A stretch of DNA of 64,000 nucleotides, from the sequence record OL956808.1; one strand, written 5' to 3'. Below the pieces are notes generated by a model. That model had not been told where the DNA came from. It did not search any database and worked only from the letters and a program-made list of their open reading frames with translations. Positions 1-64,000 of this stretch are shown here, one piece after another (position 1 is the first letter of the stretch; every line of letters starts with the position of its first letter). Made by a program: the position numbers and the translations under genes. The DNA is from Escherichia phage vB_EcoM-S1P5QW.

Positions 1-49
1 GCGGATAACTTGGAAATTCTGAGACTAGTGACTGAAGGTGCTTTTACTG

Positions 50-2032
50 TCATTGTGATATAGGCTCCAAATCGATAGTTAAGTATTGTGGACGTAAGTC
101 ATTTTCAAATACAATCAGTGAACCATCGCGAGTAAAGATAACATCATCGGTTGGGTCAGAATATAATTCAATAGTCTGAACTTCAAATTTTTCAGATGTT
201 AAATTAATTTTAGCGATATTCCAGTAAATTGTGTCAGCTGGATAGTTTATTTCACCGATAACATAGTATTTGTCACGTCCTGTGGAGTTTGCTAATTTGT
301 TAAAATCGTTTCCTGTATACGGCTGAATGTTTTCATTTTCTGTAACATCGCCAGAAGCAAATGGACCAATAATAACTTTACCAATTCCTTTAGAATCTCG
401 GTCTGTTGATACTATACGAACGTCATATAATACATCTTCTTCTAAACCAGTATCAGGATTTACAACCTTTCGTCCAGAATTAAATGAAAACGTATTAGAT
501 TCCATAGAACGATCTTTTATTTGATTATTGTATTTAATACCTGCTTCAGGCGTTTTATAGAAGTTTTGTACTTCACGAACAATTTGAATTGTCGCTGATG
601 AACCAATGATAGAATGATCTGCATCATCTACATATGTCAACATCTTAGACTTGGCAAAAGACGAGTTAAAAATTTCTACATCTTCGGTATAATAACGATC
701 AATTTTATCAATTATTTGACCTTCGAGCCACTGTTCGGATTCTTGTAGCTTATTTAAAGCATATGTGACTTTTAAATTAGTCTTAATGAAAAGATAATTA
801 GGAGAAATAATTGACGGCGTAATAGGTGCTAAATTATAATCTTTGAGATAATTTTTAATATCTTCACGCTGCACAGTAGTTAAATATAATCCTGATTTAG
901 GTTTAGCAGCAATAAATGCATAACCAGGTTTAGTAGAATCAGTGAAAGTCTGAACGGCTTGAATAATAGAACCAAATCTTTCTGAGACAAATGTATCATA
1001 ATCTGTCGCAGTTACACATCGCTGCTGAGTTTCACGCTTAATAGTACCCAATTCGCGAATACGTTCAATATCTTCTGGATCACCACCACCATCAGCACCA
1101 ACAAAATCTGGGTCGTCGTTTGGATTTTCATTAATATTGATGACAGTTATATTTGTTAATGTATCTGCATATGAAAATCCGACTGCGCCATTCGCATCTG
1201 CACCGTTAGTACTGATGTACTCAATAACAATAGTAGAGTTCTGGGTAGGTTTAAGACCTCCGATATAATTAGCGGTCAAAGCTCCTTCAGAAGCATTAAC
1301 AGAAATTTCACCTTCACCAAAATAGAATTCAGTGTTTCCGTCAATAGTTTCACGCATATAGTAAATCGTTGATGTTGAACCAGCATGAACCATTGACTTT
1401 CTCGTCCAGTTAATCCATTCCGCTCCATCAACATATAATTTAACCTGGTTTCTATCAATATTTTTATCATAAATGATAATAGGTGTTAATTTATCATAAA
1501 TGATTTCAGTTCTTACTATACGTCCCTGGGCCAATTTTAAACGTGGAAAATATTGGTTATTTTTATCACGAATAGCAATAACGTCTTCGGTAGAAACGAA
1601 GTTATATGGATTAACAGAAGTATCTTTTGCATATGCTAAAAAGCGAGTTCCGCGAGGAATAGTAATGTAATTCCTATTCAATGCGTCGGTGCATGTTAAC
1701 ATAATTTCGGTCTGCGCAGCGGATTTTGAAGTAGGTAAATATCCGTTATCTTGTGCAGCTTGAACAACTGAACTTCGTAAGTTAGCAGTACGCATAAAGC
1801 TTTCGTACACAGCAGCATTACCAAACTGCTGAATGTACAATGTATTATAAGCCAAAAGGTCACACAGAACGTTTAATCTTGAGCCTTCAAAATCATAATC
1901 CAAAAATTCATTTTGGCCATTAAGCCATTCAATGAGGTTTTGTTTTATTTCAGCAAACGTACCCCCGACGAATATCTCGGGAATAGCATTTGCTGTTCTT
2001 GTTAATTGATAATTTACAGGGGTATTTGCCAT
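50..2032 (-). CDS. 6: baseplate wedge subunit gp6
   Basis: 660-aa ORF; length and position downstream of 53-5-5.1-5.4 on the same strand match T4 gp6. Confidence 0.85.
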   Translation of the reverse strand: MANTPVNYQLTRTANAIPEIFVGGTFAEIKQNLIEWLNGQNEFLDYDFEGSRLNVLCDLLAYNTLYIQQFGNAAVYESFMRTANLRSSVVQAAQDNGYLPTSKSAAQTEIMLTCTDALNRNYITIPRGTRFLAYAKDTSVNPYNFVSTEDVIAIRDKNNQYFPRLKLAQGRIVRTEIIYDKLTPIIIYDKNIDRNQVKLYVDGAEWINWTRKSMVHAGSTSTIYYMRETIDGNTEFYFGEGEISVNASEGALTANYIGGLKPTQNSTIVIEYISTNGADANGAVGFSYADTLTNITVININENPNDDPDFVGADGGGDPEDIERIRELGTIKRETQQRCVTATDYDTFVSERFGSIIQAVQTFTDSTKPGYAFIAAKPKSGLYLTTVQREDIKNYLKDYNLAPITPSIISPNYLFIKTNLKVTYALNKLQESEQWLEGQIIDKIDRYYTEDVEIFNSSFAKSKMLTYVDDADHSIIGSSATIQIVREVQNFYKTPEAGIKYNNQIKDRSMESNTFSFNSGRKVVNPDTGLEEDVLYDVRIVSTDRDSKGIGKVIIGPFASGDVTENENIQPYTGNDFNKLANSTGRDKYYVIGEINYPADTIYWNIAKINLTSEKFEVQTIELYSDPTDDVIFTRDGSLIVFENDLRPQYLTIDLEPISQ

Positions 2033-2040
2033 TTTAAATC

Positions 2041-2334
2041 CTATTTAATGAATACTTTAGATGATGCCTGAGCCACAGTATCACCGCATGATATTGGATC
2101 AGCCATTTGAACAGCTTTCTTTCCAGTGACATATACCTTAGAAGTTCTAGGTTGTGTCACTCCGCCATGTGTTTCATATGGCTTTTTAATTTCTGTATGT
2201 TCTGTAATTGGATCACCTGCTACGAGAACAGCAATTCCTCCAGTGAATACTTTACTTTGTGTAGCATTCACAACTGTTGGAGGCCATGCTTCATGGCCGG
2301 CAGTAACACACTTATCATAACTTAATCCTGACAT
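2041..2334 (-). CDS. 5.4: PAAR-repeat baseplate spike tip protein
   Basis: 97 aa, Gly/Thr-rich PAAR-like sequence, located between gp5/5.1 and gp6 as in T4. Confidence 0.85.
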
Positions 2335-2892
2335 TTATGGCCTCTCATACACATAGCTTCTCAATTTATTAGCCCAACGACTCCAATTTCCAACTATAGT
2401 TTTTGTGTAATTTTTAACAAGAGTTTTTCTTATTGGAGCTGGAGGATTCGTTGGTTCAGTAGTATCAGAAGATGACCTAGAATTACTGCCAGAACCTCCA
2501 GATTCACCTTGTTCTTGGTAGTCATATATTAATGTTACTTCGTAAGTGAATGTCTTCTGGAGGTTTTGAGGAGCTTTCCATAAATATAACTGAGTATTAG
2601 AATCAGTTGGAAGGTCTTCCCATGAAGCAGCGGTTTTAAATTCATTATCTAAACGATATTTCAACGCATCATTTCCAAATCCAAATACAGATTCATACGT
2701 TCCATATAAACGATTTTCTTCTACTAAAACCCCAGGAGTTTCTTCGTAACTAGTTATATTTATAGATACTAACGTTTCACCTGTTTCTAATTGAGCGGTA
2801 AAGGTGACGTCGATAGAAGAACCTTCCATGGATTCTCCTAAATCAGCGCTCATTGGAAGTATATTAGCCAATGTCAATCCTCGATCCATCAA
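2335..2892 (-). CDS. hypothetical protein in gene 5.1 position
   Basis: 185-aa ORF between gp5 and the PAAR gene; annotated start overlaps gp5 stop so the true start may be an internal ATG. Confidence 0.6.
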
Positions 2893-4591
2893 TTGTGTAT
2901 TGACCAGATGAAATAGAACTCATAGATGCCATTTTTTCTGTCCAATCACCACCAACGTCCCAATCAACTGTCCCAGCAACTTTCCAAGAAAGATTTCCAT
3001 TTACTGTATTAGTCTGATTTCCTTCAACTAAAGTGGTAGCATCTCCTTTAACTGTAATGTCAGCATTACCTTCAACTACAATAGTAACATTACCTTTAAC
3101 TAGGATAGTTCCATTACCTTCAACCGTCTTAGTTTCATCGCCACGTACAAATATTGTATTGCTTCCATCTATTTGGTGGAGACGATTATCCATGTTGTAA
3201 TAAATTTCTGACCCACCGACGTTAGTCTTTTTATCGCCAGCTACCAAAAAATTACCATCAGCATTTGTTATATCATACAAATTATCAACAGTTTTTCTTG
3301 TTTTTCTTCCTGACGGTGATACTTCCTCATATGTTCCAGTCGGATGAACTAATCTGTATCGTTCTTGTCCCGGGGTATCGTCAAATTCCTGAATATGACC
3401 GCTTTCAGTTTCCATTGTGTGAACATACGGGTATTCACCTTTATATGAAGAAACAGGTTCTTTAAATAAAATTCTCGAATCATTCGGAATAGGAGGGTCA
3501 GCTGGATCAGAAGACTTTGCTACAGCAGCAGCCATTGCTGACAAAGACCTAGCCGGTGTTTTCACTTCAATACCGTATGATTCCAAATTACCGGTAAGAA
3601 TAATCATGGTAACACGGGATGCACGGCCTTTTGTTTGTTGATACCACAATGAATCACGACCGGCTTTATATGCTTTTTCCCAATCTCCAGCTAACATAGC
3701 AGTTAACATTGTGTTAAATTTAGCTACACCGCCAACACCCATCTGAAATGCCATATTTTCTAACGCCATTTGACGAGAACGATTAACTGCTTGCCAAACT
3801 GGGCCAACTTTAGAATGTGATTTAATGTCACGTTGCATATCAGCCAAATCACGTTCAAATAAAGCTACCGCTTCTTCCATTGTAATAGAACCTGGATTTC
3901 CGGTAATTTCACGACCAACTTGTTTTGATAAAACTTTATTAATTTGAGTCATATCACGAACTGGCTGCTTCATGATAAGATGACCAATACCAATTGTCGG
4001 ATATCCTTCAGTATCCCAATAAACCTTTAGTCTTAATCCTTCATCACGGCGAAGCATTTCAGCCATTGACATATTTGGATTATCATCAGTTGGAATTTCT
4101 GATAGCGGTCTATCATCGGGATTTATCGCAGTATCTAGATTGCTATCTTGGATAATATTAGAAGACGAATCATATCCTACTTCTCCGCCTTGGTTTAATA
4201 CGTTAGTATCATTTCCTAGACGTCTAGGATACTGTCCAGTCGGGTCAGAAAATCCTTCAAGTCTATTCGGTTTTTCGCGAACTATTCCACCATACGTACC
4301 AAGGACAATTCCGTTAGTTTTCCATTTGTCTAAAAAATGACCATAAACTCTAGTTCCTTCTACTGGACCAGTAACGGAGCCTCCAATTCCAGACATTGCT
4401 GCAGAAGTTATAGGTTGAATAACTGACATCCATGGTAATTTATCAGTTGGAATACCCATTACGTCGCCTTGCGCTCTTTGAGGTGGATGCAGACCAACTA
4501 CACGAACACGAACACGACCTAATTTTAATGGGTCCATTCTATCTTCAACAACACCAACAAACCAATTAAGGTTATTACTTATCATTTCCAT
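2864..4591 (-). CDS. 5: baseplate central spike protein with tail lysozyme domain gp5
   Basis: 575 aa; internal T4-lysozyme-like domain (LRLKVYWDTEGYPTIGIGHL) and C-terminal VxGxxxxxx beta-helix repeats. Confidence 0.95.
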   Translation of the reverse strand: MEMISNNLNWFVGVVEDRMDPLKLGRVRVRVVGLHPPQRAQGDVMGIPTDKLPWMSVIQPITSAAMSGIGGSVTGPVEGTRVYGHFLDKWKTNGIVLGTYGGIVREKPNRLEGFSDPTGQYPRRLGNDTNVLNQGGEVGYDSSSNIIQDSNLDTAINPDDRPLSEIPTDDNPNMSMAEMLRRDEGLRLKVYWDTEGYPTIGIGHLIMKQPVRDMTQINKVLSKQVGREITGNPGSITMEEAVALFERDLADMQRDIKSHSKVGPVWQAVNRSRQMALENMAFQMGVGGVAKFNTMLTAMLAGDWEKAYKAGRDSLWYQQTKGRASRVTMIILTGNLESYGIEVKTPARSLSAMAAAVAKSSDPADPPIPNDSRILFKEPVSSYKGEYPYVHTMETESGHIQEFDDTPGQERYRLVHPTGTYEEVSPSGRKTRKTVDNLYDITNADGNFLVAGDKKTNVGGSEIYYNMDNRLHQIDGSNTIFVRGDETKTVEGNGTILVKGNVTIVVEGNADITVKGDATTLVEGNQTNTVNGNLSWKVAGTVDWDVGGDWTEKMASMSSISSGQYTIDGSRIDIG

Positions 4592-5165
4592 AAGATTTCT
4601 CCATTATACGTATAAGGTCGTTCATAAATGAATTGATGTCTGATTTTGCTATTATTTTTATTTGACGAAGTTTTTCATTTTCAAGAACAGCAGCTTCATA
4701 CGTATCGACCGCGGCAAGTGCTCCTTCATATTGAGGATATTTTCTAGCTTTATCACCTTTGTCATACCAAACATATGGATTATCATCATATGATACTAAA
4801 TTATAAAATTTTTCACCATTTTCATTCACATGATATACTATTTGGTCTCCACCTACGTTTTTGTATTTTTGTATAGATGCTTGATAAGCAGCTTCTTGCG
4901 AAGTAATCCATCCATAATACGGATCATAATTATCATTACACATCAATAAAACCCAATACAACTGCGGATTTCCATATATAGCATTTGCTAATTCTTCCGG
5001 GCGTGGTGAACCTTTAATATAATAAGTACGTAAGCGGTATCCCGCAAGAGCACGTTTGAAATAGTCTTTATAGTTTCTAAAAATATCTGTCATAGGAATA
5101 GTCGGCGCGTTTTTATTCACCGTTTTGGCCGCATATTCAATCGGATCAAAAAATGTAAAGAGCAT
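4575..5165 (-). CDS. 53: baseplate wedge subunit gp53
   Basis: 196 aa, immediately upstream of gp5 on same strand; divergent from gene 4. Confidence 0.8.
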   Translation of the reverse strand: MLFTFFDPIEYAAKTVNKNAPTIPMTDIFRNYKDYFKRALAGYRLRTYYIKGSPRPEELANAIYGNPQLYWVLLMCNDNYDPYYGWITSQEAAYQASIQKYKNVGGDQIVYHVNENGEKFYNLVSYDDNPYVWYDKGDKARKYPQYEGALAAVDTYEAAVLENEKLRQIKIIAKSDINSFMNDLIRIMEKSYGNDK

Positions 5166-5178
5166 GGGCCCTCCTGTT

Positions 5179-5202
5179 TATAAATATATTATCTATTTAT
5201 AA
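5179..5202. promoter_or_regulatory. divergent late promoters (TATAAATA on + at 5179-5186 for gene 4; on - at 5195-5202 for genes 53/5)
   Basis: exact T4 late-promoter -10 octamer TATAAATA read on both strands in the 47-bp divergent intergenic region. Confidence 0.6.
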
Positions 5203-5212
5203 GGAGAATCCA

Positions 5213-5665
5213 ATGGCATATTCTGGAAAATGGGTTCCTAAAAATATATCAAAATATAGAGGTGACCCTAAAAAAATTACGTATAGATCAAATTGGGAAA
5301 AATTCTTTTTTGAATGGTTAGATAAAAATCCAGAAATTATTGCATGGGGTAGTGAAACAGCAGTAATTCCTTATTTTTGTAATGCAGAAGGGAAAAAACG
5401 TAGATACTTCATGGATATTTGGATGAAAGATTCTTCTGGACAAGAATTTTTTATTGAAATAAAACCTAAAAAAGAAACACAACCACCAGTTAAACCGGCA
5501 CATCTAACAACTGCAGCGAAGAAAAGATTTATGAATGAAATTTATACATATTCCGTTAATACTGACAAATGGAAAGCAGCGCAAGCTTTAGCTGAAAAGC
5601 GTGGAATAAAATTTAGAATTCTAACAGAAGATGGATTAAGAGCTCTTGGCTTTAAGGGGGCATAA
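5213..5665 (+). CDS. 4: head completion protein gp4
   Basis: 150 aa; synteny 53|4-2-3-1 and recalled T4 gp4 length. Confidence 0.85.
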
Positions 5666-6489
5666 TGGCTATTTTTCAAATAATTAATGAAAGCACTCCC
5701 CAAGTTCCAAAGGTTAAGCAATCATTAAACGAAAAGAAATGGATTCAGATAGGTCTTGAATACAGAAAGGCCAAAGCAAAAGGAATGACAGGAAAGCAAT
5801 TTGCTGAAGAAAGAGGAATCAAATACTCTACGTTTACTTCGGCAATGTCAAAATATGCTTCAGGAATTAAAACAGCTGAAAAGATTCAAAAGCTTGAATC
5901 AAAACCAATGAATAAACTCAATAAGCAAGAAAGACAACTGCTTATGATAAATTCATTCAGGCAAACATTGCGTGATAAAATTCGTAATGAAGGTGCAGCA
6001 ATTAATAATAAAACCAGAAAGTGGTTTGCTGAAACTATTAAGCAAGTAAAAGGACATAAAGTTGTTCGCCCGCAGCCGGGACGAATATATGCTTTTGCTT
6101 ATGATGCTAAACACAAGGAAACTCTTCCTTACTGGGATAAATTTCCTTTGATAATTTACCTTGGTTTAGGTAAGCATAATTTAATGTACGGATTAAACTT
6201 GCACTATATTCCACCTAAAGCTCGTCAGCAATTTCTAGAAGAGCTTTTAAAGCAATATTCAAATACACCTACTATTACTAATAAAACGAAATTAAAAATT
6301 GATTGGAGTCAAGTGAAAGGATTTAGGGGTGCAGACCAAATGATTAAGGCATATATACCTGGTAATATTATGGGTAGCCTTGTTGAAATCGCCCCGAAAG
6401 ACTGGGCGAACGTTGTATTAATGCCACTTCAGCAGTTCGTTTCAAAAGGAAAACGTTTCTCTGCAAACAAAGTCTGGTCAAATATCTAA
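5665..6489 (+). CDS. 2: DNA end protector protein gp2
   Basis: 274 aa, start overlaps gp4 stop (ATGA-type coupling); T4 gene order. Confidence 0.85.
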
Positions 6490-6595
6490 TTCTATTATCT
6501 TCCATTCTTTTCTATTGTTTGTTCTAATTGGAATTGAATGGAAGGGACTTAGACCCATTATACCACCAACATTTATGAAGCATTATGAGGAATAT

Positions 6596-7126
6596 ATGTC
6601 GCAAGCACTACAACAAATTTTTAACCAAGCAAATACAACTAACTTTGTAGTATCAATACCGCATAGTAATACTACATCTGCTTTTACTTTAAATGCTCAG
6701 TCAGTTCCTATTCCGGGAATTAGGATACCTGTTACTGATACCGTGACTGGGCCGTTTGGACTAGGCCGAGCACAACGTCCAGGTGTTACATTTGAGTACG
6801 ACCCACTCATCGTGAGATTTATAGTTGATGAAGAGCTTAAATCATGGATAGGAATGTATGAATGGATGCTAGGAACTAGTAACTATCTTACAGGCGAAAA
6901 TACTGCCCAAAAAACAGGTCCTGAATACATTACGCTTTACATTTTAGATAATAGTAAAACTGAAATCGTGATGTCAATAAACTTTTATAAGCCTTGGGTT
7001 TCTGACCTGTCTGAAGTAGAATTTAGCTACACAGAAGATTCAGACCCAGCCTTAGTATGCACAGCAACGATTCCTTATACGTATTTTCAAGTAGAAAAAG
7101 ATGGCAAAATTATAGCAGAAGTTTAA
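6596..7126 (+). CDS. 3: tail completion / sheath stabilizer gp3
   Basis: ATG at 6596 preceded by GAGG gives 176 aa, the T4 gp3 length; the longer ORF from 6515 has no RBS. Confidence 0.8.
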   Translation: MSQALQQIFNQANTTNFVVSIPHSNTTSAFTLNAQSVPIPGIRIPVTDTVTGPFGLGRAQRPGVTFEYDPLIVRFIVDEELKSWIGMYEWMLGTSNYLTGENTAQKTGPEYITLYILDNSKTEIVMSINFYKPWVSDLSEVEFSYTEDSDPALVCTATIPYTYFQVEKDGKIIAEV

Positions 7127-7149
7127 TGCTTCAGTTTCATGTGTTATAA
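7127..7149 (+). promoter_or_regulatory. candidate MotA-dependent middle promoter upstream of gene 1
   Basis: TGCTTCA (MotA-box-like) followed ~10 nt later by extended -10 TGTTATAAT. Confidence 0.4.
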
Positions 7150-7175
7150 TCTTAACTAAATTTGAGGAGAAACAT

Positions 7176-7888
7176 ATGAAACTAATCTTTTTAAGTGGTG
7201 TAAAGCGTAGCGGAAAAGATACTACTGCAGATTTTATCATGAATAATTATTCTGCAGTTAAATATCAACTTGCTGGTCCTATTAAGGATGCATTGGCTTA
7301 TGCATGGGGTGTATTTGCAGCAAACACTGACTATCCTTGCTTAACTCGTAAAGAGTTTGAAGGAATTGACTATGATCGTGAGACTAATTTAAATCTGACT
7401 AAATTAGAAGTAATTACGATTATGGAACAAGCATTTTGCTATCTTAATAGTAAAAGCCCAATTAAAGGTGTGTTTGTTTTTGATGACGCAGTTAATTTCG
7501 TAGCATTTAATAAGATTGCTGACGTTATAAATAATATTGAAGATCAATGGTCAGTCCGTCGTCTGATGCAAGCCCTAGGTACGGATTTGATTGTTAATAA
7601 CTTCGACCGCATGTATTGGGTAAAATTATTTGCTTTAGATTATCTTGATAAATTTAACTCAGGTTATGATTATTATATCGTTCCTGATACTCGTCAAGAT
7701 CATGAAATGGATGCGGCTAGGGCGATGGGTGCTACAGTAATTCATGTAGTTCGTCCTGGTCAAAAATCCAATGATACTCATATTACAGAAGCTGGATTGC
7801 CAATTCGTGATGGCGATTTAGTAATTACAAACGATGGTTCTCTTGAAGAACTTTTTTCTAAAATTAAAAATACACTAAAGGTACTATA

Positions 7889-7889
<1 letters not shown>
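7176..7889 (+). CDS. 1: deoxynucleoside monophosphate kinase gp1
   Basis: 237 aa, P-loop GVKRSGKDT at N-terminus, RBS GAGGAGA; T4 gene order. Confidence 0.9.
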
Positions 7890-8586
<697 letters not shown>

Positions 8587-8598
8587 TTTCACAAAGTT

Positions 8599-8630
8599 GT
8601 TTACACAGGGTTTTAGTAGTGATACTATTA
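8599..8630 (+). promoter_or_regulatory. T4-type early promoter (GTTTAC -35, extended -10)
   Basis: TTTCACAAAGTTGTTTACA...GTGATACTAT read in sequence upstream of the internal-protein gene. Confidence 0.55.
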
Positions 8631-8662
8631 CCCTATCAAAACAAAACCAAATGGAAATCAAA

Positions 8663-8896
8663 ATGAAAACTTTCAAAGAGTTTATCGCTGAATCTTCTGA
8701 TGTAAAAGTTGAGTTTATTTACACCGGCAAGAAAGATAAAATGGGTGAAATGCCTCATGGAGTTCTTCGTGATGCATTAGATAATTTCGGTCAACTCGCC
8801 GCAGAAGATTACGGTGATAAAATTGTTGTTACTGGTCCTGCTGCAGTTATTGAAAAATGGGCAGCAGAAAATAAATCAATTTTTCGTAAAAAATAA
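8663..8896 (+). CDS. internal (capsid-packaged) protein with capsid targeting sequence
   Basis: N-terminus MKTFKEFIAE matches T4 internal-protein CTS (MKTYQEFIAE); gene flanked by near-identical promoter/stem-loop repeats. Confidence 0.7.
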   Translation: MKTFKEFIAESSDVKVEFIYTGKKDKMGEMPHGVLRDALDNFGQLAAEDYGDKIVVTGPAAVIEKWAAENKSIFRKK

Positions 8897-8927
8897 GTTT
8901 ACTTTTAGATAGGGTAGTGATACTATT
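8897..8927 (+). promoter_or_regulatory. T4-type early promoter with stem-loop
   Basis: GTTTAC...AGGGTAGTGATACTATTACCCT (inverted repeat around -10). Confidence 0.5.
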
Positions 8928-8954
8928 ACCCTATCAACTACCGAGGAGAATAAA

Positions 8955-9140
8955 ATGAAACGTTGTGAATTAATTCGAAATGTTGCTATTGCAATTTCTG
9001 CTTCTGCTTTTAGTTTTTCAATGTTTGTTGGATTTATATGCGGATTATTGACTACAGCAGAAAATGTTTTTTCACTTGTAGCAGCATTTTTAATTGGTTT
9101 AATTGCTATCGTTATGGATAAAATTTCTAAAGGTGAATAG
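8955..9140 (+). CDS. small hydrophobic membrane protein
   Basis: 61 aa, two hydrophobic segments, RBS GAGGAGA. Confidence 0.5.
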   Translation: MKRCELIRNVAIAISASAFSFSMFVGFICGLLTTAENVFSLVAAFLIGLIAIVMDKISKGE

Positions 9141-9141
9141 A

Positions 9142-9525
9142 ATGTATAAAGTGTACGCGGATTATCAGGCTAATCCATCTGAAAAGCCAGGTTGTCAAAT
9201 TGGATGGGCTCATGATACTTTGCTTGAAGCAGTAGATGCTGCTCAAAAATTAGGATATAAATATGTAGAGATTGTTCAACTACCATCAGGAAAAGTTATT
9301 ACTCTTGAAGAGTTCAATAATATTAAACCAAACTTTTTACTTTTTGCAGGTGATAATTATTATCCTCGTGGTGGATATGCTGATTTAATCGCGAAAGCCG
9401 CTACCGAAGATGAACTTCGTGATATTATTAAAGAAAATGAAAATAAACCGATGTATGGTTCTAATCGTTTTGACTGGTGGCAAATTGTAAATGCCCATAC
9501 TCATACTATTGTTGATGAAGGCTGA
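9142..9525 (+). CDS. hypothetical protein
   Basis: 127 aa from ATG 9142 (RBS AAAGGTGAA). Confidence 0.55.
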   Translation: MYKVYADYQANPSEKPGCQIGWAHDTLLEAVDAAQKLGYKYVEIVQLPSGKVITLEEFNNIKPNFLLFAGDNYYPRGGYADLIAKAATEDELRDIIKENENKPMYGSNRFDWWQIVNAHTHTIVDEG

Positions 9526-9527
9526 TA

Positions 9528-9815
9528 ATGATTCTTTATGCGAAAGTATCATCCATTGAAAATGGATATAAATATGATCAAGACGCGACTAAAGCCTTGA
9601 TTGATGATTATGGCATTTTAACATGTTTTGAAGTTGAAAAGGTTTACATTGACCGTTCATCTTCTCAGGTTAAATTAGTGAAGGAAGACCGTAAATTTAA
9701 TACAGTAAATTTTGATTTCTTTATTGAAACAGAAAAAGGTCCTCTTGAATATGATATTTTCAAGAATCCTTTGGGTCTTGAATGCATCGTAAATATGTAT
9801 TATCATAAATGGTAA
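9528..9815 (+). CDS. hypothetical protein
   Basis: 95-aa ORF tightly packed after previous gene. Confidence 0.5.
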   Translation: MILYAKVSSIENGYKYDQDATKALIDDYGILTCFEVEKVYIDRSSSQVKLVKEDRKFNTVNFDFFIETEKGPLEYDIFKNPLGLECIVNMYYHKW

Positions 9816-9912
9816 ATATGCTTTAAGAATTATTTGTTATTATTAACTCATACCGCACTGATTAATACCCTCTATCATCAAGGGTTCTTGCTTAAGAGCC
9901 TTTGTTAATAAT

Positions 9913-9985
9913 TGGGAATTAGCCAAGTTGGTAAGGCACTGGATTTTGATTCCAGGATGCAAAGGTTCGAGTCCTTTATTCCCAG
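9913..9985 (+). tRNA. tRNA-Gln (anticodon UUG)
   Basis: cloverleaf folded by eye: acceptor TGGGAAT/ATTCCCA, anticodon loop TTTTGAT, T-arm GGTTCGAGTCC; no encoded CCA. Confidence 0.8.
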
Positions 9986-9986
9986 C

Positions 9987-10073
9987 GCGAGAATGGTCAA
10001 ATTGGTAAAGGCACAGCACTTAAAATGCTGCGGAATGATTTCCTTGTGGGTTCGAGTCCCACTTCTCGCACCA
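9987..10073 (+). tRNA. tRNA-Leu (anticodon UAA)
   Basis: acceptor GCGAGAA/TTCTCGC, anticodon loop CTTAAAA, long variable arm, encoded CCA. Confidence 0.8.
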
Positions 10074-10078
10074 AATTT

Positions 10079-10152
<74 letters not shown>

Positions 10153-10156
10153 ATTT

Positions 10157-10807
10157 ATGTCTCGTCGTGAGACGCTCAGTTCTTTATTAGGGACTGATAT
10201 GCATTTTTATCTTTATAAAATAACAAATAAAATTAATAATAAAATTTATATTGGTGTGCATTCTACCGAAAATTTAGATGATGGATATATGGGTTCTGGT
10301 AAATTATTAAAAAGAGCCCAAGATAAATATGGTATAGAAAATTTTTCTAAAGAAATATTAGAGTATTTTGATGATAAAGAATCTATGCTTGAAGCCGAGA
10401 AAAATATTGTCACAGAAGAGTTTTTAAATAGACCAGATGTGTATAATTTAAAACTTGGAGGTGAAGGTGGATGGGATCATATAAATAATTATCCTATGAC
10501 AGATCAGCAACGCGAATTAATTTCATTGGGTGTTAAAAAGGCACATTCTAACGGAAAATTAAAAGGATGGTCTTCAAATGGATTAATGAAAAATGGCTTT
10601 GCTGGTAAAACTCATTCTCAAGAAGCTAAACGTAAAATAGCAAAAGCAAACGAAGCAAAAGTTTCTGCGAATGAAAGAAAAAGAAGAATAGAAATTTCTA
10701 AATTATATGATTTTTCTAAGCGGGGTGAATTATCTAAATATGCTAAGCATATTGGCGTAAGTCATACTCAAGCAAAAAGAATTCTAAATCAAATTAACAA
10801 TATATAA
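10157..10807 (+). mobile_element. segB: GIY-YIG homing endonuclease (SegB-like) inserted in tRNA cluster
   Basis: 216-aa ORF with GIY-YIG motifs (FYLYKI...KIYIGVHS) and repeated NUMOD3-like motifs; lies between tRNA-Gly and tRNA-Ser. Confidence 0.8.
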
Positions 10808-10813
10808 ATATTT

Positions 10814-10903
10814 GGAGGCGTGGCAGAGTGGTTTAATGCACCGGTCTTGAAAACCGGCAGTCGCTCCGGCGACTCATAGGTTCAAATCCTATCGCCTCCG
10901 CCA
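10814..10903 (+). tRNA. tRNA-Ser (anticodon UGA)
   Basis: acceptor GGAGGCG/CGCCTCC, anticodon loop CTTGAAA, long variable arm, CCA. Confidence 0.8.
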
Positions 10904-10908
10904 GTTTT

Positions 10909-10985
10909 GCTGATTTAGCTCAGTAGGTAGAGCAACTCACTTGTAATGAGAAGGTCGGCGGTTCGATTCCGTCAATCAGCACCAA
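10909..10985 (+). tRNA. tRNA-Thr (anticodon UGU)
   Basis: acceptor GCTGATT/AATCAGC, anticodon loop CTTGTAA, CCA. Confidence 0.8.
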
Positions 10986-10986
10986 G

Positions 10987-11061
10987 GCCCTGTAGCTGGA
11001 AGGTTCAAGCAAGCGACTCATAATCGCCAGATGGTGGTTCAATTCCACCCAGGGCCACCAA
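10987..11061 (+). tRNA. tRNA with CAU anticodon (Ile by analogy with T4 tRNA-Ile, or Met)
   Basis: acceptor GGCCCTG/CAGGGCC, anticodon loop CTCATAA; D-arm atypical. Confidence 0.65.
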
Positions 11062-11070
11062 ATTAATTTG

Positions 11071-11157
11071 GGGAGTTATCCCGTAGAGGTAGCGGTGTGG
11101 ACTGTAAATCCATTGTCATTGCGACTCGGGTGGTTCGACTCCATCACTCCCCACCAA
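11071..11157 (+). tRNA. tRNA-Tyr (anticodon GUA), type II
   Basis: acceptor GGGGAGT/ACTCCCC, anticodon loop CTGTAAA, long variable arm resembling bacterial tRNA-Tyr. Confidence 0.65.
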
Positions 11158-11160
11158 TTT

Positions 11161-11235
11161 GGATGTGTAGCTCAATGGCAGAGCGATCGCCTGTTAAGCG
11201 ATTGGTTATAGGTTCGAATCCTATCACTTCCGCCA
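11161..11235 (+). tRNA. tRNA-Asn (anticodon GUU)
   Basis: D-arm GCTCAATGGCAGAGC, anticodon stem ATCGC/GCGAT with loop CTGTTAA, T-arm ATAGGTTCGAATCCTAT, CCA; one acceptor mismatch. Confidence 0.65.
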
Positions 11236-11349
11236 AATTTGTGACAACTGTCACATTAATATCTACTTGACGCGATTATCGGGGTTGAACTGATCACTCT
11301 TCTCTTAATTTCGTGTGAAGACATCTTGATTGTTGGAGTAGGTATTAAT

Positions 11350-11425
11350 GTGGCCGTAGTTCAGTTGGTAGAACTCGAGATTGTGATTCTCGTAGTCATG
11401 GGTTCGACTCCCATCGGTCACCCCA
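11350..11425 (+). tRNA. tRNA-His (anticodon GUG)
   Basis: anticodon loop TTGTGAT, discriminator C73 then CCA, T-arm ATGGGTTCGACTCCCAT. Confidence 0.7.
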
Positions 11426-11429
11426 ATTA

Positions 11430-11505
11430 CGGGGCATAGCTCAGAAGGAAGAGCAAGGACCTTCTAAGTCCTGGGTCGTAGGTTCGATCCCTACTGCCTC
11501 GACCA
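11430..11505 (+). tRNA. tRNA-Arg (anticodon UCU)
   Basis: anticodon loop CTTCTAA, T-arm GTAGGTTCGATCCCTAC, CCA encoded. Confidence 0.8.
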
Positions 11506-11820
11506 AACAAGAAGCCGGGTCGCTACCGGTAAGTCGTCGGACTGATGTTCCCTGGGTAAGGACTGGCATTAACAAATCTTTACGATCGGTTAATGCCCCC
11601 TTACATCACAGCAGAAACGGCGCACCGAATTATCGATTCGAGGAAATATCTTTGCCGTAAGCCGAGTAGCGTTTTTGACGGAACGTTCGGATATGGTCGA
11701 GATATGGCCTTTTAAAATATTAAGTAGCGTCAACTGCTTAATAACCGGGTTCGAATCCCGGCGTTTCGTACAAACACTTGCCTTAGCAGGTGGAACCCCG
11801 ACAAGGTTGCCGCAAGGCTT
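11506..11820 (+). ncRNA. candidate small stable RNA region (T4 species 1/2, RNA C/D-like)
   Basis: ~300 nt without convincing ORF, relatively GC-rich, contains tRNA-like T-arm CCGGGTTCGAATCCCGG, ends at a hairpin terminator. Confidence 0.35.
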
Positions 11821-11848
11821 AGCCCCGACCGAAAGGTTGGGGCTTTTT
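11821..11848 (+). terminator. intrinsic terminator hairpin plus T-run
   Basis: GCCCCGACCGAAAGGTTGGGGC followed by TTTTT. Confidence 0.7.
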
Positions 11849-11850
11849 AG

Positions 11851-11858
11851 TATAAATA
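11851..11858 (+). promoter_or_regulatory. late promoter TATAAATA
   Basis: exact octamer 37 nt upstream of the 11895 ORF. Confidence 0.5.
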
Positions 11859-11894
11859 AGTATATTAAAACCACGAATTAAAACAGGAAATAAG

Positions 11895-12368
11895 ATGAAA
11901 TCATATGCTCAATTTTTAAATGAAGCGGTGTTAAATGAAGCATCTAGCACCGAAATTCAAGCCGTTGCAAAAGCTGCCATTGCCGCGGGTAAATATTCCT
12001 ATAAAGATGCTTCTGATGAGTCACGATTCCAATTTGCTCGCGATATGAAAGCGGAAGGATTTACAGGGAATGCAGTTAGTATGGCCTGGAAAAGTCTAGT
12101 TGCTACTGGAGCTGCTTTTGCAAAGGCTTCGGGTAAACCTGCTCCTAAAGCAGATCCTAAAGTCACACAAGAGAAAAATATTGTTAAAGGAATTATCTCC
12201 AAATATGAAGCTATCCTTAAAGAGCTTTTAGTAATCAAAACTGAAGGCCAAAAACTGGCTCGTGCTTATAGTTTCAAAGATAACCCACATGCTCACTCTC
12301 TTGAGTATGTTGAAGACATCCAAAAAATTATTAAAGACCGCATTTGGTCTGCTAAACAAATCAAATAA
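11895..12368 (+). CDS. internal-protein-like protein (degenerate capsid targeting sequence)
   Basis: 157 aa, N-terminus MKSYAQFLNEA resembles CTS; Ala/Lys-rich. Confidence 0.55.
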   Translation: MKSYAQFLNEAVLNEASSTEIQAVAKAAIAAGKYSYKDASDESRFQFARDMKAEGFTGNAVSMAWKSLVATGAAFAKASGKPAPKADPKVTQEKNIVKGIISKYEAILKELLVIKTEGQKLARAYSFKDNPHAHSLEYVEDIQKIIKDRIWSAKQIK

Positions 12369-12375
12369 CATTCTT

Positions 12376-12403
12376 AGCCCCGACAGAAAGGTTGGGGCTT
12401 TTT
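12376..12403 (+). terminator. intrinsic terminator hairpin plus T-run
   Basis: AGCCCCGACAGAAAGGTTGGGGCT then TTTTT; near-duplicate of the 11821 hairpin. Confidence 0.7.
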
Positions 12404-12499
12404 GGCATCTAGGCTTTTCCGGGCCTCTCTAGGCATCATTTAGTTTATATCCTTTATAATATATTATCCTATCCTTTGATTTCCCCTCCCTGCCCTAGA

Positions 12500-12597
12500 A
12501 TTCCCTAAAACTTTTTAAAAATTTTTTCACAAAACTGTTTACATCCCTGTTCTTCCATGGTACTATATAACTATCAACTACTGATACAGAAAACAAC
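12500..12597 (+). repeat. promoter/stem-loop cassette (PeSL-like) copy
   Basis: ATTCCCTAAAA...TTTCACAAAACTGTTTACA...CTGTTCTTCCATGGTACTATA: ~85% identical to 54297-54386. Confidence 0.6.
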
Positions 12598-12873
12598 TTG
12601 GAGAACGAAATGGATAATTACGGCGAACTGTTCAACTTCTTTATGAAATGTGTTTCAGAAGATTTCGGTCGTACAGTGAATGATATTAAAGTTATCGGTC
12701 CTGATCATCCGATGTTTGAAACTTATGCGGTAATGGGCAATGAAGACGGTCAGTGGTATACTGTAAAGGTTGTGATTAACATGTTCACTGCTGAAAGTTA
12801 TGTTAAACTGTCTTCTAAAGTTTACCATGATAACGACGAAATCGCAGAAGAATATTTCAATAATATGAAATAA
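12598..12873 (+). CDS. hypothetical protein
   Basis: 91-aa ORF downstream of early promoter cassette. Confidence 0.5.
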   Translation: MENEMDNYGELFNFFMKCVSEDFGRTVNDIKVIGPDHPMFETYAVMGNEDGQWYTVKVVINMFTAESYVKLSSKVYHDNDEIAEEYFNNMK

Positions 12874-12903
12874 GTTTACATAGGCTCATGATTGAGATAT
12901 TAT
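12874..12903 (+). promoter_or_regulatory. early promoter with stem-loop
   Basis: GTTTACA then inverted repeat TAGGCTCAT...ATGAGCCTA spanning the -10. Confidence 0.5.
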
Positions 12904-12929
12904 GAGCCTATAACTTTGAGGAGAACATA

Positions 12930-13328
12930 ATGAATATTAAAGATAAAGAAATGCGAGAGTTATATAATTCATTAACACCCGAACAACAAAAATCTGTTAA
13001 AGAATTAGAGAAAGCTCTTAGTTTAAGCTTGACAAAAACTGATTGGGTCGCCGTGTATGAAGAAAAAATGAGATCGGAAAATGAAGCTGTCGAGAGAAAT
13101 GAATGGATTGTAGACACCAAGATTGGTGATGATGGATGTTCTGTTGAGGTGTCAGCTGTAGTTAAAGGTACTCATGGCGAAGAATCATGGGGTTGGCATA
13201 ATGAGGCAAACAAATATATTGTTCTCTCAACGTCAAAAACTTATGGTCAAAAGGTTCCTGTATCCAAAGCTATTATTAAGCAAGCTCAATGGGAAGCCAA
13301 TGAAATCTGCCTCGCAAAAATGAAATAA
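12930..13328 (+). CDS. hypothetical protein
   Basis: 132 aa, RBS GAGGAGAA. Confidence 0.55.
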   Translation: MNIKDKEMRELYNSLTPEQQKSVKELEKALSLSLTKTDWVAVYEEKMRSENEAVERNEWIVDTKIGDDGCSVEVSAVVKGTHGEESWGWHNEANKYIVLSTSKTYGQKVPVSKAIIKQAQWEANEICLAKMK

Positions 13329-13331
13329 CAT

Positions 13332-13361
13332 GTTTACAAACTCTCGGGAGTAGAGTATAAT
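13332..13361 (+). promoter_or_regulatory. early promoter with stem-loop
   Basis: GTTTACA...GGGAGTAGAGTATAATACTCCC (TATAAT inside hairpin loop). Confidence 0.5.
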
Positions 13362-13405
13362 ACTCCCACGGATTATAAAACCCTTAATTAACTAAAGGAA
13401 ATGCT

Positions 13406-13999
13406 ATGAACATGCTGAAGAAAATTGTTGAGTTTATTCGCACTAAACTTGGTTCTGCTATGGCTAAAAATCTATCTGTTGAAGAGCAGTATACTGCCGC
13501 AGCAGCAAAACTACTTGATAAAATTAAAGATCTAAAAACTGCTTCTGTTAAATCTATTAATGAAGAAAAGCGTATTCGTGAACTTATTGTCGAAAAGAAT
13601 CGACAGGCCGAATCAAAAGAGCGTGAAATTCGCAAGCTTCTTTCGGAAGGTCAAGATGTAACAATGCATGCTAAACTTGGTTTACTATATCGTCGAACAG
13701 CTGAGCAGTTGACTACTAAAGCTGATGGTTATGCTGAAATGCGAATTGAAATCGCCAAGAAAGTAGTTGAGTTAGATGATGCTCGCCAAGAACTTGCAGT
13801 TAAATTGGAATATATCCGTGAAACTCGCGCCGCGAATGCCCTCGGAATTAGTACTGCTGATGATGTAGTTGAAATTGCAGCACTGACTAAGGTTGATATT
13901 GAAGATACTCTTGCTCGAGTTGAAACCTTTAATGGCAATATTTCTGGGGTTGAAACTACCTCTGCCGATGTTCAGGAATACATTAATTCTCTGAAATAA
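13406..13999 (+). CDS. coiled-coil protein
   Basis: 197 aa, heptad-rich throughout; a PspA/IM30 resemblance was considered but is not convincing. Confidence 0.5.
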
Positions 14000-14005
14000 T
14001 GATAA

Positions 14006-14024
14006 GGGGCTTCGGCCCCTATTA
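14006..14024 (+). terminator. GGGGCTTCGGCCCC hairpin
   Basis: perfect 5-bp GC stem with UUCG tetraloop after stop codon. Confidence 0.55.
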
Positions 14025-14040
14025 CTTGGAGTAAGTAGGA

Positions 14041-14646
14041 ATGAAAATGCAAAGTGATTTCAATTCAATGTTTGAAGAGTTCCAAAGACAGGTTGATGTT
14101 CCAGACCAATTATTAAATGCTCTTAAACGTATGGCAGAAGGACGTAATTATTATTGGGGTTCTTCATATGAAACTGATGAAAGTCTTTCTGGATTTTATA
14201 AAGGTAAAAAGTCTTTAATACGTCCTGGAATACTTATTAACAGTATTGAATCAATTCATTCATTAACATGTGATTTTGATGTTGAATTTACTGATTTCAT
14301 TTCTCCTGAATGGACAGTATGTTATTTAAACGACGATTATGATTATCTTGGCGTTTACAGTTTAAGTGACGCATGGTTTAAACGTAATTTACAAAAGTCA
14401 AATTTGTTCTATATTGATACTACGGTAAAATTTCAGGGAAAGAAATATTTCTTTACTCTTATAGTTGACTCTGAAACAAAATATGAAAATAAGCGTATTC
14501 TTAATAAAAAGAATATCTTAACTATCGTTGATGATCTTTTTGATAAATTCGTGGAAAATCCTAATTTTGAAAGCGATTTATTATTAGAAAAATTTGTTAA
14601 GGAATGTAGAGAATATGTCAAAGCCATCACTATACCTTCCAAGTAA
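14041..14646 (+). CDS. hypothetical protein (first of tandem family with C-terminal FVxECR motif)
   Basis: 201 aa; C-terminus EKFVKECREY. Confidence 0.5.
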   Translation: MKMQSDFNSMFEEFQRQVDVPDQLLNALKRMAEGRNYYWGSSYETDESLSGFYKGKKSLIRPGILINSIESIHSLTCDFDVEFTDFISPEWTVCYLNDDYDYLGVYSLSDAWFKRNLQKSNLFYIDTTVKFQGKKYFFTLIVDSETKYENKRILNKKNILTIVDDLFDKFVENPNFESDLLLEKFVKECREYVKAITIPSK

Positions 14647-15007
14647 ACCCTTAAAGTATGAACTAAAGCGTCAGCTAATTCCTACTGATGTATTAATAGG
14701 TCCTGTGACAGCTATATCATTTGTAATTCTATTGGTTGTTGGAATGGTTATAGACTTTATGACTGATATTGAATCTGGCGTAATATTTTTGTTAGTATTA
14801 ATTCTTCCATTAGTAGTTCCATTTTTATTGGTACCTGTAAATTGGGTAGGATATTGGTATCAAGGAAGACATTATCGTAAACGTGTACGTGAATGGAAAG
14901 CTCAGTGTAAAAAGATTAAAAAGGAACACCAGCTTAAATTAGATATGCATGAATTTAACGAAATTATGAAATTTGTTAAGGAATCACGATGCAAAAGCCA
15001 AAACTAA
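14615..15007 (+). CDS. small membrane protein (tandem family)
   Basis: 130 aa from ATG 14615; hydrophobic N-terminal half, C-terminus KFVKESRCK. Confidence 0.5.
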   Translation: MSKPSLYLPSKPLKYELKRQLIPTDVLIGPVTAISFVILLVVGMVIDFMTDIESGVIFLLVLILPLVVPFLLVPVNWVGYWYQGRHYRKRVREWKAQCKKIKKEHQLKLDMHEFNEIMKFVKESRCKSQN

Positions 15008-15363
15008 ATAAAGTCAAATATTCTTTTTCTGAGTCATTTTTAATTTTTGCTGTGGCGTTGGCTGCAGCTCTTGCTGGTAGTCTTATTGGATTAATGATTG
15101 ACTGTATTATTTTAAACATCCGCAGTAATGTCAGCGGTATAGTAGATATAATAGAAGTTTGGAGTGAACTTCATTATACTATAGCGATTTCATTATTTTC
15201 ATTCTTTGGTATTATTTTATATTTTCATTATGATAATTTTAAAATAAATTGGCAAAGAAAAAAGGATTACAAAATACAATTAAAAGAATATAATAACTAC
15301 ATGTCTTATATTGAAAATGAATCAATGAAAGAATTCGTGAATGATTGTAGGAAAATCAAATGA
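14989..15363 (+). CDS. small membrane protein (tandem family)
   Basis: 124 aa; hydrophobic segments, C-terminus EFVNDCRKIK. Confidence 0.5.
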   Translation: MQKPKLNKVKYSFSESFLIFAVALAAALAGSLIGLMIDCIILNIRSNVSGIVDIIEVWSELHYTIAISLFSFFGIILYFHYDNFKINWQRKKDYKIQLKEYNNYMSYIENESMKEFVNDCRKIK

Positions 15364-15848
15364 TTTTAAAAACTCGCTGGTATGATTTAGATGATGGGGA
15401 TGATGGCATTTCAGTTGATAGAGTTGACTGGAATGGCTGTTCCGAAGATATGAAAAATTTGCTGATTAGGGAGTTTAGAATGGGATATCAACCAGTTAAG
15501 CCATCTACTGCAACAGATGATAAATTCGTGTGTATTCATAATGGTCGCGCTAAATTAACGAACACTGATTGGTTCACAGATAAGATTATGATTCTGTGGT
15601 ATATTATTAGTTTTCCTGTGACATCATTTGTATTTTGCTTCTTTGGAGAAAGTCCAGTAGACAGAACGGGAGATTGGATTATTTTAACCATACTTGTTAA
15701 TATTTTTACAGCAGCAATATTATCTGGGATATGGTACACGTTCATTGAAATGCCATGGCGTTTACGTAGGCAGCAAAAGATTTTTGATGAAAAGAAATAT
15801 ACTCAAAATTTAAATAATTTTATCACCGAATGCAGGAAATTAAAATGA
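15360..15848 (+). CDS. small membrane protein (tandem family)
   Basis: 162 aa; hydrophobic segments, C-terminus NFITECRKLK. Confidence 0.5.
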   Translation: MILKTRWYDLDDGDDGISVDRVDWNGCSEDMKNLLIREFRMGYQPVKPSTATDDKFVCIHNGRAKLTNTDWFTDKIMILWYIISFPVTSFVFCFFGESPVDRTGDWIILTILVNIFTAAILSGIWYTFIEMPWRLRRQQKIFDEKKYTQNLNNFITECRKLK

Positions 15849-16285
15849 AAACATTATCAGCTGGTATTATCTTTATGACAGAAGATAAAGATTTATTCAT
15901 GGGACGGGTTACTGGTTCTCGTAAGCCTGGAATGATGGCACATCGCTGGGATATTCCAAAAGGCCGTGTAGAAAATTCTGATTTGAGCGCACTAGATGCA
16001 GCACGAAGAGAATGCTTAGAAGAGACCGGTTTTAGCAATTATAATCCAGACCTTCTAGAAGACCTAGGTGTATTTAAATATTCTAGTAATAAAGACTTAC
16101 AGCTGTTTTATTATACGATTCCAGTAGAGCATGAGATGTTTAGAAATTGCCATTGCGAGTCTTATTTTGAAAATAAAGATGGTGTTATGATTCCAGAGAT
16201 GGATGCTTTTGCTCTTATTCCTCGTACTCAGTGGCAATATGTGATGGGTCCTTCACTTTACCGAATAATGAACAGCCTCTTTTAA
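15845..16285 (+). CDS. nudE: Nudix hydrolase NudE
   Basis: Nudix box around DAARRECLEETGF; directly upstream of lysozyme e as in T4; start at ATG 15845 after AGGAAA. Confidence 0.8.
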   Translation: MKTLSAGIIFMTEDKDLFMGRVTGSRKPGMMAHRWDIPKGRVENSDLSALDAARRECLEETGFSNYNPDLLEDLGVFKYSSNKDLQLFYYTIPVEHEMFRNCHCESYFENKDGVMIPEMDAFALIPRTQWQYVMGPSLYRIMNSLF

Positions 16286-16816
<531 letters not shown>

Positions 16817-16910
16817 AGTTATTTACTTTCTCCTAGAATTGTGATAGTATATTCACAGTTACTTGAAGAGATAAATTATTAATTAAAATATTTACATTTA
16901 AAGGATACAC

Positions 16911-17384
16911 ATGAAAACATATCAAGAATTTATTACTGAAGCAGCTATTAATTCTCAAATTATTGCTGAATCTTTTACTGATCTTTTGAAATTTAAAAAA
17001 GGACAGAAAATCACTGCTGTACTGGATGATGGTACAGAAGTTGAGATGGATGTACAGGGATATAATTATGCAGTAGATGGAAAACTGTATAATAAATCTC
17101 ATGCTAAATTTGATTCATTTGACGACTTTGTTAATACAGTTGAAGATGAAAAAACTCGTCGATCCATTGCAACAGGTGATGCTAAGGTTCTTATGGCACA
17201 TGGTCATGAACGTATTCGCGCTAAACAGAATAAAATGGGTGAAGATAATTTTGCATTAGTTGGTTATCAATCTGGTAAACAAACTTATGGCTATCAACGT
17301 ACTGCTACCATGTATAACAAAAATGGTAAAATTGCCTTTGTGAATAGTAAAGGTTCTATTCAGTACGTTAAATCGTTCAAATAA
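16911..17384 (+). CDS. internal protein with capsid targeting sequence
   Basis: N-terminus MKTYQEFITEA matches T4 internal-protein CTS; 157 aa. Confidence 0.7.
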   Translation: MKTYQEFITEAAINSQIIAESFTDLLKFKKGQKITAVLDDGTEVEMDVQGYNYAVDGKLYNKSHAKFDSFDDFVNTVEDEKTRRSIATGDAKVLMAHGHERIRAKQNKMGEDNFALVGYQSGKQTYGYQRTATMYNKNGKIAFVNSKGSIQYVKSFK

Positions 17385-17537
17385 GCAAATAAGAAATATG
17401 GGAACAACCTGGACCTCATGATTCTGTGAGGGATTCCCGCCAACCTGTAATAAGGTCGAGCCCAAGTGCGGTAATGGGTAAATACAGAAATGGACAATTC
17501 ATGCGCCACGGAATGGCCCAAACCTAGAGAGAATAAA

Positions 17538-18077
17538 ATGAGAACATTTTTAACTGGTCCTTATCTATCCCTGATGAATGCTTTTACACACCATTCTGAT
17601 GCTAGAGTAGAAGAAATTTGTAAAAACGAATATATCCCGCCATTTGAAGAATTACTTAAACAGTATTGCACACTTCGACTAGATGGTGGACGTCAATCCG
17701 GTAAATCAATTGCTGTGACTAACTTTGCTGCTAATTGGTTGTATGATGGCGGAACAGTTATCGTTCTTTCTAATACTTCAGCTTACGCTAAAATTTCTGC
17801 AAATAACATTAAAAAGGAATTTTCGCGTTATTCTAATGATGATATACGTTTTCGTTTATTTACTGATTCTGTGCGCAGTTTTATTGGTAATAAAGGAAGC
17901 AAGTTCAGAGGTTTATCGCTTTCGCGAATTTTGTATATAATTGATGAGCCTGTCAAATCTCCTGATATGGATAAGATTTATAGTGTCCATATTGAGACTG
18001 TACACTACTGCTGTAATAGTAAATGTTGTATTGGTGGTATTACTCGTCCACAGTTTTTCGTAATCGGAATGCAATGA
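17538..18077 (+). CDS. small P-loop NTPase-like protein
   Basis: 179 aa from ATG 17538 (RBS GAGAGAA); Walker-A-like GGRQSGKS and Walker-B-like ILYIIDE. Confidence 0.5.
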   Translation: MRTFLTGPYLSLMNAFTHHSDARVEEICKNEYIPPFEELLKQYCTLRLDGGRQSGKSIAVTNFAANWLYDGGTVIVLSNTSAYAKISANNIKKEFSRYSNDDIRFRLFTDSVRSFIGNKGSKFRGLSLSRILYIIDEPVKSPDMDKIYSVHIETVHYCCNSKCCIGGITRPQFFVIGMQ

Positions 18078-18403
18078 TGACAGACACTCAGCTTTTCGAA
18101 TATCTTTATTTTTCGCCAAAAACTATTAAAAATAAATTGGTGAATCATTTTGAAATTTTGGCAAATAACAACGTCTTGAGCGAATTTTATCCTAAGCAAT
18201 ACAAATTACAAAAAGGCGTATTCAAAGGATGCAGAGTTTTGTGTACTGCTCCTAATGCACGGCTAATGAATAAAATTCCATATTTTACCATGGAATTTAT
18301 TGATGGTCCTTTTAAAGGACTAATCACCCAAAGTTTAATGGCATATGATTCTGAGCCATTTTTAATTAAAGAACAATCTTGGATAAATTTATTTTCTAAT
18401 TGA
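18074..18403 (+). CDS. hypothetical protein
   Basis: 109 aa; start ATG overlaps upstream stop (ATGATGA). Confidence 0.5.
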   Translation: MMTDTQLFEYLYFSPKTIKNKLVNHFEILANNNVLSEFYPKQYKLQKGVFKGCRVLCTAPNARLMNKIPYFTMEFIDGPFKGLITQSLMAYDSEPFLIKEQSWINLFSN

Positions 18404-18409
18404 GGTTAT

Positions 18410-18772
18410 ATGAAAGCATATCAAATTCTTGAAGGCACACATAAAGGTACTATTTATTTTGAAGATGGTATTCAAGCACGAATTATTGTCTCTAAAACCT
18501 TTAAAGAGGACTCTTTTGTAGACCCAGAAATTTTCTACGGTTTGCATGCCCGTGAAATTGAAATTGAGCCACAGCCTACAGTTAAAATTGAAGGTGGTCA
18601 ACACCTGAACGTTAACGTTCTGCGTCGTGAAACTCTGGAAGATGCAGTTAAGCATCCGGAAAAATATCCGCAGCTGACCATCCGTGTATCCGGTTATGCA
18701 GTTCGCTTTAACTCTCTGACTCCGGAACAGCAGCGCGACGTTATCGCTCGTACCTTTACTGAGAGTCTGTAA
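18410..18772 (+). CDS. autonomous glycyl radical cofactor (GrcA/YfiD-like; T4 Y06I homolog)
   Basis: C-terminal ~60 aa ([39 protein letters not shown]...) carry the glycyl-radical RVSGY motif and look essentially identical to E. coli GrcA. Confidence 0.85.
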
Positions 18773-18993
18773 TGGCAAAGATAATTATTGAAGGTTCTAA
18801 AGATGTGCTAAATGCTTTCGCAGAATGGTTTAGTAATTCAGGCGAACAGCAATTTAATGAAGCCTGGAATATGGGTGATATTGATGGAATTTATCCTACG
18901 ACAGAAATTTCTGTTCAAGGATATGGCATTCATGAACCTATTCGTTTAGTTGAATATGATTTATGCACTGGTGAGGAAGTCAAATATGATTGA
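18772..18993 (+). CDS. hypothetical protein
   Basis: 73-aa ORF, ATGA overlap with upstream gene. Confidence 0.5.
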   Translation: MAKIIIEGSKDVLNAFAEWFSNSGEQQFNEAWNMGDIDGIYPTTEISVQGYGIHEPIRLVEYDLCTGEEVKYD

Positions 18994-19252
18994 AGATATT
19001 AAAGGTTATAAGCCACATACCGACGAAAAAATCGGTAAAGTAAATGCTATTAAAGACGCTGAAGTTCGTTTAGGACTTATCTTTGATGCTTTATACGATG
19101 AATTTTGGGAAGCATTTGATAGCTGTGAAGATGATGAACTCGCGAAGAATTACGCCGAAAGCCTCGATCAGTTAACTATTGCTAAAACGAAACTCAAAGA
19201 AGCCAGTATGTGGGCTTGTCGTGCAGTGTTCCAACCAGAGGAAAAATATTAA
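18986..19252 (+). CDS. hypothetical protein in vs.4 position (possible Acb2-like anti-CBASS sponge)
   Basis: 88 aa; assignment by synteny only (second gene from regB, next to the GrcA-like vs.6 position). Confidence 0.4.
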
Positions 19253-19530
19253 TGGCTCAATTAAGCGCAGGGTTTGGTTATGAGTATTATACTGCCCCTC
19301 GTCGTGTATCTGCCGCTCCTAAGAAAATTCAAAGTCTTGATGACTTCCAGGAAGTAGTCCGTAAAGCTTTCCAGGACTATGCACGTTATCTTAAAGAAGA
19401 TTCACAGGACTGTCTTGAAGAAGATGAAATTGCTTACTATGAGCAACGTCTTGAACAGCTTAAAAACCTACATGAGGTCCGTGCAGAAGTTTCAAAGTCT
19501 ATGAATAAATTGATTAGATTTAAAGAATAA
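19252..19530 (+). CDS. hypothetical protein
   Basis: 92 aa from ATG 19252. Confidence 0.5.
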
Positions 19531-19532
19531 CT

Positions 19533-19562
19533 GTTTACTTTTCCTCTTGACTGTGGTATAAT
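19533..19562 (+). promoter_or_regulatory. early promoter (GTTTAC ... TGGTATAAT)
   Basis: CTGTTTACTTTTCCTCTTGACTGTGGTATAAT upstream of regB. Confidence 0.6.
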
Positions 19563-19589
19563 TTTTCTATCAGTTAAGAGGAGAATAAC

Positions 19590-20051
19590 ATGACTATCAA
19601 TACAGAAGTTTTTATCCGTCGAAATAAGCTTCGTCGTCACTTTGAGTCGGAGTTTCGTCAAATTAACAATGAGATTCGTGAGGCATCAAAAGCAGCAGGG
19701 GTCTCATCGTTTCATCTAAAATATTCTCAGCATCTTCTTGATCGTGCAATTCAACGGGAGATTGATGAGACATATGTTTTTGAATTATTCCATAAAATAA
19801 AAGACCATGTTTTAGAAGTTAATGAATTCCTGAGTATGCCTCCGCGTCCTGACATTGACGAGGATTTTATTGATGGGGTTGAATATCGTCCTGGACGTTT
19901 AGAAATCACAGATGGAAATCTTTGGCTTGGATTTACGGTTTGTAAGCCTAATGAGAAGTTCAAAAACCCGTCACTTCAATGCAGGATGGCAATTATCAAC
20001 AATCGTCGTTTACCAGGAAAGGCTTCTAAAGCAGTAATTAAAACTCAATGA
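19590..20051 (+). CDS. regB: site-specific RNA endonuclease RegB
   Basis: 153 aa, N-terminus MTINTEVFIRRNKLRRHF as recalled for T4 RegB; RBS GAGGAGA. Confidence 0.85.
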   Translation: MTINTEVFIRRNKLRRHFESEFRQINNEIREASKAAGVSSFHLKYSQHLLDRAIQREIDETYVFELFHKIKDHVLEVNEFLSMPPRPDIDEDFIDGVEYRPGRLEITDGNLWLGFTVCKPNEKFKNPSLQCRMAIINNRRLPGKASKAVIKTQ

Positions 20052-20058
20052 GGTAAGC

Positions 20059-20604
20059 ATGAGAAAAGCACTACTCGCTGGTCTATTGGCCATTTCAATG
20101 ATGGCACATAGCTCCGAGCATACTTTCAGTAATGTCCAACTCGATAACATGCGTTACGCGTATCAATTCGGGGAACAATTTTCTAAGGATGGAAAATATA
20201 AAACACACAAAAATATCCACAAGAGCGGATTAGGTCATATAATGGCTGCCATTTTATGGCAAGAAAGCTCTGGCGGAGTTAATTTAAAATCTAAACCAAA
20301 GCATCACGCCTACGGAATGTTCCAAAATTATTTGCCTACTATGCGAGCAAGAGTTAAGGAACTTGGTTATAATATGACCGATGCTGAAATAAAAAGAATG
20401 TTGAATAAACGGTCCAATTCAGCTTCCTGGGCGTACATTGAACTTTCTTATTGGTTAAATATACATAAGGGCGATATAAGAAAAGCAATATCCTCTTATA
20501 ATTCGGGATGGAATGTTAAAGCAGGTTCTAAATATGCTTCTGAAGTCCTAGAAAAGGCTAATTACCTTAAAAATAATAAACTTTTGGAAATAGTAAATGA
20601 CTAA
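20059..20604 (+). CDS. secreted lytic-transglycosylase-like protein
   Basis: 181 aa with N-terminal signal peptide; SLT-like motif ILWQESSGG...YGMFQ. Confidence 0.55.
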   Translation: MRKALLAGLLAISMMAHSSEHTFSNVQLDNMRYAYQFGEQFSKDGKYKTHKNIHKSGLGHIMAAILWQESSGGVNLKSKPKHHAYGMFQNYLPTMRARVKELGYNMTDAEIKRMLNKRSNSASWAYIELSYWLNIHKGDIRKAISSYNSGWNVKAGSKYASEVLEKANYLKNNKLLEIVND

Positions 20605-20938
20605 AATTTTGGTTTTATGTATAGGATTAATTTCATTTTCTGCGTTAGCAGATACATCATATACTGAAATTAGAGAGTATGTAAACCGTACTGCAGCGGA
20701 TTATTGCGGGAAAAATAAAGCATGCCAAGCTGAATTTGCGCAGAAATTAATATATGCATATAAAGACGGAGAAAGAGATAAATCAAGCAGATACAAAAAC
20801 GATACATTGTTAAAACGATATGCTAAAAAGTGGAATACCTTAGAATGTTCAGTTGCGGAGGAAAAAGATAAAGCCGCTTGTCATTCAATGGTTGACCGTT
20901 TGGTAGATTCTTATAATCGAGGATTGAGTACTAGATGA
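20597..20938 (+). CDS. secreted hypothetical protein
   Basis: 113 aa with signal-peptide-like N-terminus MTKILVLCIGLISFSALA and several Cys. Confidence 0.5.
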   Translation: MTKILVLCIGLISFSALADTSYTEIREYVNRTAADYCGKNKACQAEFAQKLIYAYKDGERDKSSRYKNDTLLKRYAKKWNTLECSVAEEKDKAACHSMVDRLVDSYNRGLSTR

Positions 20939-21414
20939 TTGTAAAATATATCAAGGGCGATATTGTCGCCCTCTTTCTTGAAGGTAATATTATTGCGCAT
21001 GGGTGTAACTGTTTTCATACAATGGGCAGTGGTGTAGCTGGTCAATTAGCAAGAGCCTATCCCAAAATTTTAGAAATAGATAAAACCACTACTGAGTACG
21101 GTTCTCGTGATAAATTAGGCGATATGTCTATTGTTTTTAAACATAAACCTAATGGTTTTGGCATATGTTATAACTTGTATACGCAATACGAACCAGGTCC
21201 TAATCTTGATTATGGTGCTTTAGTAAACTGCATGATAGAATTAAATCTACAGGCAGAAACCCTTTTGTTTAAACCAGTAATTTACATTCCACGCATAGGT
21301 TGTGGTATTGCTGGCGGCGATTGGGATAAGGTTTCTAAATTAATCGACATGTTTACTCCTGATATTGATTTAATAGTGGTGGATTATGAAAGTACATTAC
21401 CCACATCCGTTTGA
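20935..21414 (+). CDS. macrodomain protein (ADP-ribose binding/hydrolase-like)
   Basis: 159 aa; motifs HGCNC...MGSGVAGQLA and IGCGIAGG resemble macro-domain N-x(6)-GGGV and G-x-G signatures. Confidence 0.6.
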   Translation: MIVKYIKGDIVALFLEGNIIAHGCNCFHTMGSGVAGQLARAYPKILEIDKTTTEYGSRDKLGDMSIVFKHKPNGFGICYNLYTQYEPGPNLDYGALVNCMIELNLQAETLLFKPVIYIPRIGCGIAGGDWDKVSKLIDMFTPDIDLIVVDYESTLPTSV

Positions 21415-21598
21415 TCCTAAAAACAAAGTGGAAATTATTCGTCAATGGGAACGCATTTGCCGTACTAAATGTCCAATTAATAGTCCACATGATGTAGATA
21501 AAGACTACATTGGAACATTCGTTGAATATACCTTTATTGATAAGAAAGGTCGTAAACAACATGTAGAAGAATATTGCTTAAAGGTTACATGGTTATGA
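21386..21598 (+). CDS. hypothetical protein
   Basis: 70-aa ORF overlapping the macrodomain gene end. Confidence 0.4.
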   Translation: MKVHYPHPFDPKNKVEIIRQWERICRTKCPINSPHDVDKDYIGTFVEYTFIDKKGRKQHVEEYCLKVTWL

Positions 21599-21801
21599 GC
21601 CAAACTAGTATTCTTAAAAATGCCCACTGTGAAAAGTGTAAGTGGCCTGTTGTTTTTGCTTTATGTAATGATGAAATGGCTTGTGATTTCGATTATTGGT
21701 GCTATTGTTCTAATAAAGGATGCATCAATCATAAAGGTGAAGGATTTTATTCGGGATTTTATCCTTATCCTGATTTCGTTAAAGAAGGTAAACCAAAATG
21801 A
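21574..21801 (+). CDS. Cys-rich small protein (putative zinc-binding)
   Basis: 75 aa with CEKCKW...CNDEMACDFDYWCYCSNKGC. Confidence 0.45.
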   Translation: MLKGYMVMSQTSILKNAHCEKCKWPVVFALCNDEMACDFDYWCYCSNKGCINHKGEGFYSGFYPYPDFVKEGKPK

Positions 21802-21974
21802 ATGATGATTTAAAATATCAATTATTACGTGAACTTGATGTTTTGATTGAACTTTCTGCGCAAAAAGGATTTATAATTGGATCAGGTCAAAAAGACCCCA
21901 ACGGTCATTCAATCGTAGCGGTTATGAATCAGAAACGAGTCATTTTAAAACTTTTGGGGATTGACATACTGTGA
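21798..21974 (+). CDS. hypothetical small protein
   Basis: 58-aa ORF below the track cutoff; ATGA overlap upstream and GTGA overlap downstream. Confidence 0.4.
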   Translation: MNDDLKYQLLRELDVLIELSAQKGFIIGSGQKDPNGHSIVAVMNQKRVILKLLGIDIL

Positions 21975-22156
21975 GTCTAAGCAAAGAACAAAAAGATAAA
22001 TTGTTTGAGCTTATCCATGAACTTCTAGATGAGCATATAGAAGCAAACACCTTTTATGATGAATACGGCCCGCTATCTCCAGAACAGCAGGAAGAATTTG
22101 CTGATCGGTTTGATAAGAAAGAAAATGAATTAATAGCTTATGTGAATACGCTTTAA
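21971..22156 (+). CDS. small helical protein (paralog family)
   Basis: 61 aa, GTG start; resembles the ~60-aa family at 23975-24888. Confidence 0.45.
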   Translation: MSLSKEQKDKLFELIHELLDEHIEANTFYDEYGPLSPEQQEEFADRFDKKENELIAYVNTL

Positions 22157-22165
22157 GAAGGTGAT

Positions 22166-22747
22166 ATGGCGAGTTTAATTTTTACTTATGCAGCAATGAA
22201 TGCTGGAAAATCTGCTTCTCTTTTGACTGCTGCACATAATTATAAAGAACGTGGAATGAGTGTATTAGTTCTTAAGCCTGCTATTGATACTCGCGATTCT
22301 GTCTGTGAAGTTGTTTCTCGCATTGGAATTAAACAGGAAGCGAATATTATTACAGATGATATGGATATTTTCGAGTTCTATAAATGGGCTGAAGCACAAA
22401 AAGATATTCATTGCGTATTTGTAGATGAAGCTCAGTTTTTAAAAACTGAACAGGTGCATCAATTAAGTCGAATTGTTGATACATATAATGTTCCTGTTAT
22501 GGCTTATGGATTAAGGACTGATTTCGCTGGAAAATTGTTTGAAGGTTCTAAAGAACTTTTAGCGATTGCAGATAAACTTATTGAACTAAAGGCAGTTTGT
22601 CATTGTGGTAAAAAAGCGATTATGACAGCTCGATTAATGGAAGATGGAACACCAGTTAAAGAAGGTAATCAAATCTGTATTGGTGATGAAATTTATGTTT
22701 CTTTGTGCAGAAAACATTGGAATGAATTAACTAAAAAGCTCGGTTAG
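22166..22747 (+). CDS. tk: thymidine kinase
   Basis: 193 aa; P-loop NAGKSASL and C-terminal Cys cluster typical of type II thymidine kinases; RBS AAGGTGA. Confidence 0.9.
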   Translation: MASLIFTYAAMNAGKSASLLTAAHNYKERGMSVLVLKPAIDTRDSVCEVVSRIGIKQEANIITDDMDIFEFYKWAEAQKDIHCVFVDEAQFLKTEQVHQLSRIVDTYNVPVMAYGLRTDFAGKLFEGSKELLAIADKLIELKAVCHCGKKAIMTARLMEDGTPVKEGNQICIGDEIYVSLCRKHWNELTKKLG

Positions 22748-22756
22748 TGCAAAAGT

Positions 22757-22764
22757 TATAAATA
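22757..22764 (+). promoter_or_regulatory. late promoter TATAAATA
   Basis: exact octamer upstream of the 22790 ORF. Confidence 0.45.
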
Positions 22765-22789
22765 GGTTTATCTAACTAAAGGGGTATAT

Positions 22790-23002
22790 ATGCTACAATT
22801 AACTGAAAAGCAACTTCGCAATCTTACTGTTCTTCAATTAGATGAAATTCGTAGGGAAGTTGGAAATATCATTTCAGCTTTGCGTCGAGAAGTATCACTC
22901 AACCAATCTCCGGCAGACTATACTAGATTGCGAAATTTTGAAAAATACCTTGATAAAGTTAAGGCCGTGCATCGGCATAAAGTAAATACAGGACAAAAAT
23001 GA
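22790..23002 (+). CDS. hypothetical protein (rI-adjacent)
   Basis: 70 aa, RBS AAAGGGG. Confidence 0.5.
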
Positions 23003-23014
23003 TAGGAGGCCTTT

Positions 23015-23308
23015 ATGGCCTTAAAAGCAACGGCACTTTTTGCCATGCTAGGATTGTCATTTGTTTTATCTCCATCGATTGAAGCGAATGTCGATCCTCA
23101 TTTTGATAAATTTATGGAATCTGGTATTAGGCACGTTTATACACTTTTTGAAAATAAAAGCGTAGAATCGTCTGAACAATTCTATAGTTTTATGAGAACG
23201 ACCTATAAAAATGACCCGTGCTCTTCTGATTTTGAATGTATAGAACGAGGCGCGGAGATGGCACAATCATACGCTAGAATTATGAACATTAAATTGGAGA
23301 CTGAATGA
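23015..23308 (+). CDS. rI: lysis inhibition regulator RI (periplasmic antiholin)
   Basis: 97 aa with signal-anchor N-terminus MALKATALFAMLGLSFVLSPSIEA; matches recalled T4 RI; RBS GGAGG. Confidence 0.85.
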   Translation: MALKATALFAMLGLSFVLSPSIEANVDPHFDKFMESGIRHVYTLFENKSVESSEQFYSFMRTTYKNDPCSSDFECIERGAEMAQSYARIMNIKLETE

Positions 23309-23691
23309 AATTCAGCGACTTTTCACAAAGTGGAAAACCTTCAAAGGCAGATGAATACTTAGGTTTATTAATGGCTGCACAAGCTTATTTTCATTCTGCA
23401 CATTTTGAAACTAAAAGTTATGCTAGACACAAAGCATACGATTTTATTTTCTCCGAGTTGCCAGATTTGATTGATAAATTTGGTGAGCAATATTTGGGGT
23501 ATTCTGGTAGAAAATACACGCCTTCAATTCCAGATGCCAGTAAACTTCCTACCGACACAATTAAAATGATTGATCGCATACTAGACCAATCTAACAGCAT
23601 TTATAAAGAAATGCCTCCAGCCATTCAAAGCACGATAGATGATATTACTGGAATGTTTTACCAGAGTAAGTATCTTCTTTCCCTCGAATAA
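23305..23691 (+). CDS. hypothetical protein (rI.1 position)
   Basis: 128 aa, ATGA overlap with rI. Confidence 0.55.
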
Positions 23692-23695
23692 CATT

Positions 23696-23719
23696 AGTCT
23701 CCTTCGGGAGACTTTTTTC
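23696..23719 (+). terminator. intrinsic terminator hairpin plus T-run
   Basis: AGTCTCCTTCGGGAGACT followed by TTTTTT. Confidence 0.7.
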
Positions 23720-23728
23720 ATTTTACCG

Positions 23729-23759
23729 GTTTACTTTCCGTTTGAGCTGTGATACTATA
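23729..23759 (+). promoter_or_regulatory. early promoter cassette
   Basis: GGTTTAC...GTGATACTATACAACTATC, same -10 module as other cassettes. Confidence 0.55.
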
Positions 23760-23786
23760 CAACTATCGGATAAAGAGGAGAACATC

Positions 23787-23975
23787 ATGAAAATTGAAGC
23801 ACTCAATCAAGAAGGAAATATCTACGTCATCATTAATGGTGATTTTTTCGTCGACATGGATGAAGTTACTAGTGAAGAACTTGTAGAATTTCTTAAGAAA
23901 CGTTATAATATGTGTGATGAAGTTGCAACTCACATGGCATGTGCAATATTCTCTCTTTCATATGTGGTGGAATAA
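23787..23975 (+). CDS. small protein
   Basis: 62 aa from ATG 23787 after RBS AAAGAGGAGAA. Confidence 0.5.
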
Positions 23976-24178
23976 TGATTAGTATCGAACAAGCGGATAA
24001 AATTAAGGAATTGGTAGCTTTAATTCGTAAAGCAGATGAGGAACTTAGTGACTTTGCTTGGTTTTCGTCAGGCATTGCAAATAAAGGTATTGATGAACTT
24101 GAAGCTAAAGTTGATAATGCTTTAGAAGCGTTAGATATGTTTCTTGATGAAATTATCGATCATAATACGAGAGTTTAA
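23975..24178 (+). CDS. small helical protein (paralog family)
   Basis: 67 aa; start overlaps upstream stop. Confidence 0.5.
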   Translation: MISIEQADKIKELVALIRKADEELSDFAWFSSGIANKGIDELEAKVDNALEALDMFLDEIIDHNTRV

Positions 24179-24180
24179 GT

Positions 24181-24375
24181 ATGCTAACACGCGAACAGTT
24201 TGAAAAAATCATTAAATTAGCACGTGATATTGAAATAGATTCATACCAATTAGCAGTTGAGCATTGTGAAGGATATTCATACGACGGTATAGAAGCAGCT
24301 AAAAAGGATTTGGATAAATCTAAAGCTAAGTTAGTTCAATATCTTGAAATGATTAGGTGGAATAATGAAAACTGA
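24181..24375 (+). CDS. small helical protein (paralog family)
   Basis: 64 aa. Confidence 0.5.
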   Translation: MLTREQFEKIIKLARDIEIDSYQLAVEHCEGYSYDGIEAAKKDLDKSKAKLVQYLEMIRWNNEN

Positions 24376-24538
24376 AAAGCAGATGTTTTTAATGAAACTA
24401 ATTGAAGAATATGCTAATGCAGTTTCTGACTATGAATGTTCTTCTCGGGAAAGAGGTACAGCTTTCGCCAAAGAAGAAATGAAAATCATGGTTGATGCTC
24501 ACACAAAGCTTCAGAATTTTATTGAAAACGTCATTTAA
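24365..24538 (+). CDS. small helical protein (paralog family)
   Basis: 57-aa ORF missed by the 60-aa cutoff; MKTEKQMFLMKLIEEYANAV resembles neighbours. Confidence 0.4.
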   Translation: MKTEKQMFLMKLIEEYANAVSDYECSSRERGTAFAKEEMKIMVDAHTKLQNFIENVI

Positions 24539-24540
24539 TG

Positions 24541-24570
24541 GTTTACAAGTTGGCAAGGTTATGGTATAGT
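24541..24570 (+). promoter_or_regulatory. early promoter (GTTTAC ... TGGTATAGT)
   Basis: read in sequence directly after upstream stop. Confidence 0.5.
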
Positions 24571-24702
24571 AATCTTGTCAACTTCCAAGGAGAAGAGAAT
24601 GAAAGTTTTGTTTGTTGTGTATGTGATGATTCAATATAATTACCCAATGTTTACTTATAATTTGGTAAACAACATTATTGATATGATTCAGAGGAGTATG
24701 TA

Positions 24703-24888
24703 ATGACAAGTGAGCAGGCTTTTAAATTAAGAGAATTAATTGAGACGTATAGTAAAGCTGTTCATACATCAACAATTATTGATGAATCAGCTTTCTCCGG
24801 ACATGCTAACAAGATTAAATACAAAACTCTTATGGAAGAAGCTAAAGTAAATCTTGATTCTTATATTGAAACTTTAATTGGTAAATAA
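24703..24888 (+). CDS. small helical protein (paralog family)
   Basis: 61 aa, RBS AGAGGAG. Confidence 0.5.
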   Translation: MTSEQAFKLRELIETYSKAVHTSTIIDESAFSGHANKIKYKTLMEEAKVNLDSYIETLIGK

Positions 24889-24889
24889 T

Positions 24890-25432
24890 ATGAAAGCTGT
24901 AATTGAAACAACTGATTTGTTCGGTGACCTAGTTATCGAAAAACGCGGTAATGTATACGTTCTGACGCAGGAAGACGATAGTATTACTATTCTTCCTATG
25001 GAACTGGCTGCGATTTTATCTTATGCTCCCTCAGGAGTTACCGGTGTAACTAATATTACAGGTGACCTCCAAGTTCGTTTTTATCGTGGCCTTTACGGCG
25101 GTAATATTGAAACTGAATTTATGTGTCTTTCTATCAACAATTGGGCAACATTCGTTGCCAAGGTGAAAGAATTCTTAGAATCTGAAACAGCCGAAACACC
25201 CGAAAAGGCTAAACTTCAATGGGCTAAAGATCGCGGTGCTAACATTATTAATCCAGTAGCTGCAAACTATACTACGACTTTGGATGTCAAGACTTCTTAT
25301 GAAGATGGCGATGTCGTACTTGTTCGCCAAAATGATGATTCTCGAGCACATATTGTCACATTTACCAAAGACGAAGCTATTGCGCTAAAGACTTATCTTG
25401 ATTCTGTCATTCCAACTATGATTTCAAAGTGA
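24890..25432 (+). CDS. hypothetical protein (paralog A)
   Basis: 180 aa from ATG 24890; shares N- and C-terminal motifs with the 25439 ORF. Confidence 0.55.
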   Translation: MKAVIETTDLFGDLVIEKRGNVYVLTQEDDSITILPMELAAILSYAPSGVTGVTNITGDLQVRFYRGLYGGNIETEFMCLSINNWATFVAKVKEFLESETAETPEKAKLQWAKDRGANIINPVAANYTTTLDVKTSYEDGDVVLVRQNDDSRAHIVTFTKDEAIALKTYLDSVIPTMISK

Positions 25433-25438
25433 GGAAAT

Positions 25439-25960
25439 ATGTTTATTTCAAGTGGAAGTGGTTTAATTCGTGTTGAATTTAAAAATGACATCTTTCTTAT
25501 TCAAGGAGATGATATTATTAAAATGAGTTATGACGAAATCAAGAAAATTTGTCATGCTCTTGAAAGTCATGGAAAAGTGAACGCTGTTATTGATATTGGC
25601 GATTTATGGGTGACGCTTTATGAAGTATCCGAAGGATTTAACATTGAAGATGAAAATAACATTTTAGCTATTGATAAAAGAACTGATTTGCTTGATATAT
25701 TAAAAGCCTATGAGCAGTCAAATGGCGGAAGAAAAGCTGCATTGATTTATCAAAAACCGCATTCATGTGGAACTGCTTCAATCATTTCAAATATTGAAGG
25801 CGAAGTTGATACTTATATGTGTGTTTTAAAAGCTGGTGGTGACCGTCATCCGGATTTTATTTCTATTCGTCAAAGCAATGGAGAAATTTCATTATCAAAA
25901 TCAGAAGCTGAAGCTATGATTAAGTATTTAACAACCGTTACGCCTTCAATGAAAGGATAA
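25439..25960 (+). CDS. hypothetical protein (paralog B)
   Basis: 173 aa; C-terminus EAMIKYLTTVTPSM parallels EAIALKTYLDSVIPTM of upstream gene. Confidence 0.55.
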   Translation: MFISSGSGLIRVEFKNDIFLIQGDDIIKMSYDEIKKICHALESHGKVNAVIDIGDLWVTLYEVSEGFNIEDENNILAIDKRTDLLDILKAYEQSNGGRKAALIYQKPHSCGTASIISNIEGEVDTYMCVLKAGGDRHPDFISIRQSNGEISLSKSEAEAMIKYLTTVTPSMKG

Positions 25961-25962
25961 TT

Positions 25963-26424
25963 ATGATTATTAATGAAAACTCTTGGCATTATAAATTATT
26001 CAAATTGTTTAACGACGAATGGCAACGACCTAAGACACTATGCGCATATTTTTGGTCTATTGCCATTCCTACATTTTTCGTTTCTATTTTTGGATGTGCT
26101 ATACTCGTAGGGCTAACAATTATTTGTGCAGAAAGCCTACAACGTTGGCTTATTTTCGGTAGTTTATGGACTCTTCTTCCATCGGCATTTATACTTGCAC
26201 TTTTGGTTGTTTTACTTATTATCGGTTCATTTGTTATTCCTGCACATTTGCGTGAAAAATATAAAGATTATAAATGGAAAAAGGATTATGCTTTACGCGT
26301 AGAAAATATTGATAGGGCGTATAAAGGTTTACCTCCTATTCAACCCAAGAAATCGATTATCGTTGAATTTTTAAAAGCTCGTAAAGCTAAAGTATGTCCT
26401 GTTATTGAATATAAGGCTGAATGA
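25963..26424 (+). CDS. membrane protein
   Basis: 153 aa with two long hydrophobic segments. Confidence 0.55.
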   Translation: MIINENSWHYKLFKLFNDEWQRPKTLCAYFWSIAIPTFFVSIFGCAILVGLTIICAESLQRWLIFGSLWTLLPSAFILALLVVLLIIGSFVIPAHLREKYKDYKWKKDYALRVENIDRAYKGLPPIQPKKSIIVEFLKARKAKVCPVIEYKAE

Positions 26425-27434
26425 TGAAAACAGTAATGAAAAGCTATTTTGGTAGTCATCTTTATGGAACTTCTACCCCAGAATCTGATGTAGATTTTAA
26501 AGAAATCTTTGTTCCTCCTGCTCGCGATATTCTTATCGGAAATGTCAAAGAGCACATGAGTAAAAACACTAACAACACATCATCTAAAAACACTAAAGAT
26601 GATATTGACCATGAACTATACAGTCTTAAATATTTCTTTAAATTAGCAGCAGATGGTGAAACTGTAGCATTGGATATGCTTCACACTCCACCTGAATTAG
26701 TGGTTAAATCTGATTTGCCTGATGTGTGGAAGTTTATTCAAGACAACCGTTCTCGTTTTTATACGACTAACATGAAATCATATTTAGGATATGTTCGCAA
26801 GCAAGCTTCTAAATACGGTGTCAAGGGTTCTCGTTTGGCTGCATTACGTGATGTATTGAAAGTAGTTAATCAAATCCCTGAGCAATGGGTTGATTACCAA
26901 GAAGACGGTTCCATTAAGCATCGTCGAACTAAAGTTGAAGATATTAAGCATCGTCTTCCAGAGAACGAATTCTGTGAATGGGTATTCCATAATCATGAGA
27001 AAACAGGTCCACAAACGTTCTACACTGTGTTGGGTCGTAAATATCAAACAACGCTTTCTCTCATTGAGCTTAAGCAGTCTTTGAATAAACTTGATGCTGA
27101 ATACGGCGAACGTGCTCGTAAGGCTGAAGCGAATGAGGGCATTGACTGGAAAGCTCTGAGTCATGCTTGCCGTGGTGGACTCCAACTATTGGAAATTTAC
27201 AAAACTGGTGACTTAGTCTATCCACTTCAAGATGCTCCATTTATTCTTGACGTGAAGTTGGGTAAGCATCCATTTAAAACGGTTCAAGAGTTTTTAGAAG
27301 ATGTGGTCGATCAAGTAGAAGCAGCATCTACTGAAGCTTCTAAGAACGGTATGCAGCAAAAAGTAGACATGAGTTTCTGGGATGACTTCCTTGAGAAGGT
27401 GTATCTCGAAAACCATCGAAGTTATTATAAATGA
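26421..27434 (+). CDS. predicted nucleotidyltransferase (Pol-beta superfamily minimal NTase motif)
   Basis: 337 aa; N-terminal YFGSHLYGTSTPESDVDF matches the hG[GS]-x(9-13)-DhD NTase signature. Confidence 0.55.
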   Translation: MMKTVMKSYFGSHLYGTSTPESDVDFKEIFVPPARDILIGNVKEHMSKNTNNTSSKNTKDDIDHELYSLKYFFKLAADGETVALDMLHTPPELVVKSDLPDVWKFIQDNRSRFYTTNMKSYLGYVRKQASKYGVKGSRLAALRDVLKVVNQIPEQWVDYQEDGSIKHRRTKVEDIKHRLPENEFCEWVFHNHEKTGPQTFYTVLGRKYQTTLSLIELKQSLNKLDAEYGERARKAEANEGIDWKALSHACRGGLQLLEIYKTGDLVYPLQDAPFILDVKLGKHPFKTVQEFLEDVVDQVEAASTEASKNGMQQKVDMSFWDDFLEKVYLENHRSYYK

Positions 27435-27437
27435 TAG

Positions 27438-27461
27438 GGAGCCTTCGGGCTCCCTTTTTTA
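27438..27461 (+). terminator. intrinsic terminator hairpin plus T-run
   Basis: GGGAGCCTTCGGGCTCCC followed by TTTTTT. Confidence 0.7.
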
Positions 27462-27464
27462 TTT

Positions 27465-27548
27465 CAAAAATTTTTCACAAAGTTGTTTACAAGCATAAAG
27501 CTTTATGGTACTATACAACTATCAACTGATACGGATTTGGAGAATAAA
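27465..27548 (+). repeat. promoter/stem-loop cassette (PeSL-like) copy
   Basis: TTTTTCACAAAGTTGTTTACA...TATGGTACTATACAACTATCAACTG shared with cassettes at 12500, 28920, 54297. Confidence 0.6.
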
Positions 27549-28517
27549 ATGAAAACTGTAACTATCAATAAGGGTATCTACTTCGGTAAAGAAATCTCTG
27601 GAACTTTTGAGCTCTTAGGCGAATGGTTCCCAGATAATGCTCCGGTGGATGCACAAGGAGATGGTAAAGTTTTTGTTGAAATTGACGGTAAGCGTCGCGG
27701 TGTTTGGGTTTACAAATCAGACATTTCATATGATGGTGTAAAAGTTGAAGAAGTTAAAGAATCATATGAAGATATGAAAACCCGCATTAATAAAAGATTT
27801 AATGTTATGGGAATGATGACGAATGGTATTATTAACGGAAACATTCGTTCATTAATTATCTCTGGTGCGGCGGGTATTGGTAAAACGTATTCTTTAGATA
27901 AAGCTTTAAATAAAGCAAATGATATTGGATACATTGAATATAAAAGCATTAACGGTAAAATCTCCGGTATCGGTCTTTATGAACAACTTTGGAATAATCG
28001 TGAAGAGAATTCTGTCCTTTTGATTGATGATGTGGATGTTTTCTCTGATATGGACATTCTTAATCTTCTAAAAGCTGCTCTGGACACTGGAGAGACCCGT
28101 AAAGTCTGCTGGAGCACTGCATCTTCTTACTTAGAAGAAAAAGGCATTGAGCGTGAGTTTGAATTTAAAGGAACGATTGTTTTTATCACAAACGTTGACA
28201 TTGACCGCGAATTAGACCGTGGTACTAAACTTGCTCCACATTTACAAGCATTAGTGTCCCGCTCAGTTTATTTGGATTTGGGTGTTCACACTAATGAAGA
28301 AATTATGGTCAGGGTTGAAGATGTTATTCTTTCAACTGACATGATGCAAAAGCGCGGTCTTTCTGATGAAGAAACTTATAAAGCATTATCATGGATGAAA
28401 GTCAATGTTAATCGTTTACGCAATGTTTCACTGCGTACTGCTCTTTATCTTGCTGACTTTATTATGACCGACAAAAACGGTTGGGAAGAAATTGCTGAGG
28501 TTACTCTTCTGAAATAA
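27549..28517 (+). CDS. AAA+ ATPase
   Basis: 322 aa from ATG 27549; Walker A GAAGIGKT, Walker B VLLIDDVD. Confidence 0.6.
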   Translation: MKTVTINKGIYFGKEISGTFELLGEWFPDNAPVDAQGDGKVFVEIDGKRRGVWVYKSDISYDGVKVEEVKESYEDMKTRINKRFNVMGMMTNGIINGNIRSLIISGAAGIGKTYSLDKALNKANDIGYIEYKSINGKISGIGLYEQLWNNREENSVLLIDDVDVFSDMDILNLLKAALDTGETRKVCWSTASSYLEEKGIEREFEFKGTIVFITNVDIDRELDRGTKLAPHLQALVSRSVYLDLGVHTNEEIMVRVEDVILSTDMMQKRGLSDEETYKALSWMKVNVNRLRNVSLRTALYLADFIMTDKNGWEEIAEVTLLK

Positions 28518-28606
28518 TTCATAAGAGGACTTCTATGACAAAAAGGCAGTTCAGAAATAGATTATATGGACTGCCATTAAAAAGATGACTAGAATTAAAC
28601 TGGTGA

Positions 28607-28921
28607 ATGGAGGTAGTGATGTTATACTCAAAGGCTCGTGAAATTTATGAAACTAAAATTAAAGACGCGGTTCATCAGTTCGCAACGACAATGCGTTGGA
28701 CAAATGATTGGGAGTATTCAAAAAATCATAAGAAGCCCTTGGTGACAAGAAAGGCTCATATGTTAGTGTTAATAGACCGTGAGCAGATTAAAGCCCGAGA
28801 AGCCCTCCAGAATCATAAAAAGGCTGCTTTTGAATGGTTTATGGATAACACTGCTCCTGAGACTAAGAAAGCAGTGAGCGCTTGGTTCAGTGGAAAAAAT
28901 TGTGAAAGAAGTTTCTTTTAG
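28607..28921 (+). CDS. hypothetical protein
   Basis: 104-aa ORF, RBS GGAGG. Confidence 0.45.
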   Translation: MEVVMLYSKAREIYETKIKDAVHQFATTMRWTNDWEYSKNHKKPLVTRKAHMLVLIDREQIKAREALQNHKKAAFEWFMDNTAPETKKAVSAWFSGKNCERSFF

Positions 28922-28981
28922 TTGTTTACAAGACCGTTCCTCTGTGGTACTATACAACTATCAACTACGGAGGAACACAAA
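28920..28981 (+). repeat. promoter/stem-loop cassette (PeSL-like) copy
   Basis: GTTTACA...GGTACTATACAACTATCAACTACGGAGGAACACAAAATG; last 41 nt identical to 54350-54390. Confidence 0.6.
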
Positions 28982-29509
28982 ATGAACGCTAAAGATATTT
29001 TCAACCTGGTAAATTACAACGATGGTAAATTTAAATCTGAAGCACAAAGCAAGTTCTTTAATGACATCTCAATCGGAGGTGAAATCACGGTTGATGGAGG
29101 ACAAATTTACAAATCCCGTTGGAATTGGATCGTTATTATCGATGAGATTGGTATTGTAGAAATTTACAAGAATACGAATAAAAATCGTACATTACACTGG
29201 TCTCGTGATACTAATGAACAGTACAAAAAGGATAAAGCATCTAAATTATCTCGTGTAACTCAAGAAGATATTGAGTTCATCAAGAAAGATATTTTGATGT
29301 ATGATAACTTAATTGCTGAAGAGCAAGCTGTTATTGATAAATTTGACGAGATTAAAGCTTCTCGTGAAATTCCTGATTTTATGAAAGAATCAGTAAATGA
29401 ACGATACACTCTCATTTCAGAGCGTATTGAAACTTACAAAAAGCAAAGAGCTGAACGCCAGAATACTCTTCGGAAGTTTGAAGAACGGTTAAAGACGGTA
29501 CTCGCATAA
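28982..29509 (+). CDS. hypothetical protein
   Basis: 175 aa from ATG 28982 directly downstream of promoter cassette; C-terminal coiled coil. Confidence 0.55.
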   Translation: MNAKDIFNLVNYNDGKFKSEAQSKFFNDISIGGEITVDGGQIYKSRWNWIVIIDEIGIVEIYKNTNKNRTLHWSRDTNEQYKKDKASKLSRVTQEDIEFIKKDILMYDNLIAEEQAVIDKFDEIKASREIPDFMKESVNERYTLISERIETYKKQRAERQNTLRKFEERLKTVLA

Positions 29510-29564
29510 CCGCTTTATACCAAGGATGGTATAATGGTTCTAAGCCCTTTTAATTGAGATTATT

Positions 29565-29966
29565 ATGAAACAGTTGATAATTAAAAGATTGAATTTATTG
29601 ATATGTTGTTTATGTATAGTAATTGCATATGGTTATTACGCAATTAATGATTATATGCATTATAAAGATTATGATGTTACTGTAGTTAATACCTTTACAG
29701 GAACTCAAGGAAAGGGGTCTAGTTTATCGTTTATTGCCGTATATGAACTAAATGACGGTTATAGATTTAGCGAATATATTTCACCGGAGATGTATTCTTC
29801 AATAGAAAAAGGTGATAATATTACTGTAAGTTTACGTCCTTTCGACGTAAAACAGACATTGTTTGATAATATTGTTTGGTTCTTTGGAATGGTATTAGTT
29901 CAATCTGTGTGTGGTGCTTATATAGTCTTTTCCATCATATTCTGCGTATTTAGTAAAATTGAGTGA
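29565..29966 (+). CDS. membrane protein
   Basis: 133 aa, hydrophobic segments at both ends. Confidence 0.5.
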   Translation: MKQLIIKRLNLLICCLCIVIAYGYYAINDYMHYKDYDVTVVNTFTGTQGKGSSLSFIAVYELNDGYRFSEYISPEMYSSIEKGDNITVSLRPFDVKQTLFDNIVWFFGMVLVQSVCGAYIVFSIIFCVFSKIE

Positions 29967-29973
29967 GGAAAAT

Positions 29974-30861
29974 ATGTCAGTAGTAATTAATAATGTCAAT
30001 GCAGTAATTAAATCTTTAGTTAATAAAAAATTGAATGAATGGACTGTACTTCGTCGTGGAGAGCCAGATAAATTTTTTCATAGATTTAACCCAACTTTGG
30101 ATTTGAATGTTATTGACAGAGATGTTCATGCTGAAATTTTAGATAAATTTAAAGTTGATATTGGGTTTGGATTAGATAAACATTTACAACGAACAAACGG
30201 GTCTGGAATGGGTTTATCTAATCGCATCATGAAAGCCCTTAATAAAATTGGAGCGTTGTCTCGTATTAACGCGAGTGAAATTCTTCGCAATTATAATAAA
30301 GGATATGACCTTTATGGTAGACTAATGCCGAAATTGTCATTCGATCAAATGATTGCGGATTTGTGGGAAAATCAACGACGATTATTAGCATTAGGCGCTC
30401 GATTAGCTAAAGGTCTAGATAAACAAATGATTTTTAAGACCAATAATACAGAAGACCTTAAATGCTTTAAATTTAGTATTCGCGGCGATGATTATTATAT
30501 CAGAGCTCGCTCTACAGATTATGTTAATATGGGGCATCATCTCTGTTTAGCTTTTGAAGTTTTAAAAGAAGCTGGAACGTTAGAATATTCATCTGGTGCT
30601 AAATGCCCGATTGGTTCAAATTGCATTTTAATTTATCGCCCGGATGAATCCAGTTTAACTAAATTTCCTACAAAACCTGTACCAGTTCGTAGTAACGAAA
30701 AACATTCTGAACAAATTGATTATTTTAATAAGCAAATTGAAGAGCTAAATATTTCTATTCAACAATATGACGATGAAATTTTCAGACTATCTGGACTGAG
30801 TAGTAAAGCTAAATCTGAACGTGAAAAATTAATTAAAATTGTTGATTTACTTAAATCTTAA
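29974..30861 (+). CDS. tandem-family protein 1 (N-terminal globular domain plus C-terminal coiled coil)
   Basis: 295 aa from ATG 29974 (RBS GAGTGAGGAA); C-terminal heptad-rich tail. Confidence 0.55.
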   Translation: MSVVINNVNAVIKSLVNKKLNEWTVLRRGEPDKFFHRFNPTLDLNVIDRDVHAEILDKFKVDIGFGLDKHLQRTNGSGMGLSNRIMKALNKIGALSRINASEILRNYNKGYDLYGRLMPKLSFDQMIADLWENQRRLLALGARLAKGLDKQMIFKTNNTEDLKCFKFSIRGDDYYIRARSTDYVNMGHHLCLAFEVLKEAGTLEYSSGAKCPIGSNCILIYRPDESSLTKFPTKPVPVRSNEKHSEQIDYFNKQIEELNISIQQYDDEIFRLSGLSSKAKSEREKLIKIVDLLKS

Positions 30862-30869
30862 GGAACACC

Positions 30870-31889
30870 ATGAAAACTCGTTCTCAAATTGAAGATATGG
30901 TTCGTAATGCCAGCTATACTCGTGATGTTATGACATTTTTGTGCCAAAATAATTTAGACCCTGATAAAGTTAATCGTGATATTCACTTTAAATATATGAA
31001 TAGCAGTGAATGGTTACGTCATTTTAGTAAAGCGGGGTATATTACACAAATGACTGCTCGTGAGCAGCTCACCGATTTCTGTAAAACTATTGATTATAAA
31101 AATCCTCTATTTGTTCAAGGTGTTGGTCAGAGTAAGGTCGATTTATCATCTGGATTTTTCAATCCAAATCATTATCGTATTGAATGGAGATTTATTGCTC
31201 TATTCCGTAAACAATTAAAGCAAATTTTGTCGACGGCTAGTCGATTAAAAGGTTCTGATATTAACTTAAAGAACCTGAAATTTGATGGTTATACTCTTCA
31301 GATGGAAGTAAGACCATTAAAAGAAAATAATAGAACTGCACGAATTAGCTTTAAACCTAATACAAAAAATTCTCTTTCAATTTGTGAATGTCTTAAATCA
31401 CAGCTGACAGAAGCATTTAAGTATATGGATGTTGTTGCTGCTGTTCAATCTAAGATTTCGCAGCATTTCGAACGATTTAAATTAGATACGACAACATATG
31501 AACTTGATATGATCGTTTCATTTAAATACGATTTTTTGAGAAAGGACGAAGTCCCGCAAGAGAAAAAGCAGGAAGTGCAAGATAACTTAAATTTATCTAA
31601 TTACTCATCAAACGATCCTAAATTTTGGATGTATAGTTCAGGTAATAAAGATGCATGGAAATTCAATAAAGTGAATTTTCTTCCTATTGAAAATCCGAGT
31701 CTTAAACCTGTTGAAAAATGGCACGCGGATGCGATTGAGAAGTCCCTTAAGGCAGTAGATGATGAACTCGTTAAAGCGACCAATGAAGTGTTAGAAGCTG
31801 AAAAGATGCTAGAAAAAGCACAAGAAAAAGTCAAAAATCTCACGAAGCAACGTTCTAAACTGAACAATGCACTAAATGCACTGAACTAG
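30870..31889 (+). CDS. tandem-family protein 2
   Basis: 339 aa; shares central W/R-rich motif and C-terminal coiled coil with neighbours. Confidence 0.55.
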   Translation: MKTRSQIEDMVRNASYTRDVMTFLCQNNLDPDKVNRDIHFKYMNSSEWLRHFSKAGYITQMTAREQLTDFCKTIDYKNPLFVQGVGQSKVDLSSGFFNPNHYRIEWRFIALFRKQLKQILSTASRLKGSDINLKNLKFDGYTLQMEVRPLKENNRTARISFKPNTKNSLSICECLKSQLTEAFKYMDVVAAVQSKISQHFERFKLDTTTYELDMIVSFKYDFLRKDEVPQEKKQEVQDNLNLSNYSSNDPKFWMYSSGNKDAWKFNKVNFLPIENPSLKPVEKWHADAIEKSLKAVDDELVKATNEVLEAEKMLEKAQEKVKNLTKQRSKLNNALNALN

Positions 31890-31919
31890 TTTACTTTGCC
31901 ACAAGGATGTGGTATAATG
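31889..31919 (+). promoter_or_regulatory. early promoter (GTTTAC ... TGGTATAAT)
   Basis: TAGTTTACTTTGCCACAAGGATGTGGTATAAT at the gene junction. Confidence 0.55.
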
Positions 31920-31946
31920 TTCTTACTTTCTACTGAGGAGATTAAT

Positions 31947-32948
31947 ATGACTCGTAACGAATATATCAAATCATTCAATAGCGTTATTGATGATAAAGCT
32001 ATACCGATGTTTGGTCAAAATATCGTTCTTTCTATTATCAATCAATGGCTCAATAGTGTTGATGCAAGTATTGTTTCTTCTACTAAATTTATTCATGAAA
32101 TTCGTAAAATTTCTAGCCGTGTAGATAAAGATGTTATCAAGAAAACCTTTAAAGAGTCTCGTCTTCTTTCATATTTGGTTAATCGGGATATTCTTGGTAA
32201 TTTTGGGAAAGAAATTAAACGAACTAAAGATGTAGTAGGATATAATTGGTTCGGTGATGTTAATTCTTATCATCTTAATAATAAAGAAGACCCTGAGAAT
32301 ATTTTTACTCGTCGTTGGATTAGTAATTTCAGACTTTTCAAAGGACAGATTCTAAAATCAGCTTCTAAATTATGTTATGGCGATTATCGTCAAATTCATC
32401 CTTTGGCTTCTGATATGATTATCATAAAAGAATATGAGCTTGATAAAAATAAAGTAGCTATTTTTGTGAATTATGGATTTTTTACACCAGAAACTAACCA
32501 AAAGAACATTAATAAATTTTTCTCAATTGCTAGCACTATAACTCGTCAATTAGAGACCGCATTACTTTGTATGGAAACAGTAGAAAATATTCATACATAT
32601 CCTTTTAAGAATATATGCGGTTGGGAAGGATATAAAATTGTAGTTAGTCTTCGTGAAGTGAAATGTACTTATTCACTTACTAGTAAAGAAATTTACCAAC
32701 AAAAATGTGATGAAATTGTGAATACTCCTAAAGAAGAAACTACCCTTGAGGAACTAATGGAATGTCTTGATGATTCGCCTGAACCTGTAGAAATTCGTCC
32801 AGAAGTTATTGCACTAGAAAAAGCTTATAAAGAAGTTCTAGAAATTTCTAATAAAGCGCAGAAAGAATATGAGCAGGCTAAAAGGATTTGGGAAGAATCT
32901 GTTAATCGTCTTGATCGTTTGGAACAAGCTTTACAGTTAATTAAGTAA
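31947..32948 (+). CDS. tandem-family protein 3
   Basis: 333 aa from ATG 31947 (RBS GAGGAGA). Confidence 0.55.
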   Translation: MTRNEYIKSFNSVIDDKAIPMFGQNIVLSIINQWLNSVDASIVSSTKFIHEIRKISSRVDKDVIKKTFKESRLLSYLVNRDILGNFGKEIKRTKDVVGYNWFGDVNSYHLNNKEDPENIFTRRWISNFRLFKGQILKSASKLCYGDYRQIHPLASDMIIIKEYELDKNKVAIFVNYGFFTPETNQKNINKFFSIASTITRQLETALLCMETVENIHTYPFKNICGWEGYKIVVSLREVKCTYSLTSKEIYQQKCDEIVNTPKEETTLEELMECLDDSPEPVEIRPEVIALEKAYKEVLEISNKAQKEYEQAKRIWEESVNRLDRLEQALQLIK

Positions 32949-33000
32949 TTTAAAGCCAAGGATGGCTCGGAGTATAAATCATTAACCAAGTGAGAAGAAC

Positions 33001-33927
33001 ATGAAAACTCGTAAACATTATATTGATTATTTTGACAGTCTTATTACTAAACATCGTAATTATCAGATAGGACACAGAGCAGTAATCAATAATATTCTTC
33101 GTGATTTTTTAGACTATATTGGATGGGAAAACCATATTTGTAAAGATACACAAAATGCGTATTCACATTCTCTTGGTTCTTTGCTCGAGTGGTTCAAACG
33201 TTCCAGATTACTATCTTCTGTGATAGCTGTTAATAATGTTAAAAAATTTATGTATCCAAGCTACATTGAGACTAATGTATCAAATGCTAATGTTGTTACA
33301 TTTAATATTATTAATGACGTGAAAAGAACTTATTTAGAAGAATGGTTTTCTAAAAATAGTAAAGAAAAATTTGCCAGTGAGTTTTCACACGAATTTAATA
33401 ATAATGTGAATATGCTTTTTAAGCATTCTCGTAGACTGTTTTGTCATGGCGATGATCGTACTATTAATGTAAATGTAAAAGATTGGGTTACGGCTAAATT
33501 CATTCCATCATCACAGAATGGACCATTTGAATTGTCAATTATTGTTTGTGCTCCGCATGAAATATATAAAAATCTTCCATATATGAAACCATGTGAAGCT
33601 AATAAACATAATAAAACGATTCGTTCTTTGACTTATAATCTTCGTACGTTATTGTCTAAAATGGACGTAGTTGAATCCTTTGATGATAATACGAATTATG
33701 GTCTTTCACTGTTTGAAACTAAAGTTGTTATTAAGTTAAAGGACCCTAATAAATTTAAACCTACGCCAAAGCCCAATCATGGGAATGATACTATGAAAGA
33801 AGAACGCGAATATCTCAGTGCCCGTTTGGTTGAAGTTGAAAAACAGATTGAAGAGCATACTAAAGTTATTAAGGCTTTAACCGCCAAAGCAAATGGTTTA
33901 CGTGATGCTATTGAGGTACTGAAATGA
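33001..33927 (+). CDS. tandem-family protein 4
   Basis: 308 aa; N-terminus MKTRKHYIDYF parallels MKTRSQIEDMV of protein 2; C-terminal coiled coil. Confidence 0.55.
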   Translation: MKTRKHYIDYFDSLITKHRNYQIGHRAVINNILRDFLDYIGWENHICKDTQNAYSHSLGSLLEWFKRSRLLSSVIAVNNVKKFMYPSYIETNVSNANVVTFNIINDVKRTYLEEWFSKNSKEKFASEFSHEFNNNVNMLFKHSRRLFCHGDDRTINVNVKDWVTAKFIPSSQNGPFELSIIVCAPHEIYKNLPYMKPCEANKHNKTIRSLTYNLRTLLSKMDVVESFDDNTNYGLSLFETKVVIKLKDPNKFKPTPKPNHGNDTMKEEREYLSARLVEVEKQIEEHTKVIKALTAKANGLRDAIEVLK

Positions 33928-34220
33928 AAAAGCGTTTATTAGAAGATATTGCCGAAGCTTCAGATTTTCCTGAATGGACTCCATGCGCTGGGTTTGATAA
34001 AGGACTGCTAGTTACTGACGATTTAGATTTTAAACCTCCAGCATGGGATGCTATTATGGCTATGGTTGAACGACGTGAAAGAGCTTCTAAAAACGTTCCT
34101 AATTGCCCTGAGTGTGGAACTGAACAGGTGCAATTGGTCCATTGGCAGACTAATAATCTTCGTTATAAATGTCGTCATTGTAAACGCCGATTTGACCGAG
34201 AAGAAAATGACAAAGCGTAA
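33924..34220 (+). CDS. zinc-ribbon protein
   Basis: 98 aa with CPECG...CRHCKRRF. Confidence 0.5.
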
Positions 34221-34449
34221 AGAATATATGGAGGCTGCTGAAAAGGCAGTCCGTGAATTAGCAATAGCTTATTATAATGAACATGGTAAATTTCCTGATA
34301 GATACAGCGTGCTTAAATCAGCTTTAACTCGTTCATATAAAAATATGCTATCAGAAGTAAGTGATATTATATACAAACATAAAGAACAAACGGGCCAAAG
34401 TCTTGATTACGACGAGACTTTTAAACAAGTACTAGGAATTAAGGAATAA
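34207..34449 (+). CDS. hypothetical protein
   Basis: 80 aa from ATG 34207. Confidence 0.45.
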
Positions 34450-34450
34450 T

Positions 34451-34714
34451 ATGTTTAAAGTATATGGTTATGATAGCAACATCCATAAATGCGTGTACTG
34501 CGATAATGCAAAACGTCTTTTGACTGTGAAGAAACAGCCGTTTGAATTTATCAACATTATGCCAGAAAAAGGTGTTTTTGATGATGAGAAAATCGCTGAG
34601 CTTCTGACTAAACTAGGTCGTGATACTCAAATCGGCTTGACAATGCCTCAGGTATTTGCTCCTGATGGAAGTCATATTGGTGGATTTGACCAACTGCGAG
34701 AATACTTTAAATGA
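34451..34714 (+). CDS. nrdC: glutaredoxin (phage thioredoxin) NrdC
   Basis: 87 aa with CVYC redox motif near N-terminus; matches recalled T4 NrdC. Confidence 0.85.
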   Translation: MFKVYGYDSNIHKCVYCDNAKRLLTVKKQPFEFINIMPEKGVFDDEKIAELLTKLGRDTQIGLTMPQVFAPDGSHIGGFDQLREYFK

Positions 34715-34926
34715 TGCTCGAAGGAAATGACTATATTCATGATTATCGTGGAAGCGCGGTATATGTAGGTGATGAAGTTGCAGTTTATTATGGGTATGGA
34801 ACTTTGATGACAGCCAAGGTTATTCAAATTAAAAATAATCGTGCTAAACTCGAAGTTTATTATTCTAATGGTGAAAAGTCTATTTCTAAGTGGAAATACG
34901 GCGATTGCATGGTCAAACTGGGGTAA
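34711..34926 (+). CDS. hypothetical protein
   Basis: 71 aa. Confidence 0.45.
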   Translation: MMLEGNDYIHDYRGSAVYVGDEVAVYYGYGTLMTAKVIQIKNNRAKLEVYYSNGEKSISKWKYGDCMVKLG

Positions 34927-34928
34927 AT

Positions 34929-35099
34929 ATGATATACGATATTAGTGCAGCAAGAGCTCCATCAATGGTTACTATTCCTGTTGAAGAATTAGATCGTCTT
35001 CATAAAATTGAAGAACTTCTTTGGGAAATTGAATGTGACCTGCCATCAGGATTAGAATCCTGGATTGATTATGAAGAACTTAATAAGCTTCGGGGTTAA
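34929..35099 (+). CDS. hypothetical small protein
   Basis: 56 aa from ATG 34929. Confidence 0.4.
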   Translation: MIYDISAARAPSMVTIPVEELDRLHKIEELLWEIECDLPSGLESWIDYEELNKLRG

Positions 35100-35221
35100 A
35101 CCTTGGTGGGCGGCTAGATGGGAAACTGTAGAGCCAGAGCCGGAAGAACCGGTTTACACTGATGAAGAAACAATATATAATGAACCAACGATAAATGACT
35201 TAATTGATATGGAGATGGGAC

Positions 35222-35668
35222 ATGATTACAGTAGATAAGTGGTTTAGAATTAATCGTGCTGATACAGGGCTGTGTAATTACTGGCCGGAACTTAGTGCAG
35301 GTACTGTCTTTAAAGTTCGTGAACTTGCAAAAGAATGTGAAGATGATATAGAACCTGATACTGGAATTATTGAAATTGAACTTTCTGATGGAAAGATTAT
35401 TAACATCTATGATAAGCCAATTACGTATTGGTGCTTGTGGAATACTGAATCAGTCGAAAATGGCGAAATTGAAGAAGTTGTAGAGCGAACTAATCAAGTT
35501 GTTCAGAAGCCTAAAGCCGGTTTTCAAGGTGAACGTATTTCATACGCATTAGCTAAATCGGCGTTGAAAAAAGATATTGATGATTACGAAGGAAATTTGA
35601 TGCAAGCTGCGGCAGAATATATTGAATGGCTTGAAACTCAAATTTCTTTTTCTGACCGAGCATTTTAA
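35222..35668 (+). CDS. hypothetical protein (possible pin-position gene)
   Basis: 148 aa from ATG 35222 (RBS GGAGATGGGA); lies between nrdC and gene 49 where T4 carries pin. Confidence 0.45.
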   Translation: MITVDKWFRINRADTGLCNYWPELSAGTVFKVRELAKECEDDIEPDTGIIEIELSDGKIINIYDKPITYWCLWNTESVENGEIEEVVERTNQVVQKPKAGFQGERISYALAKSALKKDIDDYEGNLMQAAAEYIEWLETQISFSDRAF

Positions 35669-35717
35669 TACTTGAAAATAATAAATACCCTTATCTATTT
35701 AAGGTAAGGGTTTTATT

Positions 35718-36191
35718 ATGTTATTGACTGGCAAATTATATAAAGAAGAAAAACAGAAATTTTATGATGCACAAAACGGTAAATGCTTAATTTGCCAACG
35801 AGAACTAAATCCTGATGTTCAAGCTAATCACCTCGACCATGACCATGAATTAAATGGACCAAAAGCAGGAAAGGTACGTGGATTGCTTTGTAATCTCTGC
35901 AATGCCGCAGAAGGTCAAATGAAGCACAAATTTAATCGTTCTGGCTTAAAGGGACAAGGTGTTGATTATCTTGAATGGTTAGAAAATTTACTTACTTATT
36001 TAAAATCCGATTACACCCAAAATAATATTCACCCTAACTTTGTTGGAGATAAAACAAAGGAATTTTCTCGTTTAGGAAAAGAGGAAATGATGGCTGAGAT
36101 GCTTCAAAGAGGATTTGAATATAATGAATCTGACACCAAAACACAGTTAATAGCTTCATTTAAGAAGCAGCTTAGAAAGAGTTTAAAATGA
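35718..36191 (+). CDS. 49: recombination endonuclease VII (Holliday junction resolvase)
   Basis: 157 aa; matches recalled T4 endo VII including zinc-binding CLICQ...HDHE...CNLCN. Confidence 0.92.
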   Translation: MLLTGKLYKEEKQKFYDAQNGKCLICQRELNPDVQANHLDHDHELNGPKAGKVRGLLCNLCNAAEGQMKHKFNRSGLKGQGVDYLEWLENLLTYLKSDYTQNNIHPNFVGDKTKEFSRLGKEEMMAEMLQRGFEYNESDTKTQLIASFKKQLRKSLK

Positions 36192-38005
36192 CAATTGAAA
36201 AAGAAATTGAAGGATTGATTCATAAAACTAATAAAGACCTTTTAAACGAGAATGCTAATAAAGATTCTCGTGTTTTTCCAACTCAACGGGACCTTATGGC
36301 TGGTATTGTGTCTAAACACATTGCCAAAAATATGGTCCCGTCTTTTATTATGAAAGCGCATGAAAGCGGAATTATTCATTTCCATGATATTGATTATTCC
36401 CCTGCTCTTCCATTTACTAATTGTTGTTTAGTAGATTTAAAAGGAATGCTTGAGAACGGATTTAAGCTTGGTAATGCACAGATTGAAACTCCTAAATCAA
36501 TTGGAGTTGCTACTGCAATTATGGCACAAATTACTGCACAGGTTGCTTCCCATCAATACGGCGGAACGACTTTTGCTAATGTAGATAAAGTACTTTCTCC
36601 TTATGTTAAACGCACCTATGCAAAACATATTGAGGATGCAGAAAAATGGCAAATCGCTGATGCGTTGAATTATGCTCAATCTAAAACAGAAAAAGACGTA
36701 TACGATGCATTCCAAGCTTATGAATATGAAGTAAATACTCTCTTTAGTTCAAACGGGCAAACACCTTTTGTAACAATTACATTTGGTACAGGAACTGACT
36801 GGACTGAACGAATGATTCAGAAAGCAATTCTGAAAAATCGTATTAAAGGTCTCGGTCGTGATGGGATAACTCCTATTTTTCCTAAGCTTGTTATGTTCGT
36901 CGAAGAAGGCGTTAATCTTTACAAAGACGATCCGAATTACGACATTAAGCAACTTGCTTTAGAGTGTGCAAGCAAAAGGATGTATCCTGATATTATTTCA
37001 GCTAAGAATAATAAAGCTATCACTGGTTCATCTGTTCCTGTTTCTCCAATGGGTTGCCGTAGTTTCTTGAGCGTATGGAAAGATTCGACTGGTAATGAAA
37101 TTCTTGATGGACGTAATAATCTTGGTGTTGTAACACTGAATCTTCCTCGCATTGCATTAGATTCTTATATTGGAACACAATTTAACGAACAGAAATTTGT
37201 TGAATTATTCAATGAACGAATGGATTTATGTTTTGAAGCTTTGATGTGTAGAATTAGTTCCTTAAAAGGAGTTAAAGCGACTGTTGCTCCTATTCTTTAC
37301 CAAGAAGGTGCATTCGGGGTTCGTCTTAAACCTGATGACGATATAATTGAGTTATTTAAAAACGGCAGAAGTTCAGTGTCTTTAGGATACATAGGTATTC
37401 ATGAATTGAATATTCTTGTTGGTCGTGACATTGGACAAGAAATTTTAACTAAAATGAATGCTCATCTTAAACAGTGGACTGAAAGAACCGGATTTGCTTT
37501 TAGTTTATATTCGACTCCTGCTGAAAACCTTTGTTATCGCTTCTGTAAACTCGATACAGAAAAATATGGAAGCGTAAAAGATGTTACCGATAAAGGTTGG
37601 TACACTAACAGTTTCCATGTTTCAGTAGAAGAAAATATTACTCCGTTTGAAAAGATTTCTCGTGAAGCGCCATATCATTTCATTGCGACAGGTGGTCACA
37701 TTTCTTATGTTGAACTTCCTGATATGAAAAATAACTTAAAAGGTCTTGAGGCCGTGTGGGATTATGCTGCACAGCATTTAGATTATTTTGGTGTTAATAT
37801 GCCGGTAGATAAATGTTTTACATGTGGAAGTACCCATGAAATGACTCCTACTGAAAACGGATTTGTTTGTTCTATTTGTGGAGAAACTGATCCTAAAAAG
37901 ATGAACACAATAAGAAGAACATGTGGTTATTTGGGAAATCCGAACGAACGCGGATTTAATCTCGGTAAAAATAAAGAAATCATGCATAGGGTTAAACACC
38001 AATGA
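36188..38005 (+). CDS. nrdD: anaerobic ribonucleoside-triphosphate reductase NrdD (uninterrupted)
   Basis: 605 aa; C-terminal glycyl radical region and CxxC pairs (CFTCGSTHEMTPTENGFVCSICG); no intron. Confidence 0.9.
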   Translation: MTIEKEIEGLIHKTNKDLLNENANKDSRVFPTQRDLMAGIVSKHIAKNMVPSFIMKAHESGIIHFHDIDYSPALPFTNCCLVDLKGMLENGFKLGNAQIETPKSIGVATAIMAQITAQVASHQYGGTTFANVDKVLSPYVKRTYAKHIEDAEKWQIADALNYAQSKTEKDVYDAFQAYEYEVNTLFSSNGQTPFVTITFGTGTDWTERMIQKAILKNRIKGLGRDGITPIFPKLVMFVEEGVNLYKDDPNYDIKQLALECASKRMYPDIISAKNNKAITGSSVPVSPMGCRSFLSVWKDSTGNEILDGRNNLGVVTLNLPRIALDSYIGTQFNEQKFVELFNERMDLCFEALMCRISSLKGVKATVAPILYQEGAFGVRLKPDDDIIELFKNGRSSVSLGYIGIHELNILVGRDIGQEILTKMNAHLKQWTERTGFAFSLYSTPAENLCYRFCKLDTEKYGSVKDVTDKGWYTNSFHVSVEENITPFEKISREAPYHFIATGGHISYVELPDMKNNLKGLEAVWDYAAQHLDYFGVNMPVDKCFTCGSTHEMTPTENGFVCSICGETDPKKMNTIRRTCGYLGNPNERGFNLGKNKEIMHRVKHQ

Positions 38006-38472
38006 ATTACGATAGATTTTATCCCTGTGATTTTGTGAATGGCCCTGGATGCAGGGTCGTTCTTTTCGTTACAGGTTGTTTGCATAAATGCGAAGGGTGT
38101 TATAATAAATCAACATGGAATGCTAGAAATGGTGCTCCATTCACTGGTGAAACACTAGAACAATTAATTGAATGTTTGAATAATGATTATATAGAAGGAT
38201 TAACTATAACCGGAGGAGACCCTCTTTATCCTGATAACAGAGACGTGATTCACTCTGTGGTTCAAACTATTAAAAATCTTTATCCCAATAAAAGCATTTG
38301 GTTGTGGACAGGATATAAGTTTGAAGATATTAAACAACTAGAAATGCTTAAATATGTTGATGTTATTATTGATGGGAAGTATGAGAAAAATCTTCCGACC
38401 AAAAAGCTGTGGCGAGGATCAGATAATCAGCGGCTTTGGTCAAATACCGATGGGGTGTGGAAACATGATTAA
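38002..38472 (+). CDS. nrdG: anaerobic RNR activating protein NrdG (radical SAM)
   Basis: 156 aa; Cys cluster CLHKCEGC. Confidence 0.85.
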   Translation: MNYDRFYPCDFVNGPGCRVVLFVTGCLHKCEGCYNKSTWNARNGAPFTGETLEQLIECLNNDYIEGLTITGGDPLYPDNRDVIHSVVQTIKNLYPNKSIWLWTGYKFEDIKQLEMLKYVDVIIDGKYEKNLPTKKLWRGSDNQRLWSNTDGVWKHD

Positions 38473-38587
38473 ATTGAATTATATTATGGATACTATAAAT
38501 GATATGATTTTTCATTTTGGTCCAGAATTTTATTCCCAATATAGTTTAGTGCTTATCAATGCTTGGTTAATTAATTAAGGGTAAAAT

Positions 38588-38800
38588 ATGTATAAATTTC
38601 GTAAAGGTTTAGCTGATTTTCTTACAACTGTAACATTCTTTCTGTTTATGGCAGTTGGAGCTATTTTCCTTATTCCTTTTATTGTTATATTTTTCGTAAT
38701 TAGTTTGATTTCTCCAGAAAAGGGCTTATCTTCTAGTGAGTTCAATGAGCGTCTGGATAAAATTACTAATAAGCTGAATGCTGCTCTTAGTAAGGAATAG
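38588..38800 (+). CDS. small membrane protein
   Basis: 70 aa, central hydrophobic stretch. Confidence 0.45.
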   Translation: MYKFRKGLADFLTTVTFFLFMAVGAIFLIPFIVIFFVISLISPEKGLSSSEFNERLDKITNKLNAALSKE

Positions 38801-38802
38801 TT

Positions 38803-39111
38803 GTGAAACAAAATAAGATTGAAGTCTATGGAATTCCAGATGAAGTAGGTCGTTGTCCTGGATGTCAATCAGTTACAAAACTCCTAAAGGAGCTCAATGC
38901 TCCTTTTACTTTCTATAAAGTTCTTACAAATAATGGTAAGATTGAGTATGATCGTCCACTGATTGTATCTCTTGCTAAACGCGCTGGATTCACATCTCTT
39001 AACATTCGTTATCCGGTCATTTTCATTAATGATTCTAGACAAAAGAACATTAAACACTTCAAAGAAACTCTCATTTCACTTGGATATGATAGAGATATCA
39101 TAGAAGACTAA
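38803..39111 (+). CDS. nrdH: glutaredoxin-like protein NrdH
   Basis: 102 aa with CPGC motif. Confidence 0.8.
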   Translation: MKQNKIEVYGIPDEVGRCPGCQSVTKLLKELNAPFTFYKVLTNNGKIEYDRPLIVSLAKRAGFTSLNIRYPVIFINDSRQKNIKHFKETLISLGYDRDIIED

Positions 39112-39113
39112 GA

Positions 39114-39134
39114 CGGGCCCTCTGGGCCTTTCTT
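39114..39134 (+). terminator. hairpin terminator
   Basis: GGGCCCTCTGGGCC followed by T-rich run. Confidence 0.5.
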
Positions 39135-39208
39135 TCTCACATTCTGTATATTACCATTCTAAGCTATCGTTCCCTTCTTATCATTCCCTAAAATAATTTT
39201 CACAAAGT

Positions 39209-39240
39209 TGTTTACAACAAGTTCAAACCGTGGTATTATT
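39209..39240 (+). promoter_or_regulatory. early promoter cassette
   Basis: TTTTCACAAAGTTGTTTACA...GTGGTATTATT. Confidence 0.55.
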
Positions 39241-39269
39241 AACATATGAATTACCTTTGAGGAATTGAT

Positions 39270-39446
39270 ATGGTTGATAAAGAGATTAAAATTGACCAGT
39301 ACTATCGTGTTAACGGACATATCGTTATTGTTACAGCAGTCGATGATTTAGATGTTCATTATACTGTGATTAAATGGAACAAACGTATGATTTGTGATCG
39401 TGCTGTATTTAGTTCAGTTGCTAAGGAAATTAAACTCCATGGGTAA
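39270..39446 (+). CDS. hypothetical small protein
   Basis: 58-aa ORF below the track cutoff, directly downstream of promoter, RBS GAGGAA. Confidence 0.4.
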   Translation: MVDKEIKIDQYYRVNGHIVIVTAVDDLDVHYTVIKWNKRMICDRAVFSSVAKEIKLHG

Positions 39447-39732
39447 AACGTATCGTCGTAAAGACTTAAAAGTGCGTGATTATGACTATTTCGGAAAGCG
39501 TAAAGCTCCTGATGGGGTAAGTCATAAAGATATGGTTGAAAACATTTTTCGCTCAGATAAATGGCGTAGAATGAAAGGTATTGATTCAGAAGTTAAAGAT
39601 GAGTTAAATCGTCAATTACGTGGTGAAGTAAGAAAGTTGAAAAAATCAGTTTACATTGACGATGATTTTGATTATAATACTTCTCAACGAGTTGCTAAAC
39701 GTAAATCAAACGAGTGTTATCGTTACAGCTGA
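39439..39732 (+). CDS. highly basic small protein
   Basis: 97 aa, Lys/Arg-rich. Confidence 0.45.
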   Translation: MGKTYRRKDLKVRDYDYFGKRKAPDGVSHKDMVENIFRSDKWRRMKGIDSEVKDELNRQLRGEVRKLKKSVYIDDDFDYNTSQRVAKRKSNECYRYS

Positions 39733-39739
39733 GGAAAAT

Positions 39740-39871
39740 ATGAATATCAAACGAATGCTTTTTAAGCAAGGGCTATATACTTTAAATGTTACTCCAAAAG
39801 GTGATACAACTAAGTGGTCAGTAAATGACTGGATTAAATTTATTGATGAAAACGGTAACTGGAAAATTTAA
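39740..39871 (+). CDS. hypothetical small protein
   Basis: 43 aa after RBS GAGGAAAA. Confidence 0.35.
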   Translation: MNIKRMLFKQGLYTLNVTPKGDTTKWSVNDWIKFIDENGNWKI

Positions 39872-40072
39872 ATGAATCCTGAATCTAAATTATCACAACG
39901 AATTGCCGAATCTCGTCGTCAGTTCTTTGAAAATATGATAGCCCAAGGTATTGATGATGAAGTTTTTCTAAACTGGTTTTGGAATCACAAATATTCGAGT
40001 TGCTCAGGAGCAATATTAATATCAGCCGCAATGATGTACGAAGGCTGGAAGGGTGCCAAAAAGTTTAGCTAA
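39872..40072 (+). CDS. hypothetical protein
   Basis: 66 aa, followed by GGGCTTCGGCCC hairpin. Confidence 0.45.
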   Translation: MNPESKLSQRIAESRRQFFENMIAQGIDDEVFLNWFWNHKYSSCSGAILISAAMMYEGWKGAKKFS

Positions 40073-40089
40073 GGGCTTCGGCCCTTTTT
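40072..40089 (+). terminator. GGGCTTCGGCCC hairpin plus T-run
   Basis: AGGGCTTCGGCCCT then TTTTT. Confidence 0.65.
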
Positions 40090-40124
40090 GGATAATAAAA
40101 TTTTAACGTAATTGAGGATAATGT

Positions 40125-40451
40125 ATGACTATTCAAATTAAAAACGTCATTAATTCTTACGCATATGATAAAGTAGTTTCTTTGCTAGAAAAAGGCGATA
40201 TTGTAACTCCTCAAATTTTGGATAAATGGGAAAAAGAGCTTCATCAAATGATGAAACAGAATGATCAGAAGATTGGACGCAATACTGTCCGTGAATTGTT
40301 GGTTCAATATATCTTGTCAGAATTTGATGTTAAAGCTTTTGGTGTAGAATCTAAAGCTTATCAAAAGCATGAAATTTCCGATAAAACTATTCGTCGCATG
40401 AAAAATCAACGCAAGAAAAAATTTGCAGACCTGAAAATTACTAAGGTATAA
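40125..40451 (+). CDS. hypothetical protein
   Basis: 108 aa, RBS GAGGA. Confidence 0.5.
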   Translation: MTIQIKNVINSYAYDKVVSLLEKGDIVTPQILDKWEKELHQMMKQNDQKIGRNTVRELLVQYILSEFDVKAFGVESKAYQKHEISDKTIRRMKNQRKKKFADLKITKV

Positions 40452-40453
40452 TT

Positions 40454-40669
40454 ATGAACGAAGCTCTTATTAACGATTTGCGTCTTGCCGGATATGAAGT
40501 AAATACAAATGGCATTGGTTTAACTCAAATTGAAGGAAACGGATTCATCCTTGAGTATGAATTTAGCCAATGGTGGTTATATGCCAATTACGGCGAATTG
40601 ATTGAATATGTTGATCAATTTGATTCATTAGATGCAGCTCTTGAAGCGGCTAAGTTGATGAATGTATGA
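40454..40669 (+). CDS. hypothetical protein
   Basis: 71 aa. Confidence 0.45.
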   Translation: MNEALINDLRLAGYEVNTNGIGLTQIEGNGFILEYEFSQWWLYANYGELIEYVDQFDSLDAALEAAKLMNV

Positions 40670-40935
40670 AATTTATTAATATTTCTATTACTATTGAAAA
40701 TTATGGCATTTTCTATGTTGACCAATACATGAAAATTTCATTTTTCCCAAATAAGACTGGTGTTGGATATTGGGAAAGCCATGTTTCTGAATTAAATGAA
40801 AGTGAATATGCTAGCACACATGAAAAGTTTTTAGACTTTTTATATCATGCTGATTTAACTAGTCATTATATAGATATTCATGAATTTAAAAAGATGATGG
40901 AGAAAGTATTCCAAGCATACTGCTTACTTAGATAA
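40666..40935 (+). CDS. hypothetical protein
   Basis: 89 aa. Confidence 0.45.
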   Translation: MKFINISITIENYGIFYVDQYMKISFFPNKTGVGYWESHVSELNESEYASTHEKFLDFLYHADLTSHYIDIHEFKKMMEKVFQAYCLLR

Positions 40936-41013
40936 CTGATATCCTCTATGCTTTAAGATAGATCTTCAAATATTATGATATAATAGATCTATGAATTGAG
41001 CTAAGAGGTGAAA

Positions 41014-41571
41014 ATGTCAGAAACTAAGCCTAAATATAATTACGTAAACAATAAAGAGCTTTTACAAGCTATTATTGATTGGAAAACAGAATTAGCAAAT
41101 AATAAAGACCCAAATAAAGTAGTTCGTCAGAATGATACTATCGGATTGGCCATTATGCTTATCGCAGAAGGCTTATCTAAACGTTTCAACTTTTCAGGAT
41201 ACACCCAATCCTGGAAACAAGAAATGATTGCAGATGGTATAGAAGCTTCTATTAAGGGGCTTCATAATTTTGATGAAACGAAATATAAAAACCCACATGC
41301 ATATATAACTCAAGCTTGTTTTAATGCATTCGTCCAACGTATTAAAAAAGAACGTAAGGAAGTTGCAAAGAAATACAGTTACTTCGTTCACAATGTCTAT
41401 GACAGTCGTGACGACGATATGGTTGCGTTAGTAGATGAAACTTTTATTCAAGACATCTACGATAAAATGACGCATTACGAAGAATCAACCTATAGAACAC
41501 CGGGGGCTGAAAAGAAAAGTGTTGTAGACGATTCTCCTAGTTTGGATTTTTTATATGAGGCTAACGATTAA
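41014..41571 (+). CDS. 55: late-transcription sigma factor gp55
   Basis: 185 aa from [20 protein letters not shown], as recalled for T4 gp55. Confidence 0.92.
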
Positions 41572-41773
41572 CCTCTCCGGATTCTTGGAAGAAATACCTG
41601 AAGTTGAAGCTATTCCCTATTTGCTTAAAATGTATCTCAGGGAAGTTTTAGCTCTTGACATTGATATTGATCCAGAAAATCCGTATGATACCGCTTTTAA
41701 ATCTAATGGTGTAGAATTAAATTACAGGTATCATTTAACAGATGATGATTTTTATTTTATATTAGAGAAATAA
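41555..41773 (+). CDS. hypothetical protein
   Basis: 72 aa overlapping gp55 end. Confidence 0.4.
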
Positions 41774-41774
41774 T

Positions 41775-42092
41775 ATGACTGATAAACCCGAAATTAATGA
41801 TGAAGTGGAAAAGCTTATTTCTTCTATTGAAGAAAAGAACCGTCTTGAAGCAGAAAGAAAAGCAAATAAGTTATTGTCTAAAAACAAACGTGAACTGAAT
41901 CGTCTTTATAAGCACGCTCAGATCGCAGCTGAAAATAATAATTTTGCTCAATACGAATATGCTATCAAGAAAAGTCGGGATATTCTAAAACAGCCATATA
42001 ACGATGAACTCATCAGTATTCTTTGGAAGACTACTAGATCGCAAATTGAGGATATGATTGATGCTTACACACGTAAAATTCAAGCGTCTTAA
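41775..42092 (+). CDS. hypothetical coiled-coil protein
   Basis: 105 aa. Confidence 0.45.
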   Translation: MTDKPEINDEVEKLISSIEEKNRLEAERKANKLLSKNKRELNRLYKHAQIAAENNNFAQYEYAIKKSRDILKQPYNDELISILWKTTRSQIEDMIDAYTRKIQAS

Positions 42093-42264
42093 AATTAATG
42101 CAGGATTTACTGAATCTTTGAATGGTCATCTTTGTGTGAAAATTTCTGAAAAAGAATACCATGATAGTTCAATTAAAGAAGTTAATCCTCCTATTGTAAG
42201 AGCAGACCCTAATATGAAAGTGTGGGTTGATTCTTATCAAGTCAAAAAATGGTGGCAGTTATGA
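42058..42264 (+). CDS. hypothetical protein
   Basis: 68 aa. Confidence 0.4.
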   Translation: MMLTHVKFKRLKINAGFTESLNGHLCVKISEKEYHDSSIKEVNPPIVRADPNMKVWVDSYQVKKWWQL

Positions 42265-42267
42265 AAG

Positions 42268-42441
42268 ATGAACACCCAGACTTCTGAAATAGATTATAAT
42301 AAAATTCGTTCCTCTAAAGAGGAAATGATGAGACTCTTTAAAGAGTCTCATGATAAAGCTAAAGCAGAAGGAACTATAAAATATAAGCGCATAAAATTTA
42401 AAAGTTCTAACGAGCCTCTGTATGGCGTATTATGTGGATAG
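42268..42441 (+). CDS. hypothetical small protein
   Basis: 57-aa ORF below the cutoff; stop overlaps the AGGAGCTTCGGCTCCT hairpin. Confidence 0.35.
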   Translation: MNTQTSEIDYNKIRSSKEEMMRLFKESHDKAKAEGTIKYKRIKFKSSNEPLYGVLCG

Positions 42442-42507
42442 GAGCTTCGGCTCCTATATTGCTTTATAAATTTTTGGTAAAATAAACCAAAACAAAGAGG
42501 ATATTAA

Positions 42508-43710
42508 ATGAAAGTATGTATTTTTATGGCTCGAGGTCTTGAAGGTTGTGGTGTAACAAAATTCTCACTCGAGCAACGTGATTGGTTTATTAAAAATAGT
42601 CATGAAGTGACTTTGGTTTATGCTAAAGATAAATCATTTACTCGTAATTGCGCGCATGATTATAAATCATTTTCAATTCCGGTTTTATTGGCAAAAGAAT
42701 ATGATAAAACACTTAAGCTGGTAAATGATTGTGATATTCTAATTATCAATTCAGTTCCTGCTACTTCGGTTGAAGAAGACACGATTAATAACTATAAAAA
42801 AATTATTGATAACATTAAACCTTCTGTTCGTGTTGTAGTTTATCAACATGACCATTCTTCTCTTTCTTTGCGTCGAAATTTGGGATTAGAAGAAACTGTT
42901 CGTCGAGCTGATGTTATTTTTAGCCATTCTGATAATGGTGATTTTAATAAAGTTCTGATGAAAGAGTGGTATCCAGAAACTGTTTCTCTGTTTGATGATA
43001 TTGAAGAAGCACCGACCGTATATAACTTTCAGCCTCCTATGGATATTGCGAAGGTTCGATCAACCTACTGGAAAGATGTTTCTGAAATTAACATGAATAT
43101 CAACCGTTGGATTGGTCGTACGACTACATGGAAAGGTTTTTATCAGATGTTTGATTTTCACGAAAAACATCTTAAACCTGCAGGACTAAGTACTATTATG
43201 GAAGGTCTGGAACGTTCTCCAGCGTTCATTCCTATTAAAGAAAAAGGAATTCCATACGAGTATTATCGTCTTCATCAAGTAGACCAAATTAAAATTGCTC
43301 CTAATTTGCCAACGCAAATTCTTGACCGTTATGTAAATAGCGAAATGCTTGAACGTATGAGTAAATCCGGATTTGGTTATCAGTTGAGTAAGTTGGATAA
43401 AAAATATCTACAGCGCTCTTTAGAATATACTCATCTCGAGCTTGGTGCATGTGGAACAATTCCGGTATTTTGGAAATCTACTGGCGAAAATTTAAAATTC
43501 CGTGTTGATAATACTCCTTTGACCTCGCATGATAGCGGTATCATTTGGTTTGATGAAAATGATATGGAATCAACATTTGAACGTATTAAAGAACTGTCAT
43601 CTGACCGAGCTCTTTATGACCGTGAGCGAGAAAAAGCATATGAATTTTTGTATCAGCATCAAGATTCAAGCTTCTGCTTTAAAGAACAGTTTGACATTAT
43701 TACAAAATAA
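42508..43710 (+). CDS. a-gt: DNA alpha-glucosyltransferase
   Basis: 400 aa; close to recalled T4 alpha-gt (CIFMARGLEGCGVTKFSLEQRDWFIKN...). Confidence 0.9.
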   Translation: MKVCIFMARGLEGCGVTKFSLEQRDWFIKNSHEVTLVYAKDKSFTRNCAHDYKSFSIPVLLAKEYDKTLKLVNDCDILIINSVPATSVEEDTINNYKKIIDNIKPSVRVVVYQHDHSSLSLRRNLGLEETVRRADVIFSHSDNGDFNKVLMKEWYPETVSLFDDIEEAPTVYNFQPPMDIAKVRSTYWKDVSEINMNINRWIGRTTTWKGFYQMFDFHEKHLKPAGLSTIMEGLERSPAFIPIKEKGIPYEYYRLHQVDQIKIAPNLPTQILDRYVNSEMLERMSKSGFGYQLSKLDKKYLQRSLEYTHLELGACGTIPVFWKSTGENLKFRVDNTPLTSHDSGIIWFDENDMESTFERIKELSSDRALYDREREKAYEFLYQHQDSSFCFKEQFDIITK

Positions 43711-43730
43711 AGGGCTTCGGCCCTTTAGCT
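43711..43730 (+). terminator. GGGCTTCGGCCC hairpin
   Basis: AGGGCTTCGGCCCT immediately after alpha-gt stop. Confidence 0.55.
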
Positions 43731-43749
43731 TTATACGGAGTTTGATATA

Positions 43750-43890
43750 ATGATATTTCTTGGATATGTGATACTTTTTCTTGCATTTTATCTATTCACT
43801 AGAGCATGCTGGATTGGGTTCTTTAGCACTCCAGATGGATTTATTTCAATAATTTTATTTTGCATTTCAATGACGGTTCTTGATATATGA
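43750..43890 (+). CDS. small hydrophobic peptide
   Basis: 46-aa ORF almost entirely hydrophobic; stop overlaps gene 47 start. Confidence 0.35.
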   Translation: MIFLGYVILFLAFYLFTRACWIGFFSTPDGFISIILFCISMTVLDI

Positions 43891-44906
43891 AAATTTTAAA
43901 TTTAGGTGATTGGCATTTAGGCGTTAAAGCCGATGATGAGTGGGTTCAATCCATTCAGTTAGATGGAATTAAACAAGCAATAGAATATTCTAAGAAAAAT
44001 GGAATTACTACCTGGATTCAATATGGCGATATTTTTGATGTGCGAAAAGCAATCACGCATAAAACTATGGAGTTCGCTCGTGAAATAGTTCAAATGCTTG
44101 ATGATGCTGGTATTACCCTACATACTGTTGTAGGAAACCATGATATGCACTTTAAAAATACTTTAACTCCAAATGCCTCTACTGAGCTTTTGGCTAAATA
44201 TCCTAATGTTAAAGTATATGATAAGCCTACTACAGTAGATTTTGACGGATGTTTAATTGATTTAATTCCTTGGATGTGTGAAGAAAATACTGGTGAAATT
44301 CTCGAGCACATAAAAACTTCTTCTGCTTCTTTTTGTGTTGGTCACTGGGAACTGAATGGATTTTATTTTTATAAAGGAATGAAATCTCACGGTCTTGAAC
44401 CTGATTTCCTTAAGACTTATAAAGAAGTGTGGTCTGGTCACTTCCATACTATTTCTGAGGCTGCAAACGTCAAATATATTGGGACACCATGGACACTAAC
44501 TGCAGGTGACGAGAATGACCCTCGTGGGTTCTGGATGTTTGATACAGAAACAGAACGAATGGAATTTATTCCAAACAACACTACCTGGCATCGTAGAATT
44601 CATTATCCATTTAAAGGAAAAATTGACTATAAAGATTTTACAAATCTATCAGTACGTGTTATAGTAACTGAGGTAGACAAAAATCTGACGAAGTTCGAAT
44701 CTGAACTAGAAAAAGTTGTGCATTCATTACGAGTTGTGTCAAAGATTGATAACTCTGTCGAGTCAGATGACAGTGAAGAAGTTGAAGTTCAATCTCTTCA
44801 GACGTTAATGGAAGAATACATTAATGCAATTCCAGACATCACTGATTCTGATCGTGAAGCACTTATTCAATATGCAAATCAGTTATATGTAGAGGCAACA
44901 CAATGA
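43887..44906 (+). CDS. 47: recombination nuclease subunit gp47 (Mre11-like)
   Basis: 339 aa; phosphoesterase motifs DWHLG, GNHD, GHWE. Confidence 0.9.
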   Translation: MKILNLGDWHLGVKADDEWVQSIQLDGIKQAIEYSKKNGITTWIQYGDIFDVRKAITHKTMEFAREIVQMLDDAGITLHTVVGNHDMHFKNTLTPNASTELLAKYPNVKVYDKPTTVDFDGCLIDLIPWMCEENTGEILEHIKTSSASFCVGHWELNGFYFYKGMKSHGLEPDFLKTYKEVWSGHFHTISEAANVKYIGTPWTLTAGDENDPRGFWMFDTETERMEFIPNNTTWHRRIHYPFKGKIDYKDFTNLSVRVIVTEVDKNLTKFESELEKVVHSLRVVSKIDNSVESDDSEEVEVQSLQTLMEEYINAIPDITDSDREALIQYANQLYVEATQ

Positions 44907-45166
44907 TTTTTGATGAATTTAAAGATGTCATGATGAGTCAGCATTTTGAATGCGAAGTAAAAGATGATATTGGGCATAAAGAAATTATTGAATATTGGTT
45001 TGAACCGCTAGAAGTTGAAGATAATTGTATTAAAAAGGTTACAGTCTGCACTGACTGGGCTGTATCTTTTAACTTCAACATTTTAGATAATGACACACCT
45101 AAATCATTACGAGATATGGCTGTATCTTGTATTAAGGATGCATACTGTGAAGTTTTCGACATTTGA
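44903..45166 (+). CDS. hypothetical protein (possible 5' part of a frameshifted gene)
   Basis: 87-aa ORF; overlaps the next ORF by 77 nt in another frame. Confidence 0.4.
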   Translation: MIFDEFKDVMMSQHFECEVKDDIGHKEIIEYWFEPLEVEDNCIKKVTVCTDWAVSFNFNILDNDTPKSLRDMAVSCIKDAYCEVFDI

Positions 45167-45353
45167 CATTAATGATGAATTCATAGCAAATATTGATTAT
45201 ACCGAAGAAGATTCTAGATATGTTGGAATAATTTATATTACATCAAAAACAGCACAAGGTGTTGTTTGCATGGCTGAATTTGATGAATACTTTTTAGATT
45301 ATGATGATATGATAGAATGGTCTAAAAGATACATTAAAAGGAATCTTTTGTGA
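45090..45353 (+). CDS. hypothetical protein (possible 3' part of a frameshifted gene)
   Basis: 87-aa ORF ending 1 nt after gene 46 start; no convincing RBS. Confidence 0.35.
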   Translation: MTHLNHYEIWLYLVLRMHTVKFSTFDINDEFIANIDYTEEDSRYVGIIYITSKTAQGVVCMAEFDEYFLDYDDMIEWSKRYIKRNLL

Positions 45354-47032
45354 AGAATTTTAAACTAAACCGAGTTAGGTATCAAAATATAATGTCAGTA
45401 GGTGGAAATCCTATTGACATTCAATTAGATAAGGTTCAAAAAACTCTTATTACTGGCCGAAATGGCGGTGGTAAGTCTACTATGTTAGAAGCCATCACAT
45501 TTGGGCTTTTTGGCAAGCCATTTCGTGATGTAAAGAAAGGTCAATTAATAAACAGCACAAATAAGAAAGAACTTTTAGTTGAACTGTGGATGGAATATGA
45601 TGAGAAAAAGTACTATATCAAAAGAGGACAAAAACCGAACGTTTTCGAAATCACCGTTAACGGTACACGTCTTAATGAATCTGCCAGCAGTAAAGATTTC
45701 CAAGCAGAATTTGAACAGCTTATCGGAATGTCATATGCCAGTTTCAAGCAGATTGTTGTTCTTGGTACAGCAGGGTATACCCCTTTCATGGGTTTGTCGA
45801 CCCCTGCGCGAAGAAAGCTTGTGGAAGACCTGCTTGAGGTAGGAACATTAGCTGAAATGGATAAGCTTAATAAAGCACTAATACGTGAATTAAATTCACA
45901 AAACCAAGTGCTTGATGTTAAAAAAGATAGTATTATCCAACAAATTAAAATATATAATGATAACGTTGAACGCCAGAAAAAATTAACGGGTGACAACCTT
46001 ACTCGTCTTCAAAATATGTATGATGATTTGGCAAAAGAAGCTAGAACGCTAAAATCGGAAATAGAAGAAGCTAACGAAAGATTAGTTAATATTGTTTTGG
46101 ATGAAGACCCGACTGATGCATTTAATAAAATCGGTCAAGAAGCATTTTTAATTAAATCAAAAATTGATTCGTATAATAAAGTCATTAATATGTATCACGA
46201 AGGTGGATTATGTCCAACCTGTTTGTCACAATTAAGTTCCGGTGATAAAGTTGTTTCTAAAATTAAAGATAAAGTTTCTGAATGCACGCATTCATTTGAA
46301 CAGCTTTCAACACATCGTGATAATTTAAAAGTTCTTGTTGATGAATACCGAGATAATATTAAAACCCAGCAGACGTTGGCAAATGATATTCGCAATAAAA
46401 AGCAATCTCTAATCACGACGGTAGATAAAGCTAAAAAAGTTAAAGCAGCTATAGAAAAAGCATCATCCGAGTTTATTGACCATGCTGATGAAATAGCACT
46501 GCTTCAAGAAGAACTTGATAAAATTGTTAAGACAAAAACTAATTTAGTAATGGAAAAATACCACAGAGGAATTTTGACTGACATGCTCAAAGATTCTGGT
46601 ATTAAAGGTGCTATTATTAAAAAGTACATTCCATTATTTAATAAGCAGATTAACCATTATCTTAAAATAATGGAAGCGGATTATGTGTTTACATTAGATG
46701 AAGAATTTAATGAGACAATTAAATCCCGTGGTCGTGAAGATTTTAGTTATGCTTCATTTAGTCAAGGTGAAAAAGCACGAATTGATATTGCTCTTTTATT
46801 TACTTGGCGTGATATTGCTGAAAAAGTTTCAGGTGTTAAAATAAACACACTAATTCTTGATGAAGTTTTTGATTCAGCGACCGACGTTGAAGGTGTAAAA
46901 GCTATTTCAACTATTTTAGATAGTTTAAAAAATACTAATGTTTTTGTTATTTCACATAGAGACCATGACCCGCAAGCATACGGTCAGCATCTTCAAATGA
47001 AGAAAGTTGGTCGATTTACTGTAATGGTTTAA
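45350..47032 (+). CDS. 46: recombination nuclease ATPase subunit gp46 (Rad50-like)
   Basis: 560 aa; Walker A GRNGGGKST, central coiled coil with CPTC zinc hook, signature SQGE, Walker B LILDE. Confidence 0.92.
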   Translation: MKNFKLNRVRYQNIMSVGGNPIDIQLDKVQKTLITGRNGGGKSTMLEAITFGLFGKPFRDVKKGQLINSTNKKELLVELWMEYDEKKYYIKRGQKPNVFEITVNGTRLNESASSKDFQAEFEQLIGMSYASFKQIVVLGTAGYTPFMGLSTPARRKLVEDLLEVGTLAEMDKLNKALIRELNSQNQVLDVKKDSIIQQIKIYNDNVERQKKLTGDNLTRLQNMYDDLAKEARTLKSEIEEANERLVNIVLDEDPTDAFNKIGQEAFLIKSKIDSYNKVINMYHEGGLCPTCLSQLSSGDKVVSKIKDKVSECTHSFEQLSTHRDNLKVLVDEYRDNIKTQQTLANDIRNKKQSLITTVDKAKKVKAAIEKASSEFIDHADEIALLQEELDKIVKTKTNLVMEKYHRGILTDMLKDSGIKGAIIKKYIPLFNKQINHYLKIMEADYVFTLDEEFNETIKSRGREDFSYASFSQGEKARIDIALLFTWRDIAEKVSGVKINTLILDEVFDSATDVEGVKAISTILDSLKNTNVFVISHRDHDPQAYGQHLQMKKVGRFTVMV

Positions 47033-47050
47033 TTTATAAGAGATTATGCT
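47027..47050 (+). promoter_or_regulatory. candidate MotA-dependent middle promoter
   Basis: TGCTTTA box followed 11 nt later by TATAAT inside an inverted repeat. Confidence 0.45.
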
Positions 47051-47087
47051 TTAATTTATTAGAGTATAATCTCTATGGAGGAAAAAC

Positions 47088-47276
47088 ATGGAATATTCAA
47101 CTGGACAGCATCTATTAACTATTCCTGAAATAAAACGATATATTCTGAGAAATAATTTTTCTAATGAAGAGCATATAGTTACTGAATATATGCTTAGGAA
47201 TGCATTTAAAGCAGAATATACAAAAATAATGTCCAATAGAAATGAAGCTTGGACTGTTACTGATTATTATGACTAA
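47088..47276 (+). CDS. hypothetical protein
   Basis: 62 aa, RBS GGAGGAAAAA. Confidence 0.5.
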   Translation: MEYSTGQHLLTIPEIKRYILRNNFSNEEHIVTEYMLRNAFKAEYTKIMSNRNEAWTVTDYYD

Positions 47277-47285
47277 AGGTGTATT

Positions 47286-47675
47286 ATGACTAAAATTACT
47301 GTGAATTATACTGTTGATGTAAAAGATATTCAGCCAAAACACGTGCGTTCTGAATCAAATCCACAAAACCAAAATAAAATCCGTCGAGCATGGGTTTTGT
47401 CTCTTTCTGATAACGCAATGGAAGTTATTCAGAACAAAATTAAATCTGCACCTGCTCGTCATGCGTATTATGAAGCTATCGATCGTGAAGTAAGTAATAA
47501 ATGGATTGAACTAATGCGCAAACATACTACAGAATCTCTAAACGCCGGTGCTAAATTTATTATGACTTCATGTGGTGAACGCCTTGAAGATGATTATTGC
47601 GGTAATGCAGATGAACGTCTGATTGTTGCTGCACAAATTGTTGCGGAAACAATTGTGGCCGAGTTTAATAAATGA
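47286..47675 (+). CDS. rpbA: RNA polymerase binding protein RpbA
   Basis: 129 aa in the rpbA position between 46 and 45; length matches recalled T4 RpbA. Confidence 0.6.
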
Positions 47676-48559
47676 ATTTAGTATATCTTATTAGCTTTCC
47701 AGAGCGGGAAGCTAAAAATATTTTTCCGTGTTATTATATAGGTTCAAAAATTAACGCAATTTTCGATGGAACAAATATAATTGATTCAGCTGGAAAGATT
47801 TATACTGGAAGCGTGTCATCGAGTTATAGCGATGAATATTTTGAACTTATTAAAACCACTAAATATACCGTCAAAATTTTAGCTGAAACTATATTAGATC
47901 CAAGAAAATTGGAGAGATTTTTTCAATTAAAAGTTAAAGCAAAGAGTAATATAAAATATTTTAATAAAGCATACGCAGATGAAAATACTTTAATTGGTGC
48001 TAAAGGATATGGAACATATAAAAATGTTTTAACTGGAAAAATTGTAAAGCTTTCGCAATCTGAAATTACGCCTGAGTATGTCGGTATTCGTAAAGGTTAC
48101 AAACATAGTTCTGAAGTAAAATACAAAATATCTAATTCAATGAAGAATCACTGGACCGATGAGAAAAAGCTTAAACTCTCAAATAAGATGAAATTGAAAT
48201 ATCTTGATTGTAGTTATGCTAAAAAGTTTAGTGATATAATGAATTCAGAAAGTGTAAGATCAAAAATTTCTAAATCTCAAAAAGAATTATGGAATAATGC
48301 TGAAAGAAGACAGAGAGCTTCAATTCAAGCAACTGTTAGAAATAATTTACCGGAATTCAAATCAAAATTTAGAAAATCTAAAGCTAGAGGAACTTGGATT
48401 GAACATGAAGATGAATTAAAATCTTTATGGCATGCTTACGGAAAACCAAGTTATAATAAATTTCGTAAAATTGCAGTAGCTAATGGGTTTAACGACGAAT
48501 CTTATCAGGGTGCTGTACGGTCCTGGTCTAACTATTATGTAAATAGGAAATTGAAATGA
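47672..48559 (+). mobile_element. freestanding GIY-YIG homing endonuclease (Seg-like) between rpbA and gene 45
   Basis: 295 aa; GIY-YIG motifs (LVYLISF...CYYIGSK) and repeated NUMOD3-like C-terminal motifs; ATGA overlaps on both sides. Confidence 0.7.
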
Positions 48560-49242
48560 AATTATCTAAAGACACACTGAATATTTTGAAAAATTTCGCT
48601 ACTATTAACTCTGGCATTATGCTTAAATCAGGTCAATTTATTATGACTCGCGCAGTTAATGGTACAACTTATGCAGAAGCAAATATTTCTGACACTATTG
48701 ATTTTGATGTAGCGATTTACGATTTGAACGGTTTTCTCGGTATTCTGTCTCTAGTTAATGATGATGCAGAAATTTCCCAGTCAGAAGATGGAAATATTAA
48801 AATTGCTGATGCCCGCTCAACAATTTTTTGGCCAGCAGCCGATCCGAGTACAGTAGTTGCTCCTAATAAACCAATTCCATTCCCGGTAGCATCTGTTGTT
48901 ACTGAAATTAAAGCTGAAGACCTTCAACAACTGTTGCGTGTATCTCGTGGTCTGCAAATTGATACAATTGCTATCACGGTAAAAGAAGGTAAAATCGTAA
49001 TTAATGGTTTTAATAAAGTAGAAGATTCTGCTCTTACCCGTGTTAAATATTCTTTGACTCTTGGTGATTATGATGGTGAAAATACATTTAATTTCATTAT
49101 CAATATGGCAAATATGAAAATGCAACCAGGAAATTATAAACTTCTGCTCTGGGCAAAAGGTAAACAAGGCGCTGCTAAATTTGAAGGTGAACACGCGAAT
49201 TATGTAGTAGCTCTTGAAGCTGATTCTACCCACGATTTTTAA
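48556..49242 (+). CDS. 45: sliding clamp gp45
   Basis: 228 aa, N-terminus MKLSKDTLNILKNFATINSGIMLKSGQF as recalled for T4 gp45. Confidence 0.92.
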   Translation: MKLSKDTLNILKNFATINSGIMLKSGQFIMTRAVNGTTYAEANISDTIDFDVAIYDLNGFLGILSLVNDDAEISQSEDGNIKIADARSTIFWPAADPSTVVAPNKPIPFPVASVVTEIKAEDLQQLLRVSRGLQIDTIAITVKEGKIVINGFNKVEDSALTRVKYSLTLGDYDGENTFNFIINMANMKMQPGNYKLLLWAKGKQGAAKFEGEHANYVVALEADSTHDF

Positions 49243-49245
49243 TAG

Positions 49246-49259
49246 AGGGCTTCGGCCCT
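49246..49259 (+). terminator. GGGCTTCGGCCC hairpin
   Basis: AGGGCTTCGGCCCT between 45 and 44. Confidence 0.5.
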
Positions 49260-49293
49260 TTATAATTTACACTAAAACTTGAATGAGGAAATT

Positions 49294-50253
49294 ATGATTA
49301 CCGTAAATGAAAAAGAACACATTCTTGAACAGAAATATCGTCCATCTACTATCGATGAATGTATTCTTCCCGCCTTTGATAAAGAAACCTTTAAATCTAT
49401 TACAAGTAAAGGTAAGATTCCACATATTATTCTTCATTCTCCTTCTCCAGGAACAGGTAAAACAACTGTAGCAAAAGCATTGTGTCATGATGTAAATGCT
49501 GATATGATGTTTGTGAATGGATCAGACTGTAAAATTGATTTCGTTCGTGGTCCTTTGACTAATTTTGCCAGCGCCGCTTCATTTGATGGTCGTCAAAAAG
49601 TAATAGTTATTGATGAATTTGACCGCTCAGGATTAGCAGAGTCTCAGCGACATCTTCGTTCCTTTATGGAAGCTTATAGTTCAAACTGTAGTATTATTAT
49701 TACTGCTAACAATATTGATGGTATTATTAAACCGCTTCAGTCACGCTGCCGAGTTATTACGTTCGGTCAACCGACCGATGAAGATAAAATTGAAATGATG
49801 AAGCAGATGATTCGTCGATTGACTGAAATCTGCAAGCATGAAGGAATTGCTATAGCTGATATGAAAGTTGTAGCAGCTTTGGTTAAAAAGAATTTTCCTG
49901 ATTTTCGTAAAACTATTGGCGAGCTCGATAGTTATTCATCTAAAGGTGTTTTGGATGCTGGTATTTTATCACTGGTTACTAACGATCGTGGTGCTATTGA
50001 TGATGTTCTTGAGTCTCTCAAAAATAAAGATGTTAAACAACTCAGAGCTTTAGCACCAAAATATGCGGCTGATTATTCGTGGTTCGTTGGTAAACTTGCC
50101 GAAGAAATCTATACACGCGTAACTCCACAAAGTATTATTCGTATGTATGAAATTGTTGGTGAAAATAACCAGTATCACGGAATTGCGGCTAATACGGAAT
50201 TACATTTAGCATATCTTTTCATTCAATTGGCATGCGAAATGCAGTGGAAGTGA
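49294..50253 (+). CDS. 44: clamp loader large subunit gp44 (AAA+)
   Basis: 319 aa from ATG 49294 (RBS GAGGAA); Walker A GTGKTT, DEFD box. Confidence 0.92.
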
Positions 50254-50254
50254 T

Positions 50255-50818
50255 ATGAGCTTATTTGAAGATGATATTCAATTAAACGAGCATCAAGTTG
50301 CTTGGTATTCAAAAGATTGGACAGCTGTCCAATCCGCTGCTGATTCTTTTAAAGAAAAAGCTGAAAATGAATTTTTTGAAATAATTGGAGCTATTAATAA
50401 TAAAACTAAATGCTCTATTGCTCAAAAAGATTATTCAAAATTCATGGTCGAAAATGCATTATCACAATTTCCAGAGTGCATGCCAGCTGTATATGCTATG
50501 AATTTAATTGGATCAGGTTTAAGTGATGAAGCCCATTTTAATTATCTGATGGCTGCAGTTCCTCGTGGTAAAAGATATGGTAAATGGGCAAAACTGGTCG
50601 AAGATTCCACCGAAGTATTGATTATTAAGTTACTTGCTAAGCGGTATCAAGTTAATACAAATGATGCAATTAACTATAAATCAATTCTTACTAAAAATGG
50701 AAAACTACCTTTAGTATTAAAAGAACTTAAAGGATTAGTCACGGATGATTTTTTAAAAGAAGTGACTAAGAACGTAAAAGAACAGAAACAACTCAAAAAA
50801 CTAGCATTGGAATGGTAA
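50255..50818 (+). CDS. 62: clamp loader small subunit gp62
   Basis: 187 aa immediately after gene 44. Confidence 0.88.
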
Positions 50819-50819
50819 A

Positions 50820-51188
50820 ATGATTGAAATTACTCTTAAAAAACCTGAAGATTTTCTGAAAGTAAAAGAAACTTTGACTCGTATGGGAATTGCTAATAAT
50901 AAAGATAAAGTTCTGTATCAGTCCTGTCATATTCTTCAGAAAAAAGGACTATACTATATCGTTCATTTTAAAGAAATGCTTCGTATGGATGGCCGGCAAG
51001 TTGAAATGACAGAAGAAGATGAAGTTCGTCGTGATTCGATTGCATGGCTGTTAGAAGATTGGGGACTGATTGAAATCGTTCCTGGACAAAGAACTTTTAT
51101 GAAAGATTTAACTAATAACTTCCGAGTTATTTCTTTTAAACAAAAACATGAATGGAAACTCGTTCCTAAATATACGATTGGTAATTAA
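50820..51188 (+). CDS. regA: translational repressor RegA
   Basis: 122 aa, MIEITLKKPEDFLKVKETLTRMGIA as recalled for T4 RegA. Confidence 0.92.
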   Translation: MIEITLKKPEDFLKVKETLTRMGIANNKDKVLYQSCHILQKKGLYYIVHFKEMLRMDGRQVEMTEEDEVRRDSIAWLLEDWGLIEIVPGQRTFMKDLTNNFRVISFKQKHEWKLVPKYTIGN

Positions 51189-51198
51189 GGTAAATTAT

Positions 51199-51435
51199 AT
51201 GACACAATCAGAGATTCAGTTTACCGAAGCTTTTCTAATATTCGAAAATCTAAAACAAACATATGGTCTGTCTTCTACTCAACTGGTTTTTGACCTCCCG
51301 GAAGATAAACAAATAGAATTCCAAAAAGAATTCCAACGATTAGTTTACCCACGCCAACGCGCATTTCATGCGATTATCAAAACCACAAATAAAGATGGCA
51401 AGTCCGTTATATCGCGTCGTACAATAGAAATTTAA
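51199..51435 (+). CDS. hypothetical protein
   Basis: 78 aa from ATG 51199 (RBS AAGG). Confidence 0.5.
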   Translation: MTQSEIQFTEAFLIFENLKQTYGLSSTQLVFDLPEDKQIEFQKEFQRLVYPRQRAFHAIIKTTNKDGKSVISRRTIEI

Positions 51436-51440
51436 AGCAA

Positions 51441-51456
51441 AGGGGCTTCGGCCCCT
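51441..51456 (+). terminator. GGGGCTTCGGCCCC hairpin
   Basis: perfect GC stem with UUCG loop upstream of gene 43. Confidence 0.5.
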
Positions 51457-51515
51457 TATTTGGAGTATAATATATCAAGAGCCTAATAACTCGGGCTATA
51501 AACTAAGGAATATCT

Positions 51516-54212
51516 ATGAAAGAATTTTATATCTCTATCGAAACAGTCGGAAATAATATTGTTGAACGTTATATTGATGAAAACGGAAAGGAACGTACTC
51601 GTGAAGTAGAATATCTTCCGACTATGTTTAGGCATTGTAAGGAAGAGTCAAAATACAAAGACATCTATGGTAAAAACTGCGCTCCTCAAAAATTTCCATC
51701 AATGAAAGATGCTCGAGATTGGATGAAGCGAATGGAAGACATCGGTCTCGAAGCTCTCGGTATGAACGATTTTAAACTCGCTTATATCAGTGATACGTAT
51801 GGTTCAGAAATTGTTTATGACCGAAAATTTGTTCGTGTAGCTAACTGTGACATTGAGGTTACTGGTGATAAATTTCCTGACCCAATGAAAGCTGAATATG
51901 AAATTGATGCTATCACTCATTACGATTCAATTGATGATCGTTTTTATGTTTTCGACCTTTTGAATTCAATGTACGGTTCAGTATCAAAATGGGATGCAAA
52001 GTTAGCTGCTAAGCTTGACTGTGAAGGTGGTGATGAAGTTCCTCAAGAAATTCTTGACCGAGTAATTTATATGCCATTCGATAATGAGCGTGATATGCTC
52101 ATGGAATATATCAATCTCTGGGAACAGAAACGACCTGCTATTTTTACTGGTTGGAATATTGAGGGATTTGACGTTCCGTATATCATGAATCGCGTTAAAA
52201 TGGTTCTCGGTGAACGTAGTATGAAACGCTTCTCTCCAATCGGTCGAGTAAAATCTAAACTAATTCAAAATATGTACGGCAGCAAAGAAATTTATTCTAT
52301 TGATGGCGTATCTATTCTTGATTATTTAGATTTGTATAAGAAATTCGCATTTACTAATTTGCCGTCATTCTCTTTGGAATCAGTTGCTCAGCATGAAACC
52401 AAAAAGGGTAAATTACCATACGACGGTCCTATTAATAAACTTCGTGAGACTAATCATCAACGATACATTAGTTATAACATCATTGACGTAGAATCAGTTC
52501 AAGCAATTGATAAAATTCGCGGGTTTATCGATCTAGTTTTAAGTATGTCTTATTACGCTAAAATGCCTTTTTCCGGTGTAATGAGTCCTATTAAAACTTG
52601 GGATGCTATTATTTTTAACTCATTGAAAAGTGAACATAAGGTTATTCCTCAACAAGGTTCGCACGTTAAACAAAGTTTTCCGGGTGCATTTGTATTTGAA
52701 CCTAAACCGATTGCTCGTCGATACATTATGAGTTTTGACTTGACGTCTCTGTATCCTAGCATTATTCGTCAGGTTAACATTAGTCCTGAGACTATTCGTG
52801 GGCAGTTTAAAGTTCATCCAATTCATGAATATATCGCAGGAACAGCTCCTAAACCGAGTGATGAATATTCTTGTTCTCCGAATGGATGGATGTACGATAA
52901 GCATCAAGAAGGTATCATTCCAAAGGAAATCGCTAAAGTATTTTTCCAGCGTAAAGATTGGAAAAAGAAAATGTTCGCTGAAGAAATGAATGCCGAAGCT
53001 ATTAAAAAGATTATTATGAAAGGCGCAGGGTCTTGTTCAACTAAACCTGAAGTTGAACGATATGTTAAGTTCAGTGATGATTTCTTAAATGAACTATCGA
53101 ATTATACTGAATCTGTTCTCAATAGTTTGATTGAAGAATGTGAAAAAGCAGCTACACTTGCTAATACAAATCAGCTGAACCGTAAAATTCTTATTAACAG
53201 CCTTTACGGTGCTCTTGGTAATATTCATTTCCGTTACTATGATTTGCGAAATGCTACTGCTATCACAATTTTTGGTCAAGTTGGTATTCAGTGGATTGCT
53301 CGTAAAATTAATGAGTATCTGAATAAAGTATGTGGAACTAATGGCGAAGATTTCATCGCAGCAGGTGATACTGATTCGGTATATGTTTGTGTAGATAAAG
53401 TTATTGAAAAAGTAGGTCTTGACCGATTCAAAGAGCAGAACGATTTGGTTGAATTTATGAATCAGTTCGGTAAGAAAAAGATGGAACCTATGATTGATGT
53501 TGCATATCGTGAGTTATGTGATTATATGAATAACCGCGAGCATCTGATGCATATGGACCGTGAAGCTATTTCTTGCCCTCCGCTTGGTTCAAAGGGTGTT
53601 GGTGGATTTTGGAAAGCGAAAAAGCGTTATGCTCTGAACGTTTATGATATGGAAGATAAGCGTTTTGCTGAACCACATCTAAAAATCATGGGTATGGAAA
53701 CTCAGCAGAGTTCAACGCCTAAAGCGGTCCAAGAAGCTCTCGAAGAAAGTATTCGTCGTATTCTTCAGGAAGGTGAAGAGTCTGTCCAAGAATATTACAA
53801 GAACTTCGAGAAAGAATATCGTCAACTTGACTATAAAGTTATTGCTGAAGTAAAAACTGCGAACGATATAGCGAAATATGATGATAAAGGTTGGCCAGGA
53901 TTTAAATGCCCGTTCCATATTCGTGGGGTGCTAACTTATCGTCGAGCTGTTAATGGTCTGGGTGTAGCTCCAATTTTGGATGGAAATAAAGTAATGGTTC
54001 TTCCATTACGTGAAGGAAATCCATTTGGTGACAAGTGTATTGCTTGGCCGTCGGGCACAGAACTTCCAAAAGAAATTCGTTCTGACGTACTGTCTTGGAT
54101 TGACTACTCAACTTTGTTCCAAAAATCGTTTGTTAAACCGCTTGCAGGCATGTGTGAATCGGCTGGTATGGACTATGAAGAAAAAGCTTCGTTAGACTTC
54201 CTGTTTGGCTGA
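51516..54212 (+). CDS. 43: DNA polymerase gp43 (family B)
   Basis: 898 aa; exonuclease and polymerase motifs (YGDTDS, KILINSLYG), N-terminus as recalled for T4 gp43. Confidence 0.97.
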   Translation: MKEFYISIETVGNNIVERYIDENGKERTREVEYLPTMFRHCKEESKYKDIYGKNCAPQKFPSMKDARDWMKRMEDIGLEALGMNDFKLAYISDTYGSEIVYDRKFVRVANCDIEVTGDKFPDPMKAEYEIDAITHYDSIDDRFYVFDLLNSMYGSVSKWDAKLAAKLDCEGGDEVPQEILDRVIYMPFDNERDMLMEYINLWEQKRPAIFTGWNIEGFDVPYIMNRVKMVLGERSMKRFSPIGRVKSKLIQNMYGSKEIYSIDGVSILDYLDLYKKFAFTNLPSFSLESVAQHETKKGKLPYDGPINKLRETNHQRYISYNIIDVESVQAIDKIRGFIDLVLSMSYYAKMPFSGVMSPIKTWDAIIFNSLKSEHKVIPQQGSHVKQSFPGAFVFEPKPIARRYIMSFDLTSLYPSIIRQVNISPETIRGQFKVHPIHEYIAGTAPKPSDEYSCSPNGWMYDKHQEGIIPKEIAKVFFQRKDWKKKMFAEEMNAEAIKKIIMKGAGSCSTKPEVERYVKFSDDFLNELSNYTESVLNSLIEECEKAATLANTNQLNRKILINSLYGALGNIHFRYYDLRNATAITIFGQVGIQWIARKINEYLNKVCGTNGEDFIAAGDTDSVYVCVDKVIEKVGLDRFKEQNDLVEFMNQFGKKKMEPMIDVAYRELCDYMNNREHLMHMDREAISCPPLGSKGVGGFWKAKKRYALNVYDMEDKRFAEPHLKIMGMETQQSSTPKAVQEALEESIRRILQEGEESVQEYYKNFEKEYRQLDYKVIAEVKTANDIAKYDDKGWPGFKCPFHIRGVLTYRRAVNGLGVAPILDGNKVMVLPLREGNPFGDKCIAWPSGTELPKEIRSDVLSWIDYSTLFQKSFVKPLAGMCESAGMDYEEKASLDFLFG

Positions 54213-54224
54213 TAGAATAAATCT

Positions 54225-54247
54225 AGGGACCTCCGGGTCCCTTTTTC
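54225..54247 (+). terminator. intrinsic terminator hairpin plus T-run
   Basis: AGGGACCTCCGGGTCCCT followed by TTTTT. Confidence 0.7.
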
Positions 54248-54296
54248 ATACAAGTAATATAAATCTATACTTATGAAAAACAGATGATTCTGGACC

Positions 54297-54386
54297 TTTA
54301 GAATTCCCTAAAAAAATTTCACAAAACTGTTTACAAGACTGTTCTTCCATGGTACTATACAACTATCAACTACGGAGGAACACAAA
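54297..54386 (+). repeat. promoter/stem-loop cassette (PeSL-like) copy
   Basis: AGAATTCCCTAAAAAAATTTCACAAAACTGTTTACAAGACTGTTCTTCCATGGTACTATACAACTATCAACTACGGAGGAACAC; near-duplicate of 12500-12590 and 28920-28981. Confidence 0.65.
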
Positions 54387-54638
54387 ATGAAAAATATTCA
54401 AACTAATTTTATTCAAAATTTAAAAGTTGTTAACGCAGAAAAAGCTAATAAACTCTTTAAAGTTAAAGAATTTGAAAATGAAGGTAACACTTACGGTATT
54501 ATAGAACAAAATGGAATGGTTACTGGATTAGAAATTTATAATGGTAAAGGAAAATTTCAGTCACAGCCAATTTCTGTTATGGGTGTAAGAAAAGGAATTA
54601 AAACTGAAGATGCTTTAAAGTTATTTGTTAAGTTTTAA
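54387..54638 (+). CDS. hypothetical protein
   Basis: 83 aa downstream of promoter cassette. Confidence 0.55.
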   Translation: MKNIQTNFIQNLKVVNAEKANKLFKVKEFENEGNTYGIIEQNGMVTGLEIYNGKGKFQSQPISVMGVRKGIKTEDALKLFVKF

Positions 54639-54650
54639 GAGGAAATTATT

Positions 54651-55031
54651 ATGAAAATCGCTATTTTGGTTATTGCATTAGGTCTTACTGGTTGTGTGGC
54701 TCAAGGACCGGTAGTAAATCAGTCTGATGTAGGAAAAATTGTAAACTGTTCAAGCAAGTTTTATAATCCTAATGTCAAGTGTTATAAAGAAGCTCCAAAG
54801 CAAACAGTAGAACAAATGCAGGCGAATTTTGACGAAGCTATTCGTCCAGATGAATCTGCTCAAGCATATCGTAATTCGGATGTAATTACACGCGAAGAAA
54901 AAATTGAAAACTACTGCGCCGAGCTTTGGGCTAATTGGGCTAATAATTACCAATGGCGTACCGGTAAAAATGCTCCGATGGAGTATGTAGTGAATTCTTA
55001 TAATTCATGCGTAAAAAATTTGACTAAGTGA
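54651..55031 (+). CDS. predicted lipoprotein
   Basis: 126 aa; signal peptide with lipobox LTGC; RBS GAGGAAA. Confidence 0.6.
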   Translation: MKIAILVIALGLTGCVAQGPVVNQSDVGKIVNCSSKFYNPNVKCYKEAPKQTVEQMQANFDEAIRPDESAQAYRNSDVITREEKIENYCAELWANWANNYQWRTGKNAPMEYVVNSYNSCVKNLTK

Positions 55032-55038
55032 GGAAAAC

Positions 55039-55290
55039 ATGGAAACTTTAGTAGCAGGTTCAATTTTTATGGTTTTAGTTTCAGGCGTGTTGGCTATTAT
55101 TATATACATGCTTCCATGGTTTATCGCCTTGATGCGTGGGTCAAAATCGACAGTAGGAATCTTTTTCACGTCTTTACTGTTTAACTGGTCAATTATTGGT
55201 TGGTTTATTACATTTATTTGGTCAATTGCGGGTGAAACTAAAAAGTCTGCACAGCCAAATCAGGTAATTATCATCAGAGAGAAGGAATGA
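55039..55290 (+). CDS. imm: superinfection immunity membrane protein Imm
   Basis: 83 aa, two transmembrane segments, located between 43 and 42 as in T4. Confidence 0.8.
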   Translation: METLVAGSIFMVLVSGVLAIIIYMLPWFIALMRGSKSTVGIFFTSLLFNWSIIGWFITFIWSIAGETKKSAQPNQVIIIREKE

Positions 55291-55436
55291 AAAGCAAAAT
55301 TATAGCAGTGTTGCTTTTAATCTTGATGATTATAATAAGTATATACTATAGTGTAACGGTTCCTCTTATGATTCCAACTATTATTTTAGGTTGGAGCTTA
55401 TTACTGTTACAAGTTAAATATGAATGTATCAATTGA
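55287..55436 (+). CDS. small hydrophobic peptide
   Basis: 49-aa ORF below the cutoff, ATGA overlap with imm. Confidence 0.4.
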   Translation: MKSKIIAVLLLILMIIISIYYSVTVPLMIPTIILGWSLLLLQVKYECIN

Positions 55437-55443
55437 GGTTTAA

Positions 55444-56184
55444 ATGATTAGTGACTCTATGACAGTTGAAGAAATCCGTCTTCATTTGGGGCTTGCATTA
55501 AAGGAAAAAGATTTCGTAGTTGATAAAACTGGTGTTAAAACTGTTGAAATTATTGGCGCATCATTTGTAGCAGATGAACCCTTTATTTTTGGCGCTCTTA
55601 ATGATGAATACATTCAGCGTGAACTTGAATGGTACAAGTCTCAAAGTCTGTTTGTTAAAGATATTCCAGGTGAAACACCAAAGATTTGGCAGCAGGTAGC
55701 ATCTTCTAAAGGCGAAATTAACTCGAATTATGGTTGGGCTATTTGGTCAGAAGATAACTATGCCCAGTATGATATGTGTTTAGCTGAACTTGGTCAAAAT
55801 CCTGATTCTCGACGTGGTATCATGATTTATACTCGTCCATCTATGCAGTTTGACTATAATAAAGATGGTATGTCAGATTTCATGTGCACGAATACAGTAC
55901 AGTACCTGATTCGTGACAAGAAAGTCAATGCAGTAGTAAGCATGCGCTCAAATGACGTGGTCTTCGGATTCCGTAATGATTATGCATGGCAAAAATACGT
56001 ATTAGATAAATTAGTATCTGATTTGAATGCAGGCGATTCAACTCGTCAGTATAAAGCAGGTTCTATTATATGGAATGTTGGAAGTCTTCATGTATATTCT
56101 CGTCATTTTTACTTGGTTGATCATTGGTGGAATACTGGCGAAACTCATATTGTGAAAAAAGACTATAAAGGTGAGTGGAAATGA
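55444..56184 (+). CDS. 42: dCMP hydroxymethylase gp42
   Basis: 246 aa; thymidylate-synthase-like fold, matches recalled T4 gp42 closely. Confidence 0.92.
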   Translation: MISDSMTVEEIRLHLGLALKEKDFVVDKTGVKTVEIIGASFVADEPFIFGALNDEYIQRELEWYKSQSLFVKDIPGETPKIWQQVASSKGEINSNYGWAIWSEDNYAQYDMCLAELGQNPDSRRGIMIYTRPSMQFDYNKDGMSDFMCTNTVQYLIRDKKVNAVVSMRSNDVVFGFRNDYAWQKYVLDKLVSDLNAGDSTRQYKAGSIIWNVGSLHVYSRHFYLVDHWWNTGETHIVKKDYKGEWK

Positions 56185-57023
56185 TTCAATTCGTAATTCC
56201 AAGTTATCAACGTGTCGGGGCAGTTTCTGCCCTTGATATGTTTCCGACTGATTATGAACCGCATATTGTAGTGCGTGAACACGAAGAAAAAGCTTATTAT
56301 GATGCTTATGGGTCTAGAGCTAAAATTATAACTATTCCTGATGATGTAAACGGAATTGCCGGTACTCGTAAAGCAATTACTGATATGTATGCAGGTCAAC
56401 GAATTTGGATGATTGACGATGATACTACTATTCGTATGAGTTCAATGCGAAAAAGAGATGACCGTCGTTGTGTGGATAAAGTCAATCAATTGACTCATGA
56501 ACAGTTCTATGAATTGATTCAATATGTTGAGGATGCCATGGATTGTGGGTATTATCATGGCCATGCTCGTCTACCTATTTTTAAAATTACTTCATCTTGG
56601 GGCAATTATCGTGAAAATTCATATGGATTCACGAATACATGGTATGACCTCGGAAAACTTACTACAGAACAAATTGGGTATGGAAAAATTGATTTATGCG
56701 AAGATATGTATGCATTTCTCAATTTAATTAGTCAAGGTTATCCGCATTTGGCCTTGTTCAAATATCTGGTTGTATCTGGAAAAGCACAAGCTCCTGGCGG
56801 GTGTAGTTCAATTCGTAGTAATTCTAAACATAATAGAGCGCTTGAGCAAATCAATAGAGAGTTTCCAGAGCAAGCTCGTTGGAAAACTTCTAATATTGAA
56901 AAACGAAAATCGTTGGGTGAAGAAGACGAGCCATTAAAGGTTCTTCGCATGTGTGTTTCACGTAAAGAAAAATCAGAAGCATTTCATAAGTTTAATGCTA
57001 TTCATCCAATAGCAGTTGATTAA
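56175..57023 (+). CDS. DNA glycosyltransferase in the beta-gt locus (GT-A fold with DxD; likely T2/T6-type beta-glucosyl-HMC-alpha-glucosyltransferase)
   Basis: 282 aa with WMIDDDTT DxD motif; unlike the 351-aa T4 beta-gt but in the same position. Confidence 0.6.
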   Translation: MEMIQFVIPSYQRVGAVSALDMFPTDYEPHIVVREHEEKAYYDAYGSRAKIITIPDDVNGIAGTRKAITDMYAGQRIWMIDDDTTIRMSSMRKRDDRRCVDKVNQLTHEQFYELIQYVEDAMDCGYYHGHARLPIFKITSSWGNYRENSYGFTNTWYDLGKLTTEQIGYGKIDLCEDMYAFLNLISQGYPHLALFKYLVVSGKAQAPGGCSSIRSNSKHNRALEQINREFPEQARWKTSNIEKRKSLGEEDEPLKVLRMCVSRKEKSEAFHKFNAIHPIAVD

Positions 57024-57100
57024 TGCCTAAATTTATTGTGTTATAATTACTCTATCTTTAACCAGTGAGGAAAATATAATGATGCCTATGGAAAAAATGA

Positions 57101-58282
57101 ATGTCTATTGCAGATTTAAAATCCCGTTTGATTAAAGCTTCCACTTCTAAAATGACTGCTGAACTGACTACATCTAAATTCTTTAATGAAAAGGATGTAA
57201 TCCGTACAAAAATCCCAATGCTTAATATTGCTATTTCTGGTGCGATTGATGGCGGCATGCAGTCTGGTTTAACTATTTTCGCAGGGCCTTCTAAACACTT
57301 TAAATCAAATATGTCTTTGACTATGGTTGCGGCATATTTGAACAAATATCCTGACGCGGTTTGTCTATTCTATGATAGCGAATTTGGTATTACTCCAGCT
57401 TATTTACGATCCATGGGAGTTGACCCGGAACGAGTAATTCATACGCCAATTCAGTCAGTTGAACAGCTGAAAATTGATATGGTGAACCAGCTTGAAGCTA
57501 TTGAGCGTGGTGAAAAGGTTATTGTATTCATCGACTCAATCGGTAATATGGCTTCTAAGAAAGAAACGGAAGATGCCTTGAATGAAAAATCTGTGGCAGA
57601 TATGACTCGTGCTAAATCACTGAAGTCATTATTCCGTATTGTTACTCCTTATTTTAGCATTAAAAATATTCCATGTGTTGCGGTTAACCATACAATTGAA
57701 ACAATTGAAATGTTTAGTAAAACCGTGATGACAGGTGGTACAGGCGTAATGTATTCGGCTGATACTGTATTCATTATCGGTAAACGCCAGATTAAAGATG
57801 GTTCTGATCTTCAGGGGTATCAATTTGTTCTAAATGTAGAAAAATCTCGTACCGTTAAAGAAAAAAGTAAATTCTTTATTGATGTTAAATTTGACGGTGG
57901 TATCGATCCTTATTCTGGATTGTTAGATATGGCTCTAGAATTAGGATTTGTTGTAAAACCTAAGAATGGTTGGTATGCTCGTGAATTTCTTGACGAAGAA
58001 ACTGGCGAGATGATTCGCGAAGAAAAATCTTGGCGTGCAAAAGATACCAACTGCACTACATTCTGGGGTCCTTTATTTAAGCATCAACCATTCCGAGATG
58101 CTATTAAACGTGCTTATCAGTTAGGTGCTATTGATAGTAATGAAATTGTTGAAGCTGAAGTTGATGAATTGATTAACTCAAAGGTTGAAAAATTTAAATC
58201 TCCAGAAAGTAAAAGTAAATCAGCAGCTGATTTAGAAACTGACCTCGAGCAGTTAAGTGATATGGAAGAATTTAATGAATAA
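57101..58282 (+). CDS. uvsX: RecA-like recombinase UvsX
   Basis: 393 aa; Walker A GPSKHFKS and near-identity to recalled T4 UvsX over most of its length. Confidence 0.95.
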   Translation: MSIADLKSRLIKASTSKMTAELTTSKFFNEKDVIRTKIPMLNIAISGAIDGGMQSGLTIFAGPSKHFKSNMSLTMVAAYLNKYPDAVCLFYDSEFGITPAYLRSMGVDPERVIHTPIQSVEQLKIDMVNQLEAIERGEKVIVFIDSIGNMASKKETEDALNEKSVADMTRAKSLKSLFRIVTPYFSIKNIPCVAVNHTIETIEMFSKTVMTGGTGVMYSADTVFIIGKRQIKDGSDLQGYQFVLNVEKSRTVKEKSKFFIDVKFDGGIDPYSGLLDMALELGFVVKPKNGWYAREFLDEETGEMIREEKSWRAKDTNCTTFWGPLFKHQPFRDAIKRAYQLGAIDSNEIVEAEVDELINSKVEKFKSPESKSKSAADLETDLEQLSDMEEFNE

Positions 58283-58616
58283 AGATGATTTAGACTTAGA
58301 TCTAGAAATTATCGATGAATCCCCCTCTTCGGAGGGGGAAGAAAGAAAAGAACGTCTTTTTAACGAGTCTCTTAAGATAATTAAATCTGCCATGGAAAAT
58401 GTTATCCAGGAGATTGTCATTAAACTAGAAGATGGTTCTACACATATAGTGTATGTAACTAAACTGGATTGGGTTGATGGAAAGGTTGTAATGGACTTTG
58501 CTGTTCTTGACCAAGAAAGAAAAGCTGAGTTAGCTCCTCATGTAGAAAAATGTATTACAATGCAACTACAAGATGCATTTAATAAAAGGTCAAAGAAAAA
58601 GTTTAAATTCTTTTAA
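58257..58616 (+). CDS. 40: head vertex assembly chaperone gp40
   Basis: 119-aa ORF between uvsX and 41; alternative start ATG 58275 (113 aa) has RBS GGAAGAA. Confidence 0.65.
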   Translation: MIWKNLMNKDDLDLDLEIIDESPSSEGEERKERLFNESLKIIKSAMENVIQEIVIKLEDGSTHIVYVTKLDWVDGKVVMDFAVLDQERKAELAPHVEKCITMQLQDAFNKRSKKKFKFF

Positions 58617-58625
58617 GGAGTAAGT

Positions 58626-60053
58626 GTGGTAGAAATTATTCTTTCTCATCTTATATTTGATCAAGCTTATTTTTCAAAAGTTTGGCCATATATGGATTCA
58701 GAATATTTTGAAAGTGGTCCAGCTAAAAATACATTCAAATTAATTAAATCTCATGTCAATGAGTATCATAGCGTTCCATCTATTAATGCGTTAAATGTTG
58801 CATTAGAAAATAGTTCATTTACTGAAACAGAATATTCTGGTGTAAAAACACTTATTTCAAAACTGGCTGATTCTCCAGAAGACCACAGCTGGTTAGTAAA
58901 AGAAACAGAAAAATATGTTCAGCAAAGGGCGATGTTTAATGCTACGTCTAAAATAATCGAAATTCAAACTAATGCTGAGCTTCCTCCGGAAAAACGAAAT
59001 AAGAAAATGCCGGATGTTGGTGCTATTCCTGACATCATGCGGCAAGCATTATCTATTTCATTTGATAGTTACGTTGGTCATGATTGGATGGATGACTATG
59101 AAGCACGTTGGCTATCTTATATGAATAAAGCTCGTAAAGTTCCATTTAAACTCAGAATTCTAAACAAAATTACTAAAGGCGGAGCTGAGACTGGAACACT
59201 GAACGTTTTAATGGCTGGCGTTAACGTTGGTAAATCATTAGGTCTGTGTTCATTAGCAGCAGATTATTTACAGCTCGGACATAATGTTCTTTACATTTCC
59301 ATGGAAATGGCAGAAGAAGTCTGTGCTAAGCGTATTGACGCTAACATGCTTGATGTTTCTCTTGATGACATTGATGATGGGCATATTTCTTACGCTGAGT
59401 ATAAAGGAAAAATGGAAAAATGGCGTGAGAAATCTACTCTCGGTCGTTTAATCGTTAAACAGTATCCTACTGGTGGAGCAGACGCTAACACATTCAGGTC
59501 TCTCTTGAATGAATTGAAGCTCAAGAAGAATTTTGTTCCAACAATCATTATTGTCGACTATCTAGGTATTTGTAAATCTTGCCGCATCAGAGTTTATTCA
59601 GAAAATAGTTACACAACTGTTAAAGCTATTGCAGAGGAATTGCGTGCTCTGGCTGTTGAAACCGAAACTGTTCTTTGGACTGCAGCACAGGTTGGTAAAC
59701 AAGCTTGGGACTCTTCCGATGTTAACATGAGCGATATTGCAGAATCTGCTGGTCTTCCAGCAACAGCTGATTTTATGCTTGCGGTCATTGAAACCGAGGA
59801 GCTAGCAGCTGCTGAACAACAACTCATTAAGCAAATCAAATCACGATATGGCGATAAGAACAAATGGAATAAGTTTTTGATGGGTGTTCAAAAAGGAAAT
59901 CAGAAATGGGTAGAAATTGAACAAGATTCTACTCCAACCGAAGTGAGTGAAGTAGCAGGTTCACAACAGATTCAGGCTGAACAGAATCGCTATCAAAGAA
60001 ACGAATCAGCTCGAGCTCAGTTAGATGCTTTGGCAAATGAATTAAAATTTTAG
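58626..60053 (+). CDS. 41: replicative DNA helicase gp41 (DnaB-like)
   Basis: 475 aa, GTG start; Walker A GVNVGKS; N-terminus MVEIILSHLIFDQAYF as recalled for T4 gp41. Confidence 0.95.
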   Translation: MVEIILSHLIFDQAYFSKVWPYMDSEYFESGPAKNTFKLIKSHVNEYHSVPSINALNVALENSSFTETEYSGVKTLISKLADSPEDHSWLVKETEKYVQQRAMFNATSKIIEIQTNAELPPEKRNKKMPDVGAIPDIMRQALSISFDSYVGHDWMDDYEARWLSYMNKARKVPFKLRILNKITKGGAETGTLNVLMAGVNVGKSLGLCSLAADYLQLGHNVLYISMEMAEEVCAKRIDANMLDVSLDDIDDGHISYAEYKGKMEKWREKSTLGRLIVKQYPTGGADANTFRSLLNELKLKKNFVPTIIIVDYLGICKSCRIRVYSENSYTTVKAIAEELRALAVETETVLWTAAQVGKQAWDSSDVNMSDIAESAGLPATADFMLAVIETEELAAAEQQLIKQIKSRYGDKNKWNKFLMGVQKGNQKWVEIEQDSTPTEVSEVAGSQQIQAEQNRYQRNESARAQLDALANELKF

Positions 60054-60082
60054 TTTACAGGCTGACAAGACTATGGTATAGT
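60054..60082 (+). promoter_or_regulatory. early promoter with stem-loop
   Basis: GTTTACAGGCTGACAAGACTATGGTATAGTAGTCTTGT (inverted repeat around -10). Confidence 0.55.
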
Positions 60083-60111
60083 AGTCTTGTTGGTTAAATG
60101 AGGAGATTGTT

Positions 60112-60294
60112 ATGGAATTGGTAAAGGTAGTTTTTATGGGGTGGTTTAAGAATGAAAGCATGTTTACTAAAGAAACCACAATGATGAAAGATGACGTTCA
60201 ATGGGCTACTACTCAATATGCTGAAGTTAATAAAGCATTAGTTAAAGCTTTCATTGATGACAAGAAAGTATGTGAAGTAGATTGCCGAGGATAA
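60112..60294 (+). CDS. dmd: Dmd (discriminator of mRNA degradation; antitoxin of RnlA/LsoA)
   Basis: 60 aa; sequence recalled as T4 Dmd (gene 61.5); adjacent to gene 41; RBS GAGGAGA. Confidence 0.75.
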   Translation: MELVKVVFMGWFKNESMFTKETTMMKDDVQWATTQYAEVNKALVKAFIDDKKVCEVDCRG

Positions 60295-60295
60295 T

Positions 60296-60553
60296 ATGCA
60301 TATTGTTTTATTTAAACCTACTCCGTATAACGTCAGGAAAAATACTCAATTCAAAGCACTTATTGCAGATACGTGGGAATTGGTGCTAGATATTCCAGCA
60401 GAAGAAAGTCCTCCATTTGGTCGAGTGGAATTTATTAAGTTTGTTGTACGTCCTACGAAGAGGCAGATTCGTCAGTGTAAAAGGCATTTTCGTAAGATCG
60501 TTAAGCTAGAGAAACAGTTTGTAACATGTGATTATGCAGAAGTTTTAAAATAG
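60296..60553 (+). CDS. hypothetical protein
   Basis: 85 aa, basic. Confidence 0.5.
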   Translation: MHIVLFKPTPYNVRKNTQFKALIADTWELVLDIPAEESPPFGRVEFIKFVVRPTKRQIRQCKRHFRKIVKLEKQFVTCDYAEVLK

Positions 60554-60555
60554 CT

Positions 60556-60585
60556 GTTTACTTTTGTTGGAAATTGAGATACTAT
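60556..60585 (+). promoter_or_regulatory. early promoter
   Basis: GTTTAC...GAGATACTATAT upstream of sp. Confidence 0.5.
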
Positions 60586-60613
60586 ATAAACATAAACTAC
60601 TGAGGAGATTATC

Positions 60614-60907
60614 ATGAAAAAATTTATTTTTGCTACAATTTTTACTTTGGCTTCTTGTGCTGCTCAGCCTGCTATGGCAGGTTATGATAAAGATTTGTGT
60701 GAATGGTCTATGACTGCAGATCAGACTGAAGTTGAAACTCAAATTGAAGCGGATATTATGAATATCGTTGAGCGTGATCGTCCTGAAATGAAAGCTGAAG
60801 TACAAAAACAGCTTAAGTCTGGTGGTGTAATGCAGTATAATTATGTTCTGTATTGCGATAAAAACTTTAATAACAAAAATATCATCGCTGAAGTGGTAGG
60901 TGAATAA
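60614..60907 (+). CDS. sp: periplasmic protein Spackle (superinfection exclusion; lysozyme inhibitor)
   Basis: 97 aa with signal peptide MKKFIFATIFTLASCAAQPAMA; length and locus match T4 sp (61.3). Confidence 0.7.
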   Translation: MKKFIFATIFTLASCAAQPAMAGYDKDLCEWSMTADQTEVETQIEADIMNIVERDRPEMKAEVQKQLKSGGVMQYNYVLYCDKNFNNKNIIAEVVGE

Positions 60908-61533
60908 TGCTTTATCAAATGCACAAGTGCAAAGATACATACAAATATAAAGGTGCCCAGTGTTATATCATTAATCGTGAAAACGCGGGTCCAGGTCATT
61001 CGCATCAATCACGGTTTGTATTCGTTAAAAACAATGAAATTATAGCAGTTGCTAATTACATGCTTGTGACTAATGATGTTAATCCGGTGCCTTTTACATA
61101 TTATAATCTAATGGATTTGGCGTACGATTATAATTGGTTTAATCATGACACTTTGGCTCATATCGAAGGCGTAGGATTTGACATCTCTTATTCTAGTTAT
61201 TCGTTGTGTCCTATGAGCCGAGCTCATAAAGAGCCTGAATATTTTTCATTTCGTCGGCGTGTAGACTTTAAACGCAGTACAGAGTATGTCGGTGGAATCT
61301 TTGTTAAAGATAATCGAATTACTCGCATTATTTATCCTTTGGGCTGTGGTCAAAAAGATATTGATGTTGATTTAGACTTTACTGAAAACATCATTAATCA
61401 TATTGCTTCTGTATATTTTGATATTGATCACAAAATTGTAATATGTGGATATGAATTGCCATCTGAAAAACAGTCTAAAGTAAATGTTTCTATTGATGAC
61501 CAAATTTTTAATGCTTTTATGAATAGAGGTTAA
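60907..61533 (+). CDS. hypothetical protein
   Basis: 208 aa, Cys/His-containing. Confidence 0.5.
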   Translation: MLYQMHKCKDTYKYKGAQCYIINRENAGPGHSHQSRFVFVKNNEIIAVANYMLVTNDVNPVPFTYYNLMDLAYDYNWFNHDTLAHIEGVGFDISYSSYSLCPMSRAHKEPEYFSFRRRVDFKRSTEYVGGIFVKDNRITRIIYPLGCGQKDIDVDLDFTENIINHIASVYFDIDHKIVICGYELPSEKQSKVNVSIDDQIFNAFMNRG

Positions 61534-61534
61534 T

Positions 61535-61699
61535 ATGAAAACATATAAAGAATTTATTAAAGAAGATATGGTCGCTGGAGATTCAGGCGGTAATCCTGAA
61601 AATATCTCTACTGGAACAACGTCAGGCGCTGTAGTAAATAAAGGCCCTGAACAGATTCCTAAAAAGAAAAAAGAGGAATCTAAAGAAAAAGAAGAGTAA
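61535..61699 (+). CDS. small protein with capsid-targeting-like N-terminus
   Basis: 54-aa ORF below the cutoff; N-terminus MKTYKEFIKE resembles internal-protein CTS; Lys/Glu-rich tail. Confidence 0.45.
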   Translation: MKTYKEFIKEDMVAGDSGGNPENISTGTTSGAVVNKGPEQIPKKKKEESKEKEE

Positions 61700-61701
61700 A
61701 A

Positions 61702-62730
61702 ATGTCATCAATACCTTGGATTGATAATGAGTTTGCATACCGTGCATTAGCTCATTTACCTAAATTCACACAAGTAAATAATAGTTCAACTTTTAAATTA
61801 CGGTTTAGATGTCCTGTTTGTGGAGATTCAAAAACCGACCAGAATAAAGCTCGTGGATGGTATTATGGTGATAATAATGAAGGAAATATTCATTGTTATA
61901 ACTGTAATTATCATGCACCAATCGGAATATATTTAAAGGAGTTTGAACCTGATTTATATCGTGAGTATATCTTTGAAATAAGAAAAGAAAAAGGTAAAAG
62001 TCGTCCAATAGAAAAACCTAAAGAACTTCCTAAGCAACCTGAGAAGAAAATAATTAAATCTCTTCCGTCATGTGTTAGATTAGATAAACTGGCGGAAGAC
62101 CATCCAATTATAAAATATGTAAAAGCTCGTTGTATTCCAAAGGATAAATGGAAATATCTTTGGTTTACAACCGAATGGCCTAAATTAGTTAATAGCATAG
62201 CACCGGGAACATACAAAAAGGAAATTTCTGAGCCTCGTCTTGTTATTCCAATTTATAATGCTAATGGAAAAGCTGAGTCTTTTCAAGGACGTGCATTAAA
62301 GAAAGATGCTCCTCAAAAATATATCACCATTAAAGCTTATCCTGAGGCAACAAAAATTTACGGTGTTGAACGAGTTAAAGATGGTGATGTATATGTTCTA
62401 GAAGGACCTATAGATTCACTTTTTATTGAAAATGGTATAGCTATTACGGGTGGTCAATTAGACCTAGAAGTTGTTCCATTTAAAGATAGACGAGTGTGGG
62501 TTTTAGATAATGAACCTCGTCACCCTGACACTATCAAACGAATGACTAAATTAGTTGATGCAGGAGAAAGGGTTATGTTTTGGGATAAATCTCCCTGGAA
62601 ATCAAAAGATGTCAATGATATGATTAGAAAGGAAGGTGCAACCCCTGAACAAATTATGGAATATATGAAAAATAATATTGCCCAGGGGTTGATGGCTAAA
62701 ATGCGGCTATCTAAATATGCTAAGATTTAA
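61702..62730 (+). CDS. 61: DNA primase gp61
   Basis: 342 aa; zinc-binding CPVCGDS...CYNCNYH and TOPRIM-like region; as recalled for T4 gp61. Confidence 0.92.
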   Translation: MSSIPWIDNEFAYRALAHLPKFTQVNNSSTFKLRFRCPVCGDSKTDQNKARGWYYGDNNEGNIHCYNCNYHAPIGIYLKEFEPDLYREYIFEIRKEKGKSRPIEKPKELPKQPEKKIIKSLPSCVRLDKLAEDHPIIKYVKARCIPKDKWKYLWFTTEWPKLVNSIAPGTYKKEISEPRLVIPIYNANGKAESFQGRALKKDAPQKYITIKAYPEATKIYGVERVKDGDVYVLEGPIDSLFIENGIAITGGQLDLEVVPFKDRRVWVLDNEPRHPDTIKRMTKLVDAGERVMFWDKSPWKSKDVNDMIRKEGATPEQIMEYMKNNIAQGLMAKMRLSKYAKI

Positions 62731-62927
62731 ATCAACCCAACTAAAGCAAATGCTAAATCTACAAATGTATCAAGAGTAACTACTGGAATATTAATACCAT
62801 GTGCAATTGCAATTGGTGATAAAATAAAGTTCCAGAGTAAAATTCCTACCATAGCAGAAATAGTAAAAGCTATACGTTTTTTATTACCTTTTATGGCATT
62901 AACAAGTGCCATTAATTTTTGTACCAT
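62727..62927 (-). CDS. small membrane protein on opposite strand
   Basis: 66 aa, two hydrophobic segments; strong SD AAGGAGGA 7 nt upstream of ATG on the minus strand; convergent with primase. Confidence 0.65.
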   Translation of the reverse strand: MVQKLMALVNAIKGNKKRIAFTISAMVGILLWNFILSPIAIAHGINIPVVTLDTFVDLAFALVGLI

Positions 62928-62998
62928 ATGTCCTCCTTATTGCTTTATATATTTATTGTATAATTAATCTACTAACCCATGAATTGAAAGGAAAAATA

Positions 62999-63517
62999 AT
63001 GGCTTACTTTAATGAATGTGCTCATTTGATCGAAGGTGTTGATAAAGCAAATCGTGCATATGCTGAGAATATTATGCACAATATTGACCCACTGCAGGTT
63101 ATGCTTGACATGCAGCGGCATTTACAGATTCGTTTGGCTAATGATAAACCAGAAACAAATCGTCATCCTGATTCACTTGAAACTGCAGGAGAAGTTCTTG
63201 CTTGGTTGCGAAACCAAGACGATTATATCGCAGATGAAACTCGCGAGCTATATACTTCTCTTGGTGGTATGAGTAATGGTGAAAAAGAAGCTTCTGCTGT
63301 ATGGAAACCTTGGAAGAAACGTTATTCTGAAATGCAATCCAAGAAAATTCAAGATTTATCTCCTGAAGATCAGCTTGAAATTAAATTTGAACTGATTGAC
63401 CAATTTCACTTTTTCATGAATAAATTTATTGCTCTTGGAATGTCAGCTGAAGAAATCTTTAAACTTTATTACCTGAAAAATGCTGAAAACTTCGCTCGTC
63501 AAGACCGAGGTTATTAA
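62999..63517 (+). CDS. 56: dCTP pyrophosphatase gp56 (MazG-like)
   Basis: 172 aa from ATG 62999 (RBS AAAGGAAAA, -10 TATAAT upstream); T4 gp56 is ~171 aa. Confidence 0.8.
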   Translation: MAYFNECAHLIEGVDKANRAYAENIMHNIDPLQVMLDMQRHLQIRLANDKPETNRHPDSLETAGEVLAWLRNQDDYIADETRELYTSLGGMSNGEKEASAVWKPWKKRYSEMQSKKIQDLSPEDQLEIKFELIDQFHFFMNKFIALGMSAEEIFKLYYLKNAENFARQDRGY

Positions 63518-63717
63518 TGGCTCGTTTAAATAAGCGTCAGCTCAAGAAAGCCCATAAGAAACGTATTGACCAGCTATTTAAAGATTATAACAAGGAGCTC
63601 GTATGTGAGCTCTTAACTAATCAACTTCGTATGGTTGATTGGGTTATAGAAGAAGGTCCTGACGAAATTTTTGTCAGCGAAGAAGCCTTAAAATTAATTA
63701 TAGAGCATTCAAAATGA
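63517..63717 (+). CDS. hypothetical protein
   Basis: 66 aa, basic N-terminus. Confidence 0.45.
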   Translation: MARLNKRQLKKAHKKRIDQLFKDYNKELVCELLTNQLRMVDWVIEEGPDEIFVSEEALKLIIEHSK

Positions 63718-63923
63718 AATTTGATTTCTACGCGTGGCAAAAAGCCGGGAGACCGGCTACTCGAGCATTTGGTTCTGATGGATATAATATTAGAGCCCAT
63801 TGGAAATTTAATGCTCCAGAAGATTATTCTCCGGTAATTATTAACGGCGATGTTGTTATATTAACTAAAATCGGGTATTTTAACGTTCCGCGAGAATTTA
63901 TTATAAATAATCATGTAATTTAA
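63714..63923 (+). CDS. hypothetical protein
   Basis: 69 aa. Confidence 0.45.
   Translation: MKFDFYAWQKAGRPATRAFGSDGYNIRAHWKFNAPEDYSPVIINGDVVILTKIGYFNVPREFIINNHVI
63902..63909 (+). promoter_or_regulatory. late promoter TATAAATA upstream of soc
   Basis: exact octamer 30 nt before soc start. Confidence 0.55.
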
Positions 63924-63939
63924 ATAAAAGGAGAATTAC

Positions 63940-64000
63940 ATGGCTAGTACTCGCGGTTATGTTAATATTAAAACATTTGACCAAGCAGTTGATGGTGGTA
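63940..64000 (+). CDS. soc: small outer capsid protein Soc (5' fragment, runs off window)
   Basis: N-terminus MASTRGYVNIKTFDQAVDGG matches recalled T4 Soc start; RBS AAAGGAG. Confidence 0.75.
   Translation, partial: MASTRGYVNIKTFDQAVDGG

What the first reader, a model, noticed from the sequence alone, without database searches (positions are those of the whole stretch)
62727..62927. Opposite-strand small membrane protein gene convergent with primase
Almost all genes in this early region are on the plus strand, yet a 66-aa ORF on the minus strand has a near-consensus Shine-Dalgarno (AAGGAGGA) 7 nt from its ATG and encodes two hydrophobic segments. Its 3' end abuts the primase stop codon. Small counter-oriented membrane proteins in phages are often holin-like, toxin-like or exclusion factors.
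Basis: seen in the sequence. Interest (0 to 1): 0.5.

Follow-up and report, generated by a model that had tools for sequence, protein, structure and literature searches.

The report
Conserved late T-even membrane-protein gene dam.1
The 66-codon reverse-strand ORF next to the primase gene is a real, conserved T4-family gene (called dam.1 in one T4 record, missing from the T4 reference annotation) that is most likely switched on late in infection and makes a tiny inner-membrane protein of unknown function, so it is a catalogued but uncharacterised gene rather than a new kind of element.

Summary
A 66-aa ORF lies on the minus strand at 62727-62927. AAGGAGGA sits 3 nt before its ATG, and its stop codon overlaps the primase stop.

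It codes for protein. dN/dS is 0.1-0.35, and variable sites fall 24/4/35 by codon position (p = 8e-6). A 62-69 aa homologue occupies the same counter-oriented slot between primase (gp61) and dCTPase (gp56) in at least seven named Tevenvirinae genera. All tested members match phrog_2024, "unknown function".

It is annotated "hypothetical protein" in hundreds of genomes. T4T names it dam.1. The T4 reference record carries the ORF but does not annotate it.

Every lineage examined has a T4 late-promoter box (NATAAATA, perfect TATAAATA in two) just upstream of the Shine-Dalgarno site. T4 early and middle transcription never runs in this direction. I therefore read it as a late gene; no expression data were found.

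Hydropathy and AlphaFold2 indicate one transmembrane helix, N-terminus inside, with invariant Trp-Asn, Pro and Gly. A short amphipathic C-terminal helix follows, and it is probably not a second span.

Nothing supports a holin, toxin or exclusion role. My working guess is an accessory envelope or lysis-timing factor (about 0.3).

The parts
62727..62927 (-). Coding sequence of the 66-aa protein (stop included). It is the orthologue of T4T dam.1 and a member of phrog_2024.
   Evidence: ORF list. PHROG hit E = 1.4e-31. dN/dS 0.1-0.35 and codon-position bias. The T4 orthologue is 95% identical. Named dam.1 in HM137666.
62931..62938 (-). Shine-Dalgarno sequence AAGGAGGA, 3 nt before the ATG.
   Evidence: Read. 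A GGAGG or AGGAG core at the same distance is present in all ten lineages inspected.
62950..62957 (-). Late-promoter box AATAAATA, the A(-13) variant of the T4 consensus TATAAATA.
   Evidence: The same box is conserved upstream of the orthologues despite diverged flanks. A(-13) is the commonest natural variant, at 9 of 50 T4 late promoters (PMC2988020).
62944..62944 (-). Predicted late transcription start, inferred only. It gives a 17-nt leader, AGCAAUAAGGAGGACAU.
   Evidence: Inference from the rule that the box occupies -13 to -6 (PMC1524935) applied to the sequence. Not measured.
62802..62873 (-). Codons for the transmembrane helix, residues about 19-42, containing the invariant Trp32-Asn33 and Pro38.
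   Evidence: Hydropathy. AlphaFold2 helix 16-42. Invariant columns in the 28-sequence alignment.
62736..62774 (-). Codons for the C-terminal amphipathic or hydrophobic helix, residues about 52-64, with Asp53 and Asp57. Probably periplasmic or interfacial rather than a full span.
   Evidence: AlphaFold2 helix 52-63/64. Insertion energy +6 to +12 kcal/mol for the last 19 residues across the family.
62727..62730 (.). 4-nt tail-to-tail overlap with the primase gene (gp61), with overlapping stop codons.
   Evidence: The same 4-nt overlap occurs in T4, moha, STP4-a, dhabil and Potts1.

Best explanation
This is a genuine monocistronic gene of the T-even phage subfamily. It is the orthologue of the ORF named dam.1 in T4T.

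Shown:
- It evolves under purifying selection on its protein.
- It keeps its position and opposite orientation between primase (gp61) and dCTPase (gp56) in at least seven named Tevenvirinae genera.
- It has a strong ribosome-binding site.
- It is preceded in every lineage inspected by the T4 late-promoter box.

Inferred: it is transcribed late, after replication starts, by host RNA polymerase carrying gp55 and gp33 and activated by the gp45 sliding clamp. Transcription would start about 17 nt upstream of the ATG. The transcript runs antisense to the early and middle transcripts that cross this region.

Inferred from hydropathy, charge distribution and AlphaFold2: the product is a bitopic inner-membrane protein.
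- A basic N-terminal amphipathic helix (net +5) stays in the cytoplasm.
- One transmembrane helix (about residues 19-42) carries an invariant Trp-Asn pair and a Pro kink.
- A tail of about 24 residues on the periplasmic side forms a turn (HG...P) and a short acidic-faced amphipathic helix that lies on or dips into the outer leaflet.

Most likely mode of action (speculative, about 0.3): the conserved polar Asn and the small residues in the helix drive helix-helix binding within the membrane, either to itself or to another membrane protein present late in infection. On this reading the protein is an accessory modulator of late envelope events such as lysis timing, lysis inhibition or membrane-associated assembly. 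It would not be the holin itself.
For: Coding
- Pairwise dN/dS is 0.09-0.36 within and between genera.
- Within-genus variable sites fall 24/4/35 by codon position, chi-square p = 8e-6.
- tblastn finds the frame open over at least 80% of its length in 691 of 703 phage records. Identity drops to 46-57% in other genera and about 30-40% in Klebsiella phages.
- Length differences between orthologues (62-69 aa) are whole codons, and the frame stays open in all.

Synteny
- It is the only reverse-oriented gene in the 41...61 / 56...soc block in Tequatrovirus, Mosigvirus, Gaprivervirus, Jiaodavirus, Gelderlandvirus, Dhakavirus, Slopekvirus and two metagenomic lineages.
- All tested members hit phrog_2024 at E = 1e-24 to 1e-31.

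Late promoter
- The box upstream of the Shine-Dalgarno site reads AATAAATA (window, moha, dhabil), GATAAATA (T4, L023), CATAAATA (VR20, Boboto), ATTAAATA (STP4-a) and perfect TATAAATA (Potts1, L024). Flanks are otherwise diverged.
- ATAAATA is under-represented in the window, 19 found against 40 expected, with only 5 on the minus strand.
- The sites followed by a Shine-Dalgarno site and an ATG belong to ORFs I recognise by sequence as the late genes e, soc and 49. Gene 49 uses the same AATAAATA variant.
- Published rules: 50 T4 late promoters are listed, 32 perfect and 9 with A(-13). All early and middle transcripts share one polarity (PMC2988020). T(-13) is poorly conserved in relatives (PMC1524935).
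- No sigma-70-type promoter lies on the minus strand upstream.

Membrane protein
- Hessa insertion energy for the best 19-residue window is -2.4 to +3.6 kcal/mol. The N-terminus has net charge +1 to +5 and the C-terminus 0 to -2.
- AlphaFold2 gives helices 2-12, 16-42 and 52-63 at mean pLDDT 80.
- W32, N33, P38 and G44 are invariant across 28 diverse members.
Against: - There are no expression data of any kind. The T4 omics paper examined (PMC9697503) does not mention unannotated, antisense or strand-specific features. The T4 reference annotation lacks this ORF.
- The late-promoter box deviates from consensus at -13 in most lineages. The activity of G(-13) or C(-13) variants in vivo is unknown.
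- In VR20 and Boboto the box lies only 5 and 2 nt from the Shine-Dalgarno site. The predicted start would therefore fall at its edge or inside it.
- Topology rests on hydropathy and a monomer model only. A helical hairpin, or cleavage after the conserved P-x-A-x-(A/S/T) stretch, cannot be excluded.
- The functional guess (lysis or envelope modulator) has no direct support. There is no homology to any characterised protein, no neighbouring lysis genes, and no literature.
Confidence: 0.8

Rival explanations
1. It is a holin or pinholin-like hole-former: a small late membrane protein that permeabilises the inner membrane to time lysis.
For: It is small, hydrophobic and probably late. One UniRef entry for a member is labelled 'Holin' (P0025). 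The acidic face of the C-terminal helix and the Asn in the membrane span could line a pore.
Against: No match to any holin family in Pfam, NCBIfam or PHROGs. There is no charged cytoplasmic C-terminal tail; the C-terminus is hydrophobic. The gene is not in a lysis cassette; it sits between primase and dCTPase. From my own knowledge, T-even phages already have the holin T. The second hydrophobic segment is not predicted to span the membrane. The 'Holin' label is one name among 115 clusters otherwise called hypothetical.
Confidence: 0.07
2. It is a secreted peptide precursor. Residues 1-42 act as a long Sec signal peptide, cut by signal peptidase after the conserved P-x-A-x-A stretch. This releases a 24-residue hydrophobic, acidic peptide (HGINIPVVTLDTFVDLAFALVGLI) into the periplasm or outer leaflet late in infection.
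For: The layout is a basic N-region, a hydrophobic core, a helix-breaking Pro38, then Ala40-x-Ala42 before His43-Gly44. Pro38 and Gly44 are invariant, Ala40 is at least 90% conserved, and position 42 is always small (A, S or T). The acidic residue at 53 and Pro48 in the putative mature part are also conserved.
Against: The hydrophobic core is about 19-24 residues, which is the length of a signal anchor rather than a cleavable signal. Thr at -1 in the Slopekvirus and Jiaodavirus members is a poor signal-peptidase site, so no single cut position fits all members. The invariant Trp-Asn inside the hydrophobic core is unusual for a disposable signal peptide. AlphaFold2 models one continuous helix 16-42. 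No signal-peptide predictor was available.
Confidence: 0.1
3. It is a superinfection-exclusion or anti-defence factor, comparable in role to Imm, Sp or small membrane proteins that block host abortive-infection systems.
For: The small membrane-protein architecture fits. The spackle gene sp lies 1.8 kb away in the same block.
Against: Exclusion and anti-defence functions are needed early, and T4 imm and sp are early genes (my own knowledge). This gene faces the late-only direction and carries a late box, with no sigma-70 promoter. It has no homology to Imm or Sp families. It is conserved irrespective of host genus: Escherichia, Klebsiella, Salmonella, Citrobacter.
Confidence: 0.12
4. The ORF is not translated. 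The conserved element is a non-coding spacer, an antisense RNA against the primase or gene 56 transcripts, or a cis-acting replication-origin sequence.
For: It is unannotated in the curated T4 reference. 51 minus-strand ORFs of 66 aa or more exist in the window, so such ORFs are common. The site is about 100 bp from the position equivalent to T4 oriA. In Tequatrovirus there is no terminator before the primase gene, so any transcript would run antisense into gene 61.
Against: dN/dS is well below 1 and substitutions concentrate at third positions. Protein similarity persists at 25-55% identity where synonymous sites are saturated (dS 1.3-2.6). The frame stays open and length differences are whole codons across genera. 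A Shine-Dalgarno site at fixed spacing is conserved everywhere.
Confidence: 0.03

Closest known systems
T4T gene dam.1 (ADJ39749.1, HM137666) = phrog_2024 = pVOG VOG1982. These are the 'hypothetical protein' entries between genes 61 and 56/dam in several hundred Tevenvirinae genomes.
   Same: It is the same gene: 95% identical protein to the T4/T4T copy, with the same position, orientation and 4-nt overlap with gene 61. The PHROG match is full length at E = 1e-31.
   Different: In this window dam is absent. The gene therefore sits back-to-back with gene 56, 72 bp away, and its late box overlaps the gene 56 middle promoter. In T4 the dam gene lies between them.
T4 late genes embedded in early regions with the layout TATAAATA - short leader - GGAGG - ATG (e, soc, 49).
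   Same: It has the same promoter, Shine-Dalgarno and start-codon architecture. Gene 49 in this window uses the identical AATAAATA variant.
   Different: It is transcribed against the flow of the surrounding early and middle genes, whereas e, soc and 49 here are co-oriented with them. Late timing has not been measured.
Holins, especially small class II holins and pinholins such as S21 (68 aa), and the T4 holin T.
   Same: Small size, membrane location, probable late expression.
   Different: No sequence or profile similarity. The charged tail is N-terminal rather than C-terminal. Probably one span. Not linked to an endolysin gene.
T4 RI antiholin (N-terminal signal-anchor-release domain plus periplasmic domain). 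The comparison is recalled from my own knowledge and was not tested.
   Same: N-in/C-out layout. The membrane segment is only weakly hydrophobic in several genera, at +2.4 to +3.6 kcal/mol.
   Different: The periplasmic part is only about 24 residues. No homology was tested or detected. RI has no long basic N-terminal segment.
Bacterial small bitopic regulators of membrane proteins, for example MgrB (47 aa, N-in/C-out). This is a resemblance in architecture only, from my own knowledge.
   Same: Very small single-pass protein with a short periplasmic tail and a conserved polar residue in the span. This suggests action by binding a larger membrane partner.
   Different: No sequence relationship, a phage late gene, and the partner is unknown.

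Membership tests
phrog_2024 / T4T dam.1 family | Significant full-length match to the family profile | tested here: met
   E = 1.4e-31, residues 2-66 against profile positions 1-65 of 65. Members from five other genera score 1e-24 to 1e-28.
phrog_2024 / T4T dam.1 family | Conserved position and orientation: counter-oriented, tail-to-tail with primase gene 61, on the gene 56 side | tested here: met
T4 late gene | TATAAATA-type box about 6 nt upstream of the transcription start, with no -35 element needed | tested here: met
   AATAAATA at 62950-62957. The box is conserved in ten lineages and is a perfect consensus in two. The A(-13) variant is documented in T4.
T4 late gene | Orientation compatible only with late transcription (clockwise on the T4 map) | tested here: met
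   The ORF is on the plus strand of NC_000866. Early and middle transcripts all run counter-clockwise (PMC2988020).
T4 late gene | RNA appears after replication onset and depends on gp55, gp33 and gp45 | not testable with these tools
   No strand-specific data were found.
Holin | At least one transmembrane domain in a small protein | tested here: met
Holin | Hydrophilic, highly charged C-terminal cytoplasmic tail | tested here: not met
   The C-terminal 15 residues are hydrophobic, with net charge 0 to -2. The basic segment is N-terminal.
Holin | Gene located in a lysis cassette or next to an endolysin | tested here: not met
   The neighbours are primase and dCTPase (or dam) in all genera.
Holin | Similarity to a described holin family | tested here: not met
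   No Pfam or NCBIfam hit even at E = 10. The only PHROG hit is of unknown function. Foldseek found only family members at a meaningful E-value or probability.
Holin | Lethal, timed membrane hole formation | not testable with these tools
   This needs an expression or complementation experiment.
Superinfection-exclusion proteins of T4 (Imm, Sp) | Early expression from a sigma-70 or MotA-dependent promoter | tested here: not met
   No sigma-70-like promoter lies on the minus strand upstream. The orientation excludes early and middle transcription.
Superinfection-exclusion proteins of T4 (Imm, Sp) | Homology to Imm or Spackle families | tested here: not met
   Spackle is a separate gene in this window.
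Sec-type cleavable signal peptide (secreted peptide precursor) | Basic N-region, hydrophobic core of about 7-15 residues, small residues at -3 and -1 of one consistent cleavage site | tested here: inconclusive
   The basic N-region and P-x-A-x-(A/S/T) are conserved. Against this, the core is 19-24 residues long and the -1 residue is Thr in several genera. No dedicated predictor was available.
Type I toxin | Small hydrophobic toxic peptide whose mRNA is controlled by a cis- or trans-antisense RNA | not tested
   Toxicity cannot be assessed. Early and middle read-through from gene 61 would be antisense to it, but that holds for any counter-oriented T4 late gene.

The most novel reading that the evidence does not exclude
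The protein is a previously unrecognised player in T-even lysis control or cell-envelope signalling. One form of this is a membrane partner of the holin/antiholin machinery acting through its Trp-Asn helix. The bolder form is a precursor cleaved after P-x-A-x-A to release a 24-residue hydrophobic, acidic peptide outside the cytoplasm late in infection. Either would add a conserved component to a textbook system, and one that is not annotated in the T4 reference genome.
Probability: 0.15. Interest if true: 0.7.

Novelty: already known. Interest (0 to 1): 0.3.

Why it matters
T4 is the reference phage, yet its RefSeq and GenBank reference records (NC_000866, AF158101) leave a 310-bp "gap" between dam and gene 61. 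That gap holds this conserved gene. Omics and knock-down screens built on the reference annotation would therefore miss it.

The protein is also hard to see by standard proteomics. After Arg18 it has no Lys or Arg, so trypsin leaves one 48-residue hydrophobic peptide.

A late, envelope-located protein conserved across at least seven named Tevenvirinae genera, on hosts from Escherichia to Klebsiella and Salmonella, is a reasonable candidate for an unassigned step in lysis timing, lysis inhibition or membrane-associated assembly.

Practical outcome: add dam.1 to the T4 reference annotation and include it in deletion and interaction screens. As it stands this is a catalogued hypothetical gene and not a new kind of element.

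Tried and rejected
- Pfam, NCBIfam and PDB sequence searches, with single sequences and with a 28-member profile, gave nothing significant. The best were a P13 porin at E = 0.025 and YejA at E = 0.11, both chance-level.
- Foldseek of the AlphaFold2 model against viral (BFVD) and PDB libraries returned only family members at a meaningful E-value or probability. A 66-residue helical model has little discriminating power.
- An exhaustive HMMER search of 1.8 billion representatives gave 9 hits. Three long proteins (P0032, P0036, P0037) looked interesting because they matched in 6-14 stretches. On reading them, they are tandem-repeat proteins: a junk repeat translation, an SH3b-like repeat wall protein, and a PQQ-type beta-propeller with 'LLWNYTTG..SSPAVANGVVY' repeats. 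I rejected these as compositional or repeat artefacts.
- Literature searches covered T4 ribosome profiling and small proteins, T4 start-site maps, 'dam.1', and gene 61/dam opposite-strand ORFs. Nothing on this gene was found. Miller et al. 2003 (PMC150520) is not held.
- Stray annotation labels were traced to automatic transfer and rejected. These are 'putative head morphogenesis protein' (T2 AP018813, BW-1), 'dCTP pyrophosphatase' (dhabil_90), 'DNA packaging ATPase' (SAKp28) and 'Holin' (OE5505). The same T2 record also gives the head-morphogenesis label to 61.1.
- A sigma-70 promoter or intrinsic terminator for the ORF was sought. None was found on the minus strand.
Full report
**1. What is in the sequence**

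The window is the early replication block of a T4-type phage (genus Tequatrovirus), written in the reverse of the usual T4 map. The plus-strand order is helicase 41, dmd, 61.4, sp, 61.2, 61.1, primase 61 (61702-62730), then dCTPase 56, whose ATG is at 63000.

The reported ORF is there. It lies at 62727-62927 on the minus strand and has 66 codons starting with ATG. The minus strand upstream reads AATAAATA-TATAAAGCAAT-AAGGAGGA-CAT-ATG. The Shine-Dalgarno octamer (62931-62938) therefore ends 3 nt before the start codon. The ORF and primase overlap tail-to-tail by 4 nt, and their TAA stop codons share bases.

An ORF of this length proves nothing on its own. The window has 51 minus-strand ORFs of 66 aa or more, including clearly antisense ones of 131 and 101 aa nearby. 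This ORF differs in that no plus-strand gene lies over it. Without it there would be a 269-bp hole in a tightly packed genome.

**2. It is a real protein-coding gene**

- megablast finds the region in about 500 phage records at 90% identity or more. Most annotate a "hypothetical protein" there.
- tblastn finds it in 703 records, 691 of them covering at least 80% of the length. A second population shows only 46-57% amino-acid identity. A search with a divergent member reaches Klebsiella phages at about 30-40%.
- Pairwise Nei-Gojobori dN/dS is 0.09-0.36, both within genera and between genera where dS is saturated.
- Within-genus variable sites fall 24, 4 and 35 at codon positions 1, 2 and 3, chi-square p = 8e-6.
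- Orthologues differ in length (62-69 aa) only by whole codons, and the frame stays open in all.
- All tested members hit one PHROG, phrog_2024 "unknown function", at E = 1e-24 to 1e-31.

**3. Synteny**

In every lineage fetched, the gene is the single counter-oriented gene between the primase and the dCTPase side of the block.

| Genus or lineage | Phage or locus |
|---|---|
| Tequatrovirus | window, T4, UFV-AREG1, T2 |
| Mosigvirus | moha |
| Gaprivervirus | VR20, CJ20 |
| Jiaodavirus | Boboto |
| Gelderlandvirus | STP4-a |
| Dhakavirus | dhabil |
| Slopekvirus | Potts1 |
| Two metagenomic lineages | L023, L024 |

A Foldseek hit also suggests a Karamvirus member, CIP9.

What lies between this gene and gene 56 varies. 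It is nothing in the window, dam in T4, dam plus a 546-bp ORF in T2, and one or two small ORFs in Potts1 and the metagenomic lineages L023 and L024. In L023 a 124-aa ORF also lies between it and the primase. In the other lineages it stays next to the primase 3' end, often with the same 4-nt overlap.

A profile search returned 115 clusters of 41-73 aa, the full-length ones 62-69 aa. Nearly all are named "hypothetical". An exhaustive HMMER scan found nothing credible outside this group.

**4. Annotation status**

The curated T4 reference (NC_000866.4 / AF158101.6) carries the ORF intact at 17738-17938 on the plus strand, with 3 amino-acid differences from the window. It does not annotate it, and leaves a 310-bp gap between dam and 61. 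The 1984 gene 69 record X01416 also omits it. The T4T record HM137666 annotates it as gene dam.1, "hypothetical protein", and newer T4 records call it hypothetical. The ORF is therefore already catalogued, but I found no paper that discusses it.

**5. When it is expressed (inferred)**

Upstream of the Shine-Dalgarno site, every lineage has the T4 late-promoter box.

| Box | Lineages |
|---|---|
| AATAAATA | window, moha, dhabil |
| GATAAATA | T4, L023 |
| CATAAATA | VR20, Boboto |
| ATTAAATA | STP4-a |
| TATAAATA (perfect) | Potts1, L024 |

The sequences around the box have diverged in both content and length.

- The published description of T4 late promoters lists 50 sites: 32 are perfect and 9 have A at -13. 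It also states that early and middle transcripts all share one polarity, whereas late transcripts can have either (PMC2988020).
- T(-13) is poorly conserved in T4 relatives (PMC1524935).
- In this window the heptamer ATAAATA is depleted: 19 found against 40 ± 6 expected, with only 5 on the minus strand.
- The sites followed by a Shine-Dalgarno site and an ATG belong to ORFs I recognise by sequence as the late genes e (16288 and 16301), soc (63902) and 49 (35680). Gene 49 uses the same AATAAATA variant.
- No sigma-70-type promoter lies on the minus strand upstream.

I therefore assign the gene to the late class. It would be transcribed by gp55/gp33-RNA polymerase with the gp45 clamp, from a start near 62944. 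No terminator separates it from primase in Tequatrovirus. In Boboto, a GC-rich hairpin fills the 18-nt gap. This timing is an inference. No strand-specific data were found.

**6. What the protein looks like**

- The 28-member alignment has invariant Trp32, Asn33, Pro38 and Gly44. Ala40, Pro48 and Gly64 are nearly invariant. An acidic residue at position 53 recurs in the members shown.
- The best 19-residue window (about residues 18-42) has a summed insertion energy of -2.4 to +3.6 kcal/mol across genera. The last 19 residues score +6 to +12.
- The N-terminal segment carries net +1 to +5 and the C-terminal part 0 to -2.
- AlphaFold2, run alone and with the alignment, gives helices 2-12, 16-42 and 52-63 at mean pLDDT about 80.

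The simplest reading is a single-pass protein with the N-terminus in the cytoplasm. The span is kinked by a proline and carries a polar Asn. A short periplasmic tail follows, whose amphipathic helix (Asp53 and Asp57 on one face) lies at the membrane surface.

Two alternatives remain open. One is a helical hairpin with a re-entrant C-terminus. The other is signal-peptidase cleavage after the conserved P-x-A-x-(A/S/T). The long hydrophobic core, and Thr at -1 in several genera, argue against the second.

**7. Function**

No homology to anything characterised was found in Pfam, NCBIfam, PHROGs, PDB sequences or fold libraries.

- Holin features fail on tail charge, gene context and homology.
- Exclusion-factor features fail on timing.
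- Toxicity cannot be judged.

A conserved Asn and small residues inside a lone membrane helix are typical of helix-helix association. I therefore favour, at about 0.3, an accessory role through binding itself or a partner membrane protein during late envelope events such as lysis timing, lysis inhibition or membrane-linked assembly. This last step is conjecture.

**8. Verdict**

The holin, toxin and exclusion suggestions are not. The element is an already catalogued, uncharacterised gene family (dam.1 / phrog_2024). The modestly useful points are that the T4 reference annotation omits it, that it is almost certainly a late gene, and that its product would escape tryptic proteomics.

Noticed in passing
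window 62941-62964 (+ strand): A MotA-type middle promoter for gene 56: MotA box TGCTTTA at 62941-62947, an 11-nt spacer, then TATAAT at 62959-62964. It lies on the opposite strand directly over the ORF's late-promoter box (62950-62957). It corresponds to T4 P(M)16.53, whose transcript primes replication at oriA according to the T4 record's note. Two temporally distinct, divergent promoters therefore share about 25 bp.
   Followed up: partly
window 62928-62999, compared with L001 2787-3738 (T4): The dam methyltransferase gene that T4 carries between this ORF and gene 56 is absent at this position in the window, as in UFV-AREG1. T2 has dam plus an extra 546-bp ORF there. The 61-56 interval is a variable-content slot, while the small ORF keeps its place near the primase 3' end. 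Whether the window phage has dam elsewhere was not checked.
   Followed up: partly
window 62893-62921 (+ strand): A terminator-like hairpin, ATGGCATTAACAAGTGCCAT followed by TAATTTTTGT, lies on the plus strand inside the 5' part of the ORF. It is the only such site in 61600-63600 (1 found, 1.3 expected). It is also present in T4. It might attenuate read-through from primase before the gene 56 promoter. It is weak, with only 3 G-C pairs.
   Followed up: no
window 63517-63923: Two small plus-strand ORFs (66 and 69 aa) follow gene 56, where T4 has the homing endonuclease segF. The soc late promoter TATAAATA sits at 63902-63909, just before the start of soc.
   Followed up: no
whole window: The late-promoter core ATAAATA is about two-fold under-represented: 19 found against 40 ± 6 expected in dinucleotide-preserving shuffles. 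This is consistent with selection against stray late promoters.
   Followed up: partly
window 60545-60940 (-) and 61911-62216 (-): Long antisense ORFs of 131 and 101 aa overlap sp/61.4 and the primase gene. They are probably chance ORFs of an AT-rich genome, but conservation was not checked.
   Followed up: no
public records: Members of this family carry contradictory automatic names: 'Holin' (OE5505), 'putative head morphogenesis protein' (T2 AP018813, BW-1), 'dCTP pyrophosphatase' (dhabil_90) and 'DNA packaging ATPase' (SAKp28). CJ20 annotates an upstream TTG start that adds 10 residues and has no conserved counterpart.
   Followed up: partly
L016 2660-2690 (Klebsiella phage Boboto): In Jiaodavirus the ORF and primase do not overlap. 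They are separated by 18 nt that include the GC-rich hairpin GGGGCTTTGGCCCC, a possible bidirectional terminator that Tequatrovirus lacks.
   Followed up: no
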